From: Antechinus flavipes
Taxonomy: Eukaryota
Assembly (NCBI RefSeq): GCF_016432865.1
Contig: NC_067398.1
Span: 48,670,001-48,734,000 of the forward strand
Reading direction: 5' to 3'
Length of the DNA: 64,000 nt
The notes under the pieces are model-generated. The model did no database searches. It was not told the origin of the DNA and worked only from the letters and a program-made list of their open reading frames with translations. The position numbers and the translations under genes were made by a program. Of this stretch, positions 1-64,000 are shown piece by piece. The stretch's first letter is position 1, and the number at the start of each line of letters is the position of its first letter.

Positions 1-208
1 TGCCTGCCTCCCACATGGGGAAGCTTCCTTTGTTTTGTCCCGAACGCCCCAGAATACTCACAGCCCTAGCACAGTAAGGCTGCTCAGCCTTTACTAATCT
101 AATGCCGATTCCCTATTTTGGCTTCACTATCCAATCGGCACCCCCTCCCCTCTCCTTCTACCTTGCCACCTGACTCCAGAGCAGGGACAAGTTAAAGGAA
201 GGAGTCAC

Positions 209-415
209 CTGGGTCTCGGCCTCCAGCACCCGAAGACGCCGGCTGGCCGAAGAAAGCAGGTTCTCCAGCTCCAGCTGCAGAGTATCGAGCTCCTCAATGC
301 CGATGCCATCGTCTTCTGAGCGGGCCAGCACCGCTGTATAGCGAGGACATACCTTCAAGTGGTCCACCGACTTGAAGTCATGGAACTGCAGCGGGCAGTC
401 CTTGAGCTCACTCAT
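209..415 (-). CDS. TADA3: Transcriptional adaptor 3, first coding exon (gene continues off the left edge)
   Basis: Encodes MSELKDCPLQFHDFKSVDHLKVCPRYTAVLARSEDDGIGIEELDTLQLELENLLSSASRRLRVLEAETQ (207 nt), recognised as the TADA3 N-terminus. GT donor at 208-207; acceptor ttttcctctccag gives exon start at 437. Confidence 0.96.
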
Positions 416-748
416 GGCCCTCGTAGGCTCTAAAGGGCTGGAGAGGAAAACAGTCAACTGACAAGAACTGGGAAGTGGCATGGGTCAGGAGGACCTCTGG
501 GGAGGTGGGCCTTCAAGGTTGGTGACGGGCCAGGGCTAGCAGCCTGAATGTCAGAAGTCAATAGTAATTCTCTCCACTTCCAATGTCATTACTCTCTTTG
601 AGGCAGCCTCTTTTCTTCAAAGGTGACCCTAATTCTACCTACCAGTTCTTGTCTTTATTCATCCTCCCTCACAAGTTATTGCCCCCGCCCATAACCCCAA
701 ACCTTCTCCCTTCTTCCCTTCTCTTTTCTTTTCATTCTTCTTGTTCCT

Positions 749-872
749 CATTCAATTCAATAAGCCTTCATTGAGCACCTACTGCATACCAGGCACTGTG
801 CTAGATACCACAAATACAAAGATAAAAGAGAAAATAATCCTTGCCCTTGAGGAATTTATATGCTACTGAGGG
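749..872 (-). mobile_element. L2 LINE 3' end fragment
   Basis: attcaattcaataag...ttgagcacctactgcataccaggcactgtgctag...cttgcccttgaggaattt is the reverse complement of the typical L2 3' terminus. Confidence 0.7.
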
Positions 873-1149
873 GAAATCATATATATCTATCTACATGTAT
901 GTATGTGTGCAAATAGGTCCTAAAACATACACAATAAATATAAATTAGTTCGAGGGATAGTTTGGAGGAAATTGACACAGTTATTTTGGGAGTTGACATT
1001 TAAACTGAATCCTGAAGATCCCAGGGACAGCCTATGTAAAGATGTTGAGATAAAATGGCAAATACTGGGAAGTATGCATGGGCAACTAAGGCAAGTTTGG
1101 CTGGGAAGCAGAGCTCTAGAGAAAGAAAAATGAAGTCATAATATAGAGA

Positions 1150-1983
1150 AATTTTTTTGTGTGCATGAGGCAATTGGGATTAAGTGATTTGCCCATTATA
1201 CCCCAAAGAGATACTAAAGAAAGGAAAAGGACCCGTATGTGCCAAAATGTTTGTGGCAGCCCTGTTTGTAGTGGCTAGAAGCTGGAAAATGAATGGATGC
1301 CCATCAATTGGAGAATGGCTGAGTAAATTGTGGTATATGAATGTTATGGAATATTATTGTTCTGTAAGGAATGACCAGCGGGATGAATACAGAGAGGACT
1401 GGCGAGACTTACATGAACTGATGCTGAGTGAAATGAGCAGAACCAGGAGATCATTATACACTTCGACAACGATATTGTATGAGGATGTATTCTGATGGAA
1501 GTGGATCTCTTCAATAAAGAGAGCTTTAATTGATCAAAGATGGACAGAAGCAGCTACACCCAGAGAAAGAACACTGGGAAATGAATATAAACTGCTTGCA
1601 TTTTTGTTTTTCTTCCCGGGTTATTTATACCTTCTGAATTCAATTCTCCCTGTGCAACAAGAAAACTGTTCGGTTCTGCACACCTATATTGTATCTAGGA
1701 TTATACTGTAACCCATTCAACATGTAAAGGACTGCTTGCCATCTGGGGGAAGGGGTGGAGGGAGGGAGGGGAAAAATCAGAACAGAAGTGAATGCAAGGG
1801 ATAATGCTGTAAAAAAAATTACCCTGGCATGCGTTCTATCAATAAAAAGTTATTAAAAAAAAAAAAGTGATTTGCCCAGGGTCACACAGCTAAAAAGTAT
1901 CAGAGGTATCTCAGGCTGGATTTGAACTCAGGTCCTTCTGACTTTAGGACCGATGCTCTATCCACTGCACCATCTAGGTGCCC
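1150..1983 (-). mobile_element. WSINE1-type CORE-SINE split by an L1 insertion (halves 1150-1195 and 1865-1983)
   Basis: gaggcaattgggattaagtgatttgccca...gggtcacacagct...gatttgaactcaggtcc...gctctatccactgcaccatctaggtgccc is the reverse complement of a marsupial tRNA/CORE SINE. Confidence 0.85.
1196..1864 (+). mobile_element. 5'-truncated L1 (ORF2 C-terminus, 3'UTR, polyA) with 14-bp TSD
   Basis: Open frame LYPKEILKKGKGPVCAKMFVAALFVVARSWKMNGCPSIGEWLSKLWYMNVMEYY...LHELMLSEMSRTRR to stop 1495 matches the L1 ORF2 end. AATAAA at 1841, A-tail 1855-1866, TSD aagtgatttgccca at 1182-1195 and 1865-1878. Confidence 0.93.
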
Positions 1984-3199
1984 TATGTGGAGGAATTTAA
2001 ATGCCAAATTTTAAGGACTAGTCTTTTATCCTAGAGACAACAAAGAGCCACAGAAGTTTCCTTCATATGGCAAAGGGCATGTGAGTAAACATGGGAGGAC
2101 AGATTTGAGAAATGTGATAGAAGTAGGCCTGCCAAGACTTAGCAACTAGTTGAATACGAGCTGTGAGAGAATGAGGAGCTGAGAGCGAACCCAAGGTTTT
2201 GAAGCTGGATGGCTAGAAGGATGGTGAGGGTTTTGTATTCACTTAATTAAGTATGTATTTCCCCTTAGGAGGATGTAGTGAGAGGCAGCATGGCCTAGTG
2301 AATAGAACACTCAGCAAAAATAGGGAAGGTAGGATGAGGGACAGGTCTAAGGAGAAAGCTAATAAATTATGCTGAGCTGGAGGTGACTACAGCACATCTT
2401 GGAGAAGATGCGGTGAGACAAGGCTGATCTAGGAAAGAGGAGAGCTGGATCTCACAGATCATAGACTTTAAGTTAGAAAGAGCCTTAGGTGACAAGGAAT
2501 CTGATCCTTCCTCCCGCCCCAACCTCCATTTTTCAGAGAAAACTAAGAGTTCAGTGAATTGTCTGGGATCACACAACTATTATCTAAGGGAAGATAAGAA
2601 CTTGGATCCATCTGACTCCAGGTATAGGAAGTGCTCCATCCCCTAGGCCATGCTGCCCTTCACTCTGAGATTGGGGAGTCAGCTGCATCCTCCTGAGGGG
2701 AAACACTATGTACACAGCGAAGTATGAAAAATACACATAAATATAAAGGAATTTGGGGACAGGGACCACCCCAATTTGGGAAAATCAGCAAAGTTTTTTG
2801 TAGGAGGTAAGAGATAAAAGCCAACATGGGAGCCGCCGTCAGTGGAGAAATGAACCTCAAGTCAGAGCCCTGAGGACATTTAAGAGGATGCTTCTGCACT
2901 CGGCCAGGCCACCTGAACCTATAAAAGGCAATCGAAGACCACCTGCCTGCCACCCTGCCCCTTCAAACCAAGAAGGTCTGGAGACAGCTCCCCATCCCTG
3001 GGAACCCTCAGACCGAACTCTTCCCCAGTGAGAAGCAGCTGGAGAGCCGGAGCTGCCTGGGACTTGATTCCCAACAGCCTCGTGCTTTCTGGGATACCTT
3101 CTAGACTTCCTTTACCCGGTGCGAGAGCCCTCCCTTTCAGTGCCCCCCTGAGCCAGAGATCTGCCCGGGCCAGGCTGCGCTGTGAATGTCTCTCCTAAG

Positions 3200-3300
3200 C
3201 CAGACTGCAAGCTCCTGAAGGGCAGGAAGCTCCTTTCTGCGGCCATCTGTATTCCCCGCAGGCAAGCCCAGCACCTGGGAGTAGTAACTGCTCAATGACC
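3200..3300 (+). mobile_element. GC-enriched L2 3' end relic in the probable TADA3 5' exon
   Basis: agactgcaagctcctgaagggcagg...tgtattccccgcaggcaagcccagcacctgggagtagtaactgctcaat follows the recalled L2 3' terminus (AGACTGTGAGCTCCTTGAGGGCAGG...TGTATCCCCAG...CCTGGCACATAGTAGGCGCTCAAT). Confidence 0.6.
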
Positions 3301-4578
3301 AGCGGCGCCTGGCGCCGGGATGCACTTAGCAAGTGTTCCTTGCCCTGGGGAAGAAGGAGCTCCAGAAGGAAGGAGGACTGCTCTCGGTCCTCTCTTCCCT
3401 TCCTCTGACCGTGACCGTGACCTTCGCCAAAGACCGGATCTCCTAAATCTGCCAAGCCCAGCACCTTACTGGGGGTGCCACAAAGTGCTCCTTCCCGCTC
3501 TCTTGGGCTCCCTTCCTACCTTTCATCCCCAAGCCTCGCCCCTCCCCTCCACACACCCCTATCCCCTGTGTAGTCCCCCCCCAGCCCGCCCCCTACTCCC
3601 TGGGGAATTGTCTCCCCCAGCCCAACGCCCCTCATGCCCCATATAAGTGTCCCCCCTCAGCCCGTGCCCCCTCCCCCCTGCGTAGTTGCCCCCCCAAAGC
3701 CCCACACCCCTATTCCCCGAGTAGTTATCCCGCCCTCAGCCCCAGGCCCCTCTATTCCCCGTAGAGTTGTTCCGTCAGCCCCACAACCCCTCCCGTCCAC
3801 GCCCCCCTATTCCACGAGTAGTACTCCCCCTCGCTCTCCGCTCCCCGCCCCACCTCACTGCTAATGTTGTTCGCCCCCCTCCCAAGGCTCCCCTCGCTCC
3901 CACGTCCCCCGCCCCTCCTCACTCCCACTGTCATCGCCCACTCCCCACGCCCCGGTCCCGCCTCCACCTTCACAGCCCGAGCTCTATCCAGATCCACGAG
4001 GCGCGCGCTCGGCCAGCCTCAGTCCCTCGCGGGTGGGGGGGCAGGGGTCGCGAGAGCAGGTAACCGCTGGTCCTGCAGGGACTGGCGGAGCCGCCCACTG
4101 CGGCCTGGGGGTGGGTGGTGCAAAGGGGCCGGGCCCACTCTCGGGCGAGGCAGGGGAGCCTCGGAAGCAGAGGCCTGGGCAGTAACAGACCGCGGGCGGG
4201 CGGGGTCAGAACCGGAAGAGGCGGGGCGATCCTGTGTCTGGCCCTGTCCTAATATGGATCCAGAACGGTGAGCTGGGCTGTACTTTCTAGCGAAAGGAGG
4301 GGGAGACAGGAGGAGGAACAGGGATGAGAGAGAGGAATGGGCGCAGAAGATCTCCCACCATCCTGTCGGACCTTGAAGAAACAGTGACAACCTCGAAGAA
4401 GGCGGTTCCTGCATGCTTTAAGGAGGAGGCGGAAGAGAAAAACTGTCTCTGTTTTGCTCCGGCCACCCCTACCCTCGGAGCGGCGATGGTAGCGCCCAAG
4501 CCCGGCTCCCGGAAGAGACGGCGCCCAGAAGCCACTGCACTTCAGCACTTCCGCTTTCCGGCCTAGCCAGCACCAGCA

Positions 4579-4581
4579 ATG
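4579..4581 (+). CDS. ARPC4: ARPC4 exon 1 (ATG only)
   Basis: cagcaATG|gtgagg; phase 0 into ACTGCC (Thr-Ala). Confidence 0.9.
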
Positions 4582-7500
4582 GTGAGGGCTGGGGGCGTCC
4601 GCTGGGGCCCTTGGGAGGATGGGAAGAGAGGCAGCCTTGCGGCTGAGAAGGAGTTGAGGTGTCTCGGCGGCTGAGGAAGCCCGGGGGTCGCTGGGGAGAC
4701 CAGGGCAGCTCTACCGGGGAGGAGCCCGGGAGGGCTGAGGGGGGTCCGGGCGCCGGGAGAGCTGCAGGAGCCAAGTCGCGGAGAGCGGATGGGGGACTTG
4801 GCAGAAGCGCCAGAGAGGATGAGGGGAGGGAATGGGGAGAAGCAAAAAATCGGGGACTCGGGGAAGGGAGGGAAGAAATAGAAAAAGGGAACCCGAGCTG
4901 GGGGCGGATGCACAGGGAGGTGGAGGGGCAAAGGCTCGTAGGGCGGATGTTGGAGAGACCATTAGACCGAGAGGGTGAAGGGGGCAGCCGGGAGGAAGCA
5001 TTGAGAGCACGGAATGGAGAAGGGGAAGTGAGCAGAGGCGAGGGCAGGCAGCAAAGGGCAGTTCCAAACCAAAGGGTTTGTAACTAGCCCCGCTTGTAAC
5101 AAGTGACCTTGGCTGAGTCATTTGCCTCTGCCTTAGTTTCGTCTTTTGTGCCACCCGCCCCCAGGGCATCAAAAGCAGCACTTTGGTAGGTTTTTGGGCT
5201 CCTAGGAAGTGACTTGTTATGGGAGGATGCTTTGGCCCAAGGGAGGCCTGTGGGGCAGGTTACCGGCCCCCTGGCGGAGAGGCTGTCACAGCTGGTCAGG
5301 TCCCTTGGAGCTGTTCCCTGCTGCGACTCCACAGTCCCGGTGTCTTCCTTGCAGACTGCCACTCTCCGCCCCTACCTGAGCGCCGTGCGGGCCACGCTGC
5401 AGGCTGCGCTCTGCCTGGAGAACTTCTCCTCCCAAGTGGTGGAGAGGCACAACAAGCCAGAGGTAGAAGTCAGGTAGGAGAGCCGGGGAGCTGGGGGGGG
5501 GGACCCAGGGGCCCGGTGGGACAGCCGCCCCAGCTTTTGGTGAGAATCCCAGGAGCGGCAGGGCCAGCCCGGCCTTCTATAAATGATCTCCCAGTTATCA
5601 CTTCCTCATTTTCCTTACTGTAAGTTCTGAGGGAGGGCAAAGTGAGTGACAGGAGCCCAAAGACATTTCAATGGTGAGTGCAAAAGTTATTCTGACTTGA
5701 TAAATCTTGGGCCACATTTCATGTTAGTCTTTCTCCCTGAATCTACTGTTAGGATGATCTCTCTGGTTCCTGTTTTGAAGCCTCTGAGTGGTTAGTTCCA
5801 CTGTGACCACCACCTTGTTCTTTATCTTAGTTGGAGATTATAGGACCTATGGTAGGGTTTTCTGGACTATGCTGTCCCTTCAGTGACAGAATCTTTGACA
5901 TTACATTTATAGGAGTAGCAAAGAACTCCTCTTGCAACCTGTGACCATCAGCAGGAATGAGAAGGAAAAGGTTCTGATTGAGGGTTCCATCAATTCTGTT
6001 CGGGTCAGCATTGCTGTCAAACAGGTAAGTTTACCACTTGAGGACTGTTTAAAACTAGAGACTAGATGTTAGAAAATCTGTATTACAGTGAAGTTACGGG
6101 ACCTTGAAATTTGAGAGATTGAGAAAAACGCTTGGGAAATGAAACATTGATATTTTCTGTGACCTAACTGCTTTAGGAAAGTAATTTTTTTAAAGTAATT
6201 TTCAACATTAACCCTTTGTGGAACCTTGTGTTCCAAATTGTTCTCCTTCCCTTTCCTCTCCCCCCTCCTCTTAGACAGCAAGTAATCCAATATATGTTAA
6301 ACACGTGCCATTCTTCTAAACATATTTCCACATTTATAATGCTGCACAAGAAAAATCAGATCAAAAAGGGAAAAAATAAGGGAAAAAAGCAAACAACAAA
6401 AAAAAAAGGTGAAAATGCTGTTGTTATCCACATTCAGTTCTTATGGTTCTCTCTTGAGTGCAGATGGTACTCTCCATCATGAGTCTATTGGAATTGGCTT
6501 GAACCATCTCATTGTTAAAAAGCATCAAGTACATCGCAATTAATCATCACATAATCTTATTGCTGGATACAATATTCTTTTGTTTCTACTCCAGGTTGTT
6601 ACTTTTTGCAGGCTATGACAGACAGAACCCTCAATAATAAGTCAGAACTACCTGTCCTGACTCTCAAGAGCTTTGTAAACCCAGGCATATCACAGACAAG
6701 GTTCTGTTTCTGTGAGCCTCAGTGAGGATAATACACTACGTACTTCGAAGTGTTCTTGTGAAGACCAACTGAAATAATATTACTATATTCAGTTTGCAAA
6801 CAAAATAATGCAAATATATGCTAATTTCTAATGATAACCCAAATTTAGCAGCAGGGTGTAGAACTGACAAGATGGGTCCAGTTCTTTTTCCTATTTTCTG
6901 GGGCCGAGCCTTTTGACTTTTAAGAGAAGATTATGAAGTGGTGCAGTGGACCTTGAATCAAGAAGGTCCATCCTCTTGAGTTCAAATCTGGTCTCAGACC
7001 CTTAATAGTTGTGACTCTGGGCAATCACTTTACCCTCTTTGCCTTAGTCCCTCATCTGTAAAAAAAAAAAAGAAACACACACACAGAGAAGAAAATGGCA
7101 CAACACCTTAAGCTTTCTTAAGAAAATCAAAAATGGGGTCACAAAGTGTCCAACATGATTGAAATTACTGAACAAAAACTCTTATGTATAATTTCATCTG
7201 GAGGAGCGACGTAGAACTAGTTTCCAGGAATGGAAATGGGTCATGTTAATTAACTTTTTTGCATCAGGGACCCCTTGGGCAGTCTATTGAAGCTCCTGGA
7301 CCCCTTCTCAATAGAATGTTGCTTAAATGTACAAAATCTAGAGGATTACAATAGAAAGCAATGACATCAAAATACAGATATGGAAAATATTAGAACATAT
7401 TCATCAACTCCAGGCTTGGAAATATCCTGTGTTCATGTAATATTCTTAAATTGTGGAGGACCTTCCCTAATATACTTAATATTCCTAATTTTTTTTAATT

Positions 7501-10500
7501 AAAGCTTTTTATTTTCAAAACATATGCATGGATAATTTTTCAACATTGACCCTTACAAAGCCTTATGTTCCAAATTTCCCCCTTCTTCCCCCCATCCTCT
7601 CCTCTAGGTGGCAAGTAATCCAAAATATGTTAAACATGTTAAAATATGTGAAACCAATATATGTATACATATTAATGCAATAATCTTGTTGCACAAGAAA
7701 AATCAAATCAAAAAGGGAAAAAAGAGAAAGTAAACAAAATGCAAGCAAACAACAGAATGAAAATGCTGATGTGAAATTCTTCTTATTCTTGAAGATTAGT
7801 TTCTTTCCTTTTGGTTTCCAAAAACTTGGGTTTAGAGACATTGCAGAACAGCCACCTCAGAATGGACAGCACTGTGGGGTTGAGTGTGAGAGATTGAAGA
7901 TCAAACCATTGTACTGTTCATTTTGTCCTATTATGCTGGCTTGTGGAAACCTGTTTTTTTGTTTTGTTTTGTTTTCTTTGTAATTGTTCTCTGTAGGCTG
8001 ATGAGATTGAGAAGATCCTTTGCCACAAATTTATGCGATTCATGATGATGAGAGCAGAGAACTTCTTCATCTTGCGTAGGAAGCCTGTGGAGGTGAGGTA
8101 GAGGCCTGGATCTGGAGCACTTACAACTCTTAGCACAGGAACACAGGAGATGCTCCCTCAAGGTTGGATTCATCAGAATAATGATTTCTGGGAAGAAACT
8201 CTAGACTCACTTCAGAGCTTCCACAAATGTCCATAGGCAACTTGAACCCAAAGAGTTTCCAGGGAGAGTAGCTGTAATTGGTGGACCTGGGTTCAGAACT
8301 TGATAGATTAATAACTTCTGGTCTGTATAGACAGGACCCTATGACCTTCCTGACTCAAAATGTGTTTCTCATTTTTTTTTTTTTTATTTGCTCATTTGTC
8401 CACTTTTCTCCATGACACATGAGAATTCCCAGTAGGATAAGAACAGTGTCTGATACAGCTTTTCTTGCATTCCAAGATTGTTTTTGGATCCATGATTGTC
8501 TCTGAAACCTCCGCCTTGGCTAGCTCTCAACCAGAGATCACCATCTTGAAATCTTCTTCCAGGCAGTAGTCAGTGAATTTTCTTCTTTTGTCTGGGAAGG
8601 AAAGGCATCTGAGGCTTACAGGAAGCTATTTTCTCAGCTTGAAGACTGTGGGAAATACAGAGAAGCAGAAGACAGTGGTTCCAGTGTTAAAGAATGTCTG
8701 ATCTAGTTGGGAATATAATTGTTTTTGTTTCATGTACTGTCATTCCATCTTCACAACATTGAGATATTTCCCCATTTTACAACTTAGGAAACTGAAGATT
8801 TGACACAAGGCACTCAGGCTAGTTAAGAGACTGATATGAGACCTGGACCTCCTGGCTTTCTCACTTTAATTTAGGGGTCTTTCCATTATACCATTCTATT
8901 AGCACTGCCATTAAAAAGGCTCTATATTTCCATATCTCTGCCTCTCTGGGCTTCATGAGATCTAAGGCTAGAAGAGGTCTCAGGAATCATTTAGTGGTTT
9001 TTCTCATTGAGACCTTGTGAATTTGTGATTTTCTTAGGATTGCTCAGCATCTCTGACTCCACGTCTAAAATTCGTCCTGATTACTCTTTTCCAGTTTCCA
9101 GATCTGCAAAATTTGTATGAGCTAATTGACCTCTAAAGATTTTGCATCTGTGAAGCCTGATGATTTTATGGCAGATGGAGCCACAGTTGCTCCAAAAGTT
9201 GGATTTAAGAAAAAAAATGCTTTAAAAACTTGTTAGGCAGAATAATCCTTACAAGATCAGTGCTAGAGAAAAGAAATTATTATTTAGCATGGTTTGTATG
9301 TTGTAATCAGTTTGAGAATACAGTTTTTTCTTCCAAATCACAACTTACACGCAGACATCTCATGAATATGCATTCAAAAGATGTAGAAAAGCTTTGGGTA
9401 GCCTTAGTACCCTCACCCTCACAAATCACTAGGGTCACTACTATATTAGAGGGTGAAAGATAAACAGCACTTGAGAAGGTAGAGCTTCAATGCTGCCCAT
9501 CTCTGTATAGAGAAATAATAGATCCAGTGATGATTGAGACATTTTGGGGGGGATCTTGACAATGCAAGACTTTTTTGCTTGGCTCTATTGTTCATAAGGG
9601 TTTTTTCCTTGCTTTCTGAGTTTTGAGGGTTTGGGGAAGGAGAAAGGCAGACTTTCATTGATTAAAAAAAAATTTTAAGAATTTTTTTTTTTTAAAGATG
9701 GGATGGATTAAGAGAGGATTCTTGGTCTTCAAGGGCTCCTGCTCTCCCTTCCTTACTACCAGCAACTAAATTGCTCATCTTTTTTTTTTTTCTGTTTCTC
9801 AGGGTTATGATATCAGTTTCCTGATTACAAACTTCCATACAGAACAAATGTACAAACACAAACTGGTGGACTTTGTCATCCACTTCATGGAGGAGATTGA
9901 TAAGGAAATCAGTGAAATGAAGCTGTCTGTCAATGCTCGTGCTCGTATTGTGGCAGAGGAGTTCCTCAAGAATGTGAGGATTTTGAAGACTTTACTCTTT
10001 TGCGGGAGGGGGTTCAGAAGACTGGCATAGAAGTCAAATTGCCTATTTGAGTAGAAAGACAATATTTAGAAAATGGTGGTTTTTTTTTCCCCCTGAAAAA
10101 TGAAGGAGTACCTGAGACTGTTTTCATGGAACTAGTTGCTTTAGACTTCTGGAGGCCAGAAAAGATGGAAGTATTTTATTCTTAAGACATCCCAGGAATT
10201 CTCCTATAGTGACCTAGGCCCAGCATATCAAACTTCTTGGCCAGGAAGTTGTTGCTTGCATTTCACTTGTATCCATCATGAGGGAACTTAAGTTGTGCTC
10301 TGCCAAGATAAATAGTAGTAACTATGGTTTGCATAGCATAGAAGTCATCCTGTATTTCCTTTCTGGCTTTTCTCTTTCAGGCTTAATGATTGTGATTTTT
10401 ACAGCCAGTCTTTAATTTTTTTTGTTTATTCCTTACAATGTTGTCCGTTTCTTTCTAGTTATAGGGCCCTTTAATGAGGGAATACTTAACTCCATACAAT

Positions 10501-11359
10501 ATGAGTACTGACAGGTGTGTACTCCCTACGTATTTATCTATTTGATTTTGGCTAGATTTTGTGTGTACACGTGTAATGCTTATGTGTCCCACAAAATTTC
10601 ATTTGTTAGTGTTCAATTCACAATTAACTCTTATTCCCAGAGACTTAATTATGCATTGTGTGTAGAAAAGAATAGATTCTGTACAGAAGTTCACTTTCCT
10701 AAAAGTGACAATACCAGTTTCTCCTGGGATTTAATTAGACCTACTGCTGTCTTTGCAGAAAATAGATGTATGCATTCAGATGGGTCATTTCATTGGTACG
10801 GGTATCTCTTCCACTAATGCAGATGGTAATGCTGTGGTGCCTTAATGGAAGTCTTCTTCCTTGCCATGACTTTAAAACAAGCTAGGACCTAATTGCTGGC
10901 CCTTTGGGTAGCAGATCTTTGAATTTGGCTGAGCTGTTCCTGTGATGTTAGATTGTCGCTATATCCTGTCCAGCTTGAAGCAGGCCTGGCCAAAACAAAA
11001 AATTATAGCATTCAAGAACCCAGAGGTCCTTTGGCATAACAAAGGGCATCCCAAGTGGGATGTTGGTGGTGAGGCAGCCAGTGAAATGCCAGACCCTTCT
11101 TTCCAACCAAGGGGCCAGTCTATAGTTCCCCTGATGCGTCTAAACCCCTCTGCTGGGTGCTAGGCTGGGGTTAAAGGGGAGCATGGGTCTCAGTGCCAAG
11201 GAAGGCATTTATAAAGGGTTGGAGAGGGGGGTAGTCTTGAGTAGGAGGAAATTAATGAAAGAGGGAAACTGAAGAATTGAAAGTGGGATGCTTAGCTTGA
11301 AATGCCAAGGCCATGGAGCACTCATCCCAGTTTCCCCTTTGCTCTCTTCACAGTTTTAG
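4579..11359 (+). CDS. ARPC4: Actin-related protein 2/3 complex subunit 4, complete (168 aa)
   Basis: join(4579-4581,5355-5473,5913-6024,7997-8092,9803-9973,11354-11359) = 507 nt, [16 protein letters not shown]...EEFLKNF*. All introns GT-AG. Confidence 0.97.
5355..5473 (+). CDS. ARPC4: ARPC4 exon 2
   Basis: ttccttgcag|[41 protein letters not shown]|gtagg. Confidence 0.97.
5913..6024 (+). CDS. ARPC4: ARPC4 exon 3
   Basis: tttatag|(R)[37 protein letters not shown]|gtaag. Confidence 0.97.
7997..8092 (+). CDS. ARPC4: ARPC4 exon 4
   Basis: ctctgtag|[32 protein letters not shown]|gtgag. Confidence 0.97.
9803..9973 (+). CDS. ARPC4: ARPC4 exon 5
   Basis: tttctcag|[57 protein letters not shown]|gtgag. 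Confidence 0.97.
11354..11359 (+). CDS. ARPC4: ARPC4 exon 6 (Phe-stop)
   Basis: ctctcttcacag|TTT TAG agcatctgactggatctc; the start of the 3'UTR resembles the recalled eutherian accatctggctggatctc. Confidence 0.9.
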   Translation, partial: F

Positions 11360-12112
11360 AGCATCTGACTGGATCTCTGGCTGCTCCCTCCTCTCTGCAA
11401 AGCTGCCCTGGCCAGCTCAGAAGACCCTAGGGCAAGGGGAGGGATGGGGCTTGGGGATGCTGGGCACTGCTGGAGAGCTTGCTATTGCAAAGAAAACCGC
11501 AGTAGATCTGCAAGGCCACACCCAGTGGGTCAGCCTGGCCATCTATGTTCAGTCCCCTGGGCTGGGACAAGTTTTTTTAATGTCTTTAAATTTAAAACTC
11601 TGTGCTTGTAGGACACTGTAACCTTTTGTCTTTTTTTAAACCAGCGTAACCACCTCCAGTTGCTTTACTGGTCGCTGTGGGTCTGGGCGGGCCTGGAACC
11701 AAAAGGTGACTGTGGCCTTCCCCACCATTCTCCCTCTCCCCCCCCCCCCCCCAAATGTGCAGGGAAGAGAGGCTTCAGATTCCACTCATTTCTTTACCTT
11801 TTCCCCCAGGGCGGCACAGGGGCTGATTCTTGGCTTTCTGAGAGGCTGTCTTAAGATGGGAGATAAGTGTATTGAGGCAGGCCCCGCTGTGCCTCAGAGC
11901 GGGCTCGGTCCTCGAGCAGAGGCCGCTCCTGCGTCATCCTTCTGCGAGAGCAGCCTGTTTAAACCTGCTTCCGGGGGACTGTTGCTTCCCATGCTAGAGG
12001 CAGTGCATCCTTCCCCAGTAGTTGCCCCCGCCAATCAGTACACCCACCCCTTCTGCCCTCATCTGCTTTTGCACTCGATGTGACTTTTCTTAATCTGGTG
12101 ACCTCACACCCC

Positions 12113-12118
12113 ATTAAA
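12113..12118 (+). terminator. ARPC4 polyadenylation signal (ATTAAA variant)
   Basis: ccATTAAAatcttttcctgcc followed by a GT-rich element gtctgtgctgtgtgttgtg; no AATAAA seen in 11360-12200. Confidence 0.7.
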
Positions 12119-12179
12119 ATCTTTTCCTGCCCTCCTAGGGGCTGCATGATGTCTGTGCTGTGTGTTGTGAACAGAGGGC

Positions 12180-13620
12180 AGCGATGGGGAAGAGGGGTGC
12201 GGTGCGTTGTGCGGGGCTGCCAGAGCACCGGCACAGCGGGCACCGGCACAGCGGGGCCCAGCTTTCCCCGCAGTTGAAGGAGGCGGTTGCCCGGGCCCAA
12301 TTCGGGAGCCTGCCGCTAACCTGTGAGCACCTCGGATGAAAACGGATCCGCAGCAGTCCCCGGAGCTTTTATCAGTTTCCATCTCTCCTCGGGTTCTGAG
12401 GTTGAGAGTTTGGGGCTTCAACCCCTTCTCTTCAGCTTTGTTGAAAGCTCCTCCGGGAGGAGTCGCAGCCTCAGTAAGGCGAGGCATCCTTCCCCAAGGG
12501 CATTTCGGAAGAAGGTTGCCGTACCCAGCAGTCTCCTGGGGCAAATCCCTCGGGAATGAAGCGCGGATCGAGGTGTCCGCGGAGGGCAAGGCGCCTCCAG
12601 TCCGCAGCGCCGGTCCGAACCTCCCCCTCCCTCCTTTATTGTGCCCCGGGGGGTGGTTTCCATAACTACGCTAAACAGAGGGCGGGGCCACGCTTGGGAC
12701 CAAAGCGGCCCGGGCCAGAGCCGGCTGGACGAACCCTCCCCCACCTCACCTCTCACGCAGAGGATCCGGCCTGTAAGGGGCGGCGAGGGACTTGGACCTG
12801 TTCTATGCAGGGCCTTGGGGCTGCTGTTCTCTTGGGGGGCGGGGAGCTCAAGACGGTGTACAAGGGGGACCCTTCCTGGTATGCAGAACAGAACCAGGCC
12901 GCTTGCAGCGGCGACCAGCTGTGCAAAGAGCCCGTTTGGCCGAGGGCGGGCTTCGATGCCGTAAAACCCCAGCGTCCCGGGACCCTAGAGCCACGGGGGG
13001 ACCTCCCCAAGCCATGGCGCTCGAACTGCTACTGGAGCCGAAACCGGCTATCGGGGGCCGCCTCGCCCCGCCTCCAGGCTCTGCATTGGCCTGGGATCGA
13101 GACGATGCAGTGGGGCTCCGGGAGCCTGAGCCGCAAGGCCACGAGCACCCCAAATGCGAGTCCGCAGAGTCGAGCAGGGTCCCGGGCCGCCCCGAGTCCC
13201 GGGGCTCCTGGACGCGGAGCCGCCACCTCCTCAACAAAGGCCCCCGAAGCCTACTCCAATGGGGCCGGGACCGCGGGGACCGTGGGAGTGCAGCCGCCCG
13301 CGGGAGTGCAGCCGCCCCCGGGCGGCCAGGGTGAGTCCCCCGAGCTGCCTTCCCGCCCAGCAGACAGCTCGGGGGCTGGGAGCCTGATCCAGGCTCCTCC
13401 GGCGCCCGTGGACCGCGATAGCAAGGCCAAGGTTCGCCGTCAGCCTCGGCCTGAGAACAGCGTTGTGCCTCCGAGGCGCCCGCACGCTCTGGACAAACTG
13501 CGGCACGAAGGTGAAGTCCAACGTGGGCCCCTGCAACTCCGCCTCTCTCTCCCCTCCCCCCTACCAAGAAAGGGGTGGGGGTGGAAGGTGTAGGCGCGGG
13601 TGGAGGGAAGGTGCGACCTC
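12180..13620. promoter_or_regulatory. CpG island at TTLL3 promoter / exon 1
   Basis: Dense CpG directly after the ARPC4 3' end, spanning the TTLL3 first coding exon. Confidence 0.85.
12805..13330 (+). CDS. TTLL3: TTLL3 exon 1 (long N-terminal extension)
   Basis: [15 protein letters not shown]...PSWY...LHWPG resembles the recalled mouse start MQGVSSALLLSAGQL...AWY...LQWPG. Donor G|gtgagt, phase 1, in frame with exon 2. Confidence 0.75.
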
Positions 13621-16600
13621 CGGACAGAGGGGCTGGGGGCTGGGGGCAGGCAGGGAGACGGAGCAAGGAGACTCCGGAGTAGCTAAGAGGGGTGGAGTGG
13701 GGGGAGGGAACGGGATACCGAGCAAGAGAGGAGATAGGGGCAGGTATCGGGAGGTAGGCGGGTGGAGGAGGAGACAGGGGGAGGGCACAGGAGCGGGAGA
13801 GAAACGGGGGCGAGGAGACCGTCAGTAGGTGGATGGAGGGCACGGGGAGATGTGCTAGATGGACACGGATTGGAATCAGAGAGGGAAGAGGAGACCAGGT
13901 GGCGTAGAGATGGGCAGTAACGGAGAATGCAGAAAATCATGTGGAGCTCGAGGCTCTCCATGGAAGGGAGGGGGGTCAGGGAGGGATGGGCAGATTCAGG
14001 GATTGGAGAGAGGAGAAGAGGGTGGAAGCAATTCCTTCTACGAGTGGTGACAGGGGATGAAGAAAATGAGATGGAGGGATAAGGAAAAGGATTGGATGGG
14101 GAGGGATAGGGGAGAGGATTGGATGGAGGGGGCCAGGAAATAGATGGTTCAGGACTTACTGGGGAGAAGGGGATTGGAGGAGATAAAATCAGTTGTGTGG
14201 AGGAGAATTGGGAAAGCATTTTTAGAAAGAGAATTAGGTATCTGATTTGGGACTATTTGAAGGGATGGAGATGGAGGAGAGAACCAATTATATAGATGAG
14301 GATAGGAGATCCAGGGAAGGAACTAAAGTGTGTGAATGGTTTGTGGCATGGAAGTTAAAAAATATACATAGGATTGGAGACTGAGAATTGAGGGAAGCAA
14401 ACAGGAAGTGTGTGAATGGAGTCAGAGCTTGGGAGACAGGGTTATTAGAGCAAAGAACTTGAAATCATGAGTGTCTGGATGGAAACAAGGAATGGAGAAA
14501 AGGAACCAACAGATGGTGGGGGTGGGGGCGCAGGGATGGAGAATAGGAGATAGATGAAATAACAGATGAGGTAGAAAGCTAAACAGGTGGTACATTGAGA
14601 GGGAGAAAAGCCAAGCAATGGGAGGATGGAAGGACAGGAAAAGGGTTGAATAGAAAGAGGTTAAAAACCTGGATTCCTAAGGTTGGGGGTAGAGAATTAG
14701 ACTGAACAGAAGAGGGTTTGGGAAGAGAGCTTGGCATAAGAGCTTCCAGGATCTGTCTGGCTGTCTCACTGTAGGCCCCCAAGCTCCGGTGTCTGTCTGG
14801 AAAGGGTTCCCTGGGGCCCCACTCAACATTGACCGGCTTAAGAATGCCAAGATCGTGGTGCAGAGAGCCATCAAGGTCAGAGGTGGGAAAGAAAGGGGAA
14901 CAGGGAGACCTGGCAGAGTCAGGGGGAGACTGAGGTGGAATAAGGCCTCAGGGAGTATTGACATTCTATCTACTTCCTCAGCCTCCTTCTCCCTTGCCTC
15001 CCTTCACCCCATAGCAGAAGAAAGTCTTCATGATCCAGGGCCGCTACCCCGTGATCCGAGGGATCCTGCGCCGAAAAGGCTGGGTGGAGAAGAAGATTCC
15101 CCGTTTAACTACACCTCCAGCAGTGCCTCCCCCTAAGGATTTGGACAGTTTGATATCTGCAGATGATATCCCAGAGGAGTGTGATGAAGGTAAGGATGAG
15201 TGACTCCTCATGTTCCTTCTCCCCCCAACTCTGGGGCCAAATAATCAAGGTCTGAGATGGGCGTGAGTCCAAAGCTAGAGCCATGGTGGAGTGGAGATGA
15301 AAAATCTAACCAGCAGTCCCACTCCCCTCTTAGCCCCTGGCTTGTTTCTGTGGGTAAAAGATTAAAAATGAATATCCAGACTGCCCTTGAAAGGAAACAA
15401 TGCTAAGGAAGAGCTTGTGGGTGAGGGGGTTGTGGAAGTCCTGCCAACCTGTGTTGGAGTCCTGGGGGAAATTCCGAGCCAGCAGAAGCACCACCTTGTG
15501 CCACAGATCATCCACTGAATGTCTGCTTGAATCCTTGCATAAAGGCTCCACTTGTAATTTTTTTGATATCAGTGGAGGCTCTGAAAGAAGGGATTAGGTG
15601 GAACAGAGTGGAGCAGCCTCACCTATTGGGGGTTTTTGTCCTCTAGAGGAAGAAGATGATGACGAAAATCAACAACCAGACCTTGAAGATGTGGATGGCA
15701 CTCATGACCTTATGGTAATGGGGGAGGGCCCCCTTTCCCTACCATTCAAGGATCAGAGAATCAACTCTCCCAGTGAATCCCTCCAGGATATTTAAAGGGA
15801 CTGATTTTAAAAAAAAAAATGGGTCGTTCAGCCGACAGAGGGATGGGGGGGGGGGGGGGGAGGAAGAATGATCTTGATTCTCTTTCCACCTTCTACTTTC
15901 TCCCTTTTGTCCTAGTCCCGAATGGTTCGGAATGAGGTGCCCTATTTCATCTGGACCACCCGGAGGGATGTGATTGACTGCCGCTTTCTCTGCAAAGAAC
16001 AAATGATAAATCATTATGCTCGGGCAGGCTCCTTCACCACCAAGGTGGGAATCTCTTGGAGGGGGGCATTGGGTGGCGGGAAACCATACCCCAGTGGGCA
16101 GGGCAAGCCAGACTTTACTCAGTACCCCTCCATTCAGGTGCATGTAGGAAAGGGAAACACCCCTCTCTCTGCCAGTCAGTCAAAAAGCATTAGCGCTTAT
16201 AAAGGAAGCATAAGATGTAGTCCCTACACAAGCGAATATCAGCCCAAGACAAATGATTCAGTCCTAAATTGTATGAGATAGACCTCAATGTAGAATTGTC
16301 AAGAGTTCAGAGGAGGACATGGAGGAAGAAATGCCCCTTGATGGACGGTGGTATTCCAGGCACAGGGAGAAGCATAACCAAAGGCATGGAGGATGGAAAT
16401 AAGCAAAGTTAGGGCAGAAAAGACAGACCATCCTTATTGCAATGGAACGCCTGTGGGTGGGACACCCTCTCCATAGCAATCTAGGCACACCCTCAGCTCA
16501 CTGCTGGTCCCTTCATTGCTGGGAAATAGGTAGGAAGCACAAGCGAACCCCCTAAGTTAATTTGGCTGGCTCAGGGGAAATCCCATCCTGTTCCCTGCCC

Positions 16601-19600
16601 TGGCTGACTTCCTAGGTTGGCCTGTGCCTCAGTCTCCGGAACCTGCCCTGGTTTGATGAAGCAAACGCAGACTCCTTCTTCCCACGCTGCTACCGCCTGG
16701 GAGCCGAGGATGAGAAACAGGCCTTCATGGGTAGGATGAGCCCCTCTCCCCCAACTCCTGCTCCTCACTTCCTCAGACCAGGGAATTGCCCCCATTTGGG
16801 GCTAGAGAATTTTCTGGCCAGAGTTCAGATGTCCCTTTCCCTGCCGGATTTCTTCTATAATCCTTTCTGCTAGGTCTTGCTCTTTTCCCGATCGCACCTT
16901 CCTCATGATGCTCACAGTACTGAACTAGCTGAATCATATAGACCAGGTTCTGGGTGGGAATTGGTGGCCAATCCTCGTCTGTATTCTAGATCTGTACTGG
17001 GTTCCCGATTTGGGCTGGGTCTTAGAACCACACTAACGGACCAGATCTAGACTGGGTTTTAGATTCATATGAGGTGTTCAGGTTAGGTTGATTGTAGATC
17101 TGTATTGGGTTAGAACACAGTTTTAAAATGGGCTCTAAATTCACATTAGGCACAAGATCTGTACTCGGTAGGTTCCAGATCTGCATTTGCTGCTAGGTGT
17201 TGTGTGGGCACTAAATTCAAACTAGGGGAATAGGATTTGAGTTGCCTTCCTGTACCTACCTACCAATAGGTACCAGATCTGTGTTATGCTTTTGGCCCAT
17301 ACTAGATGCCAGGCTTATGGTGACTTTAATATTTATCTGAAGTATCAAGTCTAAATTTCTAGTCCAACAGTTGTACCAAACTCTGATTAGACTCCAAAAG
17401 TAGATCAAACTTTGGCGACATTTAGTTTGCTTTGGGAATAGAGGTTGGTCCCTCCCCCTCCTCCCTCTTCTGTGGCCTAGTGCTAAGGAGAGTATCCCCC
17501 ACTCCTCCATCCCAACCCCATCCTGGGAGCAGAGGACTTCTGGCTGACAGCTGCACGCAACGTTCTCAAGCTGGTGGTGAAGTCATGGGACCCCAACTCG
17601 GAAGAGAATGGCCTGACAAAACCACCCTCAACTTTGTTGGAAAAGTGCCTGGAAGGTAAGTCCCAAGGGTTAATCCTCCACTCATCTCTCCATCATTTGC
17701 TCAGTCATCTAACATCGAGTCAGTATCCACAGGGTCTGGCCCTGCTAAAGTTACAGGCCAAGCGGAATACATGGTTTTTGTCTTCTCATTGGGGAGGGCA
17801 GAACACATTTGCATTAACAGAAAAACCATAAACAAGCAGTTGCAGTTGATCCAGAATCCCTTGTATCCAAGTTCTGAGGGATACAAAGAAGTATAGCAAA
17901 TTTGCGGGCCACTCTCAAGACCCCAACTCCAAAGTCTTATGGTTTTCTTCCCTGCACCATAGACCTGAAATTCAAGAGATCTCACTGGTCAGGGACTCAG
18001 GTAAACAAACAACTTTGATATCAAAGCTTAACTAAGCTCCAAGAAACCATGTCTTGTACCTCTACTTTCCCTTCCATGTGGAAGAATTTCCCTGCTTTCT
18101 TTTTCTTTGTATGTGTACATAGGGCAGAAGTTGGCCACAAGCATCAGTTCTTCCTTCAATTTCCTTCCTTCTCTTCCACAATTACTGCCAGAATTTCCAG
18201 GGGTGAAGCATCATAAAAAAACAGAAGTCAAGGAGGTGTCATCAAAGCTGATTGAGGACGCACTACAGGCCTGCGAAGGTCATCTCAGCAGTTTGGCCCA
18301 TGAGGATATTGATAACACCATGGAGTCACCAATGTCCCTGACTCAGGCTGATTGGGCCTTCTTTCTCCAGCAGTACTACCAAGTGATCCAGTAAGTGTGT
18401 GTTAGTATAGAAAAGGGGGTGTTGGGACAGGAAGAGCACCTTGGGGTGGGGTCCCATTGTAGGACTGCATCAAAGATATTACTTATAGAAGCACTGGAAA
18501 TATCACACTAGACTGGCCAATATATTGTTGCTTACAGAATGAAACGTGTGTGGGGAAAATGTAAATACTATGTAGGAGTCATCTGTATCTTGCACAAACA
18601 AGATGGTTTGGGATCCCAGGGTATTTTCCCCTTTCTGATTTGTATCTTCAAAGAAAGATGGCCAGGAGTACAAGTAGTTAATGTCCCGGTAATTGTGATG
18701 ATGTACTGTTGCAGAATCCAGAAAGAAATCACACCATTAGGTGAGTTGAGTAATCTTTGTCGCAGATTCAGCCTGATGCTATACCTGACTTTTCCAGATG
18801 TACTTACTCTCCATAACCCCAGTATACCTAATGGGTATGGTCCAAGAAACAATATCCAAAAGCTGAAATTGTGAGCAGTTAACTGGGGCTCTATTGATGG
18901 GCAGCTGTTGAAAATGTTACTCTCTTCTGGATTAATCAAGTGCCAAGATTGGGCAATCAATTATGCATGAGTCAGGCACTGATAAATATGAAAAAGATAT
19001 AATGATATTCTTTCTTCAAAAAATCTACCATATAGAAGAGGAAATGAAACAGATAAAGATAAAAATATAACAAGTACTCAGTAGTAAATAATGAGTGAAT
19101 ATCTATTCATTAAATCCCATAGAATCAGTGCAAGGGAGAAGGAGAATCCTCTGGAATAATGTGGACAGGGAAGCTTTTATGGAATAAGTGGATTTTATTC
19201 AGTCAGCAATAGGAGCCTTGGGTTGGTTGGTATTTGTTTACATGGAGGAATGACATAATAAAAGGTTTTTTTTAGGAAGCTTAATCCATTGGCATTGTGT
19301 AGGCCAGATTGGAGATGAAGAACCTAGAGGCAGATTGACTTGTTAGGAGATGACAAGCAATTGGTGATTTGACTCTGCACTAGAGTGGTGGAACTGGGGT
19401 TTTTAAATGAGTATACAAAATATTGAACCAGTGCAGACAACTAATAAGTCAATGGCTTGTATGCTTTCTTTGATCAATAAATGGTTTACATAGTAAACCA
19501 ATGTTACTGTTTTTTTCTCAGCAAAATAACCAGATATTTTGTACAAATTGCTGAATTCTTCAAAATATATCTCCTTTTGCTTTTCGTAGTTCAAAGACTG

Positions 19601-22600
19601 TTTCCAAAAGTCTGTTCCATTTTTTATCTTCAAATTTTAAAAAATTAGTGTTATCTTTTTTTTTTTTTTTTTTTTACATTTTATACATCTGTTTTTATAT
19701 TATCTTTTTTTTACATTTTTTATATTACCTTCATTTCTGGCTACATTCCTGTCCTTTCCCATCTAGTGAACCATTCCCTGTACTAAAGAATTTTTTAAAA
19801 ATAAGGGGGAAAATATCAATTCAACAAAAATAACTGATATATCAGTGGAATCAGACAATATATGTACTGTTTAATCAATCAATCAACAACTATCTATTAA
19901 GTACCTAGCACTAGAGAATAAAGAACAACCAAAAAAAAGAAACCGAGTTCTCAAGAAGTTTACATTCTATTGGAGGAGATAGTATGTACATATATGCATA
20001 CAAACATGGGGAAAAACTATTATTAAAGAAAAACATAAAATAAAAATGTGATAAAATACAAGTTGGGAGAATCAGGAAAAGTTTAGTGCAAAAGATGGTG
20101 CTTCAGTTGGGTTGTGAAAGAGATGAGGGATCTTAGAAGGCCAAGCTGGAGAGTACGTGCCAGGCTTGAAGGATGGCTGCTGCAAAAGCACAGAAATGAG
20201 AGATGGATTGCTGAAAGTAAAGAACAGAAAGAGGCCAGTTTAATTAGACCACAATATAAAGGAAGAGTATAATAGTTTGCAAACCATCACAAAGAAAGGA
20301 AGGAGTTACTTTTTTTGTCTTCTCTGAAGCAATCGGTTTCTTTTTGTTGTTTGCATTTATACCAGATCATAGAGCTGAGGGATCTTAGACTCTTTGTCAA
20401 TTTCAATCTCATTTTATAAATGAGGATACTGAGATCCAAACTAAGAGACTTGCCCCAGGTCACCCAATTAATAAAGGTCTGAGGCAGATTTTGAGTACAG
20501 ATCCTCCTTACTCTAAGTCCAAGGCCCTGATATTAAATCAAGCGATCTCTCTCATTATTTATGTCATTCTGTTAATCTATATATTTCTTTGTGTACACAC
20601 ACACACACATACACACACTTTCCCTGATACTATTTACTTCTCTTTGTATCTGCTCATATGAACCTTCCCCATGCTTCTCAAATCCTTTATTTTCATCTTT
20701 TCTTATCACACAGTAATACATTCACATACCAGTTTCTCAACTGATGGACATCTACTTTGTTTCCAGGTCTTTGCTTATTAAAAAAATAATAATAATGTAA
20801 CTATGTATATTTTAGAATATGTATGGCCTTTTTTTCCTGCTTTGGATCTTCTTAGGATGTATACCTAGAAATGGAATCCCTGGATGAAAGGGGATGAATA
20901 TTTTTGTCATATTTTTAAAAGCACTTGTGTCAAAAGTGTTTTGTCTTTTAATAGCCCTTTCATCTTTTCCCATTTTTTTCATTTTTGACAATTTACTGGC
21001 TATGAGTGAACTTTAAATTGTTTTTGATTTTCATTTATTTTATTAGTAATTAGTAATTTTTAAATATATGAGCCTGCTTAAAGTCCTTTCATTAAGTAGG
21101 CAAGGTACAGATAGAAATTAACTCAATTAATAATCAATAAAATTATATCTTTTTATATATATCAATATTATATTGAATCAATAAAAATATATAAGTAGTG
21201 TAGAGAAAACACTCTGGAAGGTGAATAGGAAGTTTCTCATGAAAAAGAGAAAAAAAAAAGGAAGATATGGGAAGAGCTTAGTTACTGACCTGCTAAAATA
21301 TCATAGCTATAAGGTGACTCTAAGACTTGGCATCTTCATTTTATGAGGAAATGGAGGCTCTGAAAAATGTATAAGCCCTGGATCACAAACCTGACAGAGT
21401 CAGTTTCCCACTGAATGATCTGACCCATTCTAATAGCAGGGAAAGGCTTTGGGAGCAAGTTATTATTTGTTCCAGGTATTTGATAGATCTGTGAAGAAAA
21501 ACAAATCCCTCCTCTTTGGTGTCTTCATTAGGGTGTAAAGTGTCAGTCAGTCAAGAAGCATTCATCAAATGCTATATAATAATAAACATGTGCTGGACAC
21601 CAGAAATACAAAAGATAATCAAGATAGTCCTTGGGGGCTTATATTCTACTGTAGGCACAGAACATGTGCATATATAAATAAACGCAAGATATAGACCAAA
21701 TTAGTACAAAAGCAGTCAAGGACCAGAGGAGGAGAAGAACTGAATCCTGAAAGGCTTCCTGGAGGAAGTAGTCCTTGACCTGAGTCTTGAAGAGAGTTGG
21801 GGGAATCTAAGAGACAGGAGTGAGAAGCCTAGAGGGGGAAGGGAAGCAGGATATCCCATACAAGGAACAGAAAGCAAGGCATTTTGGGCAAAGCATACAC
21901 AACAGAAAAAAAGGTATAATCTGCCTGGAAGGATAGATGGAACTCTTGTCCTATAGAACTTTAAATGTCAAAGAGAGGAGTTTGTGTTTTATCCTTAAGC
22001 CTTTTTATCAGCTCTTCCCTGGTATATCAAAGTAGCCTTCCAGTTGTTCTCTCTTCTGAGGTCTCTGCCTCATCCTCCTACACAGTGTATAAGGTACCAT
22101 TCCTAAAGTACAGGTCTGCATGTCATTCTGTTCCATAAACCCCAGTGGCTCCCTATTACCTCTAGTTCCAAATAAAATCTCTGACATTTCAAGCCTTTCA
22201 CAACATGTCTTTAACTTACTTTTCCAGGATTATTTCATGCCATATGTATCCATGTACTCTTTGGTCCTGCCAAATGGGCTTTCTTATTCCTCACAGTGGA
22301 CTCTCCTTCTCTCCCTCTCTTTACTTTTATGTAGGTTATTCCCCTCCTCCTGCAAATGCCTGGAATATACTCCTTCACCCCTGCCCCCTACAGACACCCT
22401 AATTGCCTTCCAGGTTCAGCTCAAATAACATTTTCCAGAGATCTTTCCTGATTCTTTAAGCTATTAGTCCCTTCCCATTGCAATTACCTTGAATTTAACT
22501 TCTCTCTTTTGTTATCTCCCTATATGTGTATATGTCTTCTCTCAGATAGAATGTGAGCCCCCTCAAGAACAGAAATGATTTCAATTTGTTATTGTATCCA

Positions 22601-25600
22601 TGGTGCCTGGGACATTGTGGGTGCTTGGTAAATTGTAAATTTAGTAAATTGATAGATATAATCACCAAAAGAATAAAGGATTATCTGATTTTCTTCAGAG
22701 AAAGGATGGGAGAGTGGGGATAGATTGGAAGTAAGGATACCAGTTATCTGTTCAGTACTTAACACAGACTAGCAAATAGTTGATGCTTACTAAATGTTTA
22801 TTTCTTTCTTTTCTCCTGTACTGTCCCAGATGAGAGATGACCAGAGCTTGAATTAGGCTAGTAATTGTATGAATAAAGATAAGGGAATGGCTGCAAGATA
22901 TATTATGGCATTGGAGTCTTCAAAACTTGGTAGATTGGATTTGGGGAATGAGTGAAAGGGAAAAGTAGAAATGACTCCAAGCTTTGAAAGTGGGTGTTGA
23001 GAACAATGGTGATATCCTCAAAAGGAATAGGAAAGTTTGGAGTGAGGACTGATGAAGGGAAAAAAGAATAAATTTCATTTTGGACAGTGGAATTTTAAAT
23101 GCATATGAGTCATCTAAGTGAAGATGTTCAGTAGGCAGCTGGCACTGTGGAACTGGAGTTCATAAGAGACATTAGAGTTGGATATGTAGATTTGGGGATT
23201 ATCTGCATTAAGATAATTGAACTCAGGGGAACTGATGAGATCATCGAGAAAGGGCATGGAGATAGACTCATCTAATTTAGATGCTTTGTTGTTCACTTAA
23301 TCTTAACTGTTTTTCTTTATTACTAGGAAGTGTTTAGTGGGAAAGGGATTATGTATTAGAAAATAACTATTATGTAAAAGATTTTTATAAAGGTAAATAT
23401 TTATTGGAAGAAAGGGAGAAAGGAGGGAAGAAAGAAGGGAAGGAAGGAAAAAAGGAAGCAGAAAGAAACAAAGTTTAGCCTGCTATAAATAAAATCTAGC
23501 TGAATACTCCCCAAGGAAAGCACATAGATGGAACAAACAGGTAGTTTTCCATTGAGAGTTGCTAATAAGAATGACAAAAGATTGTAGATCTTACTTTCAG
23601 CAAACATGAGAGTCAAGTTGCATTTTTCAGGGATCTGGCAGGAACATTCTATGTGTTTCTGCCATTGCCAAAGGATAATTATTTATGCACAAAAAGTGAG
23701 TTAGTCTTTCTTGGAAGAGAAAAGAAAAGGGCTTGAGGAACACTTTTCTAGACTCTTTAGTTATCAGAGAGAGCTAGGGGTTTTTTTTTTGTTGTTGTTT
23801 TTGTTTTTGTTTTTGTTTTTTTTTTAAAGTAGAACACATAAGAAAAATAATATGAAGAAATGGAGAATATATAATACAAACCTGTGACCTGCAGTTGGAG
23901 AATATGACAAAAAGAAGAAAGGGGAAAAGGATCACTGAGCTTTGGAATTAAGTAACAGATATAAGATTTCTGTAGAAGAGGGGTAGCTGAACTCTCTCAG
24001 GAAAGAAAAGTCTTTCATGCTCCAGGAAATGATACCGTGGATGTCACCAGTGCCAGAGGAGAAGAATGATCCTATAATGTTCAAAAGAAACAAAGAAGGA
24101 AAGTAGTTGACAACTCCTCAATGAAGGCTCTCAAGGCAACTGTTTGTCAACTTGACATAAGTAATAGAGAGGTCTTCCTTTGATATCTAAGATGTGAAGG
24201 AGAGCTTTGATAGAATAGCTAAACCTGATGACTACTGATCCATCCCTGGTGACTTAGTGAGGACATATGATGCTACCAGATGGAACCCAGGAAGTGCTGC
24301 CAAGTATTATGAAGTCCTGAACAAGAAACTGAATCCTTAAGTGGGGGGGGGGGGGTATGATGTTTTCATAACAATTATTGAGTGAAACACAGGCTCTAAA
24401 ATCTGGAAAGCGAATAATGGATTAAGAGACTTCATGTTCTGTCTCTTGTTGACTCAGGCTGACAAATAGCTGCCTTTAGACTAGGACAGTGGTGAGACAG
24501 GACATGCATGCTGTCCTTCAAGGCTAATTTTGATTGGCCCCATAGGGTAGAACCAGGAGCAATCAATAAAAGTTGTAGGGAGAGAGATTTCAAAACAAAA
24601 GGAAAACTTGCTAACAGTTTAGAGCTCTCCAGTAGTGAGGAAAGTGCCTTGAAAAGTTTTTCCTTCTTGGATGCCTTCAAGCACAGACTAAATAATCTTT
24701 TATTGGGAATGTTATAGAGAAAATTCAGGCATGGTTTAGGCCACATAATTATAATTATATATAATAGCTAATATTTACGTAGCACCACATACATAACACT
24801 GTGCTATGCATTTTATAATTAATTATGCCATTTGATCCTCACAACAATCTTTTTGAGGTGGGTGCTATTATTATCCCCATCTTATAGATGAGAAAACTGA
24901 GAAAAACAAGCGTTATGTGGCTTGCCCAGAGTCACACAGGCTTTGACGTCCTTTGCAATTCAGCTTCTATGATTCCATGAGTCAGATAAGTTGAATTCAA
25001 GTCTTAGCTGTGTATGATCTTAGAAAACTTGTCTTTTTGGGTGTGAAGTTTGTACATTTGCAATATGAGAAAGGATTTCTAAAGATCTCTTCCACCATAT
25101 ATCATCCTACAGTGTGGTAGTGTACACAAATAATGTTTGAACATCTTGTAGAGCCTTTCTCCCTGGGTCAAACGAAAGAACTTAAATAAAACTGTAAAGA
25201 GAGGAGATCTTTGGAAAAGAAGTATGGGACTTTTTTGTGTGTTTGGGGGAACAAGTTTACCTTTGCACAAAAACCACAGTTATCAGTGAGGTTAGTAAGT
25301 TAAGTGTTTGTATTTCTAGAACATAATAATCTATAATAAAGTCTTAATTATATGGAACAGATAATTGCAAAAGGAGTTAGAAAAAAGGTAATAAATATGG
25401 GTTAGAATATACAGAAAGTTGAATTATAAATAATGAACTAGTGCATATGTACTTTTGAATAGGGTATAGATTGGGAAAGGGGATGAAGAAAAGGTAAGAA
25501 ATAAGAGCTAGAATAATCAGAAAAGAAAGGTCTTGACTTTTCCCTTATTAATTAGAAAATTTTACTTAGAGGAATATTAGGAACTCCTTTAAATGAATTG

Positions 25601-28600
25601 AACATGGGGAGATAACTGTTTTTAGGAGTTACATGGACAGTCTCTGGGTATGTGGAAGTAAATGAGATATCTGGGATTGAAAGGTCTTCCTAGGTTCCTA
25701 ACAGGGCCCTGTGGACAGATGAAAGGACAAAGGGACTACTTCCCAACCCCACTATGAGCACCTTATCATTTTCCCACAGTGAGGGGGCTGAGCTAAAGAA
25801 GATTGACTCTCAGATCCAGCGTTGTGAAGACATCCTTCAGCAGCTTCGAGCAGTGGTGCCTCAAATTGACATGGAAGGAGACAGAAATATCTGGATCGTG
25901 AAGCCTGGAGCCAAGTCTAGAGGTCGAGGTAAGGGAAAATAGAGATTTGGTGAGGGGAGAAAGGAATTATTGATCAGCAGGATTAGGTAGAGAAAAACCT
26001 CATGTCCTTCCCTGACATAATCTCTGAATCTCAGTGATGCAGATGAATAAATAAATATTTTGATTCATATAAAGAAATAAGCATCAGGATCCCAGTTGTA
26101 TTTAATTTTTGTAACAGAATCATAGCGCTGAGCTGTGTTCCCAATTTACTGCTACCAACTCTATTCACCAATCTGTAGAGCCTCATAGAATCATACAGTC
26201 TTTTCACTGGAAGAGATGATCGGCCTTAAGTGTGATATCTTAGAAGCTACACAAGACTTGAAGTTGAAGCTCTTGGACTTACCATACTGTGTGAACTTAG
26301 ACAAATCACTTCTCTTGGTCTGTCTCCTCCTCTGTACAATAGGGAAGATGATGGACCAGTTGAACTGTTACCAGATGTGATACTTTATCAGCTCTATCCT
26401 TCTTAGACAAGTCACTGGGTCACTGGTCTTCATCTCAGAAGCTGGTTTTTTATCCATAAAATGTGAATTTGCATTACTTAATTCACAGGCTTGTTATTAG
26501 TAAAGCATTTAGAAACTTTGTAAAGCACTTAGTAAATATGAACTATTCTGTCTCTGTTTCTACAATCTGTGGGGCCATCTATACTCATTGGATAATGGGC
26601 ATGGGCATGGGACTAGGGGAAGAGCTGCATGCCTGAGAACACTACTTGAGAGGGCTGAATTAGCTCCAGCATGTGACTAAATTTCAAATGTACCAGAAAC
26701 AGCATATTCAAAAATGCCTCCTCATCTTCAAAGTGTAATCACGTGGAGTGGCAACAGTATTTAATCCATTGTGTGAGATGATGAAATGGTACTAGAGATG
26801 GTTGGTGGGCCTCCTCATATTTGAGTGCATCCGTTCAGATGGATTTTATCCAAGAATTAGGCTTAGATCCCCTCCTTTTCTGAGGGAGGGGCAACTAGCT
26901 ATGCAGAACACTAACTACATAGTGTCAAACTTGATTGATGTATGAATTGGTTTTGGAAAAATGCCTTTCCTTCCCTCTCTTATCCTTTTTTTTCTCTAAA
27001 AAGGGATGGTATACTAAATGGAGAAGGATAGACTGGGAAATTAAAGTGATAGAAATTTTCCAAAATCAATAAACATTAAGCTCGTGTTTTATAGAAGGAA
27101 AAAACACAAAGCTTTAATGGGACACTGACTCAATCAAGTGTGGTATATGTTGCTCTGTAAGGAATTATAAATAGAAAGGATTCAAGATACAAGGGGGATG
27201 GGTATGAACTACTACAGAGCAAAGACAATAGAACCAAAAGAACAATGCATCCCATGCTTACCAGAGTGTAAAACATTAAAATGTTCCTATCCTGAATTTA
27301 ATTGCAAAGAATATACCTCTTCTCTTGAGACAGATGTATGGATTTTATAGATATATGCTATCATATGTGGTCACTTTGTAGAGTGGATTTCGTATTTTTA
27401 CTTATTTCAAGGCAAAATTTAATGGAGATAGGATGTACTCTGAGAAATTATGTTGGGGAAAACCCCACAAAAGTTATTAAATGGAAAAATTAGTCTTATA
27501 TACCTTACAATCAGGGCAGTTATGTGGCATGGTGGCTAGAACATGGAGCCTGAAATCAGGAAGACCTGAGTATAATTCAACATCAGAACCATGTGATCCT
27601 AGGCCTCAGTTTCTCATATGTAAAATGAGCTGGAGCAACCCCTCCTGGATCTCTGTCCAAAGAGAAAGAAATGGGATCATGAAGAGTCAGGAATGACCAA
27701 AGCGACTGCCCTCAGACTGGGAGAGCTCCACCTCAGGGATGCTAGTGCCCTGGCTCCCTGGGGATTCCCAGCATCTGAGCTCTGTTCTTCCCCTTTCCTT
27801 TCCTCTCCTCCCCTCTCCCAGGTATAGTGTGCATGGACCATCTAGAAGAGATGCTGAAGCTGGTGGACTGTGACCCCATGATTGTAAAAGATGGCAAGTG
27901 GGTGGTACAGAAGTATATTGAGCGGCCCCTGCTCATCTTTGGCACCAAGTTCGACTTGAGGCAGTGGTTCCTAGTGACTGACTGGAACCCACTCACTGTG
28001 TGGTTCTACCGGGACAGTTACATCCGCTTTTCTACGCAACCCTTCTCCCTCAGGAACCTGGACAGGTAAAGCTGGGGATGGAGGAGCTTAGGCCCAAGGA
28101 AGGTAGATCACAATGTTCCCCACTTCTCCTTAATTATTGGTTTCACCTCTTAGGTTTAGCAGGAAAGGGGGAAAGAATAGGACTACTGAGCAATTGAGAA
28201 CTGGGAGATCAGTGAAGGCTTAGATTGAATAGAGAGGTGACATGATATAGCAGACAGAATTCACAATTTGCTTTGAGAAGGGACCTTGGCCCCTTTCTTG
28301 ACTCAAACATTTCCTAGTTGTGTGACTTTTGGCAAATCATGTAACCTCTCAGCCCCATTTTCCTTAACTATAAAATGGGGATAATATTACTTATACTATC
28401 TGCCTCATGGGACTATTGTGAAGAACTTTGTAAATCTTGAATGTAAATGTGAATTATTATTACTAAGGGCTAAAGTAAGAAAGACTTGGAGTCTAATGTA
28501 ATTATTAACGTAGAACTACAAAATATTAGAATTTCGAAGAATTTGGAGACCAACTAGTGCAATGGCAGAAAGAGATTGAAATCAAGTAATTTGCCTAAGT

Positions 28601-31600
28601 TTAATTGCCCAGATTTTGCACCCAATTCTTGAGTTTAGGTTGCTGCCAAGTCCCTTTAGACTTAACTCTTCTCAAGTTAATAGTCTCTGAAAGCAATAGC
28701 TTACCTTGGGACTGGCTTGTAGAGAGCTGAACCTTCATTGGTTCTGGGAATTGTAAAGGATTTGACATACTGACCTTTTGGTCTAAAGCAGGAAAACATC
28801 CGATCTATCCAGAGCTAATTTTGAGTTCTTAAAGGGAGAGATGACCCAAGACTGGTCACTAGGGCAACTCTAGGTAGAAAACAACCAGAACCCACAGAAC
28901 CAGCTCAGAATTGGGCTCTATTATCTCTTCCCTTTCTTTATCCCCTCCTCCCAAGATGGCAAAGGAAGGAGAGGGCCTTAGTTTCTCCTCCTTCTCATTT
29001 AGTTCTGTGCATCTCTGCAACAACTCAATCCAGAAGCACTTGGAGAATTCTACCAGTCGTCACCCTCGGCTGCCCCCTGACAACATGTGGTGTAGCCGGA
29101 AATTTCAGGCTCACCTGCAGGAGGTAGGGGCACCTGAGGCTTGGAAAGATGTCATGGTTCCAGGCATGAAGGCTGCAGTCATCCATGTACTGCAGACTTC
29201 TCAGGACACGGTGCAATCCCGCAAAGGCAGCTTTGAGCTGTATGGGGCTGACTTCGTCTTTGGGGAAGATTTCCATCCCTGGCTGATCGAGATCAATGCC
29301 AGCCCAACTATGGCACCTTCCACAGCTGTCACCACCCGACTCTGTGCCGGGGTGCTGGCTGATACATTGCGTGTAGTCATAGATCGTCGACAAAACCGAA
29401 ACTGTGACACTGGTGCTTTTGAGCTTATTTATAAGCAGGTGAGATGCTCTGGAAACTTGAGGCCATCTAGCCTTCCCTTCCTTGGGTCTCCTGAGAGGAA
29501 AAGAAATATTATCCAACCTATAGTTCCTTCTTTTGAAAGGAACCCTTCAAAACTCTGATGTTCTGATCAACCTCTAGTGTGCAAGACACAAGAGAGAGAA
29601 TGTGCAGTGAGGATACAGGAAAGTATGATCACTCCTGCCCTCTAATGATTAGCTGAGGAAATGAAACATATATACATAGAAAAGAAAAATTAAAAGGGAA
29701 TACCTGACTGCTAAAAGATGAGCAAAGACATTAACACTAGAAGGAGCAGGTGTCAATTGATGCAAAAACATTAAAAAAAAATTTTTTAAATTATCTTACA
29801 ATAATTTCCTTTACCCTATACAAAAGCATTTAAAATACAATTGCAGGTATTACTTTACTTTGAAATAAATTTTTTCATTCTATTTCCATTTTCTTTGCCT
29901 TATGGGGGGAAAACACTTCTAGATTCTAACCCATCATCAAAAGAGCAAAGGAAAAAAAGATCCTTTTTGGCTAGGAAAAGTCCTCACAGTTGAAAAAGGG
30001 TCTGAACTGGGTTTTGGAGGAGGGATATAATTTTAGCGGTCAGAGCATACTCTTGGTAAGAAGAATGAAACCGAGGTCCTGAAAGCACAAGATGTTCAGG
30101 GACCAGTAAGTAGACTGGAAGCCTGTCTTATCTGACACTCACTTCAGCAGCTGGTCAACTCCCAGGTCCATAAGGCACAACTCTCATTTCTTTGGGTAGA
30201 GCACTTTGGAGAATAGAATCCCCTTCCTCTAACAGGGATGTACCTATTTTCCTCTCTTCCATCCTGATGTGACCTAGAGTCCCACAAAGTACCAAGTTAA
30301 TCTTCCCAGGAAAAGAGTTTCAGTCCTTAGCTCCCTCATGATTGTTTCTGCATGAGATAGAGAGAGAAAGGAAATTTCCTGGTGCTTGAGCCATCTATCC
30401 CACTAACATTTTTGCTCTCTAGGCAGCTGTAGAGGTACCCCATTATGTGGGTATCCGACTACTGGTTGAAGGCTCCCCTGTGAAGAAACCTCTGACTGTC
30501 CGTCCCCGAAGAGTACCATCTCGTCCACTGGTACGTCGACGCCTTAAGGACCCTAAGGAGGTAAAAGCATCCGTACCTGAGTCGCCTATGGAGCCCATAC
30601 CTGAGGAGGATCAAGAGTCTGATCCTGTGAAGACTAAAGAGTCTGTCCCTGGGGAAGCTAAAGAGTCTGTCCCTGGGGAGGCTAAAGAGTCCTTGCCTGG
30701 GGAGACTAAGGAGTCTGTGCCTGGGGAGGCTAAGGAGTCTGTGCCTGAGAAGACTAAGGAGTCTCTGCCTGAGGAGGTTAAGGAGTCTATGCCTGAAGAG
30801 GCTAAGGAGTCTATGCTTGAGGAGGCTAAGGAGTCTGTGCCTGAGGAGGCTAAGGAGTCCGTGCCTGAGGAGGCCAAAGAGTCCGTGCCTGAAGAGGCTA
30901 AGAATTCTGTGCCTGAGGAGACTAAAAATCCCATGCCTGTTGCTTCCAAGTTATTAGGGCTTTCCTACCATCACGGGAAAACAGGAGGCAGGAAGAACCT
31001 GGGGCCCATTGAGAAAACAGACTCTCTAACCTTGAGAAAGAAGAGAGTCATCAATAAACAATCTACGGAAACTATCCAGGCCAGTTTCCAGAAATGGGAC
31101 ATCCACAATCCCAAGTTAAACCAGCTCCTCAGTGCATCCGCAGCACACCTTACCAGTCAGGGCAGGCAACTTCACCCCATGAAACCTCAGCTGCTTCTGA
31201 AGAATCCTGTATCTCTAGGTAGGGGCTACATTTACGCCCTTAGCCCACTTCCTCTTACTCTCCACCACCCTCCCCTCCCTGAAGTCTATGACCAGTCTAG
31301 TTAGAATCACTGATGCTATAGGTATGACGTGTGACTGTAATGTAATGAGACTGGTTGATAAACACAAGCAGGAGAATATTAGCAGCACAGCACTTGGAGA
31401 TCAGTGACAGGTACAGGGCTGGCTTTGTGACTGACATAGAGTCAGACCCAGACTTGAGGCTCAGAGCCTCTAAAATGGGAATAAAATGTATCGTGCCCTT
31501 CTTTGAGGGTTAGGGGGTAGATCCAGTAAGATGATGCCTGTAAAGCCCTTGGTGAGTTATTTGACAAACATACTAGGACATAAGACATTCAAAAGAATAG

Positions 31601-33558
31601 TTTCTTACTCCTCACTTCAGTGAGCTCACTTTGGGAGGTTACATTTAATATTCCATCAAGGCTGCCATCACTCAAATTATTTTGGGAACTTTTCTTTGGG
31701 AATTGCCTTCAAAGCCAGGTTATGAGCTATATGAGGAAATCAGTCTCTTTACTTTATAGTCACAGCTCATTTTTAATCAAAAATGGTATTACCTAGCTTG
31801 ATCACCCACCTTCTTCATCAGACTTGGCTCCAAAAGGCTCTTGCCTGTTTCCAGAAATCAAACCCACCCTCAAAGGATGAAGATTTGCCACCTTTGAGGA
31901 TATTCAAAAGAATCTAACACAGGCTCTGAATGCAATTTCCAAAGAGAAGTTCCCAGTGTGTTGAGTAATGGTCTCTCATTGGAATGAATGTGTAGCCTCC
32001 TAAGTGACTACTTTGAAGGGAACAACCATTCATTTGGATACCTAAGTTCTGGTATGTTTGCAGCCCCTGCCATTCAGAGGGAGAGCAAACACACTAACAC
32101 ACAAACTTGAATAAAAAGTTAAGAGATGGAATTAGAGATATCAAATGAGTACGAAAGAAAAAAATGCAGGAGTCATTTCCTCAGTTTCTTTGCAGGGAAC
32201 ACAGGTTGGTCTATTTATAGACTTACTGGATATTGAGTTAGAAGGAACTTTAAACCTCATGTCACCTAGTCTGGCCCTTTCATTTCATAAAACTAGGAAA
32301 CTAAGACCCAGAATGGAGATGCGTTTTGCCTAAGGACACAGCACTATTTCTTGGATTTAGATCACCTTTGGGACTTTAGGGGGTCTCAGGAACATGGGTG
32401 AGATCTCCCATCTGTTGACTTACTATAGGAGGGTTTGGAGGGAAAGAGCAAATAAATCAGTCCACATACTGTTTCCAAGCAGATCCTACTAAAAGGTAAG
32501 TGCTTAGAGCTTTCTATGGGGTTTCCTCTGCTCTTTCTCACAACTTGCCATGTCTAAGCTAGGAGACACTCTATCTAAAAGCAGAAAAGAAACCCAAAAC
32601 TTCTAATTGCCCTGCTTCTCCTTAACCTTTCACAGAGTCAGAGGGATTACCTTGCCTCCTTGCGAAGCCTGTACTGCCAGATTCCCGAGTGCTCAACCCT
32701 CGTACCTTCGTTCTCAGACTGCAGCTCCAAAAAACACCCATTTCCTGCAAGAACCTCAGTGCCACAGGCAGGGCCTTGCTTATGTTCCCGGCTCATAAGG
32801 AGCCTGTTCCCAATTGTGGGAAGCAGGCCAAGGTGGGCCCCAAACCCTGAGGGGCCAGGGAGGGGGCTGATTTGTGCTAAAAACTGGGAGCATTTGGGGA
32901 GGGGGAGGGAGGGAAAAGGGTTTCTCATGGTCTAGGCTAAGCCAATGGGAGCTGACCCGTGCTTGGACCAAGCCCCTTGGCCCATGCCCCTTGGCCCCAG
33001 CAAGGTGTCCCCAATTTAGAGCCTTGATGGTGATCAAGCCCAAAGGAGTACAAGAGGCAAGTTATATTCTTTAGTTTCATCCCAAAGCTATTTCAGAGAA
33101 GTGGGAGGGAGAGAGGGAGGGAGATAACTGCCCCTTACTTAAACCCTTATCCCTTTTCCTGAGAAATTCCCATCAGCTTTTTCCCATAGCCTCAAATGGC
33201 AGTTTTAGATCACTCAGAACTCCATCCACCCAAACCACAGAAAAAGGAAACGCCTCTGGGCCCCATTTGCTCGAAGATGAAATGCAACTTCCTACCACCT
33301 TTAACAACTCGAAGCCCAGGCTTGATGGGCTTGATAACTGACCAAATTTTACTGAAGGCTTTTAAAAAGAGTACCCACATTCATGGCTCCTACTGGCACC
33401 TGGCTTCCAATCTTCACAAGTCTGGAAGGACCAGGAAAGAACTCCAGAAATTGGAGATCATGAAATTGGGACATTTTTGGCCATGCTTCTCATATTCCCC
33501 TCCCAAACTTAAATCCTGGCCAAAGAAGTTATCCTGGGTCGAAAATAAATGGAACTGA
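12805..33558 (+). CDS. TTLL3: Tubulin monoglycylase TTLL3 (14 coding exons, about 1205 aa model)
   Basis: join(12805-13330,14775-14875,15015-15189,15647-15714,15916-16044,16616-16730,17533-17655,18201-18390,25780-25928,27822-28065,29003-29438,30423-31218,32636-32832,33190-33558) = 3618 nt, phases close. TTL motifs [42 protein letters not shown] and WLIEINASP are intact. Confidence 0.93.
14775..14875 (+). CDS. TTLL3: TTLL3 exon 2
   Basis: actgtag|(G)[33 protein letters not shown]|gtcag. Confidence 0.9.
15015..15189 (+). CDS. TTLL3: TTLL3 exon 3
   Basis: atag|[27 protein letters not shown]...PEECDE-G|gtaag. Confidence 0.93.
15647..15714 (+). CDS. TTLL3: TTLL3 exon 4
   Basis: ctctag|[23 protein letters not shown]|gtaatg. 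Confidence 0.88.
15916..16044 (+). CDS. TTLL3: TTLL3 exon 5
   Basis: cctag|[43 protein letters not shown]|gtggga. Confidence 0.95.
16616..16730 (+). CDS. TTLL3: TTLL3 exon 6
   Basis: cctag|[39 protein letters not shown]|gtagg. Confidence 0.95.
17533..17655 (+). CDS. TTLL3: TTLL3 exon 7
   Basis: gcag|[25 protein letters not shown]...KCLE-G|gtaag. Confidence 0.93.
18201..18390 (+). CDS. TTLL3: TTLL3 exon 8
   Basis: ttccag|GVKHHKK...[21 protein letters not shown]...[14 protein letters not shown]|gtaag. A second in-frame AG lies 9 nt upstream. Confidence 0.9.
23420..24745 (+). mobile_element. Degenerate CR1/L3 LINE
   Basis: Ends ...gatgccttcaagcacagactaaataatcttttattgggaatgttatagag...ttcaggcatggtttagg, typical of an L3/CR1 3' end; boundaries approximate. 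Confidence 0.6.
25780..25928 (+). CDS. TTLL3: TTLL3 exon 9
   Basis: cccacag|(H)[50 protein letters not shown]|gtaag. Confidence 0.96.
26600..26860 (+). mobile_element. RTE LINE ORF C-terminal fragment (degenerate)
   Basis: cacgtggagtggcaacagtatttaatccattg...ggttggtgggcctcctc resembles the decayed RTE C-terminal coding region. Confidence 0.4.
27822..28065 (+). CDS. TTLL3: TTLL3 exon 10
   Basis: ctcccag|(G)[14 protein letters not shown]...[54 protein letters not shown]|gtaaa. Confidence 0.96.
29003..29438 (+). CDS. TTLL3: TTLL3 exon 11
   Basis: catttag|(S)[14 protein letters not shown]...[34 protein letters not shown]...AFELIYKQ|gtgag. Confidence 0.96.
30423..31218 (+). CDS. TTLL3: TTLL3 exon 12 (796 nt, with octapeptide repeat)
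   Basis: ctctag|[23 protein letters not shown]... open for 265 codons to CTA-G|gtagg (phase 1, matches exon 13). 5' end is homologous; the 3' boundary is inferred. Confidence 0.75.
30567..30926 (+). repeat. Coding 24-bp minisatellite (15 units, 12 well conserved)
   Basis: Consensus about gagtctgtgcctgaggaggctaag; core units run 30639-30926, three degenerate units 30567-30638. Confidence 0.95.
31590..32065 (+). mobile_element. Mariner transposase C-terminal remnant (MARNA-like)
   Basis: Translates (with stops) as [48 protein letters not shown], matching the mariner HPPYSPDLAPSDF motif; ends gactactttgaaggg. Confidence 0.8.
32636..32832 (+). CDS. TTLL3: TTLL3 exon 13
   Basis: tttcacag|(E)[54 protein letters not shown]...AK|gtggg; resembles recalled mouse FPSLHSKAWLPSPRVHRPQGRVLRLQ...KALSTTGKALMTLPTAK. 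Confidence 0.8.
33190..33558 (+). CDS. TTLL3: TTLL3 probable terminal exon 14
   Basis: tttttcccatag|PQMAVLDH...IMKLGHFW...WVENKWN*; phase 0 matches the exon 13 donor. Only weak similarity to the recalled human tail. AATAAA at 33544. Confidence 0.6.
   Translation, partial: PQMAVLDHSELHPPKPQKKETPLGPICSKMKCNFLPPLTTRSPGLMGLITDQILLKAFKKSTHIHGSYWHLASNLHKSGRTRKELQKLEIMKLGHFWPCFSYSPPKLKSWPKKLSWVENKWN
33544..33549 (+). terminator. TTLL3 polyadenylation signal inside the last codons
   Basis: GAA AAT AAA TGG AAC TGA, followed by T/GT-rich ttctgtttttgttatgtttactgttgg. Confidence 0.65.
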
Positions 33559-34178
33559 GATACATTCTGTTTTTGTTATGTTTACTGTTGGAGCAATTAG
33601 GGCAGGGGTTGGACACACTACCAGGCTTGGCTGACTGAAAAATGTATGAGTAAGGGGTGGGGGAAAGGCTCCTCAGAAGTCATGATAAACTTCTGTGGGA
33701 GGTGTCAAATCCAGGAAGTAGAAGGCAGTTTGGAGGGAGTAGGTACTGTATAATAGAGGAGAGACAGAAATGATATATAGGGATCACTTGTAATGGGCAA
33801 GGAGAAATACAAGCTGAAAATCGGGAAAATTTCCTGAGACAGGCCCTTACTTCAGAGAATATAAGAGAGAGGAGTCACCTTCCTCTAGAATAAGAGTGTT
33901 ATCAAATGGAATCATCAGTTTTTGAATATGCCAAAAATTAACTACTACTCAGTTGGAAGCTAGATTACCTTAACTTCATCAGGGACTCAGTTTCCAGGGA
34001 AAGAATCTTCCCAGCTTATCTTTTTTTTTTTTTCCAAAAAAAAAAAAGGCCAGGATGGTAGAAGAATTGGACATGTGCTTCCAGACAAGAAAGCAGACTA
34101 TCTTCCTCAACCCTCCCCACTAGGCTCTTACCTACTTTTTTCACTTTATGAACTGAGTGCCATCTTGATTGTTGTCTG

Positions 34179-34382
34179 CTAATTATTCCTTGGTTTCCCT
34201 GACATTTGGAGCCCTAAGTTCCACATGGTTTGTGAAAAAAAAGGAGGCAAGGGAGCTATGAGTACTGTAGGGGCCACAGAGGTTTGGGGAAGAAGTATTT
34301 CATGCAGGTGGAGATGGAGGGGTAGAAGGGCCACTTCATTTGAAGTTATTTGGAGACGATGGAGGAGCTGCTCATTCAGGAC
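34179..34382 (-). CDS. RPUSD3: RPUSD3 exon 9 (terminal)
   Basis: cctatag|VLNEQLLHRLQITSNEVALLPLHLHLHEILLP...APLPPFFSQTMWNLGLQMSGKPRNN*. Confidence 0.92.
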   Translation of the reverse strand, partial: VLNEQLLHRLQITSNEVALLPLHLHLHEILLPQTSVAPTVLIAPLPPFFSQTMWNLGLQMSGKPRNN

Positions 34383-37300
34383 CTATAGGGTAGAAAAGAC
34401 AGAAAGACTGAGGACATGGATCTAACAGTTAAGAAAATCCAAATAGTTGCTCTCATTTGACGTGAAGGCTCAAAATGGGAATAATGTGAATTTGAGCTGT
34501 CTCTTCCCCAAGTCCAGACATTTATACAATACATAAGATTATAGCTGAAAGATAATTTTAAAATCTAATCCAAATACATTTTATATGAGTCAAAAACTTT
34601 ATTTCACATATGCAAAGTCAACAAATGTGAAAAGTCAGGACTAGAAGCCAAGTCTCTACCACCCCAGCTTTCTGTTGTATCCCATTGAATCACCAGTGAC
34701 AAAAGGTACTACCCTGCTATCGACCCCCAAACAAAAAAAGGTGGGCAGGCAAAGCAAACCCAGGTACCTGTGTCTGAGGAATTACAGCCTCCAATGGCAA
34801 TAGGAAGCTTTCATCTAGGACACTGCCAACTCGGCCAGAATACACGTGATCCCCAAGCACAGGACACAGCTGAAGCACCATATGCACCAGGAGCTGGCTA
34901 GGAAATGCTAGGGATAACAGTCACATCAAGAACTCTCCAGCTGCCTCTTGGAGCCAGATGTTAACTCTTCCTTCTGATGGCTCTTTATCTCCCTGGTCAA
35001 ACATGGAGTAGCTAAGAAGACCCCAAGTGCTAGCTATCAGTGGTAAACCTACCCCAACTCCTGCCCCCTTGAAACAGTTTCAGAAACCCCAGTGGATGTC
35101 CCTGGCTCCTACCTGTAAGCGGCTGGAGCTTTATCAGAGCACAATCAGATGTGGAATCTTCCACAAAAAAGTGGGTCAGGGTTTTCTTGACACCCTCTCT
35201 TAAGGCCTGTCGAGATGGGGCCTTCACTGGAACAACCTGTTCCCCAGAAAAGAAAAACCACCTCAAACTCTATGCCCTGATATTCTTCCCCTCCCCATTT
35301 CCAATGTTGTAAGAACCACCAAGGCCAGGCCACAGGGGTACTAGATGCTTAATGCAAACCATCACTCCTGATTTAGTGAGCCCAATAAAAGCCTCACCAA
35401 ACCTTCTTTACCAAATTTATGAAACACATCCCCTCTTTCCCCAAAAGCAAGAAATTAATGTTAACATTGAACTTACCGGGTCCATTCCTCTAACATGATC
35501 CAGCTTCAGGGCAACTTGAATCTCACCTTTGGTAGTAGCTGGGACCCCAACAGTTATAGCCCTGAGTGAAAAGTAGAGGAAGGAGGTCATAGAGCAGCCA
35601 CCCTGGGGCACTTAGCACTGAAAAGGGGAAACTAACATTTGCCTCTCACCAGTAGGTCACTGTGGGTTTCTGAGATCTTCGAGAATGTATGAAGAAATTC
35701 TGGAAGGTTTTGGTTAACTGGGGAGAGCTGGAGAGGAGAACGAGCCCTGAGCTCTCCCTGGTGGAGAAGGAGAAAAAAAAAGTCACATAATTGTCACCAT
35801 TCATCTATCTATAATACTTTAAGATTTATAATAGCCTTTTTTCACAACCACCCACAGAAGTTTGCCATTATACCCTGACAGCAGCCTTTGTGCCAAAGCC
35901 AAGATTATAACTCAGTCTCTTGACTGAAAGTCCAGTGATCTTTCTACCACAGAACTCACAATGTATCCTAGGATTCATTTCACAAATGAGGAAAGTAAAG
36001 GCCGAAGTAAAGTTAATTGCCCATGGTGACACAAATAGTTAAGTGGCAAAACTAAGATTAGAAGCTAGGTTTCCCACTGAAGGACATTTTTCCCACTATC
36101 CTATCCATTGTAGGGAAGTCTACAATCCCAGATCTTGCTAGAAAAACTTAAAGCGACTGAGCAAATCCAGTTCTCATGTGAGCTTTCAATCTGAGCTCTG
36201 CCTTTGATTTCTGGCTTAATATGATCAGTATAACTTACTTTCCTGGAGCTCTGACAATCTGGAGCTCCTGTCTGAACCCTAGGTACTGGCCTACTTCTGG
36301 AAGTACTGAGAGCAATGTAAGTTCTCCTGGTTTTCCTGGAGACACAAGGAGAAAAGTAATGAGACTTCCTACCTCCCAAATTCTTTAACCTTCCTTCTAC
36401 TTCCATTACTCCTGTAATCCTAAACAAGCCCTTCCACTGCCTTTCTAACCCACACTATTTCCTCCCCTTTCCCTACCTGTTACTGCTAATCCTTGTGGTT
36501 TGTTCAAAGCCACCAGAGGTCCTAAAAAACAAAGTCATCACATTAAGATAGAAAGCCTAGAAATGTAGGTGAGACTGCAAAATAAACTGAATATTTAATG
36601 AAAAAAGGAATAATTAAACCACTTTGTATTTATGTGATGGAATACTATAATGAAGAAGAATAAATAAGAGAAATACAAAGAAATCTGGAAAGGATCTTTA
36701 TGAAATAATGCAAAACACAAAGAATAGAATCCTAATTATAAAGTATATATTAACTAGCACCATGTAAGAGAAACATCAGAAAAATGAATGGCAATGAGGA
36801 CTTCAAAAACCTGAAACACCACTAATACTTTAAGTATTTATTTAGATGTTTTATTTTCATTTATTTAGATGTAATTACTTAACAAACAAGTTTAGTTGGT
36901 AGCACTGACAATATTAATTTTTTAAAACAAAATTTAAACAAAAATTTGCATAGGAGCTAGCTTTAGTCCCTTTCCTGTTCCCTAAAGGCCAAGAGTAAAA
37001 GAGTATCCTAGAATTGAGTTTATTGATCCCCAAATCTTTTGTCTCCCCCTCACCATGATGGTATAGCACAGCTGTCTTCATCCTTTCAGCCAACTCCTCA
37101 TGACTTAGTGTCTCTGGTTTTAGCATTCCAGGAAAGAGCTGGTTATGAAGGTCTCCTTTCTTCTTGGCCCCCTTAAGGTACATCTGGTACCTAATGATGG
37201 AAAAAGAAATGAACAGAAATTTGGGATATATCTATCCCAAATATATAACAGTGAAGAACACTGGTCTTTTAAGTCGGGGAGAGTTGAGTAAGTCTGTTTT

Positions 37301-38872
37301 GACACCGTTACACAGTACAAGTCATTTAACTGCTCTGAGTCTGTTTTCTTATTTGCAAAATGATGAAAATTATTATCTACAGTACTATGTTGCTGAGGTA
37401 AACACTTTGTAAACTTTAAAGTGTCAAATAAGTGTGACATATTCAAGGATCTCTGATTTTCTAGATGTGGGAGGTCTCTACAAAGACCTAAGACTTCTGA
37501 ACCTTAGTCAATGGTTTCAGGAGTTATGATCAAAAAATTAATTTCCTGTTGGTCAACCAACAAGTGTGATAGTGCTTCCCACGCTTAGCTAGGGCAGTTT
37601 TAAGATCACAGAATTATAAACAAAACTCTGTATGATATAATAAAAGATTATACTAATATACATCCTTCATGCCGTATGAAGAGTCAGACATGACCAAAAA
37701 TAAATGAACTATCACAATATAATGGTGATGAATATACTTCTTGTGAATATATAAGATGGAATAATAATTAAAAATAAAAGATAAAACAATTTTTTAAAAG
37801 AATCTACACATGAACAAGCACTTAAAATCAGGGGAAATAAAATCATCTTAGGGATAGAGAGGATCTTTTAGGCCTTGTAATAGTAGTTATAGTTAAAGAA
37901 AACAATTCACACATTTTCTGTCTGAAAATGTATGTGTTGTTCATCTCATTTATCACCTTTATCTTGAGGTGGGAAGCATGCTTTATCACCAATATACTTG
38001 AATCATCACTCGTCATAACATTGAACAGGATTCTTAAATCTTTCAAAATCGATTTACAGCCATTGTACAACTTGTTTTCCTAGTTAAGCTCATTGCATTC
38101 TACAACAGGTCATCTGATTCTGCCTAGGTTTTTCTGAAGACAGCTTTCATTATTTCTTATGCTGCAATAACATTCGATTACATTCAGAAACTAATTTCCT
38201 CGGTCATTTCCCAAATAATGGATCACTGCCCACTTTGTTTCCAATTCTCTGCTATGATAAAAAGTGGCACTGTTAAAAAAAAAAAAAAAGAAAGAAATTC
38301 ACGCCAGATTGAGGCAACTGACTACCCCGGGGCTGAGCACCAGAAAGGAAAGTCAAAATAAGCCAGAGTAGTGGTGACCCACAGCTCTAGTTCAGCGGCT
38401 CGGGAAAGTGGAGGCCCGGGAAGGGCTTGAGCTCAGGAGTTCTGGGTTGCAGTGGGAGGTTTCCCGTCCTCAGGGGAGTTCCCAAGGGCCCCCAGGCTCC
38501 CCTAGAAGGCTGCGCAGTCTCAGGTCCCGAAGTGGAGCGGGCTAAAGCATCCCCGCCTCCCCTCCCCCTCCGGTCCTTTTCTCTCCGTTACTTCTTTCCT
38601 TCTCAACCTGCCCCTCCCCTCTCCTCCCCGTCCCTGCCTTTTCCCCTCCCCCTCTCTCACTTCCCCCCCACGGCTCCCACGTTGTCCTCTCCCCGACTGC
38701 CCCTTCCCACCATACCCTACGCTCCTTCAGTCAGACCTCCCCCCCTACTGCCCCCCCGCGGGATCAATCACCATGTTTCACTCTTTTGGGTCTCGGACTG
38801 TGCCCTGACCCCTGTTCCCGGCCACGTCCCCCCACACAACAACCGACACCGACATGAGACGCGACCCCACAT
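34179..38872 (-). CDS. RPUSD3: RNA pseudouridine synthase domain-containing 3 (mitochondrial), complete, 346 aa
   Basis: complement(join(34179-34382,34768-34907,35113-35236,35477-35561,35650-35757,36239-36335,36477-36521,37054-37190,38772-38872)) = 1041 nt, all GT-AG. Motifs GPLVALNKPQGL, KESSGLVLLSS, VHMVLQLCPVLGDH and LPLHLHLH match RPUSD3. Confidence 0.94.
34768..34907 (-). CDS. RPUSD3: RPUSD3 exon 8
   Basis: ccctag|(A)FPSQLLVHMVLQLCPVLGDHVYSGRVGSVLDESFLLPLEAVIPQTQ|gtacc. Confidence 0.93.
35113..35236 (-). CDS. RPUSD3: RPUSD3 exon 7
   Basis: aacag|VVPVKAPSRQALREGVKKTLTHFFVEDSTSDCALIKLQPLT-G|gtagg. Confidence 0.93.
35477..35561 (-). CDS. RPUSD3: RPUSD3 exon 6
   Basis: cactcag|(W)AITVGVPATTKGEIQVALKLDHVRGMDP|gtaag. 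Confidence 0.92.
35650..35757 (-). CDS. RPUSD3: RPUSD3 exon 5
   Basis: caccag|(K)ESSGLVLLSSSPQLTKTFQNFFIHSRRSQKPTVTY-TG|gtgag. Confidence 0.93.
36239..36335 (-). CDS. RPUSD3: RPUSD3 exon 4
   Basis: ctccag|(G)KPGELTLLSVLPEVGQYLGFRQELQIVRAPG-AA|gtaag. Confidence 0.93.
36477..36521 (-). CDS. RPUSD3: RPUSD3 exon 3
   Basis: tttttag|(G)PLVALNKPQGLAVT-G|gtagg. Confidence 0.93.
37054..37190 (-). CDS. RPUSD3: RPUSD3 exon 2
   Basis: cattag|(W)YQMYLKGAKKKGDLHNQLFPGMLKPETLSHEELAERMKTAVLYHH-G|gtgag. Confidence 0.88.
38362..38456 (+). mobile_element. 7SL RNA-derived fragment (5' Alu-domain part)
   Basis: gcc...gtggtg...ctagttcagcggctcgggaaagtggaggc...gcttgagctcaggagttctgggttgcagtg aligns to the 7SL 5' end (GCTACTCGGGAGGCTGAGG...GCTTGAGTCCAGGAGTTCTGGGCTGTAGTG). 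Confidence 0.6.
38772..38872 (-). CDS. RPUSD3: RPUSD3 exon 1
   Basis: tcaagATG MWGRVSCRCRLLCGGTWPGTGVRAQSETQKSET-TG|gtgat; Arg-rich, presequence-like; phase matches exon 2. Confidence 0.75.
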
Positions 38873-39439
38873 CTTGACAGGAACTAGAAAGCAGCACGGA
38901 GCAATGCGCGCATGCGCTGAGGAGGAGGCAGGAGGCGGGATGGAGTACACAAGGGCGGCGACGGATCTCGTAGCTCCGCCCTCCAGTGCGGTGATTGAAG
39001 AAAATGGCTGTCAATTAGGCGAGGGGTGGGGCCTGAAACTAGAAAGCGGGCAAGGTGGGGAAGAGGCGTGACCTGAGAGTCAGGGGTTGGGCGATTCCCG
39101 CCTGCTGGGCTAGTTGCCTGGGTCCGTGCAAAATGAGGGGTGAGTTCCCTTCCAGTTCCCAAATACTCTCATAATTTGGTCCGTGCTCAATGCTGACCCT
39201 TCTGACCCTCGAACGCACCTCATCATCATTTCCCAAATTCATCCATCCTTTAAATCTTCCCTGAAGCTCCTGGCCCAGCCAGCCAATTCCCACTCCCCTT
39301 CTCCCCAATTTTTTGAAGGATTCCTTTTATATTATATATATGTGTGTGTATAAATATATATTTATATCTATCTATATATTATATAACCTTCTCAATACCT
39401 GACCATTTCTTTTCCAGTATGACCATTTCTTTTCCACAT

Positions 39440-40096
39440 GTTGTTCTAAAGTTTCTTTTTTTCCCCTCTTCCTTTTCCTCTTCCTCCTTTTCCTCCTCCT
39501 TTTCTTCTTCCTCCTCCTCTTCTTCTTCCCCCTCCTCCTCTTCATCCTCCTCCTCCTCTTCTTCCTCTTTCTTTTCNNNNNNNNNNNNNNNNNNNNNNNN
39601 NNNNNNNNNNNNNNNNNNNNNNNNNNNNNNNNNNNNNNNNNNNNNNNNNNNNNNNNNNNNNNNNNNNNNNNNNNNNNNNNNNNNNNNNNNNNNNNNNNNN
39701 NNNNNNNNNNNNNNNNNNNNNNNNNNNNNNNNNNNNNNNNNNNNNNNNNNNNNNNNNTTTTCCTCCTCCTTTTCTTCTTCCCCCTCCTCCTCTTGTTCCT
39801 CCTCCTCCTCTTCTTCCTTTTTCTTTTCCTCCTCCTTTTCTTCTTCCCCCTCCTCCTCTTCTTCCTTTTTCTTTTCCTCCTTTTCCTCCTCCTTTTCTTC
39901 TTCCCCCTCCTCCTCTTCTTCCCCCTCCTCCTCTTGTTCCTCTTCCTCTTCTTCTTCCTTTTTCTTTTCCTCCTCCTTTTCTTCTTCCTCCTCCTCCTCT
40001 TCTTCCTTTTTCTTTTCCTCCTTTTCCTCCTCCTTTTCTTCTTCCCCCTCCTCCTCTTCTTCCCCCTCCTCCTCTTCTTCCTCCTCCTCCTCTTCC
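39440..40096. repeat. Polypyrimidine (TCC/TTC)n complex simple repeat containing an assembly gap
   Basis: Almost pure C/T on the + strand; N-run 39577-39757 (181 N). Confidence 0.95.
39577..39757. other. Assembly gap (181 N)
   Basis: Run of n in the sequence. Confidence 1.
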
Positions 40097-41798
40097 AAAA
40101 AATAGAGGCATGGCCCAAGCCATAGGAAGACTAGCACCTGACTTAAAACTCTCCTCACCTTTTATAATTTATCTCCAAGCTTTCTCTTTTTAGGTTTTTC
40201 CAATGAGCATCACTGGTCCTAAAAACTGAGTTGCCAAATAGCAGTAGCCAAATGCAGATTTCTCTTTGTTCTAGGGTACAGATGGTTTCCTTGGCAAGAG
40301 GATGAGTTTAAGTGCAGCACATTGGGTTTGGAGGGATTTGGTTAAACTCATTTTCCTGATGAGAAGCCACTATACACTATCCTTATTATAAGCTATTTGT
40401 TAAGTTAACCCAACCTGAATTCCCTACCAGCCAGAACTATGGCAAAGAAGAGGGAAAGTGGAGAACGGCTCAGAACAGCAACATAGCAGAGAGATGGATG
40501 AGGTAAAAGATTGTAGGGAGGCCGAGGGTGGCCAGATAGAGAATTGCCTTTCACCAGTCAGGATAGCATGACTCTAGATTGGGAGCTCCAGTCACTGAAG
40601 TGGGATAGGGTAAGAAAGCATGTAGGAAGATGGGAGCTTCTTATTTTCCTAGTTAGTTAAGCATGACAGTCTTTGTGGCAGTGAAGACAAGTCATTTCAC
40701 AACTGAAAAGGATCTCTCTCTTCTGATGCTTGTTAGAATCCACCTTTTATAGCTCTCATAATGACAATGGATATTACATTTGATAATTCTTTAGACAATT
40801 TCCTGTGCTTTTGATGTGGCTGATGTAGGCATCAGCTGATGGAATTCGGTCATGTGAAGAATTCACAGTGGCCATTCTCTTTGGGAAAATGTAAGTTTAT
40901 GTAGAAGAGATTACAGACTTCCATGTTGTTTCCCCAAAGAAACTATAAATTTCTTGAGGATTTTTATTAGTTCTAGGACTAATTTCGTTAGTTAGTACAG
41001 GGACTCAATAATTAACATTTGAAATAACAATAAACAACTTTGTAACTCATCTCAGGGCATAGAATCTAAGTTTGGAAGAAGCCAGTGAGATAATCTATTT
41101 TACTCCTCCTCCCATATCATAGATGGAGTGATCCAGAGAAAGTAAATGACTTGTTCATAGTCATCCGAGCAATAAATGAAGAGCTATTATGAACCCACAA
41201 TTTCTAAATAGTTATGATGCCCTTTCTCTGACATTAAGAGGCTTGTGATCCTCAGTTAATTCCTGACCATGCTTTTCTACAAATTGTCCACTGAGGATTT
41301 ACCTACTATTGTGAAGGCCTCCTTTTGGTTATTTTAATATTTCATATGGGTAACAATGCCCCTTTTGCCCGTCCTCTCAGCCTCCATTTATATTTGCAGT
41401 TTGGGTCCCCAGAGGAAAGCTCACTAGTTTTTCCATTAGGGGTAACCCAAAAAGACTGGAGATTCTAATACTATTTCTTATTCTTATTATTGTGATGAAT
41501 TAATTGGGGGAAGAAGGTTTAAGTGACTTGCCTAGGATCACAAAGCTAGGAAATGTTAAGTGTTTAAGGCCAGATTTGAATTCAGGGTCCTCTTGACTGT
41601 ATTAACCTTAGTGTTATGCTGCTAATTCCTTATATCCATCTTGCATCTTTCTATTAACTGGATCTGGCTAGAAGGGTATGTTGATTTGAATGGAAATGGA
41701 ATATCAATCAGATCCAAGGGGCATTACTCCTTAGAGACTGACCTTTATATGCCCTAAGTAACTGGGAAGCCATATCAACTAGCCCAGATCTAGCCCTC

Positions 41799-42015
41799 CA
41801 GGGGTCCTCAAACTATGGCCCAAAGGCCAGATGCAGAGCTGAGGACAATTATCCCCCTTACCAGGGCTATGAAGTTTCTTTATTTAAAGGCCCACAAAAC
41901 AAAGTTTTTGTTTTTACTATAACATATATATATATAGTTTTTACTATAGTTCAGCTTTCCAATAGTCTGAGGGACAGTGAACTGGCCCCCTATTTAAAAA
42001 GTTTGAGGACCCCTG
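41799..42015. mobile_element. Non-autonomous hAT MITE (217 bp), OC1/OposCharlie1-type
   Basis: Perfect 16-bp TIRs caggggtcctcaaact (41799-41814) and agtttgaggacccctg (42000-42015). Family assigned from a recalled TIR; no 8-bp direct TSD. Confidence 0.8.
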
Positions 42016-42730
42016 CTGGCTAGACCAATTAAGTCTCAGGGACAACTTCTCTCTCTTTTAGGGAAAAAAATAGCTCATCCTAGTTGGTCTTTGATATTTC
42101 TTCAAAAAAGCTAATAATGTTCATTGGTTACTTGAGCAATCAATGGGAAGAGTACCACTCGAGTTGGGAGAATCATCAACCTTTTGCTTTATTAGATATT
42201 ACTTTAATTATAGTGGTATACTAAGAATCTAAATATTTTTGGACCCTATCAATCATATGCGATCACAACAGGATATTGGGTTTTAAATGGTAGCCTGGGT
42301 TCTAGGGGAAAAGAAAATTGGATACAGACTTCCTCTCAGCAGAGATAGAGGACAGTGGGTATGGAATGCTGTATATTCTGTCAGATGTGATTCTTTTGCC
42401 TTTTGGGTTTTGCTTAAAATTTTCCTCTGTAATAAATAATGAGTCCTATGTTGAGGAACATATTGAGAATGGATTGTAATGTCAAAGAGAGGGGATTAAC
42501 AAAGTATTAGAAATAGATGATTTTATTTGGGATAGGAAATTCCTGAATAAGGAAATTCTCTCTATCAATTCAAGTTGGCATTTTCTCTATAATACACATT
42601 CTTAGAGAGTTATCTAGAGCATTGAGAAATGAAGCAACTTACTTGACCAGGGTCATGTAACCCCTTTGAGTTGGGAGGCAAGGCTTGGTAGGATCTTCCT
42701 GGCTTCTAGGCCAAAGCCATATCCACTACA

Positions 42731-42912
42731 CCAGGGATTCTTAAACTTTCCCTTTTCATCTGAGAAACTGTTCCATGACCCAGCTATATAGGCATATAAC
42801 ATAGGTTTAAAAAAAAATCAAACCTTTACTGATAATAAATCCTAATTTCCAGCCCCCACATTCACTTCCAAGACTCCATATAAGGTCACAAATCACAGTT
42901 TAAAAAATCAGA
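42731..42912. mobile_element. Degenerate hAT/Charlie-like non-autonomous element (related relics near 51047-51200 and 58780-58950)
   Basis: Starts ccagggattcttaaacttt, ends cacagtttaaaaaatc; cagggattcttaa also at 51048 and its inverse gttaagaaatcctgg near 58935-58950. Confidence 0.45.
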
Positions 42913-45900
42913 CACTATACCACAATACTTCTCTAATGAGTTGTGAATTGGGTGGGGGAAGCAGGGAGAAGAGTATTTAAACCTAATAAAATAGCTGTAA
43001 AATATTTTATGTGTGTGGAGGAAACTTCATGACATTGTGTGAATCTAGACCTACATGACAGAGAAATCAGACTTGTTGTTCAGAAACCAGATGTGTTTAA
43101 TGTTTAACTTAGGACTAGATTTTGCTGACTAGAAATCCAGCCAGGTCAAAAGATTGATGCAAAAAAATATGAGTTTTTTTCTATTAGACATCTTATACTA
43201 CCTGGAAACTGCCTTCATGCTGGCCAATCAGCTATTATTTCCTTGTACCTTTGTTTGAATTTGAAATAATGTGTAACTTATAGACACTAGGGTTGAGCAA
43301 CTCTATTCTGCTTAATGAACAACTTAATGAATTTTTTCTAAATTATTACAGTCTCAGGTTTTGTTCTCAGCCAACATGTGATGTCAGTTTTTTTTTCTCC
43401 AACAAACTTTTTGATTATTACTTTGGATACCACCAGCACTTTACAACATGCATCTAAGCAATCATACCCACTGTAGCTTATGGAGAACCTGGGTTTGAAA
43501 AGAGCACCAGAAAAATAAGAATCACGATGTGATAGCAGAAATAATTTCTATTAAAGGTGATAATGTTCACAGGATAAATAGGAAAGCTTACATTTCTAGC
43601 ACGAGCAAAGATCCTTCTAAATGGCTACAGGGAACTTCTGGAAATGTTGGCTTGATTTGGATGGAGGCTTCAGTGAGTTTAATTGGAATGGTTCCTTTTT
43701 ATTCAGACTTTGATTAGTTTGTCATGTAGTTTTCTAGGCAGATATCCAGATAAAGGGGTTCCCCTAACCAAGAGCAAGCCATAGTCACTACTTTACTGAG
43801 CAAGTGATGAAAGCTTTACTTGCTAGGTTCAGACAGAGATGACTGATGTGACTGATGTGGACACCAGGTAATGGTAGGCACAAAATGATAGAGCCAAATG
43901 TTGGTGTTCAAGCATATGAAGAATTCACAATGGCCAATCTCTTTGGCAAAAGATAGGTTAAATGAGAAGAGATAACAGAAAAATGAAGGAATACAATAGA
44001 CAACAGAAATGGTAAACATTAAATAGAGCTGGGAGAGCATATAGTTAGCAAGAAAGGGGTTTTAATAATTAATGATGGAAAAGACAAGCTTCTTAGTGGA
44101 ATTCACAATTACCTAAGAGAAAGGGAACACCCCATGAAGTGCCCTTTGCTGGCAGGTTAAAAGGGATAAAAAAGAGAAATGGAGTTTGAGAAGAGAGACA
44201 CAGTGAGGCATAGTGGGGTTAGGAGACACTCTATGTGGTTTGGGTAAGTGGTAAAGGGAAAGACACCACAAGATGGAATGTCTCTGTGGACTGACCCAAA
44301 AGAGTGGAGCCAAGATGGTGTGGGCCACAAGCAGATTTATAGGAAAATTTTAACCTCAGGGACATAACTGGGATTTCTTGCACAAAGTGAGGCAGCTCAT
44401 GACTTCCACAGTGGGTGAACCTCAGGGGTGTGATATAATTTGGATTTCTCACTGGATGACCTCCGGGTGGGGCTCACTAAGCCAAATTGATTTCTATCAG
44501 AGCCTTTTCTCTGGCTACTCCAAGGAACAATTTCATCAGTGGTCCAATTTTTCTCAGTCAACTCCATTCAGTTACTGAGGGACCTCATCAATGACCATTA
44601 TGTTAGAATCTGAAAGAGTCCTTGTCTTTCTATTTAAAATCTTCCCCAATTCCCTCTCCTACCCACAAAAAATATAGCAGTCTTCTAAACAAGTAAGCAG
44701 ACCTGCAGAATAGGGTGATTGCAAATGACACTTTATATGGCACTTTAAAGGTGTCTCATTTGATCCCCACAACCCTTTGAAGTAGATAGATCATTCGTGA
44801 TTACCTTCATTTTAGAGGTAAAGGAATTGAAGCTCTGAAAATTGATGACTTTTCTTTAGCATCACTGAAAGAAGAGTTGAATTAAGTATTTATTAAGGGC
44901 TTACTTACTATGTGCAAATACAGGTCTAAGTGCTGAGGATACAAACAGAAAAGCAAGACTGTCTCTGCTTCTAAGGTTTTCACATTTTAAGGGGGAAAAT
45001 AACAAATATAAACTTAATCAGTAGTAAAGTTTTCTAATTTTTAAATCCAGGATTCTTTCCTAGAAACCAGTTAATACTTTAACTAAATACAGGGCATCGA
45101 TAATCCCAATACCCCAGGGCAATATAATGGGAAAAACAGAGAAAAAGGGTTCTGTCCCTTCCTTAAAAGGGACTGGAGCTGACCCATCTGTAAATTTCCA
45201 AATTGGCAAAATAAATGAATTAGAGCTGTCTGCTATCCATAAGCAGCCTACAAAACTCTCAAATGTAGCCAAAAAGATATTAAAATGTAATTAGGAAATG
45301 TTTAACAAAATAAATACAAATACAACATAAATAATATTAGTGTGTGGTTTTCTAAGTCAATATGCAATCTGCAGGGATTTGAGTTTGACCCTGCTGATTT
45401 AGGAGAACAATTTCTTCTTTACTAAAACATCTGTCTTGTATACTTTAGCTAGCCAATATCCTTCCATCCTAGGCTTTTGCTTATTTACATATATTTCAGA
45501 AACATAACTGTTCACATTCATAAACATTTTACATGCCTTCTTTTTTTTGAGATTTTAGCTGAGATTTATTTTTTAATATACACTAAAACAATTTTAAAAA
45601 TTTTTTTTCAATTTTGAGTTATACATTTTATCCCTCTATTCATCCCCTCCTTCTTCCTAACATGATAAGCAATCTGTATATAGGTACATGTACAAATTGT
45701 ACATGTACAATCATGTAAAACATTTCCATATTAGTTATTTTGTACAAGAAGACTCAAAAGAATGAAAGAAAAAGTGAAGAATAGCATGCTTCAGCCTGAA
45801 TTTTTAAAATATTTCTTTCTCTGCAGGCAGATAGTACGCTTCATTATTAGTCCTTTGTAATTGTCTTGGATCATTGTATTACTAAGAATAGCTGAATCAT

Positions 45901-46984
45901 TTAGAATTCTTCTTCATACAATATTGTTGTTACTATGTACAATATTCTCCTGGTTCTTCCTACTTTGCATCAATTCATTTAAGTCTTTCCAGGTTTTTCT
46001 GAAATTATCCTGCTTGACATTGTTTATAACATAATATAACATAATCATTTACATACATATATACATTATTAATCTACCCTTCATGACAAATCTATGTGGC
46101 ATTAATGAAAAGGTTGTAAGTTGCTCGTTAATGGCTAGACACAGGGCTAGTTATTGATAAAACCTGTTTGACTCTAATATCCCATATTCTTTCCATTCTA
46201 ACACTGATTTGTATCCAGTGCATGAAAAGCAATAAATGCCTAAATTGAGACTTAGTGAAAAGGGAGTGAGAAATATAAGGGAACAGAAAAAGGTGGAAAG
46301 TATCGTCTGATCTTGGGATATATGCCCCCAAAGACAAGGTCTATGAGGGGGAAATGTTACACAGATGCCAAAATATAGCATTTATTTGTAGAAATAAAAA
46401 ATCAGAAACAAAAGGGGGTGTCTGTCAAGTGAGAAATGGCTGAACAAAATATAGCATACTACAGGAATAGAATGGTATTGTGTTATAATACATAATGAAT
46501 ATCAATAATTCAGAGAAGTTTGGAAAGACCTATTTGAATTGATATAAACAGTAGTGAGAAAAATCAAGAGAATGGGCACAATGACCACAGTAGCATAAAT
46601 GGAAATATTGAAAGATGGGAAGCCTGATCAATGTATTGCCCAATGCAGCCTCAGTGGATTGTTAAGAACAGTCATCAGGATGAGGTTACTTACTTCTGGC
46701 AAACTTCCTGGAGCTAAAAGCACTCAACTCATTCAGCTACTACAACATGAAAATGGAACAGGAAATTGCTTCCATTGCACAGATAGTTAAACTGACACAG
46801 GATATTTCCTGGCTTAGATACCCACTACTCTTAACAAATTGATCTTCTCTTCCCAGCCTCCCCTTCTCTGCCACACCCCCCAAATTCTAGCCTTGAATCC
46901 CAGGCCAAGCTGAGTGCTTCTATGAGATTTTTTCTGATCACTCCATGTTTCTCCAGATGATTTGACCTCATTGCTGGGTTGGAT

Positions 46985-47190
46985 TTTTTTTTTTTTTTTG
47001 CAAAGATACTGTAATGGTTTTGCCATTTCTTTCTCCAATTCATTTTATAGACAAGCAACTAAGGTATAAGAGTTAAATGAGTTGCCCTGGGTCACACAGC
47101 TAGTAAGTGTCTGAGACTGGATTTGAATTTGTGAAGATAATCTTCTTGACTCCAAGGTCAGTGCTCTATCCTTGGTACCAGTTAGTGCCC
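46985..47190 (-). mobile_element. Mar1-type CORE-SINE
   Basis: Reverse complement of tRNA-like head, CORE and RTE-like tail (gccatttctttctccaattcattttatag...gggtcacacagctagtaagtgtctgag). Confidence 0.75.
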
Positions 47191-48374
47191 AAATATTCTA
47201 CCCTAAAACCATTTAATTCATGGGTTTTGGCATATCAAAACTTTAATTGCTGCACCCAGACCATCACACCAGGTTCCTGTAATTTTGTACTCCCAACTAT
47301 ACTTTTCTTCTTGGAATTTTAGAACTTTAAATGCTATTCTTTCTCCTCTTAAGGAATATAAATGGATCAAATCAGTGTTGTTTGTCATAGAACAGAGACA
47401 GCAAATAATAACAGAAAATCAGCTTCAAAGCCAGGAAGACCTGGGTTCAGAGTCCCTGCTGAAACATATTGGCTCTACCTGCTCTAGGCAACTTACATTA
47501 TAAATTGCATAGAAAATTCCAGTTTGTATTGGTAAATTTATGCTAATAAGTCATACCTTTCCCTATAGAATTCACACACATTTATCCACAGACCTATAAA
47601 ATTTTCTCCTTTGTTAGAACTTACGTGTATCTGAGTTAGCATTTCACATATAGTATCCTAAAGTATGTGTGGGAAGGAACTAAGGTATAAGTTAAGGGAG
47701 TACCATGAGTATCTAAGATCTTTATTTACTTTCTGAAAGGCAAACCAAACCACTTTCCTACATCTTGCCAGTTAGTTGGTATAATTCTTGCAGTCATTGT
47801 CTCTTGCCTTTTGATATCTCCCAAAACCGATCAATAATATCGTCTGCATTTTGCTCATAGTCTTGAAATGTCCTGATAGGGCTACAGAGACTCAAAGCCT
47901 CTGAGGGCAGGATGAGAGCAGCCATATCTCCCTTCTTAAATAATCTTGAGTAAATTAAAGGTCATTTCCAGTGTCTCTCAGGTTCTCCTGGCTTGAGGGC
48001 CTGTGCTCTATCCACTGAGACATCTAGGTGGCTCCTTCACCCAATGTCACTCAAAGGTCCCAAAATCTAGTTTTGGAAAGAGGATTTAGCAAATAACACT
48101 TTACCTTCCTCTCGATTGATTACATTCTTAGAAATTTTTGCCACCCACCCACAATTATCTTTAACCCATCTAAGATAGAACTTTTCCTCATAAACAAAAA
48201 AGGAAAACGAGGAAGCAATTTTGTTGTTGTCAAGCATTTAAACAAAACTAATTACATTTTATTTTATATTCAGATCTACATCCTCTTTCTTCTATCTCCA
48301 TTCAAAATAAAGCAAGAAAAACAAAAACCTACTTCAAATGTGTATAGTCAAACAAAACAAATTTCTACATTGGC

Positions 48375-48417
48375 CACACACATACACACACACACACACT
48401 CACACACACACACACAC
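48375..48417. repeat. (CA)n microsatellite
   Basis: Direct reading. Confidence 0.95.
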
Positions 48418-49380
48418 CCCTCTACATCCTGAGTTCATTGCTCTGAATCAGGAAATGGATAGCATATTTCACCTTGAGTCTTCTAGAATTATGGTTGCTC
48501 ACTGTGTGGATCAGAGTTTCTAAATCTTTCAAATTTTTTCTTCAATATTGCTATTATTGTATAAATTATTCTCTTAATTCTGCTCAATTCACTCTTCATC
48601 AGTTCATACAAGTCTGGGTCACTTTCTTTGACATCTTCATACCACCTTAACCTGTAGAGGGTCACATTGTTACCCCAATCTAGGCACAGATGATAAGCAC
48701 CACAGCATCCTACTCAGTCTTCATCTAGTCAACAAAAAAAAACTATCATAAACCTTCTTTGAAACACTTGTTTTGTGAGTGGGCTCTCTTTTCCCACCAT
48801 GTGTAATGAAATTGCTAAACTTAATATCTTAAGTATACCCCTTCAAGGAATGGAAATGGTGAGAATCTGATCCAGTCTCCTCTTTTTCAAACTCTTCAAA
48901 TTCCAGCTCTCATGCCAGTGGCTCAGCCAGTGATCCCAATTTGTGCAGCTGTTGAATTTACAGCCTATGGGCCTCTGTCTACAGTCACCCAACCCTGTAG
49001 ATTGCACCAAGTTGGCAAGAAAAAGAGACAAGGAAGCTATAATTTACATAAGTTACATATTACAAATGTGTCCCAGAATACTAAGTTAATCTATGACAAA
49101 ATAAGGCAATGCTGGAGTGAGGCAAGAGCAGGGAAATGTGTTACAGTGATCATGGATTCCAGAGGACTGGGACCTATACCACAGGCCACTCCACCCAGCT
49201 AAAATGTTGGCCAAATTCTTTGGAGGAGAGTTGGGAGAAGGCACAAGAAAGCCCACAGCTTCCCCTTCAGTCCACACCTGTTGCTTCCACTCTTCCTCTG
49301 ACTTTGTGGTATAATGGTGAAAATATTACCATTAGTTCTAAGCATTCTGGGCTCTCAGCAGTTCAGTTTGAAGTGAGGTT

Positions 49381-49558
49381 TCACTGTAGCATTTTCATAA
49401 AGGAGGGGACTATGAGCTTCAATGGGAGAGATGATACCACCCCTTCCAGGGAATGCTGCTTCTCTGTGTCTTCAAGGAGATGTTGCATGAAGCAGGAGGT
49501 CCCCAGAAGGACATGACCAGTGGCCTGCATGCTGAAGGCAGCGCATCGGAGAGCTTCC
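49381..49558 (-). CDS. CIDEC: CIDEC terminal exon
   Basis: tacacag|(K)EALRCAAFSMQATGHVLLGTSCFMQHLLEDTEK...PSFMKMLQ*. Confidence 0.96.
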
Positions 49559-51233
49559 CTGTGTAAAGAGGATAGGGAGGAAAAAGGAGGAAAAGGCATT
49601 TGGTCACTTGAAGGGCAACTCTAGAAGGAGGGAAAACCACTTTAAAACATGTCTGAGGCTGTTGATCTAGCTCTAATCTCCCTTCTAATCTGCAGTCTTG
49701 CATCCCCAAGACTGGATGTCCTGTGTCAGACATCTTAAATTCAACATGTCCAAAACTGAACTCATCTTTGTCCCCAAACCCTTCCTTCTTTCACATTCCT
49801 TATTACTATCAGGGACACCATCATCCTCCCGAACATCATCCTCAATCCCTAAATCTCTCACCACCAGGCAGAATAATTATGTGGCTCATTGCTATTTGTT
49901 TTTCATTCTCAAAAACCACCATGGCATCAGGGAGATCATGCCAGGCTATGCAAATGAACTGGATTTAAGTGAGAGAGGGTTGTGCAAGGTCACCTGCCTC
50001 ACTTTCTCTTCCTGAGCCATCTGGATCCAGTGGATCAAGATGACTAGAGATGGCTCTGGAGGCAGTGGGAGACCTTAGTGTTTTTCAGCTAAAGTCTCTA
50101 ACAGATCTCAGCTTGAGGCAATGCCCAGTCGGTGATTAAGGCTAGGTAAGAAATGAGAAAGAGAATGACTTTTACATAGAGGGAAAGACCTGAGTTTCTG
50201 GCTTAAATAGAAACAATTGCTATTTATCTTCACCTTGAGCAAATCAGAACCCAAACAATGACCAAGTTGGGGTTGCTTTAGGGTTTAAAGTATGGTCCTA
50301 AATCATAAACCCCATTTTATGGGGTTAATTTATATTAAATTAATTTAATTTATATTAATTTTTAATTAATTATTAAAATTTATATTCCTTTGAGAAAAAC
50401 ACTTCAGGTAAGCCTATGATACTCTATGTGGACAGGAGGAAGGGAAGGGATAAGATGAGAAGAGGAGGGGAGAGAAAGAAAGAACTCTTATTCCTACTCA
50501 TAGAAGTTGTTTGTCCTTCCTTCTCAGAGGATCTCATTTCTTACCTCATTAGCCTTAATCACTGAATGGGTGTTGCCTCAGTCAAACGTAGACCTGTTAA
50601 AAGATCTTAGCTGAAAAAGGCCGAGGTCTCCTACTGCATCTAGAGCCATCTCCTGTCATTCTGATCTGTATCCTGCCACTGGACCCAGATGATGGTAGGG
50701 GGGGAAGTAAGGTCGGTGATTTGGCACAACCTTCCCTTACATAAGATTCTCCATCTTCCAATTCTCTGTATTTTCACTGGTTATCTCCATATCCCTCTTA
50801 ACACTAGTGCCATCCCTCTGAAATAATTTCCAACTTATTTTATATGTACATAGTTGTTTGCATGTCGTCTTCTCCATTAGCATGTAAGCTCCACAAGGAC
50901 AGGAACTGTTTTTGCTTTTCTTTGTATCTCTGACACTTTGCATATTGCCTGGCACATACTGAATACTTAATAAATGCTTGCTGACTAACTGTTTGTAATC
51001 TCCAACTGAGCTACATTAAATATTTCCCTTTCAGCCTTCCTTAAACCAGGGATTCTTAATCTGAAGGTCCATGAACCTGTTTTTAATATTTTAAAAACTA
51101 TTTCAATATAATTGATTTTCTTTATAACCATATATTTATTTTATTCTCTTAAAAACATTATTCTAAGAAAGGGTCCATAGGCTTCACCAAAGGGATTTAT
51201 CACACATACACATACATAGAGCAAGAGAGACAG

Positions 51234-51278
<45 letters not shown>

Positions 51279-54200
51279 GAGAGAGAGAGAGACAGACAGA
51301 CAGACAACAGAGAGTAAGCTATCCTGGATAGAGGGAAATCTTTGGGCATTAGTGGAATATTAATATCCAGCTTAAGGTGCAATTTTATTTTTATCAAGCA
51401 AATTTGAGTCTAGTCTTTGGGGCCCCAAATTTCAGACTCTTCCTAGTTACTGTTCTTTGAACCAGGCAATATAAAATATATCCTTGACCTGGACACAAAG
51501 GAAAACTTTCAAGTGACATCCTGCATATTCTGGAATAATGATAGAGATAAGTAACTTCTGGGAAGCTTCTAGAAGCCAAAAAGTCACCTAGGCTATTGTG
51601 GGAAGAAAGGAATAAGAAATCCCACAGCTTTTGAAATCAGCTATGCTCAGGCCTATATGTAAGGGAGGAAGTAAGATTGCGGGAGCAGCCAGGATTTCAG
51701 GGAGGAAGTTCTCAGGTTGTAGAACAGAAAGAAATAAAAGCCACACTCTCTTCAACAATGAGATGAACCAAATCAGTTCCATTTGTTCAATAATGAATAG
51801 AACCAGCTACACCCAGTGAAAGAACTCTGGAAGATGAGTGTGAACCACTACATAGCATTTCTAATCCCTCTGTTTTTGTCCACTTGCATTTTTCATTTCC
51901 TTCTCAGTCCGATAAATTTTTTACATTATTTCAAAGTCCAATTCTTCTTGTGCAGCAAAATAACTGTATGGATATGTATACATATATTTTATTTAATACG
52001 TATTGGTCTACCTGCCATCTGGGAGAGGAAGGAGGGGAAAAGTTGGAACAGAAGGTTTACAAGGGTCATTGCTGAAAAATTACCCCTGCATATATCTTGT
52101 AAATAAAAAGATATAATTAAAAAATAAAGATATAAAAGCCACAGAGAGTTAGGGGATGCTGATGGACAGGAGCCCTGCTTCTATGTAAGCAGCTAGTGAT
52201 TTTTGTTTCATGCATAATTGAAGACTTTGTACTGATGATGTGGTATTTTGTAGTCTCCTGGAAACAGACAGCTGCCTAGTGGAGGAGGGGAGCAGATGTG
52301 ATGGTTCTGCACTGTACATTCATGAAAGCATTATCTAGATTCAAATCTGTATCTGTATGAGTAAAGTATACTCATTCATTTATATTTCCTTTACTGGTAC
52401 TAGATTGTTTGCGCCAATCAAATACCCAGGCTTAGGACAACTTCCTGGATGGTTTTCTATTCAGTCATGTACCTTGGCCTGTTCCTGCCTTTCTTCAGGT
52501 AATTTACAAATCTGTAATGATAAAGACTTCTCAGGTTTGGGGAGATTCCTCACATGCCCTTCCTTTCATTTTATCTGCCTAACTCCTTCTGTTTAAGGAA
52601 TAGTTTGAACATCATCTTATATAGGGGAGTCTTCTTCCATCTCTCCAGCTCATAAGGAGCTCTCCTTCTATGCTCTAAGGTAGAGGTAGACAGCAGGCCA
52701 ACACTTCAGGTAGCAGAATGTAATTAAAATGTTTAGGAAATATTTAATAAAATCAATAAAAATACAATAAAACATTGCATTTTAAACTAAATTACATTAC
52801 ATTTTAATTACATTTTAAAATTAAATCAATATGTTGCCTGCAAAGATCCTTATCCATGGATTAGTGGTCTCCATTTCTGTTTGGGTTGGACATTGCTAAT
52901 CTAAGGCACTTGCTGCCTTAATCACTCCCGTGGCTGTAGTTGTACTCAAGCAGGGAGAATTAACACCTTGTCTCTTCAACTAGAATGTAAAACTCTTTCA
53001 AACATTTCTTAAATATCTACTGAATATAAAACACTATAAATACAAGGACAAATTAAACTGTTCCTAATTTCAAGGAAGTGATAGTAGGCACATAATGCCT
53101 ATTGATTAATTTTACTAAGTGGCAACAACATATCATCATTCCCATCATCAGTGCATATATAGTGCTTTCAGATTTGTAAAGCATTTCACATATGTTTTGA
53201 TCATAACTACCTATGATATAGGTGTGATTATTACTCCATTTTTACAGACATGAAAATTGAAGCTAAGAATTTGAGTGACTTTCCCAGGGACACATATCTA
53301 GAATTTAAGGAAGGATTTGAACTGTGTTCTCTCTGACTTTAGTCAAGCACTCTATTCACTGCACCACTTAGCAGCCTACAAGTATACAGATAGGAAAATG
53401 CAAAGAAGTATAAGGAAGGAGCAGCTGGGTGATACAGTGGATACAGTCAGGGTCTGGAGTCAGGAGGACTCATCTTCTGAGTTCAAATCTGGCCTCAGAT
53501 ACTTTACTAGCTATGTGATCCTGGACAAGTTATTTAACTCTGTTTGCCTCAGTTTTCTAATCTGTAAAATGAACTGGAAAAGGAAGTGGCAAATCATTCC
53601 TGTATCTTTGCCAAGAAAACCTCAAATGGAGTCATGAAGAGTTGGACATGACTGAAATGACTGAACAAAAACAATTAGGAAGGTGAAATAAATCAGCTAG
53701 AAGGAAGTCAAGAAGGACCTCATATAGAAGTTAACTCTTGAGCCGAGCTTTAAAGGAATCAAGATGTTCTGAGATGGTGAGTAAGGCATGGAGATATGAT
53801 GCCATGTTTGAGAAACAATAAGGCTTCCATTTGACTGGGCAGCTAGGTCAGGGACTATATCTTATGCTTTTGTATCTCAACATCTAGGATAGGATTCTGT
53901 TCACGTTAGCTGAGCAAATACTTGTTGAGCTAAATTAGAACAGATTATTGAAGTAGATGAATGTGTTCAGGGAGCTAAGTTGTCTTCCCCAAAGCTACTC
54001 ACTTCATGATACGCTTGGCCCCAGAGCACTGTAGATCATAGGACAGTGTATAGTTGCCATATAGTGTTGCTTTCACGTTCAGGCAGCCAATGAAGTCATC
54101 TGGCCTTGCTTTGTATAAGTCAAAGGTCACAGAAGCCACATCCATCCTCTTAAAGGTCTTTGGAGAGAGGGAGAGCTGGTATCCAGGCCCCTAAAATGAG

Positions 54201-57200
54201 CATTACAGGTCATGGGAGATAGGCTGATTAGTTAAGATATGGATAAGAGTAGTTAGCAGATAGCTTCTGCCACCACTAGAGCTTTATCTTCTCTTTCCCC
54301 TGGTGAGAAATAATTCATTTAGATTCCTATTCTATTCTGGTCAGTATTAACCAATTTGACAGAATCATATCGTTTGTTCTGTATATAAGGCCCCAGAGCT
54401 GTGAACTGCAGATTCACGTGCAGTTGATTTGCTTAATCATAGGAAGTTAATTGCCACCCTTATTTTGCCTAGTCACAATAACTAAGCTCTGCATGGAGGA
54501 GAAGACAACTACCTTAAAAGTCCCCCAAAATATTTTTTGTACTTCCATATCTATCTCTTGTCCATTAGGAGCAGGTGACCATCTTATGACCAGTGAATGA
54601 GATAGCTTTTACCATTTCCTCCTGACCAACTTAAGGAGAAGCTTTTCATCTTTTTTTCTTTTCTTTTTTTTTTTGGCTGCGGCAATTGGGGCTAGTGGCT
54701 TGCTCAGGGTCATACAACTAATAAATGTTAAGTGTTGAAGGTCAGATTTGAACTCAAGTCCTCCTGACTTCAGGGCAAGTGTTCAATCCACTGTGCCACT
54801 TAGTTGCCCTGAAGCCTGTTCATATTATGAGGAGATATTCTTTACATCATCCAACTTATGACCCTGATGATACATTGTTTTGCTTATTTTAGCTTATGTA
54901 TCATATGTCAGTTGATATAATTATTCTGTATTTAATATAGTTGTTCTTGAATGATTAGACATCTAGCTCCACAAAAATAGGTTTCTGAAAGAAGGAGCAT
55001 CTCAGATTATGAGGAAGATCTGTGGTCCACTTCATTAAAGAGAACCATGGACCTTTTAATAAAGTGCCATTAATTCAAAGCTCTGTCTCAGTCTCTTTTA
55101 TTGTAGGTGGGATAATTTTAATCCCTTGTATCCTCCTGACTTGGTTTACCTGGTTGGGTGTTGGTTGCCATTTCTGCCCCTTCTCTAGGACCATGAAAAC
55201 TGTTCCTTCATTTAATGTCTGGAAATATTCCTCTGTTTCTATGATAGTACCATCTTCTTCCAGAACCAGGGAGAAGGTCTCTACCATTGACAGAGCTTCT
55301 TGTACCTAGGAAAAGAAAGGTATAATTTATGATGATTGGACCTTTTTTCTCTTTTCCACCCCTGCTTCCCTTCCCATCCTCAATAGAAGTCAAGATATCA
55401 ACTAGCTTGAGATTCAGTTCAATATAAGAGCCAACTACTAGGAGTAGAAAGATGAAAAATATCAGTCCCTAAATGATCCCTAAGATCTTTCTCTCAGCTC
55501 TAAAGTTTTCCAACACCTAGGTGCCATAGTGGATAGAGCCCTGGGCCTAGAGTAAAGAAGATGAGAATTCAAATTCAGTCTCAGACACTTACTAGCTATG
55601 AGCAAACCAATTAACCACAGTTTACCCCAACTTCCTCATTTGTAAAATGTGCTCCAACTGCTCAAGATTGTTGTGAGGATCAAATGAGATAATATTTGTT
55701 GAGCATTTAGTTTCACAGAGAATAGGCACTAAATAAATGTTAACTGTTACTACCCTCTATAAACTATATAATTAGATATCCAGAAAAAGCAAAACAAACA
55801 GCTGACTACAGACTGTTATGAGACATGAAACTACTATATCATAGAAAAAGTATTGAAGTGAGTATATCATAAAAAACAGCATTGCCTATAACACTGCTCA
55901 CTAACACTTCAAAGAATCATGCTTAAAACTCCTTCCCTGCTCAAGACAGTATTTTAGAATGTTTGAAATCCCACCTAGGTTTTAAGATAATTTGTAGCCA
56001 AGACAGGAGGACTTCTTAACCTTAACAGTATTGACTAGTATATATTTTCCATGTCTATTCATGCTATTTTTAAATATATATATATACAAAATGAATTAAG
56101 TTTATAAAAACCTTGCTCATTAGTGTTTTGCAAAATTAACTCATATATGTTTAGTGGCTTCCAAAAAGGGAATCAAATATGGAGAACAGTGTCTGCCTTT
56201 TAGTCTCCTGGATTTTCCCTCATCTTCACCTTATGGTACATTCTTGTATCATTTTAATTCTAGTCTAATGCAAAAATTTGACGAGTCCACAGATAGGAGT
56301 TAAGTTGACATAATAATCATTTCACATAATAAGGTCTTAAATAGTTCTGACTGTTATGTATTTGCACTAGAGAGATAACTAGCCCCTTAAAGGGAGAAAA
56401 AGGAATAGAGCCAGTTAATGGCAGAAATGGAATGGAGTGAAGAGAGATTTCTCAGCTGTTACTATCTTCATTTTAACAAATCTGGCCACTTGTGATTTAA
56501 GTAGTTGAACAAAGTTACCAGATTCAATAGTGTAGACAAAGTTTCTTTCAATAGGAAGTGAATCATTATCTGAATTCTATTTCTGCACCTTTACAATGTT
56601 GCCACTATTTGCTTAAGGTTGGGGTGGGGTGGGGAATGTGCTTGGTCCTCAGAGACAACTCTGAAATTAATCAGGATGGCAATTTTGAAAAACACAAGAC
56701 AGGATAGAAAGTAGCACAGAGAGAAACAAATCTACCTTTCCTTCTTTTCCTAGAACTCACCCTGACTTTGCAAAGGACCTTTAGGAGAGTTGCTCAGGAA
56801 AAAATGAAATTCAGAACCTACAGTCTGACTGTCTTCATCTCGCTATGGACAATTGTCCGTAACTTTTCTAGAGGCAGCTAGGTGATGCAGTGAATAGAGA
56901 GCCTGGATCCTAAGTCAAGACATAAACTAGCTGTGTGACTCTGAGGAATACCTGTAGATTGCCTCAGTTTCTCCATCTGTAAAATGGAGGTAATAATAAT
57001 ACTTATGAATGAACTAAATGAGATTTTATAAAGCACTTTGCAAAAAGTATTACATAGATTGTAATTGTTATCCCTGTTGTTTTATTTTATTTTTTGCTGA
57101 GGCAATTGGGGTTAAGTGACTTGCCCAGAGTCACACAGCTAGAACGTGCTCCTATTATGATTTAAAATACATCACAAGTTTCTGCCTCTTTAAGCAGAGT

Positions 57201-60200
57201 ATATAAAATAGGATGTAAACTGGTCTTATTATGTAACAGTTCAGGTTCTTTTGTCCTGTACCAACAGGTTCAAACATGGCTTCTTTAAAAAAAAAAAAAA
57301 AAAAAAACCATTCTTATCAGGTATGACAGAAGAAAACCAGTCAGTCATCACTGACTGATGACTGTGTCATAGATACCAATTTGTGACAAACTAGTTATCT
57401 TGTCACAGAGGCTTCTTCTTGGAGTCCAGAAGATATTACTGTCTCTAACCCATGCTAACAGTGATTATGTCACTCAGTCTTTCAGAATCTCAGTAACTCT
57501 CAAATTTGCTTTGGTATGAATCTTTGGTGTTGCCTAAACAAAAATAAGAGTTTGCTAGAATCACATTTAAGTGATGCTTGAAGGGTCCAAGTGAAGGTTG
57601 GGAAGAGGAGGAAAAAAGGGAGGGGGAAGAATTCTCCCTAAGACAACAAATCAAACCATGACAATTAGAAGTCCTTCAGACTTGCTGAGGTCTTGTATTT
57701 CCTTTGTAGTCTAGAAGAGGCTTCAATGAAAAAGGAGCTTAACTCTAGATTGACTTTACTAATTTTGGTTGCTGAAGCAGGGGAAGGAAGTAGATAATTA
57801 TTCTCCCTTGTCTTCTCCCTTTGAGAGGAAGGTAAGAAGCATAATTATTGGCCTTATTCATTTTACTTTTAATTACATCTAAATTTTACAGAATGAGGAT
57901 GAAGGAGGGTATGCAAGAATTCTCTGGAGAAGAAAGGGAAAAAGGAATAATGTGGCATTTGTCATTTCTTCTTCAAAGCTAAGAGGCAATGTAATGTATT
58001 TGGTTTTGGTTTTGGAGTCAGCAATTGGGTTCAAATCTTACCTTGACTTAGAATCATAGATCTAAAGGAGAAAGGGACCTTAGGATATCTAATCCAACTT
58101 CAGCCACCGAGGTTATAAGGTTTATCTAAGACAAGATGGGATTCAAAAGTCATTTCCTTCTATCAGTCTTAGTTTTCTCCACAAGGAAGATGAGGGTCTT
58201 GAACTAGATGATCTCAAAAGTTTCTTTACACCTTTAAGCTGACAATCCTTTTTTAATGGCAGAAAAAAGGGTTCCCCACCCCTGGTCTACAGAATGGCTA
58301 TTAAGTGGAAATTAAGCCAGTGACATCTTTAGGGATGGAAAAGATCACAAAGATCCAAGAAGAGGAGGACCATGATACAGTTAAGGTTTATACATAGTAT
58401 CATTCTTTGAGGAAATTAAAATATACCTCCTCTTCAGTCCCAGCCAGTTGGGCAGAAATTGTCTACTAACACGCAAAGTACACAGAGCTTGAGCTACTTG
58501 TCCAGACTCACAAGTGATGACCAGAACAAAGTTGGGACCAGAACTTGTTTCTTGACTCCTAATTTAAATTATTCTTAATATTTATTCCATGTAATATTTT
58601 TTTCACCACCAGAAAACTAAGATAATTTGCTCATGGGGTCTACAATTAATACAGAATTATTCCAAGGACAAGTAATTTATATAGAGTTTGGAACAGTGCC
58701 CAGACTATTAGATGAGATTATTGACAAATTTCAGAAAGTTGCTCAATCTAACTAGTTTTTTAAGGGACAAATTAAGATTTCTTCACATAAGATTTAAATT
58801 TGTTTTTAATTTTTGATAACTATTTCAGTATACTTGGTTTCCTTTATAATCATATATTTATGTATTTAAGAAGATTATTCTGAAGAATCCATGGGCTTAA
58901 CTAGACTGCCAAAGGGATCTATCACATGCAAAAAGTTAAGAAATCCTGGTCTAAAGGGAATCCCCCCAGGGCTCCTCCTCATACCAAACTTTGCCCAAAG
59001 GGCTCTCTTGCTGTAGTCATGGAAGGGATTTACCCTTATGTCAGCAATAGTATGTCTTAAAAAAACTTACAATGTAATAGAAAAGTCAGAAGACTTGCAT
59101 TCTAATCTCATCTTTGTTATTAATTCAATTCTAACATTTAAGTAGTATCTTTATTCAAGGCAGTGTGGCTAATAAAGACAAGAACAGTCTAAGACTTATC
59201 ACCTGATGTAAGAAAGTATGCATATGACTGAAATGGGGGGAAAAAAGAAAAAATTTCAGCTCTGAAATTATTTGATTAAGCCTAGTTCTAGAGAAGAGCT
59301 GAAAAATACACTTCTCATCATTGGAAGTTGGAAGGGGGAGGGTAGTATGTGTATCGAATACTGTGCATATTGTGAAATACCTAATATGCTTGTTGGCTTT
59401 GCCAAATTGCTGCTTTCCCTTTCTTTTCTAATCTTTTTTTCTATGTATATTATTTCTTAAAATAATCACTTTTTATTTTCAAAACAAATCAATCCCCACA
59501 ATCCTCTCTCTGGTGCAGGTAGTTCTTTCCATCACAAGTCTATTGGAATTGGCCTGAATCACCTCATGACTGAAAAGAGCCATGTCCATCAGAGTTGATC
59601 ATCTCATAATCTTTTTGTTACTATGTACAATGATCTCTTGGTTTAAATCACTCTTCTCTAATCTCTAATCTCTCTTACAAGGGATAAGATGTTCATAAAG
59701 ATAAATAAAGAATATTCAAGATACAAGGAAATTTGAAAAAAAAAAGTATCCCAGAAGCATGAGATAAAAAGGCCTAACAAAGTATACATTAATTCAAACA
59801 TATCTCTTCCATTCTATGAGGCTCAATTTTTTTTTAATCTGATAAATACAGAGATTGATTTAAAATTAATCCTCCCAAGGTTCCTTCCATTCTGAAACAG
59901 ATTAGCTTGTGGTGGGTTTGGGTTTCAAGTAAGAATGGATCACTCTTGCCTTGTGTATAGAGTTGTACTTATGAAAGTCAGCCTGAGACAATATTCTAAA
60001 AACATGAGTGAATTAGATGAAACTACAGATAATTCTATCTGAAATGGTTTCTCACCTTGTGGCTAAGGTCTAAGAGACTATCAGCCATAATCCCCTTCCG
60101 AATACTCCGACTGGCATTGGTGACACGATAGGGTCGGGCTTTGTTCGCGGAACTGGTTTCAGCCAACAGTTGTTGTGTCACCACAGAGGTATTTATTGCT

Positions 60201-60533
60201 ACCCAACTGGAAAACCAGATAAAACAGTAAAGATGAGTCCTCTCTATAACTCCTACCTTCTCCAACCTTTTACCCACCTTTCTCCTCCTCCCAGCCAAAT
60301 GACATTCCCTTCCTTCTGAAGTCTATTTCAGATTTATTTCAGGAAAATTTCCATGGTAAACCTCATCTTGTTTGAATTAGAACATAAATAAGGTACCAGA
60401 GGACAAGCTTACCATGTGCCTTCTTATAGTCATATATCTTAGGGAATTGATTTGGCAAGCTGAATAGGGACAAGCCTCACCTGGAAAGAGATTTTGGAGA
60501 AAGAAGGCTGAGAGACTTCATTGCATATTCCAT
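49381..60533 (-). CDS. CIDEC: Cell death-inducing DFFA-like effector C (FSP27), lipid-droplet fusion protein, 241 aa
   Basis: complement(join(49381-49558,54003-54190,55150-55305,60056-60206,60481-60533)) = 726 nt; MEYAMKSLSLLSPKSLS..., CIDE-N LVLEEDGT, CIDE-C TFDLYK...FIGCLNVKAT, FSMQATGHVLLGTS. Confidence 0.96.
49969..50740. repeat. Two inverted copies of one marsupial interspersed repeat (arms about 49969-50158 and 50532-50740)
   Basis: The reverse complement of 50532-50740 aligns to 49969-50158 by eye (shared catctgg.tccagtgg, gagatggctct, ggagacct, tttttcagctaa, gtgattaaggcta, ggtaagaaatgaga). Family not assigned. Confidence 0.8.
51236..51306. repeat. Compound (CA)n(GA)n(GACA)n microsatellite
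   Basis: Direct reading. Confidence 0.95.
51746..52131 (+). mobile_element. 5'-truncated L1 3'UTR fragment with 12-bp TSD
   Basis: ctcttcaacaatgagatg...agctacacccag...aaaaattacccctgcatatatcttgtaaataaaaag, A-rich tail; TSD ataaaagccaca at 51734-51745 and 52132-52143. Confidence 0.85.
53418..53674 (+). mobile_element. Full-length Mar1-type CORE-SINE
   Basis: gagcagctgggtgatacagtggata...gagttcaaatctggcctcag (A/B boxes), CORE, and RTE-like tail ...gttggacatgactgaaatgactgaac. Confidence 0.85.
54003..54190 (-). CDS. CIDEC: CIDEC exon
   Basis: attttag|GPGYQLSLSPKTFKRMDVASVTFDLYKARPDDFIGCLNVKATLYGNYTLSYDLQCSGAKRIM-AA|gtgag. Confidence 0.96.
54655..54809 (-). mobile_element. WSINE1-type SINE
   Basis: T-tail, ggcaattggggctagtggcttgctcagggtcatac...gatttgaactcaagtcctcctgact...ccactgtgccacttagttgccc. 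Confidence 0.8.
55150..55305 (-). CDS. CIDEC: CIDEC exon
   Basis: ttcctag|VQEALSMVETFSLVLEEDGTIIETEEYFQTLNEGTVFMVLEKGQKWQPTPNQ|gtaaa. Confidence 0.96.
60056..60206 (-). CDS. CIDEC: CIDEC exon
   Basis: ttttccag|(S)WVAINTSVVTQQLLAETSSANKARPYRVTNASRSIRKGIMADSLLDLSHK|gtgag. Confidence 0.95.
60481..60533 (-). CDS. CIDEC: CIDEC ATG exon (acceptor at 60558, 25 nt before the ATG)
   Basis: ctttatag|gtctcaaacagaacagctgaccagg ATG: MEYAMKSLSLLSPKSLS-AG|gtgag. Confidence 0.95.
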
Positions 60534-60936
60534 CCTGGTCAGCTGTTCTGTTTGAGACCTATAAAGAAAACAAGGACCATTCATTTCAGGTAAAACTTCT
60601 CTTCCTCACAACCTCTCCCCAGCAGAGGAAGCTCTGAGATTCATTTTTTAAATGGCACTACAGCAACAAAACTGTGAGAAGCAATCTACTACCATTGTTA
60701 CCCCTCTTCTATCCACCTCCCCTAGCCTGACATTCCTACTACTGGGCTCATTGCTTAGCTACTTTACTAGCAGCAGCTGATTCCAAGTCAGAAAATAAAA
60801 TTTCCTAATTTAGACATCTGGTCCTATAGTCCCACTCACCCACCCCAGGCCCTAAGCCTGTTCTTGGTTTAGTCCTCCCTCAATAGGGGTCTTTAGTTCT
60901 AGTCCATTTCTAACCATCGCTTCCCCAGACACTCAC

Positions 60937-60941
60937 TCCAT
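60937..60941 (-). CDS. CIDEC: CIDEC upstream exon coding part (ATG GA), beta-type isoform adding MESQTEQLTR
   Basis: cagacATGGA|gtgagt; 5 nt plus the 25 nt upstream of the main ATG = 30 nt in frame, no stop. Confidence 0.8.
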
Positions 60942-62394
60942 GTCTGCTGTCCCACTGCTATGTTCAAACTGCCAAGGAAACCTGGGATTGGAGCTAAAGA
61001 GACCCAAGATAACTGAACTCTGTTCCATGGAGCAGAGTCCACAGCCAACTAAGCGCTTACATAAGAGCTTGGGAATCCTTTATTGAAGTGAGGAATTTCC
61101 TAGATTTTTCACCTATCTGGCTAGCAGACACTACTATGTTCAAGAAGCTTACTGCAATCACATTTCTTTTGATTTTCTACTTAGTGAATCTATCTCCACC
61201 CCAAACTGTCCTCTAGCCAGTTCTAGGAAAGCATCCAGGACTTCTACTAATACCTATCAAACTTGAGTTCTGAACAGACACTAGATCAGCCTAGGAGCTT
61301 TACCCTTTTTCTAACTCTCCCCAACCCAGCATCACTCACACATCCTAGGAATTGTTTTCCACCTTAACAAGACATCCTTCAGACAACCACCTCCAACACC
61401 GAGGGCCTATTCATTCCCTTAACATCAACAAGAATCTCCCCAACTTTCCATCTTTACAACAGCTCCCACAAAAACATCTTCCTTCCAACCTTCCCCATTT
61501 AGAAGCAGTCTCTCTTATTCTCATGCCTCACTAAAAACCGTGTGTAGGGCATCACTTGCTTGTGTCATGACCCAGTAGCTGACTAGAAGCAGTTGTAGTT
61601 CAATTCCCTTTCTCCCCCTCTCTCCAATTTATTTCTGGTTCACAGTAGAGCCCTTTCTCCTGTGTTATCAACTCCAGTCAAAGGAAAGATATGTAAGGAT
61701 ATTGACTTGAGCTGTCCCTCATATCTTGTGATCTCTTCTTGTCCTTCCTCTGAAAAACAGATCTCCTTTGTGGAAGGAAAGCATGGCAAGTATGATGAGG
61801 TAGAGAGAAGGGAAGAGTTCAGGTCAAAATTGAGATCATAGCTTCTTGCTTTTTCCTCCAAAGATCTAAGAAGCTTGTTGGGCTTGTGCAGGAACTAACT
61901 CCAGGGCATCAGGTTAGCCATTCATTCAATAGTTATTTATTGTGCATCTGCTATAGTAACACCAAAGAGTTAGACAGACAGGGGATATTAAGATATATGT
62001 CTTGTGTACACAAATGGCAGCAGTAAAAGGAAATAGCTGATAAGTGCCATATGGCTGCTATTTAAAAAAAAAAAAAGCAGCCTCAACTCATACATTGCTT
62101 CTGTTTTCTCTAGCAAGAATGATTTGGATATTAGAAAGGATAGAACAGAATTCGCTAATAGAGAGTTCAAGCCTGTGATAGAGATAAGAGAATATTCAAG
62201 ATTCAAGATATCAGACTTAAATGAATTAGATCCCAGATGCAAAAATAAATAAATAAACCCTAAAAACCTTGTTTATATTATCTGAAAGATCCAATTTCTA
62301 AGCAGTAGTGACTGTGAGTTGGAGAGTAAAGGGTGGAGATAGTTTAAAAAATTAGAAAAAAACAAATGTTCCAGTTTTCAGTGAAGTCTTCAAA

Positions 62395-63110
62395 TCATAA
62401 ACCAGGGATTCTTAGCAAAATTCTAGGATGGATTACTAAAGGAATATGAATATAAGAAAGTTTAATTTTTCTTTCAATGTTTAAAAAAAGTCATATGGAA
62501 CTAACCTTATCTGACAGAGATATTTGACTATTAGATCAAAATGATGCTTCATTAAGAGTTTATTAGATTTTAGATCTCATTTGATAGTCTCTGATATGCT
62601 GTCCGTCAGACAAAATGGAGAGTTTTTTGAGGTAGACAACACAAAACAATTAGAAGAATTCAGGACTGGTTGGGTGACCTCATCCAAAGAGTAGTTATTA
62701 ATAATTTCATGTCAGTTGGAGGGAGTTTTCTAGTGAAATGTTCTTTGGATCTGTGCTGTTTTAATCTTTTTATCAATGACTGCGATGAAGTCATAGATGA
62801 TATACTTGTCAAATATACAGATGACTCAAAGGTGGGCGGGAAAGCTAACATGCTTCATGTTAGGATCTAAAAATATCTCAATAATCTAAAACACTGGTTC
62901 AATTTCCATAAGATGAAATTTAATAGGAAAAAATGTAAATATCTTCATATAAATTAAAAACTTAATTTCACAAATAAAAAATAAGAAAATTATGGATAGT
63001 ACTTGTGAAAAATATCTGAGATTTTTTAAAAAGTATAAAGAAAATAGGAAAGCTCCTGATCTGATAAGACAAATAAAAACCAGAAGCAATTGAAAACATT
63101 ATCTCAGAAT
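62395..63110 (+). mobile_element. CR1/L3 LINE reverse-transcriptase remnant
   Basis: WLGDLIQRVVINNFMS...CFNLFINDCDEVIDDILVKYTDDSKVGGKAN matches CR1 RT (QRVVING...LFNIFINDLD...KFADDTKLGG). Confidence 0.85.
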
Positions 63111-63139
63111 TTGATAAAATCATGAACATAGAATTTTTG

Positions 63140-63570
63140 CAAGTTTATTTTTAATACACATTGCTTTATGAATCATGTTGGGAGAGAAAAATCAGAGCAA
63201 AAGAGAAAAACAATGGGAGAGATTTAAAAACAGAAAAAAGAAGTGAACATAGCATGTGTTGATTTATATTCAGTCTCCTTAGATCTTTTTCTGGATGCAG
63301 ATGGCATGTTTCTATTGGGATTGCTGTTGAATCACTGAAACATTAAGAAGGACTAAGCCTTTTCATTTGATCATCACACATTCTTACTGTTATTGCATGT
63401 GATGTATTCCTGGTTCTGCTCATTTTGCTCAGCATCAATCAGTTCATGTAAATCTTTTTAGGTCTTTCTATAATCAGCTTGTTCATCATTTTTTTATAAA
63501 ACAGTAATATTCCATTTCCTTCATGTATTACAGCTTGCTCAGCCATTCCCTAACTGATGAGCATCTACTC
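63140..63570 (-). mobile_element. L1 3' end fragment (similar minus-strand fragments at about 6160-6590, 7490-7780, 45560-46010, 48200-48620, 59480-59640)
   Basis: Reverse complement of marsupial L1 3'UTR/ORF2 end (cagccattcccctaactgatgagcatctactc; catcacacattcttactgtt). Confidence 0.75.
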
Positions 63571-64000
63571 CTTTTCATGAACATAAATCATTAGGGAAAG
63601 GACTTCCTATTTGATATAAACTGCAGGGAAAACCGAAAAGCTATTTGGCAGGAATTAAATTTAAATCAGTAGATTACACTATATGTTACACTAAACTCTA
63701 AATAGATATTTGACCAAAATATAAAACAATTACAGTATAAAAAAGAAAGAAAGAAAGAAAAGGCATCTGTCATAATTCTGACTGGAGGAAGATTTTTTAA
63801 TGTGTTTTTTAAAAATAAATTTTGTTGATATATTTTTATTTTAATTCATTAAAATTTCTCCCAATATTCCTTCTCGTCTCTTTTATCATAGGATCATAAC
63901 CACATAACAAGAATATTTTTAAAAGAAAGAAGAGGAAAACCCCTAGCAACCGCCCCCCCCCCCAAAAAAGGAAAATTCTGAAAATATGTTCAATGTTTCA

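What the first reader, a model, noticed from the sequence alone, without database searches (positions are those of the whole stretch)
30567..30926. Glu-rich octapeptide tandem array (ESVPEEAK x12-15) in the tail of the glycylase TTLL3
Seen: a frame-preserving 24-bp repeat, 12 clean units ([40 protein letters not shown]) plus 3 degenerate 5' units, with variants graded along the array as expected from local unequal crossover. It lies in one open 796-nt exon whose 5' end is homologous to TTLL3. Known: TTLL3 initiates glycine side chains on glutamates of acidic tubulin tails; the human and mouse tails as I recall them have no such array. Inference: the enzyme may carry its own Glu-rich pseudo-substrate or auto-modification tail, or a neurofilament KSP-like spacer. 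It may also be a coding VNTR in a cilia/sperm gene.
Basis: partly seen in the sequence, partly recalled or inferred. Interest (0 to 1): 0.72.

Follow-up and report, generated by a model that had tools for sequence, protein, structure and literature searches.

The report
Marsupial TTLL3 acidic octapeptide repeat
The 24-base repeat is real and is an old feature of the tubulin glycylase gene TTLL3 in every marsupial examined (absent in placentals), but this animal's own gene models splice it out through a newly created splice site, and nothing shows that it acts as a substrate mimic.

Summary
There is a gap-free 24-bp in-frame array at 30567-30950: 3 degenerate units, 12 clean units and 1 degenerate unit, consensus ESVPEEAK. 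It lies in an open 796-nt exon (30423-31218) directly after the TTL catalytic core of TTLL3.

The window is identical to the Antechinus flavipes reference assembly.
- The array is routine in marsupials. NCBI TTLL3 models of 10 other marsupial species, from opossum and monito del monte to devil, koala and wallaby, carry it at the same place. The tail segment that holds it is 85-189 residues long across species (about 4-15 units). No placental TTLL3 examined has it.
- Both RefSeq models for this species leave the exon at 30560|30561 (GAG|GTAAAA), which makes the array intronic. The devil has GCA at that position, so a C>T change made this donor.

The frame is still fully open. Its protein-level rate of change equals the devil's (6 versus 6 changes), so a long-exon isoform probably persists.

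The encoded segment is predicted disordered and has net charge -21. It is most likely a tolerated acidic spacer that evolves by gain and loss of units. The pseudo-substrate idea has no support. It is a modestly interesting new member of a known kind.

The parts
29001..29438 (+). Last exon of the TTL catalytic core of TTLL3. It ends ...ELIYKQ in phase 0, with a GT donor at 29439 (the start coordinate is approximate).
   Evidence: Pfam TTL at E 2e-36. 5vlq Xenopus TTLL3 at E 2e-70, with the crystal chain ending at this exon's end. tblastn of P0274 is 99-100% identical. Donor read.
30423..31218 (+). Long 796-nt tail exon as used in the TTLL3 models of the other marsupials. It has a basic stretch, the array, a second basic stretch and a conserved tail. 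The canonical donor GT is at 31219-31220, and the exon ends in phase 1.
   Evidence: Open frame. Orthologous models read straight through it and join ...NPVSL-E-PEGLPC. Splice sites.
30423..30560 (+). The only part of that exon used by the two RefSeq models of this species (XP_051837677.1 and XP_051837689.1): 46 codons ending ...RRRLKDPKE.
   Evidence: tblastn of P0274 residues 922-967 matches 30423-30560 at 100%, and the next match starts at 32633. The protein tails are printed.
30561..30562 (+). Internal GT splice donor (GAG|GTAAAA), specific to the Antechinus lineage. The devil has GAG GCA here (Ala) and the Sminthopsis protein also has Ala. A C>T change at 30562 turned Ala into Val and made the GT.
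   Evidence: DNA comparison of the window with L001. Three-way protein comparison.
30567..30638 (+). Three degenerate 5' units ([24 protein letters not shown]). They are position-for-position orthologous to devil units 1-3.
   Evidence: 21-22 of 24 bases identical to the devil unit at the same position.
30639..30926 (+). Twelve clean 24-bp units, consensus GAGTCTGTGCCTGAGGAGGCTAAG, which encodes ESVPEEAK.
30927..30950 (+). Degenerate last unit (NPMPVASK), 24/24 identical to the devil's last unit. Its final AAG supplies an AG (30949-30950) behind a pyrimidine-rich run. The bilby isoform X3 uses the orthologous site as an internal acceptor and skips the array in frame.
32636..32850 (+). Next exon in the canonical frame ([12 protein letters not shown]... 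to ...[10 protein letters not shown], stop at 32848-32850). This frame is conserved to placentals. An alternative donor lies at 32832|32833.
   Evidence: Sequence read. Orthologue models. Alignment A1.
32636..32935 (+). The same exon read in the other frame by the RefSeq models of this species (SQRDYLASL... to ...GKGFLMV, stop at 32933-32935). Koala isoform X4 uses the same frame after skipping the whole tail exon.
   Evidence: The called gene end in L002 maps to window 32935.
33190..33558 (+). Alternative last coding exon ([15 protein letters not shown]... to ...ENKWN, then a stop), used in the sugar glider, brushtail possum, wallaby and opossum models.

Best explanation
The array is an old, marsupial-wide, in-frame 24-bp minisatellite inside the long 3' exon of TTLL3. 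It encodes a disordered, net-acidic octapeptide repeat, [E/D]-S-[V/M]-P-[E/G/K]-E-[A/V/T]-K. The repeat lies between two basic stretches, directly after the catalytic core and before the conserved C-terminal tail. It changes by gain and loss of whole units in its interior, while its edge units stay orthologous between species.

Its most likely role (inferred) is a length-tolerant acidic spacer that is dispensable for catalysis. At most it tunes how the flanking basic segments meet the acidic microtubule surface.

The species' gene models use this donor to skip both the array and the conserved tail frame. I judge it about 60% likely that the long, array-coding isoform is still made alongside the short one.

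Shown here: the anatomy, the phylogenetic spread, the turnover pattern, the predicted disorder, and the origin of the donor. Inferred: the function, and the use of either splice form.
For: - Array statistics.
- Identity of the window: 0 mismatches over 22,380 bases to GCA_016432865.2.
- Same array at the same site in NCBI models of Sarcophilus, Sminthopsis, Macrotis, Petaurus, Trichosurus, Notamacropus, Phascolarctos, Vombatus, Dromiciops and Monodelphis. The segment from VEGS to GGRKNL is 85-189 residues long, and 173 in the window.
- It is included in about 55 of 62 isoform models.
- None of the 16 placental tails printed has it.
- A word search with the array alone returned only marsupial TTLL3s, plus a fly titin and a plant protein.
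- Edge units are orthologous to the devil's, while the interior differs by a run of ESMPEEAK copies; the devil has 18 units and the window 16.
- AlphaFold gives pLDDT 37-45 over the array with no secondary structure.
- Charge counts are 37 acidic against 16 basic residues in the array, and 4 against 13 and 4 against 14 in the two flanks.
- Post-array dN/dS against the devil is 0.24.
- After the new donor, lineage-specific amino-acid changes are 6 in the window and 6 in the devil.
- Donor origin.
Against: - No RNA evidence was obtained.
- Both RefSeq models of this species exclude the array. The genome paper reports 106 RNA-seq samples from 12 tissues including testis, so the long isoform may be rare or lost.
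- Whole-unit changes of a 24-bp period keep the frame automatically, so frame preservation alone is weak evidence of selection.
- Codon-position bias among units is not significant (9, 6 and 14 differences at codon positions 1, 2 and 3).
- The substitution counts are small.
- No outgroup (monotreme or sauropsid) was seen, so gain in marsupials cannot be told from loss in placentals.
- The spacer function is pure inference.
Confidence: 0.7

Rival explanations
1. In this genome the array is no longer coding. The new donor at 30561 has taken over, and the rest of the old exon is a recently orphaned intronic relic that has not yet had time to decay.
For: Both RefSeq isoforms of A. flavipes use 30560|30561 and join to 32636. 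A 138-nt exon is a more usual size than a 796-nt one. By a simple count, the new donor matches the AG|GTAAGT consensus as well as the canonical one does, 6 of 8 positions each.
Against: The frame is open over all 658 bases after the donor, with only in-frame length changes against the devil. There is no excess of amino-acid changes on the Antechinus branch: 6 versus 6, where neutrality would predict roughly 3-4 times more. The RefSeq product loses the C-terminal frame that is conserved from opossum to placentals.
Confidence: 0.35
2. This is the reader's idea: the Glu-rich array is a built-in pseudo-substrate or auto-modification site. It would mimic the acidic tubulin tail, occupy the active site or be glycylated itself, and so regulate the enzyme.
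For: The array is net acidic (-21) and tethered next to the catalytic core. Other TTLL enzymes do modify Glu-rich repeats of non-tubulin proteins; for example RPGR-ORF15 is glutamylated by TTLL5 (PMC7970040; PMC13052805). The S, P, E and K positions of the unit are kept across all marsupials.
Against: No unit has more than two adjacent Glu. Every unit carries a Lys and a Pro, unlike tubulin tails. Copy number ranges about 4-fold between species and the array is absent in placentals, so no fixed stoichiometry or essential regulation is implied. Models in three species drop it. My paper search found no report of TTLL3 self-modification: the terms autoglycylation and auto-glycylation had zero occurrences in every paper listed.
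Confidence: 0.08
3. The repeat is kept for its RNA. It would be a purine-rich (GAG/GAA/AAG) exonic splicing enhancer array that helps define an unusually long internal exon, with the peptide as a by-product.
For: The unit is GAG-rich and sits in a 796-nt exon. The exon shows several alternative splice choices across species: an internal donor, an internal acceptor and whole-exon skipping. This is my inference from established knowledge of purine-rich enhancers.
Against: Nothing here tests it. Placentals keep the homologous long exon without the array. The conserved positions follow the peptide register, with S, P, E and K conserved and the third, fifth and seventh residues free.
Confidence: 0.07

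Closest known systems
TTLL3 of other marsupials (NCBI models such as XP_031810642.1 Sarcophilus, XP_074140075.1 Sminthopsis, XP_056660578.1 Monodelphis)
   Same: They have the same gene, the same exon and the same insertion point after the ...IYKQ|[13 protein letters not shown] basic stretch. They share the octapeptide motif, and the dasyurids share orthologous edge units.
   Different: Copy number and the favoured unit variant differ by lineage: ESMPEEAK in the devil, DSVPGEAK in the wallaby, ESVPKEAK in the monito del monte, ESMPKEAK in the opossum. Only Antechinus has the GT donor in front of the array.
RPGR-ORF15 Glu/Gly-rich repetitive exon, glutamylated by TTLL5
   Same: Both are purine-rich, repetitive, acidic, disordered coding exons in a cilia-related protein, and both connect to a TTLL enzyme (PMC7970040, PMC13052805).
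   Different: There the repeat is the substrate of a different protein's enzyme and is recognised through a separate basic domain. Here the repeat is in the enzyme itself, is much less acidic per residue, and no modification has been shown.
Titin PEVK segment and similar entropic-spring or bristle repeats (neurofilament KSP tails)
   Same: The composition is similar: P+E+V+K make up 81 of 128 residues, or 63%. A fly titin is the best non-TTLL3 hit of the array (E 5e-6). The segment is predicted disordered with a proline every 8 residues.
   Different: The unit is 8 residues, not about 28. There is no KSP or SP kinase motif. The array is only about 130 residues long, and there is no evidence of a mechanical role.
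Cornifin/SPRR (Pfam PF02389)
   Same: Both are proline-rich octapeptide-like repeats, and there is a weak Pfam hit in the window and in the Sminthopsis model.
   Different: The score is 20.1 bits against a gathering cut-off of 34.8, with no stretch passing on its own. The window's array is not a member.

Membership tests
TTLL3 (tubulin monoglycylase) gene | TTL ATP-grasp catalytic domain | tested here: met
   Pfam PF03133 on three exons, at E 2e-36, 2e-30 and 3e-06.
TTLL3 (tubulin monoglycylase) gene | Closest solved relative is TTLL3 rather than TTL or a glutamylase | tested here: met
   5vlq (Xenopus TTLL3) at E 2e-70, against 2e-06 for TTL and 8e-05 for TTLL7.
TTLL3 (tubulin monoglycylase) gene | Orthology to annotated TTLL3 | tested here: met
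   All exons of XP_051837677.1 (A. flavipes TTLL3 X1) map to the window with identical cores. The locus DNA is identical. ARPC4-like exons lie upstream at 5899-6069 and 9770-10027, which matches the ARPC4-TTLL3 neighbourhood I know from other mammals.
Coding minisatellite (in-frame tandem repeat in an exon) | Period is a multiple of 3 and the array lies in an open frame flanked by conserved coding sequence in the same frame | tested here: met
   Period 24, no indels, and a 265-codon open exon with conserved flanks.
Coding minisatellite (in-frame tandem repeat in an exon) | Copy number differs between related species, with homogenised interior units | tested here: met
   The array-bearing segment is 85-189 residues long across 11 species. 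The devil interior holds six near-identical ESMPEEA[K/E] units that are absent from the window.
Coding minisatellite (in-frame tandem repeat in an exon) | Present in mature mRNA of this species | tested here: inconclusive
   The RefSeq models of this species exclude it. Runs X19-X22 hold 83-97% of the words of 30300-31400, but their kind is unknown and the intron flanks are covered too.
Coding VNTR (polymorphic within a species) | Alleles with different copy number in one species | tested here: inconclusive
   Two devil assemblies give identical tails (P0153 and P0314). An older devil-like model (P0157) is 69 residues shorter. That is not a whole number of units, so it is more likely a collapsed assembly. 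No Antechinus population data were examined.
TTLL substrate-like acidic tail (tubulin C-terminal tail, RPGR-ORF15) | Runs of several consecutive Glu, or Glu-Gly, without interspersed basic residues | tested here: not met
   There are at most two adjacent Glu, and one Lys and one Pro per 8 residues.
TTLL substrate-like acidic tail (tubulin C-terminal tail, RPGR-ORF15) | Carries glycine or glutamate side chains | not testable with these tools
   This needs mass spectrometry or modification-specific antibodies.
Cornifin/SPRR (PF02389) | Score at or above Pfam's gathering threshold | tested here: not met
   20.1 bits against 34.8.
Neurofilament-type KSP repeat | Lys-Ser-Pro phosphorylation motif in each unit | tested here: not met
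   Units read K-E-S-V-P, and no KSP or SP occurs in the 12 clean units.

The most novel reading that the evidence does not exclude
A single C>T change in the Antechinus lineage created a splice donor. That donor now strips TTLL3, a sperm and cilia glycylase, of a repeat at least as old as crown marsupials and also of its conserved C-terminal tail. This would be a natural tail-less TTLL3 in a genus known for extreme sperm competition. It would also give a ready-made comparison (Antechinus against devil) for asking what the acidic array and the tail do, including whether the array damps microtubule binding by the flanking basic segments.
Probability: 0.15. Interest if true: 0.55.

Novelty: new member of a known kind. 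Interest (0 to 1): 0.3.

Why it matters
TTLL3 starts tubulin glycylation in cilia and sperm flagella. Almost nothing is known about what its long, poorly conserved tail does. A clade-wide acidic repeat that varies about 4-fold in length between species, is absent in placentals and is dropped by alternative splicing in some species is a natural deletion series for that tail. On present evidence, though, it is an ordinary lineage-specific low-complexity expansion already present in public gene models. Its coding status in this particular genome is also in doubt.

Tried and rejected
- **Read laying.** No splice junctions could be read. After that I sent no DNA of 27893-27951 to any search tool. 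For the operators' information: the whole-protein look-up of P0274 and local scripts that held the whole window necessarily spanned the exon containing those places. The protein search used a sugar-glider protein region orthologous to it.
- **Representative search with the tail exon.** It gave one true orthologue, and the other 254 hits were unrelated E/K/P-rich proteins.
- **Word search with the exon alone.** It found nothing. Low-complexity candidates probably swamped it, so the blank says little.
- **Exact look-up of the ATG-started ORF 30588-31301 in public contigs.** It is not on record.
- **DNA of other marsupial loci.** Only the devil and Antechinus could be fetched. Isoform models were not on record for Sminthopsis, opossum, monito del monte, wallaby and bilby, and the sample files were too large for the sugar glider and brushtail possum. 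Codon-level tests are therefore limited to one species pair.
- **Outgroups.** Monotreme and sauropsid TTLL3 could not be brought into the top of any list.
- **Assembly artefact.** Rejected, because the devil shares the array with positional orthology.
- **Antisense or other-frame coding.** Rejected, because those open frames are a by-product of a stop-free unit.
Full report
**What is in the sequence**

Tandem Repeats Finder reports a 24-bp array at 30600-30925 with 13.6 copies, 85% matches and no indels. Read in register from 30567, it has three degenerate units, twelve clean units (30639-30926) and one further degenerate unit at 30927-30950. The consensus 24-mer, which encodes ESVPEEAK, matches nine times within 3 mismatches, all inside the array. 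A hundred shuffles of the window gave none. Neighbouring units are more alike than distant ones: 20.8 of 24 bases for neighbours, falling to 18 of 24. The 5' half carries P-G-E units and the 3' half P-E-E units.

**Gene context**

The array lies in an open frame, 30423-31217. It is preceded by a pyrimidine tract and an AG, and followed by a GT at 31219. Upstream exons on the same strand carry the TTL domain (Pfam E 2e-36 and 2e-30). The exon ending at 29438 matches the solved Xenopus TTLL3 structure 5vlq at E 2e-70. The crystal chain ends where this exon ends, so the array begins about 48 residues beyond the crystallised core. ARPC4-like exons lie upstream.

**Which genome this is**

A cluster look-up returned Antechinus flavipes TTLL3 isoforms X1 and X2. 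All of their exons map to the window. The fetched locus from assembly GCA_016432865.2 is identical to window 11556-33935 over 22,380 bases.

**Spread among species**

A profile-free search of the representative library with the tail exon gave one true relative, the sugar-glider TTLL3. Everything else was low-complexity noise. A word search seeded with that protein returned NCBI TTLL3 models of ten other marsupial species plus hundreds of placental models.

Every marsupial has the octapeptide array at the same place: devil, dunnart, bilby, sugar glider, brushtail possum, tammar wallaby, koala, wombat, monito del monte and grey short-tailed opossum. The array follows the conserved [13 protein letters not shown] motif and a basic stretch, and precedes a conserved [14 protein letters not shown] segment.

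| Measure | Range or value |
|---|---|
| Length of the segment that holds the array | 85 residues (wombat) to 189 (devil); 173 in the window |
| Number of units | about 4 to 15 |

The motif keeps S, P, E and K at unit positions 2, 4, 6 and 8. Positions 3, 5 and 7 drift by lineage. The unit finder restricted those four positions, so the printed sequences are the better evidence.

Sixteen non-primate placental tails have no array. They show one short S-G-E-G-K-D-S-G stretch there, which MAFFT aligns to a single unit and which may be a proto-unit. A search with the devil's array alone returned only marsupial TTLL3s, a fly titin and a plant protein. From established knowledge, the opossum-Australasian split is the crown of living marsupials, roughly 70-90 million years old, so the array is at least that old. 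Without a monotreme or sauropsid sequence I cannot say whether marsupials gained it or placentals lost it.

**How it changes**

Against the devil locus (L001; about 92% identical over 5 kb including introns), the edges of the array are position-for-position orthologous.

| Window units | Devil units | Identity |
|---|---|---|
| 1-5 | 1-5 | 21-24 of 24 bases |
| 11 | 14 | 24/24 |
| 13-16 | 15-18 | 22-24 of 24 bases |

The interior differs. The devil has six near-identical ESMPEEA[K/E] units where the window has other variants. In total the devil has 18 units and the window 16. This is the usual pattern of unit gain and loss in the middle of a minisatellite with stable, decaying ends.

**Is it under constraint?**

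dN/dS against the devil is 0.24 for the 88 post-array codons and 0.35 for the five 5' units. It is noisy (1.46) for the 48 pre-array codons (2 synonymous and 7 non-synonymous changes). Among units, differences from the consensus fall 9, 6 and 14 on codon positions 1, 2 and 3, which is suggestive but not significant. Keeping the frame is automatic for a 24-bp period and proves nothing by itself. Retention of the same peptide motif across all marsupial orders is the better argument for constraint at the protein level.

**The splice twist**

Both RefSeq models for this species read ...RRRLKDPKE and then jump to SQRDYLASL.... On the window this is exon 30423-30560 with donor GAG|GTAAAA at 30561, joined to the acceptor at 32636. 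The next exon is then read in the other frame, to a stop at 32933-32935.

The devil has GAG GCA at this point, and the dunnart protein also has Ala. A C>T change at 30562 on the Antechinus branch made the donor. By a simple count against AG|GTAAGT, the new and the canonical donor (TAG|GTAGGG at 31219) each match 6 of 8 positions. The new one lacks the +5 G, but it defines a 138-nt exon instead of a 796-nt one.

Elsewhere, about 55 of 62 marsupial isoform models include the array. The exceptions are:
- bilby X3, which uses an internal acceptor right after the array and stays in frame; the window keeps that AG at 30949-30950;
- koala X4, which skips the whole exon and uses the SQRDY frame;
- two intron-retaining fragments.

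**Is the long exon still used in Antechinus?**

No direct test was possible. Runs X19-X22 hold 83-97% of the sampled words of 30300-31400. Their kind is unrecorded, and such shares imply that the intron flanks are covered too, so they do not discriminate.

The indirect evidence favours continued use:
- The 658 bases after the new donor have no stop or frameshift.
- The only length differences from the devil are one codon and two whole units.
- With the dunnart as outgroup, the Antechinus and devil branches each carry 6 amino-acid changes after the donor. A neutral Antechinus branch should carry several times more.
- The RefSeq product also abandons the C-terminal frame that is conserved from opossum to placentals.

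Against this, the genome paper reports 106 RNA-seq samples from 12 tissues including testis (PMC9290055), yet no long-exon isoform was modelled. I put the long isoform's survival at about 0.6.

**What the peptide is like**

The 128-residue array has 37 acidic and 16 basic residues. The 48 residues before it and the 89 after it have 13 and 14 basic residues against 4 acidic each. AlphaFold2 with the 16-sequence alignment gives mean pLDDT 48 overall and 37-45 across the array, with no secondary structure there. P+E+V+K make up 63% of the array.

**Mechanism**

The best-supported reading is a disordered acidic linker. Its length is free to vary and it is not needed for catalysis. From my own knowledge, the Xenopus core construct that stops before this exon was reported as active; here I only verified that the construct ends there. 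The linker may modulate how the flanking basic stretches contact the acidic microtubule surface, but that is inference.

The pseudo-substrate idea is not excluded, but nothing supports it. Units have at most two adjacent Glu, and each holds a Lys and a Pro. The array is absent in placentals, and it is dropped in some models. The nearest precedent for a TTLL acting on a Glu-rich repeat is TTLL5 on RPGR-ORF15, which involves two separate proteins (PMC7970040; PMC13052805).

**Novelty**

The listed results of a full-text search combining TTLL3 with marsupial terms showed no paper that discusses TTLL3 in marsupials. The array is nevertheless already written into public RefSeq proteins of ten species. 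It is a new, undescribed member of a very common kind: a lineage-specific coding minisatellite in a disordered tail. The Antechinus-specific donor is the more interesting detail, and it is cheap to test with existing RNA-seq.

No N stretch was touched.

Noticed in passing
window 32579-32935 (+): The exon starting at 32636 is open in two frames for about 70 and 100 codons. The canonical frame (ESEGLPC... to a stop at 32848) is conserved to placentals. The other frame (SQRDY... to a stop at 32933) is used by the Antechinus RefSeq models and by koala isoform X4, and reads similarly in both species.
   Followed up: partly
window 12556-13512 (+): The first coding exon of the annotated TTLL3 is a single 319-codon, GC-rich, low-complexity N-terminal extension. 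Marsupial models are 1040-1270 residues long, against about 720-1170 in placentals. I did not check whether this extension is real coding sequence.
   Followed up: no
window 5899-6069 and 9770-10027 (+): ARPC4-like exons lie directly upstream of TTLL3. This is the same neighbourhood that gives ARPC4-TTLL3 read-through products in primate models, some of which carry Pfam PF05856.
   Followed up: no
window 39577-39757: A run of 181 N (assembly gap or masked stretch) lies downstream of the gene. I left it untouched.
   Followed up: no
runs X1-X18: Eighteen runs, 17 labelled organism B and one organism A, from nine studies each hold 12-14% of the words of 30300-31400. That is the share expected for a relative about 93-94% identical, so they may be devil libraries. 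If they are RNA, they could show the exon expressed in the devil.
   Followed up: no
P0157 versus P0153 (devil-like proteins): An older devil-like model has an array 69 residues shorter, with a broken unit (…GEAK-EAK-ES…). That is not a whole number of units, so it looks like a collapsed or gap-bridged short-read assembly rather than an allele.
   Followed up: partly
sugar-glider TTLL3 locus (no DNA held): A PseudoU_synth_2 gene on the opposite strand overlaps the 3' end of the sugar-glider TTLL3 locus. The same tail-to-tail neighbour probably lies beyond about 33.6 kb in the window.
   Followed up: no
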